Below are positions 1 through 64,000 of a stretch of DNA of 64,000 nucleotides, piece by piece (positions within the stretch are counted from its first letter, which is position 1; each line of letters begins with the position of its first letter). Origin of the DNA: Lama guanicoe (Eukaryota); contig MU053559.1 of assembly GCA_013239625.1 (NCBI GenBank), positions 930,001 to 994,000 of the forward strand. The letters run 5' to 3'. A program made the translations under genes and the position numbers. The notes beneath the pieces are model-generated. The model ran no database searches. It saw nothing but the letters and a program-made list of their open reading frames with translations, and was not told the origin of the DNA.

Positions 1-498
1 ACTGAGACTGAATGAGGCAGTGAATGAGAAATGGTGCATGGAATGTGCCAGCCCAAGGGAAGAGCTCTCTTCTATCAATCCCCTTCCTCCTCAGGCCCCG
101 GGCTCTCTTCTCCCAGCTCTCCAAAATTTGAAATGCTGGAGTTCCCCGGAGATTGGCCAGGGGCTTCCCTTCCCTCTTCTCAGGAGCCGCGCCCTCTCCA
201 GGTGATCTGGCCCAGGCCCAGTCCTGGAAACTACTGCTCCCTCCGTGAGGCCCACATTTTTACCTCCAATCCAATCTAGATTATTCCTCTTAGCACTTAG
301 CAGAATCTCTGCAGCTTTGTTTATTGCATTTCTTTCTTCCTCCATTCAGTAGGCATTTATTGAGCACCTACTGTTTGCTGGTGCCGGTCCAGGCCCTGCA
401 GACACAGCGGTTAACAACCTAGACACAAATCCCTGCATTTATGGAGCTGGTATTTCAGTGAGGACAACGGACAAGAAACGAATACATCATATCAGGTG

Positions 499-1240
499 GT
501 GTTGCAATAATTACATGAGATAAGACTCAGTCTCTGTTTATATAAGAAATCTGTAGTCATTTTATTGCCCAAAATGTGTAGGAGAAGATGAAAGTGGCAA
601 CAATCCTCTTTCTGGGGAATCCCTCAAGTATGTATACAGTTTAGGAACAAAGGAAATATTGATTATAACATTCCCAGGGCAACAGGTGGCTAGATAAAGC
701 AGCCAACCAGAATTACAGGTTTCTTGCGGGGAGTTTGTTCTCGTAGGATAACAGCACTGATGTCTGAAGTCTTCGAGTCTTAACAAGACCCCTTTGTTCA
801 AAGCACGCTTTCAAAGACAGGCTTGTATTATCAGGAAGCAGTACATCTGTAACGGATACAAATGTCAACACACCTTGTCACCCATAAAACAAGACCAATA
901 TTCTTGTGAAAGTTCCATTTTAACACCTGACCAAATCAAATCAAATCCTTCTACCTTGTTTGAACTCGCAGAATGGTATTCCTCCATGGATGCAGGGGAG
1001 GTGAGACATTGCCTTCCTAACGTTCTGACTCCTTTATGTTAATTAAAAAGATTCCTGTTTTTAAAGCAGGCTCTGGAGTTTCACTCGTTAGGGTTGGTTG
1101 GTTGGTTGGTTTGTTTTTAGGGTTTATTTTTTAAAAAGAAAGACAATAGGTCTGTGGAGCGCTACCTACATGAAAAATGGGCTGGATGCAAATGAATTAT
1201 TAACGGGAGAATAAGAATTATGTAGAATAGTTTTTCTACA
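499..1240 (-). mobile_element. Possible solo LTR
   Basis: TG...CA-bounded non-coding block with minus-strand AATAAA (tttatt near 561); family and TSD not identified. Confidence 0.3.
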
Positions 1241-1254
1241 TACATACATTCAGG

Positions 1255-1442
1255 GACTAGAATGATGGCTCTTAAAGTGTGGTCCTCCACCAGGGTCACC
1301 TGGGACCTTGTTAGCAATTCACACTCTTGTGCCCCACCCCCGACCTACAGAATCCAGAACTGGAGTGGGGCCGGACAATCTGGATTTAACAAACTTCCAG
1401 ATGATTCTGATGCACACTAAGGTTTGAGAGCCACTGGGCTAG
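1255..1442. mobile_element. MER5A-like hAT DNA transposon fragment
   Basis: tctcttaaagtgtggtcc...tttaacaaacttccagatgattctgatgcacactaaggtttgagagccactg resembles the MER5A consensus (recall). Confidence 0.7.
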
Positions 1443-2294
1443 AGGGTGATGGGTGCCCTACAAAAAAGGTATCTGCAGAGGGCTTCTGTGAGGGAGGTGA
1501 CATTTACGGTCAGTCTCTTGGTCAGTCTCTTTTAGAGCATAAGCCCCTTAAGGGCCAGAATTTGGGACTGGCTTGTCTGCTTCCGTCCAATGCCCAGAAC
1601 AGTGCCTGGCACCCAATAGTTGCTCAATAAATATTGAATTAATGTATCTAACAAAGATCTCCTGCCAAATGCCAGACACTGGGCTTTTAAAAATCTGAAC
1701 TCCCAGTCTTCGCAACAAGTTCTGTGATGTAGGCTGTTGGGGGAGGCTGGTGGTCGGGAGGGCTGGTATGTATGATCTTGGTGGAACATGGCCAAGCCAG
1801 TTCCCTCCAAGCCACTCCCTCCTCAGGCCCTGAAGGTGTCCCCAGCTGGCCCCCAGGGGCAGTGGATTCCCCCGCCCTCCCCCTGTTCAGTCCTTCTGAA
1901 TTCTCCCCACACTCTCGCCACTTCCCCTTCTCACTTCCCTTGTGCTGACCTCCCATCCACATTCTAACCACAAAGAACCTCACTTTTAGGAAATAGGAGG
2001 TGGGTGGTGAAGTCAGGATGGAGGATGAAGCCATTACCTCGATGCTCGCTCCACCCCGTGAGGAGGGACACACCAAGTACCCCACGCTCATTTTGCTCTC
2101 ATTCAACACCCCCAGGAGGTTGGCCCCGTCGTTGAGGGAGAGATCAGGCCTTTCAAAGGTGGAGAACCTGAGGCTCAAAGAGGTTCAAGTGATTCACTCA
2201 AGGTCACACAGCAAGGAAGTTCAGTCTTGCTTAAAACTTCCGGGCTCCATTTCCCCACAAATGAGAATTAGTTCGAGGAATGTTGATGGAGTGC

Positions 2295-2585
2295 CGAAAG
2301 CTGCGGGGCGGGGCGGGGCGCAGGGTGCTGGAGATACAGCCACAAACAAACCGGGACCAAGAGTGAGGCAGGAAGTAGGGAGGGGAGTGGGGAGGAGGAA
2401 GCTCAGGAGCAGAGATGACCGGGGAGGTGTCAGGAGCTGAAGAGACCCGCTCCCTCCCCGCTGCTGCCCTTCGCCCTCCCAGTTCCTCCTGCCCCTGGTT
2501 CCTCTTTCCCACCAAGTCCAGGAGCAGGTCAGCCCACATAAAGCCAGGCCTTCTCTGGCGGGGCTGCAGGGCTGCTGGGCACAAC
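2295..2585 (+). promoter_or_regulatory. CFP: CFP proximal promoter / 5' UTR
   Basis: Tandem GC boxes (gcggggcggggcggggcg near 2303) and an ETS/PU.1-like caggaagt near 2369, upstream of ATG 2586. Confidence 0.5.
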
Positions 2586-2691
2586 ATGTCCACCCCAGTG
2601 CAGGCCCCTGGCTTACTGCTGCCGCCGCTGCTGCTGACTGGCCCACTGCTGCCGCCGCTGCTGCTGCTGCTGCTAACCCTGCCGGCCACAG
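2586..2691 (+). CDS. CFP: CFP coding exon 1 (signal peptide)
   Basis: [35 protein letters not shown]; donor gtgagt. Confidence 0.93.
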
Positions 2692-5600
2692 GTGAGTGGG
2701 CAGTGGGGGGGCCAACTGGCCCCCCATGGGTTCCTGGGCCCCCCCCACCTCCCTGACCATGCTTCCCCACCCCGTTACAGGTTCAGACCCCGTCCTCTGC
2801 TTCACCCAGTATGAGGAATCTTCGGGCAAGTGCAAGGGCCTCCTTGGGGGAGGTGTTAGCGCGGAAGACTGCTGTCTCAATGCTGACTATGCCTTCCAGG
2901 AGTCCAGCCACAGTTTCTGTATGGCATGCAGGTTAGGCGGGAACCTAGGGTTTGGGAGGAGGCAGAAAGGACTGTCCACCAGGGGACCCAGCACTGGGCT
3001 GTTTACTTCTCTGAGATTTCCAAGGGTAGCTCCGAGGCCCTGAACATGACCATAGCTCATAGAATTTCTCAGCCTCGGCTCTGCTGACACTTGGGGCCAG
3101 AAAATCCTTTGTCGTGGGGGGTGACCGGTACATTGCAGAATGTGTTGCCAGGAGCAGCTTGCAGCCACAAAAATGTCTCCAGATATCTCTGGACGTTCCC
3201 TGTGGGGGCTAAAAATCACGCCTGGTGGAGGACTGCCATGGTTTACACATAATAAGCACTTCCTGTCTACCAGAAGCATAGTAGGTGGGGCACAGCTCAG
3301 GTATTTCTGAAGGTAGCTCAAGTCCCCTAGTGGTGATAACAGCTCATATTGAGTGCTTACTGTATACAGACACATCGAGGGACGGGGAGAGTTTGGCGAC
3401 TTCTGAGAGCAGCTCCAGGCCCCTCATTCTGATGACACTTCACACTCACCGAGCGCTTCTGGCACACCAGATGCCTTGTAGGGGTTGAGGGGAGCTGAGA
3501 GGAGCTCTCATCTCCCAACCGTGATGCCAGCTTACACGTATTGAGCCCTCTCTATATGCCAGACATATTTTCTAACTGCTTACTGTATCTCCCAGATACA
3601 CCATGGGGATTTTTGAAGGCAGCTCTGGGTCTACTAGTCATGTCAACAGGTCACATGTGTTTAACATTATGCTGTGCAGGGAGCTGAGAGTAGATCTGGA
3701 GTATTTCTGGTGGGGTCTCTGGGCTCATGGGGTTGATGGTTCCTATTGATTAAGTACTTCCTGTTTGCCTGCTACCATGCGCAGCTGTGGCCTGGTGGGT
3801 TTCTGACCGCAGTTCTGGGCCCCTGGTCCTTTCATTTGCTTACTACATGCCTGGCACTGCCCTTGGGGTGCTTCGAAGGGTAATTCCAGGTTCCTGATCG
3901 TGAAGGTAAATGATATTTAAGTATTTACTGGGTGCCCACCTCTTCCCGTTCAATCCCCCAGTATCCCTAAGAGGTAAATACCCTCATGACTCCATTCCAC
4001 ATACATCCATTCCACACCCCGTCCTGTGCTGGCCCACACTCTGTGGTCCCATACACCATCCCTGCCAGAGCGCACCAGGATGGGACCCGTGTGCTCCTCT
4101 CTGCAGGTTCCCGCGTTGGTCACCGTGGTCCACGTGGACCCCTTGCTCTATGACCTGCACCGAGGGCTCCCAGCTGCGACACCGGCGCTGCATAGGCCAG
4201 GGTGGGCAGTGTCCTGACAAGGTGGAGCCCGGGACCCTCCAGTGGCAGCTACAGGCCTGTGAAGACCAGCCGTGCTGTCCTGGTGAGGAGGATCAGCAAG
4301 GCGGGCGAGCCCTGACAGTTAGCCAGCACTGGGAACAATCGGGGCAGAAGCCCTGAGGGTGGAACTGTGCCTAGTACTTGTGAGGCACCAAGGAGGAGGC
4401 CAGTGTGGCTGGAGGAGAGCGGTGGGAGGTGAGGTTGGCAGGGACTGATCCTTGTGGGCCATGGTGAGGATGCTGGCTTTTGGGCTTATTTTTTTATTAT
4501 TATTACTGTAATATAGTTAATTTTCAATGTTGTGTTAGTTTTTGGTGTACAGCATAGTGATTCAGTTATACATACATACATATATATTCTTTTTCAGATT
4601 CTTTTTCATTATAGGTTATTACAAGGTATTGAATGTAGTTCCCTGTGCTATACAGTAGGACCTTGTTGTTTATCTATTTTATATATAGTAGTTTCTATCT
4701 GCTAATCCCAAACTCCTAATTTATCCCTCCCTCCACATTTCCCCTTTGGTAAGTATCTGTTTGTTTTCTGTAAGTCTCTTTCTGTTTTGTAAATGAAATG
4801 CTACTCAGCCATAGGAAAGAATGAAATAAAGGGGAGGGTATACCTCAGTGGTAAAGTGCATGCCCAGCATGCACAAGGTCCTGGGTTCAAGCCCCAGTAC
4901 CCCCATTAATAAACAAACAAACCAACCTAATAACTCCCCCACCAAAAAAAAATGAAATAATGCCATTTGCAGCAACATGAATGGACCTAGAGGCAATCAT
5001 ACTTTATGAATTTAGACAGAGAAACACAAATATCCTATGATATCACTTATATATGGAATCTTAAAAAATGAGACAAAAGGATGTTGGCTTTTATTCTGAG
5101 TGATGTTGTGATGGCAGAGGAGAAACATGACCTGACTTGGGTTGCGACAGATCCCTCTTGCTGTCAAGAAGACAGACTGTATGTGGTGAGGAGTGAAGCA
5201 GAGGGACCAGTGTGAAGGTTCCTGCAGTGGTCCAGATGTGCAATGCTGGTAGGCCAGGTGTGGCCACAGATGTGGTGACAGGATTAGCTGACGTGGGGTT
5301 CATGAGGAAGCTTGGATCCCTGAATGACACCACCACCTCCATCTTGTCCCCATCTTTTCTCTCCCACAGAGATGGGTGGTTGGTCCAAATGGGGGTCCTG
5401 GACATCTTGCTCTGTCACCTGCTCCAGAGGGACCCGGACTCGTCATCGAGCATGTGATCAGCCTGTCCCCAAGTGTGGGGGCGGCTGCCTAGGAGAGGCA
5501 AAGGAGTCAGAGGCCTGTGACACCAAACAGGTCTGCCCCAGTGAGTGAGGGCAACCACAGGGCACTGATGTGGGCCCCCAGGGTGGGTCTTGGGGCTACA

Positions 5601-8535
5601 GCAGGGACCTTCCAGGGTAGGAGGAGTGAAGCACGCATGCCCACACTTGGCATCTCTTTACCCCCACCCCTGTCACAGCACATGGGGCCTGGGCAGCTTG
5701 GGGCCCCTGGGGCCCCTGCTCAGGCACCTGCCACGGTGGACCCAAAGCACACACGGAGAAACGGAGCCGCACGTGTTCTGCACCTGAGCCTTCCAAGCAG
5801 CCTCCCGGGAACCCCTGCTCAGGGTCAGCCTACGAGCAGCGGGCCTGCACCGGCCTGCCACCCTGCCCAGGTACTCGGGGATGAGGCCTCTTGACTTAGG
5901 CACAGAAGCACTGCCGTTTCAGGGGACAGAGATCTTAGGCCATGTGACCAGGGAGCTCTTTGTTGGGAGCCAGTTGGCCTCAGGGGTCCAAGGGCTGAGG
6001 GAGTAGAGACTGAGGTGGCCTTTCTCTTCACTCCTCCTATTCCCCACCAACAGTGGCTGGTGGCTGGGGACCATGGAGCCCTGTGAGCCCCTGCCCTGTG
6101 ACCTGTGGCCTGGGCCAGACCCGAGAACAACGGACATGTGATCACCCTGTACCTCAGCACGGGGGCCTCTTCTGTGTTGGTGATGCCACCAGGACCCACA
6201 TCTGCAACACGGCCGTGCCCTGCCCTGGTCAGCACCCCAAGATGAACCATTTCCATGCCTTAGCGCCCTACCCCGCCCCCCAGCCAATCTCCACTGCCCA
6301 GTTCCTGCTGTTAATGCCTTGTTCCTGCCTCTGATTCCTCCATTCCTGGCCATGATGCCTTGGTTCTACCTCTGATCCTCTTTTCCCACATCTGACCATT
6401 CCCACTCCCTCCCCCAGCCCCCATTCCTTCCTCCGATCCCCTTCGCTGGCTCCTTTCTTTGGTGCAAGCCCAGCTGCCCCTGTCTCGGCAGTGAACGGAG
6501 AGTGGGGGCCCTGGGGGGAGTGGAGCACCTGCGCCCGCCCAAGCATCAAACACATCAGCTGCCAGGAGATCCCAGGCCAGCAGATCCGCTCCAGGAGCTG
6601 CAGAGGCCGCAAATTTGATGGACTGCGGTGTGTCGGGCAACTGCAGGATATCCGGCACTGCTACAATATCCAGCGCTGCCCCTGTGAGTGCCCCCCCCAG
6701 AGACTACACGGTGAGGGTGGGGCAGCCTGTGTGAGGATGGGGGCTTTCTGACTGTCTGCCGGAGACCCCATGTCCCTGTAGCCCCTCTCTCGCCACCCCA
6801 TCCAGTCCTGTAATTCTGACTTGGGAATCGCTTCCCTTTTTGCAGGGAAAGGCTCGTGGTCAGAGTGGAGTACCTGGGGGCTGTGTATGCCCCCATGTGG
6901 ACCCAACCCCATCCGTACCCGCCAGCGCCTCTGCAAGGCTACGCTCCCGAAGTTCTCGTGAGTGAGGGGGCAGTGCGCCTGGGGAGGCGGGTCATGATAT
7001 TGACAGGTCAGCCGTCAGGGTGGGAGAGCCGGCCACCCTCAACCTGGGTTTCCACCACTGGGTCTAAGGCGCCTGCTTTGCCAAAAGCCATCTCCCAGCT
7101 GCAGGAAGAGGGGAGAAACTAAAGAAGAAGCTGAGAAAGAGGATGTTGAGGGGAGAATTAGTAGCCTCCATGCCCTTGGGTCACTCATTCAGTCACTTAG
7201 CCATTCTCCCATTCACTCTGCCCTTCACATGTCATTTGCTCTGCTCCCTCGGTCACCCAAGTTTTGATTGGTTCATTCAGTCCCTCTGTCCCTCATGCCT
7301 CCATTCACTTGTTAATTCCTTCAGTCCCTCATGCCTCCATGGGTACATGATGTGTCTTTCCGCATCTCCCTGCCCTAAGGCATTCTTTCTAAGGCCTTTT
7401 CAGCAACAGTGGCAGACACACAGAACCCAGATCCCATAGATTCCCCCAAGGGCTCCAGGTCGGCAGGGCCCCGACAGAAGGCATATGAGGAATGGTCAGT
7501 GTGTGGAAAAGGGACTGATGCCACCTCAGTCTGGGTCCAGGAAGCTGACTGGACCCCTCCCCTGGCAGGAAGGGGTCGGGAAAGTCTTTCCTATCAAAAC
7601 TGTGTGAGCAGAGTCCTGGACACAGGTGATCAGGGGCCCGAAGTGTTTCCCAGTGGCCAGGGTGGCACAGGTGTTGGAAAGGGTTAAGACACTCACTCAT
7701 CCCTTCCTTATTTCCACATACATCAAGCTGCTATATTAAGTGGCCTGTTCCCAACTCGTGGAAGGCCTGCCATCTGGTCTCCGGGTGTGGGTTTAGAGGG
7801 GGTCTGGAAGGTGAGTTAGGGTTTAAATGGAGGCACGAAGGACTTGGCAGGGTGAGGAAATGAATGGAGGACATTGGGATGGGAGGGATTGGGAGAAATA
7901 ACCCAGGCAAAGACTATTCTGGACATGGGACTTAGTCCGAATAAAGTGGAAGAGAGAGATAGATTGACTTGGGGACAGAGATTTGGGCCCAACAACAAGG
8001 CCTTGAACGCCAGGGCAAGGCATTTGGGTTTTTTCCAGTGGGCAATGGGGAGAGATATAAAAGGTTTGGGAGGGAAGAGAAAGTAGTTCATATCAACAGA
8101 TAATAATTACCAGCATTTATTGAGCACTTACTGTGTACCAGACATGACTCAGCACTTTACCTGAATGAACTCATTTAGCCTCATTTAGCCCAGTGAGGTA
8201 GGTATTATTATTATTCTCGTTTTTCAGATGAGGGAAACTGAGGCACAAGGGAGATAAAGAAATTTCCCAATATCTCACAGCTGAAAAATAGCGTTGGGCA
8301 TACCGTAGGCGCTCAGTTAGAGTTTGTTGAATGCATTCTTGCCTTTTCTGAGCTTCTCCTCTCTATTCCCACCTAACTGCCCAGGCCCACTGTTACCATA
8401 GTCGAAGGTCAGGGTGAGAAGAACGTGACCTTCTGGGGGAAACCATCGGCGCTGTGCGATGTGCTGCAGGGGCAGAAGGTGACGGTGGAAGAGAAACGTC
8501 CATGTCTGCACGTGCCTGCCTGCAGAGAACCCTGA
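2586..8535 (+). CDS. CFP: Properdin (complement factor P), 9 coding exons, 474 aa as read
   Basis: join(2586-2691,2781-2931,4107-4282,5370-5540,5679-5870,6054-6227,6492-6683,6846-6957,8385-8535); GT-AG introns in phase; signal peptide, mature [14 protein letters not shown] domains with WxxWxxC motifs. Confidence 0.97.
2781..2931 (+). CDS. CFP: CFP coding exon 2 (TB/TSR0 domain)
   Basis: [22 protein letters not shown]...CMACR. Confidence 0.95.
3060..3240. mobile_element. MER20-like DNA transposon
   Basis: caaaaatgtctccagata...ccctgtggggg MER20-like text (recall). Confidence 0.6.
3250..3940 (+). repeat. Degenerate tandem array, about 90-100 bp period
   Basis: Recurring ttgagtgcttactgt..ccag plus ctgagagcagctc motifs, about 8 copies. 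Confidence 0.55.
4107..4282 (+). CDS. CFP: CFP coding exon 3 (TSR1)
   Basis: [24 protein letters not shown]...QPCCP. Confidence 0.95.
4482..5078. mobile_element. 5'-inverted L1 3' fragment with TSD
   Basis: Antisense L1 tail about 4490-4795 followed by the adjacent sense segment; TSD ggatg(c/t)tggctttt at 4468-4481 and 5079-5092. Confidence 0.75.
4831..4950 (+). mobile_element. tRNA-derived SINE (Vic-1-like)
   Basis: A/B-box head ggggagggtatacctcagtgg...gggttcaagcccc; TSD aatgaaataa on both sides. Confidence 0.85.
5370..5540 (+). CDS. CFP: CFP coding exon 4 (TSR2)
   Basis: [21 protein letters not shown]...KQVCP. Confidence 0.95.
5679..5870 (+). CDS. CFP: CFP coding exon 5 (TSR3)
   Basis: [20 protein letters not shown]...LPPCP. 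Confidence 0.95.
6054..6227 (+). CDS. CFP: CFP coding exon 6 (TSR4)
   Basis: [21 protein letters not shown]...AVPCP. Confidence 0.95.
6492..6683 (+). CDS. CFP: CFP coding exon 7 (TSR5)
   Basis: [14 protein letters not shown]...[10 protein letters not shown]...IQRCP. Confidence 0.95.
6846..6957 (+). CDS. CFP: CFP coding exon 8 (TSR6 N-part)
   Basis: [21 protein letters not shown]...LPKF. Confidence 0.95.
8100..8285. mobile_element. MIR SINE
   Basis: MIR core ttttcagatgagggaaactgaggcac; similar cores near 10850, 37520, 44040, 45560, 60745 and 61665. Confidence 0.7.
8385..8535 (+). CDS. CFP: CFP last coding exon (TSR6 C-part)
   Basis: [18 protein letters not shown]...[10 protein letters not shown]; in-frame TGA 8533-8535; ancestral-looking TAA at 8549-8551 is out of frame. 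Confidence 0.9.
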
Positions 8536-8593
8536 AGATGAGAAGCTTTAACATCTCTCTTTTCCACTCTGACCCCCTGACCCCTGAGACGTC

Positions 8594-8599
8594 AATAAA
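8594..8599 (+). terminator. CFP: CFP polyadenylation signal
   Basis: AATAAA about 60 nt after the stop codon. Confidence 0.85.
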
Positions 8600-11500
8600 C
8601 CAGCCTTTTCCTCAGGAGTGGGACCATAGCATCTTCTAGGCCAGAGAGGACAACACGGGCAAAGTTGCAGTGGCCTGTGGTGGAAAACTAATTTCCACTG
8701 TGGCCACAGCATGACAGGAGTGAAGGCGAGCATCCTTCTCTGCTGTAGCCCTGACGTCTGCCCGCCTCTCTGCAGTGCCCCGGGGCACCCAGCACGTCTC
8801 TCTGCAGAGTTCCGAATTACGAATTATGGGCTTCCTGATTGGCTACCCGCCCCGGCAGGCACTTTCTGATTGGCCGGCGGGCTTGTTTTCCATCTCCCCG
8901 CCTCCTAAAGCTCCCTCCTCTGTCAGATTCCACGTCAATCGAGCCTTGAACCCCGGCAGAGGCGTGGCTGGGGGGTTGGCGCCCTACCGAGAGAACACCT
9001 GCACCCACCCACATCCAACAGCCCAGTTCCAACTCCGCAATTAGCGGCGGCAAATAGCTACGCGAGGCGGGGTGGAGGGGCGACAGAGAAAGTGCCTATG
9101 AGGTGCTCTGATCTGGGACAAGGGCAAAGAAAAGCTAGAGTCAGCATCTGCCCGGAGGAGCCCCCAAAACAAACCCAGAGACATTCCTTCAGCGGTTGTT
9201 CATTCATTCAACACTTATTAGCATCTACTGTATACTAGAGCTAAGTCTGGGCATCGGGTGGAGGAGGGCTTGTAAAAGGAGAGGACATCTAAGCGAGGGG
9301 ATAAACTAGAATAGGTGATCTTTTTACTGAACATTTATTCAACGACGCCTACTCTAGACTAACAGTAGCGCTGGACATCATGGGGGATGGGGAAGAAGTC
9401 AGAGCGGTATGTGTCTCCACAGGGAAGGGAACAAACTGAGGCTGTGTGTCTGGTGGTGTTTTAATACTTTCCATAGCATGAATTCATTTAATCCACAACG
9501 AACATATGAGGTCAATATTATAATCCTCATTTTACCAAGGAGGAAACAAGCTCAGAAAGGTAGTGAGATGGACATTTCTGAAACACCATGTCAGGAGCAG
9601 AGTTTAGGACTTTGTGCTGTGAGTGCAGGGGCATCTCTCTGTGGGAGGATTCAGATGGGAGATCTGTAACACCCAGAGTTTGTCAGGGTGCTCACTTCTC
9701 TGGGTTGATTTTCCCTCGTGTAAAATGGGTCAATTGATGGGTTGGGGTGAAGACAAAGTCGATGACTGGTTATCTTGGGAGGAATGAGCCAAATCTAGGG
9801 GTTCTGGTTACTACTCTAAGGTATAAGAGAGGTATGTGTTTACAAGAAAGTGGACATTTGGCTGTATGTGTGCATTACGAGGTACATATCTCTGTGTATG
9901 TGTGATATGCAGACCTATCAGTCTGTGCAAGAACTAAGGATGTATTGAATGTGTGTGGAATGCATGTAAAATAGCAACCGTGTGCACCATAACAATGTGT
10001 GAGTTATACGGGGTTATTGTGTGCACACACATATGCACATTAAGGTGGTATGGATATGTACGTGTGAGTTATAAACATGGGTACAATATTGATTATGAAC
10101 ATATGTCAGGGGCGTGTTTCAGAGTCGTTACTCACCAATGCACAACAAAGAAGAGCATTCTTGGTGCCCCTTCTGTATGCTCATTCCTGCCGGAGAAGGT
10201 GAAGACAGTACAGAGGAACCTGACCTCTGCCTCCCGGGAGTTGAGATATTCCTGGAGGAGGGGAAAGGATCTTCATTCTTCTGTAAAATCATCTACAAAA
10301 AAAATTAATTTCTGGGAATTGAGCCACCTGGAGAAAGAGAATGACCCTGGGGGCCATGAGTCCTAGAAACCTGGGAATGGGGCCCCTGGGAAGAGGCAGT
10401 CTGGAGACAGATTCCTAAAGAGCCCGACTTCTCACTCCCAGAGGAACCAAAATGGTCTGTAGACCTGCAGCTGCTTCTGTCCCCCAGAGAGGGCACCATG
10501 GGTCCAGCACAGCTTGTTTGCTTCAGTTACCGAGCAAAAAAACTGGGGAGCACATACTTAAAAATGTTGGAAAATACCCAATTTGTGGGGAGTTCCCCAT
10601 CTGGGGAGCACTGGGATGTGAAATGCCAGAGAGGGGGAAGGAATGACAAAGCAAAGGCCTGCAGATAGAACTGAAGCTGGCTGGAATGGAGGAGGGAGCA
10701 GAGATGGTGGACTGTGGGAGTCTAAGGGAAGAGGGGACTTCCCGGAGACCTTGGCCAAAGATGATCCTTGAGAGAGGGACTAGACATTCCTGGCAGAAGT
10801 CACAGCACTCCCTCACCCCCACCCCCTTGGTGTTGGGTCAGGTGATCATTTTTACAGACGAGGAAGCCAAGTTTCAGAGGTGTTGAGTCACTTTCCCAAA
10901 AGTATAGTGGAAGCCCAGTTTGAACCCAGGTATTCTGACTTCAGATCTCACACCATCATGACCTTGTTTAAACAAGCCAAGTATTTAATGAATGAAGGAT
11001 GTACAAATGAGTAAGTGAATGATTCAGTTGAAAATCCTGCAGGCAGAAGAGTCTCCAAATCTGCCTACTTCTTGCCATATCTTCTTCCACCTCACTTAGT
11101 CCACCATCATCACTCACTATGGTCCACAAAGCCCTGCTCCATCTAGTCCCTGATGACCTTCCTGACCCCATCTCCTGCCACAATCCCCCTCACTCATTTT
11201 GTTCCAGCCACACTGACACCTCTTTCTGGCACATTCTTTAAAGAAAAAATATGGATCATAAAGTGAACATGACCCTTTGGGAATGAATTGGAGTTCTTGG
11301 ATTCCTTCATTTGTAAAATGGAAATCATATTACCCAACGCATAGTATTGTTGTAGGGGTTGGGTACAATCAATCAACAAATGGTTATTTTTAAATGGATT
11401 GGTGTTTTCATTGTTGTAGGATTTAATAGGAGCTTCCACAGCCCACCTCTGTCCAGACCATAAGGATCATTAGCTCATGTGGCAAGCATCATTTGACACC

Positions 11501-12438
11501 TACTGTTTGCATACCCTAGGATGTATCCTGCCTCTGTCTGTGGAAAGTTGTTTGGTGCAGGGGAAGATAGCTATGAGCACTCACCGTACCAGGTGGTTAT
11601 CATGGTTTTTGATTGTGTCCAGATGATGGGGGAGTATAGACCTAGTGTGTATGTATAGGGCTGGGATGGGGAGATGAACACGCATCAGAGCTACAGCTTC
11701 AGAGAATGTGTCTGTGTGGAGATCTAGGTTTGTCCATGATTGTAGGTGCGTTTTGCCTGGATGTGCATGCTCATGTCAGTTTTCCTGGGTTTCCGTGTGT
11801 GGGTGTGGTGTCTGTGTGCGTGTGTAGGTGTATGCACGTACGTGCATACATGCCTGCCCATGAGTGTTACCCTGGGCTTGAGTGTGTCTGTATAGATACC
11901 TAGATAGGTGTGTTCTCTGTACATGCCTCCATATATTTCCTTACTTTAGTGTGTGTCTATATGTATCTCCGCGTCTGTGTTATTCCTGTGTGCCTCCAGG
12001 CCCCCGCCACCCAGGGTAAGGGTGTGTACCCCTCCCAAGTGTCCACCTCCGCCTGTCTGATGCTGTCTACGCCACCCCCGCACCCGTCTCTCTGCCTAGT
12101 TGAGAGTGTATGAACGTGGGAAACCGATCCCCTCGCAGAGTACTGCGTGTGACCCTCCACCCCTTGCCGTGAAGAAGTTATTTCTCTACTTTTGAGTCTC
12201 TGATTGTGCCTCCATTCCCACCCCCCAAATGCGTCCTGTGTTGAATATCAACACCGGAAACGGAATATCTGCAGAGGGTCCTAAGTGTGGGTGCAAGTGC
12301 GTGTGAAGACCAGGATGAGGCGGGGTGGGGGGCTTGCCTGACGCACCCACCCCGCCCCCACTCCCCAAGTTGCGCATCCCCAATCGGAGGCGGGGGGAGG
12401 GGAAACAGGATGCGGCGTGGCGCGTGCGCACTGACGCC

Positions 12439-12459
12439 TTCAGCACCGCGGACAGCGCC
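12439..12459 (+). promoter_or_regulatory. SYN1: RE1/NRSE (REST binding site)
   Basis: TTCAGCACCGCGGACAGCGCC matches the 21-bp RE1 consensus. Confidence 0.95.
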
Positions 12460-12777
12460 TTCGCCCCCGCCTGCCGGCGCGCGCCACCGCCGCCCCAGCG
12501 CTGAGGGCGCGCTGACGTCACTCGCCGCTCCTCCGCAAACTCCCCTTCCCGGTCGCCTTTGGTCGCGTCCGCGCCGCCGCCGGCCCAGCCGGACTGCACC
12601 ACGCTGGGTGCGAGATAGGGGGGCACGGGAGCGACCATCCGCGCTGCGGCGGCGGCGACTCAGCGCTACCTCAGTCTGCGGCGGGCAGCAGAAGAGTCGC
12701 GTCGTGCCTGAGAGCGCAGCTGTGCTCCTGGGCCCCGCGCGGTCCGCCCCCGCGGCTCCTGACCAGACTGCTCCTAG

Positions 12778-52960
<40,183 letters not shown>

Positions 52961-53862
52961 CACCCCACCCTGAGAACCCCCAAATCCCTGGGCAACCCCT
53001 GTCTGGGCCTGACTCCATTTCTCACTTTTGGAATCTCATCCCTTGAGAAGCTCTCTCCTGGATCGCCAAGATCCCTCTTCTCACTCCTCAGAATGCCCAC
53101 ATCCCTGAGGGAACCTCACTCCTGGTCCTAAATCCAGTTCTCACATTTGGAATTCCTGAGTCCTTTTAAAAGCCCACTCCCGGTCACCTAAAGACCTACT
53201 TCTCCATTTTAGAACCTCCGAATTCCTGAAGACCTCCACTCCTGGTCCCCCCAGAGTGTGTTTTCCTTCCTGGGAGCTCCCAAACACCAGGCAACTCCTC
53301 CTGGGGCCCTGAAATCCCTGGAAAACCCCACTCCTGGTCCCAGATCTCTCAAGCACACCTTGTTCCCCATCCCTTAAGAAACTCCTACCTTTGAGACCCT
53401 TTCTATAGATCTCCCATCTCTGGAGATCCACCCCTTCCAATGCCACCACCCAGCCCCACAAGGACTTCCCTTCACCCCCCCACCACCCCCATTCAACACA
53501 CTGGGAGCTCCTCCCGCTGCTAGGACCCCCTCAGTTCCCCAGGGACCCCTGCCCCACTTTCCTGCCTCTGACAGCTGTCTTTAAATATGCAAACTCCACC
53601 CATCCTCCCAGAATCCTTTGCACACAGAAGGCCAGTGGTCCCCCACTTCCCCACCTTTGCCGTGATGTCTGTGTCTGTGACTGACGTGGCCTCCTCTCGT
53701 GCCGTGCTTGGCATATGTGGTCCTCGTTCATCGTGCCGCCTGTGGTGATGCGTGCAGTGGCGCTGTTTGTGTGGTCCGCACCTCCCCCTGACCTCCACTC
53801 CTTGCCTGGACTCACCCTCACCCTCAGCGGCTCTGAACCCCATGAGAAGAGTCGGGAAGCAA

Positions 53863-53868
53863 AATAAA
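53863..53868 (+). terminator. SYN1: SYN1 polyadenylation signal
   Basis: AATAAA about 900 nt after the Ia stop codon. Confidence 0.85.
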
Positions 53869-54316
53869 CAAGCAAAGGCCCAGCAGAATTCTGTGCTTCT
53901 TGGTGAAGAAAGAAGGGAGTCCTTGAACGGTGGGGGAAACACAGGGGACCCCCAAATCCACATGGGGTGCTGGGGACCCCAAAATCCAGTGGAAGGCACA
54001 TCAGGCACAAATTTCCAGAGAGGTTATGAGTGGAATCCCTGCCACAAATCCCAGCCATTGGAGATGGCGGAGCTCCTGAATTTAGAAGTATCCCCAAAGC
54101 CAAGAGGAAACCAAACTATGGAGGCAGGGGTCTCCAGCTTTGGGGGTCCAATTCCAGAAGAACTGAAAAAGTACATAGGGAACCTCTCTTCTCCCAGGGC
54201 AGGGATGGGGGATCCTGAGGCAGTATCAGGGCAGAGACAGAACATTGATTGGTTGGTGGGCAGGGCTCCTTGGCGTGGCAGGCTGAGATTGGCTCCCTGG
54301 TGGCTGGGGGTGGGGC

Positions 54317-54451
54317 CTAAGGCACAAGGCGGGCTGCGCTGAGTAGGCAGGCAGGCAACTCATCAGCCTGGGTACGGTGCAAGGAGGGTTCGGAGGCACT
54401 CCGCTCAATCTTGGGGAGTGACCGCTGCAGCAGCTCAATCGTGGCCAGGAT
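54317..54451 (-). CDS. ARAF: ARAF exon 16
   Basis: [25 protein letters not shown]...ARLVP*. Confidence 0.95.
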
Positions 54452-57400
54452 CTGGGGGCAGGGGTGGGTGAGGAGGGGTGTCCAGAGCCGCGTGGGCACC
54501 CCAGCACCCCCAGACCTCAGCCTAACGAGGAATCGCATACACACGTCTTACACCTTGGAGCCTTGCACACACACGGTTCGCGTTCGCTCCTCAGAGGCTC
54601 CCTCCCCAGGGTGTCCAGACCTCCTCCCCAGCCCACCTGGGGGAAGAGAGGCCGCTCCTCCCGTTGGAACTTGAGGCAATCAGACAGCAGGCGCCGCATG
54701 GCCTTGGGGCAGTTGCTGGAGATTTTGCTGAGGTCCGGGGACAGATAGCCACGGCCCACCATAAAGATAATCTGTTGGGGCGGGGAGGAATGGGGTGATT
54801 GGGGCAGTCCGGGCTGGGAAGCCCAGGGAGTTAGGGGTCTTGAGGGACTTGGGGGGCTCCTTTTTGGGTTATTCTGGGTATTGGGGCCCAGAGGATTGTG
54901 GGTATCTTGTGGCTCTAAGGATTCTGGGTCTCTGAGGACTTGGAAGGATTCTCTGCTTACAGAACAGAGGGATTTCAGCTTAGGGGAAGTCAAAAGTTGT
55001 GTGTCCAGGGCCCAGAGGGTTATGGGTCCACAGGTTTCTAAGGGGCTTAGGGACCTAGAAAGTACTGGGTCTGGGGGAAACATGAAATTCTGGGTCTGAA
55101 GGGGGCTAAAGGATTCTAGCCCTCAGGACTTTATATTTCTGTGGGGGTCTGGAGCCTAAAGTACTGGGGGTTCCAGATACCGAAGCCTGCTGGATACTGA
55201 AGGCCCAAATGGTTGTGGGTATCTGTGAGGATCCCAGAAGCACAGATGGAATGTTTCTGGGCTGTGGGGATTTGGAGCACCCAGGTTAGAGGGCCGTGCG
55301 TGTCTAGGGGTCCAGAGGGCTTCTGGGCATCTCCGGGTATGGGGGATTCAGGAGATTCTGGACTTTGAGGACCCAGATGATTGCGGATGTAGGGGAAGGA
55401 GGCAATTCTGGGTACAGGAGACCCAGGGGATTCTGGGAGTTCTCAGCCCAGAATATTTGCAGTTTCTAGGGGAAGTGTGGCATTCTCAGTCTGTGCAAAG
55501 AAGGAGGTCTGGGGTTTGAAGGCTGATGGGATCCCTTGGCCTGGGAGACAGCGGGTAAGGTGTGGGGCTCACCTGGTCACGGCTGCCAATGTGGCTGTAA
55601 GGCAGTGAGCCAGTCATGAGTTCGTAGAGCACAACCCCATAGGCGTAGACATCCGACTGGAAGCTGTAGGGGTTTGGGTCCTGCATACGGATCACCTCAG
55701 CTGCCTTCAATAAGCCAGACCGAACAGGAGGAACATGGAGGTCAGCAAACAACTGGTCCATAGTCCCAGATCCCATCAGCCACACTGGGTATAACTCAGA
55801 GCCAGCCACACGAGGTGAAGCATGAGTGGTCCAGACCCCCACACCTGGCACTGGCATCCCTGTTCCCACTCAGCCTCCCACATCATAGCCCAGCAGCTTA
55901 TGTCCCTACCTGCCCCCAGTCCAGCCTGGCCCAACTCACCATCCACAGCACCGAGCCCGAGGGCTGCTCCAAGGGCTGGGCCCCGCTCCACCGCGTCTTC
56001 ACTGTGGCCAAGCCAAAGTCTCCGATCTTCACCGTGAGCCCCTCGTGTAGGAAGATGTCCACCAGGGTCAAGGACCAAAAGCCATGCTTCTCGCCCTGAC
56101 TGACGCCTCCACACGAGTCATGCCTCTAACCCTGACCAGAAGACCCTCAATGTCACACGAACTAACCACAACCTTGATATGGGTGGGGAGCTTCAATTAA
56201 TGCCCCCTACACTCAGCCCCCCATGACACCTGACTAGGAAGCTCCTCTGATGGTATCCATACCCGCCATGCCTGTGATTCGGACCAGAAACGCCCCATAA
56301 TGTCCTCCCAAACTGCCACTCCTCAGACCCTAAACTGTGAGTTGCACTGAACAGCCCAACACACAAGAACAGCACCTGAACCAGCCCCAACTCTGACTCC
56401 TGACCAAGAGACCCCCATTAAAGGCCCCTCACCAGCCACAGCTCTGGCACCCGGCAAAGGGAATTGCCCCACGTGCCCCTCCCTGTTCACCCCCAGAGAG
56501 CCCCCCACAAGAGCCATTCCTCTAAGCCCTCGTCCTGTTAGGCACCCCCCACCCTACCCCAGCCCTCAGACAGGGACAGTGAGATACTGTTAGACTTGAG
56601 ATCTCGGTGGATGATGTTCTTGGCATGGAGGTAGCTGTGGGGGTAGAAGAGGTGGCAAATTATCTGGGGGCTATTGCCTCTGCCCACCCCCAGGTCCCCC
56701 AGTCTCTCCCGAGTCCCTGGGCCAGGATGCTCACTCCATGCCCTGGGCCGTCTGCCGGGCCACATCAATGAGCTGGACCATGTCAAAGCGCGTGTCGGCC
56801 ACATGCAGGTGGTGGTAGAGACTGGAGCCCTCGCACCACTGTGTGATGATGGCAAATCCCGGCCGGGTCATGAAGCCCATGAACAGCAAGATGTTGACGT
56901 GCCGCGTCTTCCTGCAGGCAGGGCGGGCGGTATCAGGGCAGGGAGGGCAGACAGCAACTTTCTGAGCATCGAGAACGGCGCTGTTCACTGCTGCCTTCTG
57001 TCAACATTGCTACCCTGTCTTCCAGGAGGCTCAGGGCCCGAGTATGGCCAGATTCAATGAATCTGTGAGATCTGTTTGCTGGGCTGTGATTCCATCCTGG
57101 GGGCTTATGTCCTGAGCTTCCTCATCCAGGTCTCCCAACAAAAGCAGGAGGGAGGGAGTACCACCCTCACCCACTACTGATTAGGGGCACACCACTGACC
57201 CTGACCTGAGCCTATGACCATTTCACGAGATGAGAAAGTGGAAAGCCAACCTTCTCCAGTGATATGTCAACATTATACTGATAAATGCTGGATAAAAATA
57301 TCAGTGACGTGAGATTATATCCTGTTAATCATGAGAAGCTTAAAGGTAACAAGCCTGGGGGGTCTGGATGCAAATGAGATCTTATGTTCCAATCCAGGCT

Positions 57401-60400
57401 TCCCTGGGTACTCATGTGCCATCTCAGGGAAGACACATAACCTCTCTGTGCCTCATTTTCCTCAACTGAAAAACTGTGGTAATTATATGAGCTACCAGAC
57501 AGGGATGTTGGGAGAAGTATGTGAGTAAATAACCTGTGAGGTGCATTGAACAGCCCAACACAACCAAGTGCCCTGAAAATGTCACAGTCCTTGTTATTAT
57601 CGCTATGGGGGACCTGGTCTACCTCACAGAGAAACTCAATCCTGCGTGAACAGAGCCACCCTCATTCAGAAGAAAACCTTCATCCCCTACATAAGTATTA
57701 ACTACAGTTACAATGGTAACATAAATGCAAAAGTACATCCACGATGCTCCACAATTTTGCTCATGTCAGAGTGGAAAACAGAACGAGTGAGCATTCTTCA
57801 TAGCAGTCAAGTTCTGGTTTCAATACTAACACAATGCAAATTCACAGCCTGCTCAAGTCACTGCCATTTCCCAGAGGGGAGCAGAGACTAAGAGTTTTCT
57901 GACTGCGGCATCCATTGTGAGGATGAATATTAAAAATAGCACAAGGAATTCTGATAACATTAACTCTATATCATAATCACGCCCACTTGTCGGGGGGAAA
58001 AGCCCACACCGGCAATCCCAGGAGTGGGAGTAACTAGGGTGGCAAAAAGGAAGCCCCAGGGCTTAGCGCAAATTAATGAATACAGTATTAATGATATGTT
58101 AGGTAGAGCAGGGTAGGGTGTAGCTCAGTGGTAGAGCACCTGCTTAGCATGCAGGAGGTCCTGAGTTCAATTCCCAGTACCTCCATTAAAAAATAAATAA
58201 ACTTAATGACCTCCCCACCCCTAAAAAAGAATACAGAAATGCTTACTGAAAGAATTAACCAGAGCAATTAACAAAATAAAGAAATAAGCAGACCAACTAC
58301 AACCATTAATCAAATAATGATTAAATTATGGTTCTGATTATAGTTAATCTGGCTCTTTAAAGTACTGTATTATTATAATTAATAACAAGAAGGCAACATG
58401 ATAAACATATACTAACAGTGCAGTACAAGCTGAGAAGGCAGGATGCCTTCCTGGTGATGCAGTTAACTCACATTATGCCATTATCGTAAGTACACTCAAT
58501 AACATTTGCATTACTCTGTTAACCTAAGTACACAGGATAACACATGTGGTGGCAACACACGTGATGGCCTGCGGCCATACCCGTTTCACAGCAGGCCAAT
58601 GAGAAGAGCCTCATTTTGGAGGCAGAGCCGTTAATTAATATCAATATTTACCCAAACAGAACTGATAACATCAACAGAGGACCTCTAGGCATAATCCGTT
58701 TCCCAGGGGGAAACAGACAGACAATTGACGATTCCGGTTATAACACGACACAGATACAGGTACTATGCAGGAGGTGCCCCCAGCATGGCCTTTCCTCAGA
58801 GAGGCCCCCAGGCCATGCCTGCCACCCCCCCCTGCCCCTGTCCACACCCGCGAGCCATCTCACCTGAGCACCTGCATCTCGTTCTTGAAGGCCTGGGCCT
58901 GCTCAGCTGTGGGTTGGGCCACCTTGAGAACCTTCACGGCCACATCACCATGCCACCGCCCGCGAAACACGGTGCCAAACGAGCCCGTCCCGATCCTCTT
59001 CAGCAGCTGCACCTCACTGGGTGGCACCTCCCAGTAATAGCCCGAGTCCCGGTACCCGAGATTCTTCTGTGGGCCACACGGGTGGCATCTCAGGGGCCTG
59101 TCCACATCCTTCATCGCTCAGCCTGTGGAGCCCCCACCAAAGGCGACCCGTCCCCACCCCTGTCCCAGAGCTTACCACTTTCTTCTTGTCGTCGGCCAAG
59201 GGTTTCCGTTCCCGCTGCTCTGAAGGGGACTTGGAATGTGGGGACTTCCTCCCCGAGGACACGCTGGCCGGGCCAGGGCTCCCCCGGGGAACTCCAACGC
59301 CACCACCTCTATTACCAGCAGCTGACTCTGGGCAGTGAGCTGGAAGAAGAGAAGAGGGATGGGAGTCGGAGAGAGGACGTGGACAACAGGAGGCAATCTC
59401 TCCTCTGCCTGGTGCTCCTGTGTCACCCCCACCCCGCCTCAACACCAACCTGGATGAGGCTGGAGTCCATGGGGGCTGTGGTGCTGACCATATGGACGTT
59501 GGGGGTGGACGTGGAGCGGATGCGCTGGAGGGGAGCGTTGGCCGGGGCAGGGAAGGGGAAGTGCTCGGGGTCGCGGTGCTGGGTGCAGGAGCTGGCGGGG
59601 GAAAGGCTGTGAAACCACCGTTGGCTGAATTAGAGAACCAGTAAAGCCGCCCCCTGCCCCTGTCCTACGTGTGTGTCTAGCTCACACACAGTAAACGTCC
59701 ACTGTTATTACTGTTATTCACAGACCATTTACTGAGTACCTGCTGTGTGCCAGATACCATTCGAGACAGTGGAAATAAAACGGTGGCCAAACAGATAAAG
59801 GTTCTTGCCCTCACGGGGCTGGCGGCAGTAGGGAGAGAAATAAAAGACAAAGAATATTTACTATGTCCCATGGTGACAGGTGCAATAAAGCAACATAAGG
59901 AGACAGAAAGTGTCACTGGTGGTGTCAGGAAAGGCTTCCCTGAGCAGGTGACATCTGAGCAAAGACTTAAAGCAGGCAGAGCAAGCCATGCAGATAGCGG
60001 AAGAAGAGCAATATATAATATTGTATAATTATATGTACTATTCAAATATATTATGCATTATATAATGTACAGGATGGTATCTGTATTACAATGGCAATGC
60101 TTTAAGTATATATAATAACATTATCTATGCTACACATGCACATATGTGTAATAGATGATACATATTATATATATGATGTCCCAAAAATATTCCTTAATGT
60201 TTCCTTCACTATCCCAAAATGCAATTCATAGGTAATTAACTCACATACACCCATAATTAAAAATAACATAATGCCCTAACTTTACTATTTTATATATATA
60301 CTGTTTTTATTTATATTACATAAAAATGTTTGATGTTTCACATTATATGAAAATAGTATAAACATAACACATTATACAATAGCATACGTACATATAGACA

Positions 60401-62811
60401 TTATAAAATACATAGACACATAAAATGCATATTATATAAACTTATGACATATTAGAGCAATAATATACTTCAACATTGAAATGCTACAGTATAATCTTAA
60501 CATAAAGGAGAAGTGAAAGGGAATTTATGACAAAATAATATGTATTTCAAAATGAAAAGGCTTGAGCATGGTTATACTGGAAGAATTAACAAGGTAGTTA
60601 GATACATATATAGGTGGGTAGATATTGTAATTAATAATAAGAACTTATTATCCTGTAGCAGATCTTGTCCTAAGCATTGGACATGTCTTAACTCATTTAA
60701 TCCTCACCAGAACCCTATGTCGTAAAAGTATCATTATCCCCTCTTCACAGATGAGAAAACTAAGGCCCAGAAAGATTAGGCGGTTTGCCCAAGGCTCCAC
60801 AGCTTCATGCCCTAAACTCACACTTGTAGGCGCTCAGTAAATGTTTGTCAAGTAAACAAATGAATAAAGTATGGCTTGTGGTCTACAGGGGCCTCCAGAT
60901 CTTTTTCTCCTGACAGCAGCCCTTTAGCTAAGGCATCCCCTACCTGGGACCCTGAGGGGTTAGCGGCTCATTCAGGGGGCGGCTCGAGGGAGTCTCATGC
61001 TGTCTGGAGCCTCCGGACAAATCCTGGACACTGTGGTAGAACCTTGAGAGCATTAAGGGTATAAAGCAAGGGAAGGTGGGTCAGCTGTCTGCGAAAGCCT
61101 CGTGGCTGGGCCTCCATCCTCCCCATCCCCCCAGCCACCCCAGGCCGGGCTCACTGTTGGCGGTTGGTACTCATGTCGACACAGACTGTGGGGACCTTGG
61201 AGGAACAATGCTGGTGGAACTTGTATCCACAGGTTTGGCAGCGGAAGCCATGGAACAGAAACTTACGGCAGAAGTCACAAAATGCCAGGCTGAAGAATGT
61301 CTTCCGTACCTGCTGCCACAGAGCAGAGAAGGGTGAGGCCTGGTCAGGGACCCCCCCCCGCCACACCCACGGTCTGCCCCCCGTCTCTACCCTCAACTCA
61401 CAAAATTGTGCATGGTCAGCGGGACGTCTTCGAGGACCTCCACGATGAGCTCCTCGCCATCCAGGGGGGCAATGGCCGTGTCCCAGGCAGTGACTGTCTT
61501 TCGCCTGCAGAAGGCGTGGAAAGGAGTGAGTGGGAGGGTGGACAGGGGCCGTGGGGAGGAAGGAAACCCCTAAAAGTCCCATCAAGCCTGCCATTCATGG
61601 AGTAACAGATGACGTGTTTCATTCTCGTCAGGGCAACTCGGGGGACTAGTGCTCTCCTTGCCCCCATTTTACGGATGGGGAAACTGAGGCTCAGAGGGAT
61701 GAAGTGACTTGTCCAAAGCCACGAGGGATGATGAGTGGCAGGACAGTGTGAAGAGTCCATGCTTTTAATCACGAGCCGAGGAGCAAATGAAACAGTGTAG
61801 AAACAACTAAATCTCAGAAGTACTGAGCAAGCCCCCAACAAAGCAGCTGGTGAGGCCCTGAAATAAATAAAAAGCACTGCGTGGATAAACAAGGTCCTAT
61901 TGTATAACACAGGGAACTATATTCAATTCCTTGTAATGGCCTATAATGAAAAAGAATATGAAAAGGAGTATGTATATAACTGAATCACTATGCTGTACAC
62001 CAGAAATTAACACAACATTGTAAACTGACTATACTTCAATTTTTAAAAAAGCAATGTGTGAATGGAATACAAAAGTTAAGAACCCGAGAACAGAGGAATA
62101 AATGGAAGGTCAGCAAGGCCCACACAGCAGACAGAGAATGAGGAAACCGAGGAAGGAGAGAGCTGACAAGTTGATAAAACAGTGAAAGGACAAACATGAA
62201 TTCTGGGAGGAGGAGACAGAGTGTGGTGAAGACTTGGGGCCCAAGAAGTAGGTAAGTTGCTGACCTTCCAGGCCAACAAACGAACTAACAAAGTAATGAG
62301 ACAAAAGTGGGATGGACTCACGGATTCACTGAAATAAGGGAAGATTATGAGAGACTCTACAGTAGAGTGGAATCGAATGACTCTAAGGAGGGGAGGGAAG
62401 GCTGGGCGCCCAGTTGGGGGCCGGGGTGCCACACTTACCCCTTGATGAGCCGGTAGACCACACAGCAATCCTGATTGAGACCCCGCACCTTGAGGGCCTT
62501 GTCTAGAGAGTCGTAAACACTCATGCCATCCCGGACAGTCACCTGTGTGTGTGTGTGCGCGCGCAGATGTGAGGAGTCAGTGCCCGACAAAGTCCCCAGC
62601 CGCTCCCCTCGGCCCTCTGCAAAGGCCCCCTTCCAGCCCTTGTCACCCTTCTGATCCAAGACTTATAACCGGATCCACGCCCACCCCTCACCAGCTGTGC
62701 TCCCATCACACTCACCACCGTGCGTTGCTTGTTGGGCAGGTACACTTTGACGGTGCCCACTGCCCGGGACGGCTCGGCCCCGTTGGCAGGGGGGCCCCGC
62801 GATGGCTCCAT
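54317..62811 (-). CDS. ARAF: A-Raf serine/threonine kinase; frame disrupted at exon 8/9 as read
   Basis: complement exons 62716-62811,62439-62542,61402-61504,61155-61309,60944-61042,59450-59591,[59325-59339 remnant],59176-59321,58864-59066,56735-56911,56588-56634,55940-56058,55573-55704,54637-54771,54317-54451; RBD, C1, RSTSTP, GTGSFG, HRDLKSN, DFG motifs. Confidence 0.95.
54637..54771 (-). CDS. ARAF: ARAF exon 15
   Basis: [14 protein letters not shown]...ERPLFPQ. Confidence 0.95.
55573..55704 (-). CDS. ARAF: ARAF exon 14
   Basis: [23 protein letters not shown]...SRDQ; AAG acceptor. Confidence 0.95.
55940..56058 (-). CDS. ARAF: ARAF exon 13 (DFG / activation segment)
   Basis: [26 protein letters not shown]...VLWM; preceded by GG rather than AG. 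Confidence 0.93.
56588..56634 (-). CDS. ARAF: ARAF exon 12 (catalytic loop)
   Basis: [15 protein letters not shown]. Confidence 0.95.
56735..56911 (-). CDS. ARAF: ARAF exon 11
   Basis: [13 protein letters not shown]...TAQGM. Confidence 0.95.
58110..58230 (+). mobile_element. tRNA-derived SINE (Vic-1-like)
   Basis: gggtgtagctcagtggtagagcacctgcttagcatgcaggaggtcctgagttcaattccc. Confidence 0.85.
58864..59066 (-). CDS. ARAF: ARAF exon 10 (N-region, Gly loop)
   Basis: [14 protein letters not shown]...IGTGSFGTV...MQVLR. Confidence 0.95.
59176..59339 (-). CDS. ARAF: ARAF exon 9 (59176-59321) fused to truncated exon 8 (59325-59339)
   Basis: LTAQS remnant, then CAG, then AAGNRGG...ADDKKKV in a different frame. 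Confidence 0.8.
59450..59591 (-). CDS. ARAF: ARAF exon 7 (CR2)
   Basis: [27 protein letters not shown]. Confidence 0.95.
60944..61042 (-). CDS. ARAF: ARAF exon 6
   Basis: [16 protein letters not shown]...PQGP. Confidence 0.93.
61155..61309 (-). CDS. ARAF: ARAF exon 5 (C1 domain)
   Basis: [14 protein letters not shown]...[12 protein letters not shown]. Confidence 0.95.
61402..61504 (-). CDS. ARAF: ARAF exon 4
   Basis: [34 protein letters not shown]. Confidence 0.95.
61880..62050 (+). mobile_element. Short L1 3' end (artiodactyl-type); similar antisense pieces near 33510-33680 and 38275-38455
   Basis: aacaaggtcctattgtataacacagggaactatattcaa...actatacttcaatt A-tail. Confidence 0.75.
62439..62542 (-). 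CDS. ARAF: ARAF exon 3
   Basis: [35 protein letters not shown]. Confidence 0.95.
62716..62811 (-). CDS. ARAF: ARAF exon 2, coding part (exon starts at 62870)
   Basis: [32 protein letters not shown]. Confidence 0.95.
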
Positions 62812-63799
62812 GGAGCCTAGGACTTTGTCAAGACGGGCTGAGGTGGGGCTGGGCAGGTGCCATGGGGCTCCTAGAAGACAGAGGAGGAATTCAGAGGCCC
62901 AGTGATGATAGTCTGGAAGCAAAATGGCAGAGGACAAAAAACTCAGTCTCCGGGCTCCACGTCACCCCCTGTAGCCTAATTTCCACGCAGCCCAAGGGAT
63001 CTACTTCCTCCTCTGCTCAGCCCCTCCTGTTGTTTGTCTCACACTTGAGTGACAAGGTCTCGGATTCACTACATAGGGCGGGGTGGGGTGGGGGGTAGGA
63101 CGGAATGAGAGGCAGCACACACTGTCCCAGAGGGCACAGGAGCACATAAGTCTCTGTGCTGGGGACTAACGGGGAAGTCGGCACGCACTGCACTGGGGCG
63201 TGTCAGGTACATAATGGACATGAACAGGCTGTCCTGGCTTTCTAAAGGAGAAGAGGGGTTATCAGATACTCTGGTGTAGGAGGAGTCACAGACAGGGTGA
63301 TGGGGAACTAACAGAGGATCATCAGACACTGCCCACAGTCTGGGGGAAATGGAAATTGCACCAAACAATGTCCTTAAGGGCACTGTGGACATCCCTTAGC
63401 CCTGGGCTGTGATGATGGTAGGTTCAATGATACTGTGTTAGGTGGCAAGTGGGAGTCACCAGACGGTGATGAGGAGTTCATGGAGGCTCAGCAGACACTA
63501 TGCTGAGGGGGAGATGTAACAGGGGTCACTAGAGACTGGGGAGAAGAGTGGATAATGGGTGTCACCAGACATTGTCATGGGGGAAAGGAGGATAATAATG
63601 CATCACCAGGCATGGCTGAGGGGAGATAAATGGGGTTAAAGTGGGGGTGGGACGGAGGGCGTTCCAAAATTCTCCCTCACAACTAATGAAGGGGTCGCAG
63701 ACATAGTACTGGTAATAATGGAAGGAGGCTGGGGAGGGTTAAAGAGGAGCAATGGGGGAATCCTCAAACAGTCTCCTAGTGGGTTAGACATTGATCCAG

Positions 63800-64000
63800 A
63801 ACAAGGAAAGCGAGGAGTGAGCGGCGTCTTCGCGTATTCCGGTTGGTGGTAAGGAAGGGTCATCAGATACCTTAGAGAAGTTAAGAGGGACTCCAGGCAG
63901 GACACACCACAACCCAAACCCCAGTCGACCCGGCCCCGCCCACCGAGAGCCTTCCAGCTCTGCGCAGGCGCGCTGCCACACGCGACGGGCGAAACCATCC
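63800..64000 (-). promoter_or_regulatory. ARAF: Edge of the ARAF 5' CpG island
   Basis: CpG density rises at the window end; exon 1 is not contained in the window. Confidence 0.6.

Follow-up and report, generated by a model that had tools for sequence, protein, structure and literature searches.

The window, a stretch of 64,000 nucleotides from the Lama guanicoe assembly, carries ARAF on its minus strand, with coding exons 2-16 spanning 62811 to 54317. Tail to tail with it, at 50600-54000 on the plus strand, lie 3' end exons that, from their reading frame, we take to belong to a SYN1-like gene. Identification as the ARAF orthologue rests on RBD, C1 and kinase domains of near identity, on a single locus, and on a GT-GG U12-type intron. 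The latter, intron 12 (56587-56059, minus strand), opens with gtatct, and a tccttgac motif precedes its terminal GG. The GG acceptor of exon 13 was considered as a second lesion and rejected, since a GT-GG U12-type intron is listed for human and mouse ARAF (PMC1557818, Table 3). Searching the same assembly with the ARAF stretch returned a single match, and a second, intact ARAF copy was rejected on this ground. The features around the site of interest are as follows:

60944..62811, minus strand: coding exons 2-6 (RBD, C1), with the DA-Raf1 (186 aa) and DA-Raf2 (153 aa) frames intact
59450..59591, minus strand: exon 7 (142 nt), donor CAG/gttggt, aligning gap-free to Camelus P0049
59340..59449, minus strand: intron 7 (110 nt), with a strong pyrimidine tract
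Within intron 7, minus strand: weak alternative donors at +4 (first base 59445) and +17 (59432)
59325..59339, minus strand: exon 8 remnant, 15 of 28 nt (LTAQS)
Inside the exon 8 remnant, minus strand: acceptors at the second CAG (next base 59327) and at GAG (next base 59325)
59324..59325, minus strand: the join, where about 89 nt are absent as judged from the dromedary read-through model P0151
59322..59324, minus strand: final CAG of intron 8; P0151 ends N-C-S-C-W-stop across the site
59176..59321, minus strand: exon 9 (146 nt), donor GTG/gtaagc
59291..59297, minus strand: two altered codons, with V in place of D (middle base 59297) and of A (middle base 59291)
54317..59066, minus strand: exons 10-16 (kinase domain), open, protein identical to Camelus

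There is no N in the window, the join included. On the minus strand, 59345-59308 read ttccag/CTC ACT GCC CAG AGT cag/CT GCT GGT AAT AGA, so that, as the earlier note on this DNA had described, 15 nt of exon 8 precede the CAG acceptor of exon 9. We compared the gene with Camelus ARAF (P0049, 606 aa; XP_031301184.1 and identical records, three RefSeq accessions), in which Pfam places RBD, C1_1 and kinase domains, the kinase beginning at residue 311. A model spliced at the GAG acceptor (598 aa) is identical to it at 594 of 598 residues in the protein alignment, and the joined exons show one 8-residue gap, at the exon 8/9 junction, and none elsewhere. The two proteins have the same RBD, C1 and kinase, but Camelus has a whole 28-nt exon 8 (LTAQSFNTD), D and A where the window has V and V, and an intron 8 of 79 nt (P0151). 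Outside the join, three amino-acid differences from Camelus were found, namely the two valines and T189, at which the window agrees with the other mammals listed and Camelus has S. At five positions (R116, Q152, T170, S173 and G251), the window and Camelus agree and differ from the other mammals listed, which, together with T189, suggests a South American camelid. Exons 10-16, which the earlier note had called intact, hold no amino-acid difference from Camelus and no further disabling change, which is not what a gene lost along the lineage would look like, and their unchanged state argues against an old loss.

The missing segment and the two valines beside it

What the window lacks can be gauged from the dromedary GenBank model P0151, which reads through intron 8 (79 nt, frameshifting). 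The 25 codons of dromedary intron 8 in this model contain 8 Pro and 4 His, indicating that the intron is C-rich on the sense strand. By the same comparison, the window would be missing 13 nt of exon 8, the donor and 76 of the 79 nt of intron 8, about 89 nt in all, a size taken from one protein model and not from DNA; the earlier claim that some 13 coding nt, the donor and nearly all of intron 8 are absent thus holds. Provided that the lost piece resembled the dromedary sequence, the join would be blunt. A 38-aa query for the missing piece in the same assembly, a weak search, gave three matches, all with E > 3. Intron loss through reverse-transcribed mRNA is precise, leaves both exons whole and takes out the AG. 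Nearly the entire short intron is likewise gone from the window, but 13 exon bases are gone with it and the terminal CAG of the intron is retained, and precise intron loss was therefore rejected.

We then considered whether orthologues normally have this arrangement, which on the earlier note's terms would have refuted it; they do not. Besides Camelus, the exon 8 core is present in 131 of the 138 database proteins that span the linker (isoforms of one species counted separately); of the seven lacking it, six are UniRef-only models and one is an unnamed ORF that retains an intron. The linker between C1 and kinase does vary by small indels across mammals. Database annotations for sloth, rhinoceros, horse, desman and fruit bats (P0016, P0031, P0033, P0034, P0083, P0101) keep intron 8 in frame, which adds 25-26 residues, and the second CAG of exon 8 serves as acceptor in the horse and rhinoceros ARAF models. 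Among the protein matches and cluster members listed, none was a South American camelid ARAF; of the 321 members of the main cluster, 40 were examined and 15 listed, and one may lie in the remainder. In the public run listing, 20 of 24 runs hold part of the stretch with a best share of 0.56, a value that spliced RNA and DNA of a relative would explain equally well and that is therefore evidence neither way. Scanning metagenome contigs for a 20-base pattern brought up four loci, whose agreement with the window ends after 20-23 bases. Among the papers listed on ARAF exon 8 splicing and on ARAF in camelids and alpaca, none showed anything on the locus, and literature on the A-Raf IH segment and ARAF constraint gave no matches.

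Two substitutions, which the earlier note does not mention, accompany the join. V for D (59297) and V for A (59291) are the 28th and 34th bases past it, and the pair comprises the only amino-acid changes specific to the window sequence. At the first site, D is found in 128 of 138 database proteins and V in none, and at the second, V is found in 5 of 138. The chance that both substitutions land in those 12 codons is 0.005, a tolerance-weighted and post hoc figure whose weights derive from 24 chosen orthologues with 20 of 275 substitutions within those codons. With GAT and GCT as the camel codons, which we infer from their being the only one-step paths, each changed base would equal the one preceding it on the plus strand. 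Of the mismatches in Illumina sequence-specific error, 49-64% are reported to copy an upstream base, as compared with 25% by chance (PMC3141275). The two changes would fit this miscall pattern, a weak indication on its own at two of two.

Splice routes and predicted products

All three CAG acceptors shift the frame, as the earlier note had stated: splicing to 59339 yields a 164-nt exon and a stop after 287 aa, to 59327 152 nt and 283 aa, and to 59321 146 nt and 281 aa. Frame arithmetic also bears out its two in-frame proposals, the GAG acceptor at 59325 (598 aa) and the +4 donor, which with the CAG acceptors gives 604, 600 or 598 aa. In addition, and with a few further routes, the +17 donor paired with an AG acceptor at 59308 (598 aa) and a joint skip of exons 8 and 9 (548 aa), which the earlier note does not mention, stay in frame. 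An upstream GAG at 59397 (622 aa) was rejected, its intron being only 52 nt long with pyrimidines at 4 of 17 positions, and so was retention of intron 7, which meets a stop at 241 aa. The acceptor at 59339 has pyrimidines at 17 of 17 positions, the highest among 17 acceptor sites scored, and the GAG acceptor sits 14 nt behind it and 2 nt behind the second CAG. Counted as base matches to the donor consensus, the true exon 7 donor reaches 7/9, the +4 donor 3/9 and the +17 donor 4/9. Because the acceptor at 59339 is strong and the true donor scores 7/9 as against 3-4/9 for the alternative donors, we predict that the 164-nt exon would dominate splicing of the assembled allele.

A transcript whose stop lies well above the last junction is generally degraded by NMD. 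In the 287-aa product, 812 nt separate the stop from the last junction and six junctions follow the stop, so that its transcript is a predicted NMD target. If real, the assembled allele is predicted to be near-null and not a DA-Raf-like source. The dosage of such an allele can be read from the assembly, which holds an intact SRY of 240 aa (L013:1321-2043, G000:C8237) whose best solved-structure matches are SRY chains; the animal is therefore male and hemizygous for ARAF, and its X is single-copy, for which about half depth is expected.

One account of the join is a real deletion, private or rare, which would leave this male with a near-null ARAF allele in hemizygous state. The bulk of its transcripts would be spliced to 59339, shift frame and be degraded, a little kinase of 548-604 aa might leak, DA-Raf1/2 would be unaffected, and the two valines would stem from error-prone repair. 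Blunt short deletions are ordinary products of end-joining, and the clean, N-free join is in keeping with one; the unchanged kinase exons fit a recent event, and the DA-Raf frames are intact. In A-Raf-null mice, inbred animals are reported to die at 7-21 days, and outbred ones to survive to adulthood with neurological and movement defects (PMC2409554), the latter being a point in favor of the allele. Nevertheless, this account requires the viable hemizygous loss of a conserved kinase, together with two clustered substitutions in an assembly that has other defects at G/C tracts, and we regard it as unlikely.

A different possibility is that South American camelids carry the deletion as a fixed or common variant and that altered splicing, by the +4 donor, the GAG acceptor, the +17 donor with 59308 or the skip of exons 8 and 9, keeps a full-length kinase, with the two valines reflecting relaxed constraint on the linker. 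In-frame routes do exist, the linker lies between C1 and kinase and tolerates small indels in mammals, the use of the second CAG of exon 8 in the horse and rhinoceros models lends it some precedent, and the matches listed hold no contrary South American camelid ARAF. Four-base shifts are described as a favored class among alternative donors (PMC2423196), which also makes some leak through the +4 donor plausible. However, the alternative donors match the consensus poorly beside the true donor, the strong acceptor at 59339 is undecayed, and neither a rescued nor a frameshifted junction appears in any of the 138 database proteins spanning the linker. Of the database models that use the +4 or +17 donor, the three examined in full (P0020, P0024 and P0025) also mis-model intron 12 and, for this reason, resemble automated guesses. 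A protein search with the frameshift tail gave one match among 53 candidates, an unnamed alternative-frame ORF that retains intron 8. A shared deletion with splicing rescue is, therefore, improbable. Its stronger form, in which South American camelids would share the deletion, lose the default ARAF product, draw their kinase from weak cryptic sites or the 548-aa skip and, with DA-Raf intact, constitute a natural A-Raf hypomorph, appears very improbable.

The earlier note had also likened the 287-aa product to DA-Raf, and this comparison stands in part. DA-Raf1 and DA-Raf2 arise by retention of introns 6 and 5, respectively, and use of an intronic poly(A) site, according to PMC2064279. Both are kinase-less and keep RBD and C1, and so it is with the 287-aa product, in which RBD and C1 are present and the kinase is absent (stop after 287, kinase from 311 in P0049). 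In contrast, DA-Raf1 and DA-Raf2 lack CR2, whereas the 287-aa product keeps CR2, as had been claimed, and gains a foreign tail; it originates from a frameshift with a stop above six junctions, and not from intron retention with an intronic poly(A) and a stop in the last exon. Given the NMD predicted from the position of its stop, a DA-Raf-like role in practice, as a stable protein blocking Ras-ERK signalling, is unlikely. The true DA-Raf1 frame in the window is identical to the Camelus record P0286.

Assembly behavior at G/C tracts and the origin of the join

The 55,231 contigs and short N runs suggest a short-read assembly. Among 63 loci of the same assembly (197,785 bases, some overlapping) that were fetched for other reasons, all three N runs, which may mark gaps or withheld stretches, have a flank of at least 70% G or C; as a background, 121 of 6538 30-mers reach 60% G or C. 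At the start of the HMG box of a SOX1-type gene (L014, G000:C7267), an N run follows a GGC repeat, and 2 nt of the K-R-P-M-N motif are absent about 10 bases from it; the resulting frameshift probably reflects an assembly error. A SOX12-type HMG box (L015, G000:C55221) reads EISQGLG as opposed to EISKRLG in 9 of 10 boxes compared (SOX4, SOX11 and seven others), the comparison being made without a duplicate SOX3 fragment and one divergent box that has V-Q there. Both SOX12 changes copy the preceding base and, set against the other SOX boxes only, are suggestive of an assembly defect. The duplicate fragment itself consists of 238 bases at a contig start (L016, G000:C28390:1-238) that repeat the SOX3 HMG box of L010, and is probably a leftover.

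The case closest to ARAF is an ORP3-type gene (L087:1195-1303, G000:C1600), two consecutive exons of which match human ORP3 167-214 and 227-261; the 12 codons for ORP3 215-226 are gone, without any N, right after C18. The ORP3-type, SOX1 and SOX12 defects were all seen in the assembled sequence alone. The missing ARAF piece is G/C-skewed as well, in line with these defects at such tracts elsewhere in the assembly. The 264 kb surrounding the window contain a single N run, lying in poly-A. G/C runs of 8-10 bases came through assembly there without N, which argues against a blanket failure at such tracts.

Similar behavior has been described for other assemblies. G-quadruplex-prone DNA is reported as under-represented in short-read assemblies (PMC7757076), and Illumina assemblies as containing errors that imitate gene loss (PMC8956264, 10.1101/2022.09.08.507143). 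The false inactivating mutations of the latter two sources resemble the present case in that a conserved gene is frameshifted, odd changes cluster and the rest is unchanged. They differ in that those described are base errors and missing sequence, and the N-free ARAF loss of 89 nt is larger.

On the assembled sequence, we consider it probable that an assembly error over the C-rich tract removed some 89 bases from ARAF exon 8 and intron 8 and that the animal's gene is intact. The missing bases, the frameshift, SRY and the other G/C-tract defects are direct observations; from there on, the account would be that read quality fell across the C/G-rich intron, the X being single-dose, that the two flanks were joined gap-free, and that poor read ends may have left two miscalls within the next 34 bases. 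We favor assembly error because the piece is C-rich, the X is single-dose, the two valines cluster at the join and other G/C tracts in the assembly are defective, and also because the kinase exons are unchanged, A-Raf-null mice are sick and Illumina errors are known to mimic gene loss. Against it stand the lack of N at the join and, judging by P0151, of microhomology for a false overlap. Nor did the weak 38-aa search locate the missing piece on another contig, and the nearby G/C runs assembled N-free likewise count against an error. Of the three outcomes that the earlier note had left side by side, namely cryptic-splice rescue, a recent allele or an assembly error, error is thus the best supported, while cryptic rescue, with its poor sites, fares worst.

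Should the join be an error, gap-free deletions at C-rich intron ends can mimic exon loss in conserved genes of this assembly, and the ORP3-type gene is at least one more case of the same look. If, instead, the allele is real and was carried by a living male, it would represent a natural near-null of A-Raf in a large mammal, comparable with the knockout mice and their gut and nerve defects. Were llamas and alpacas to share the deletion, they would offer a test of whether a mammal can do without the exon 8-9 linker and of how small an amount of full-length A-Raf suffices for it.
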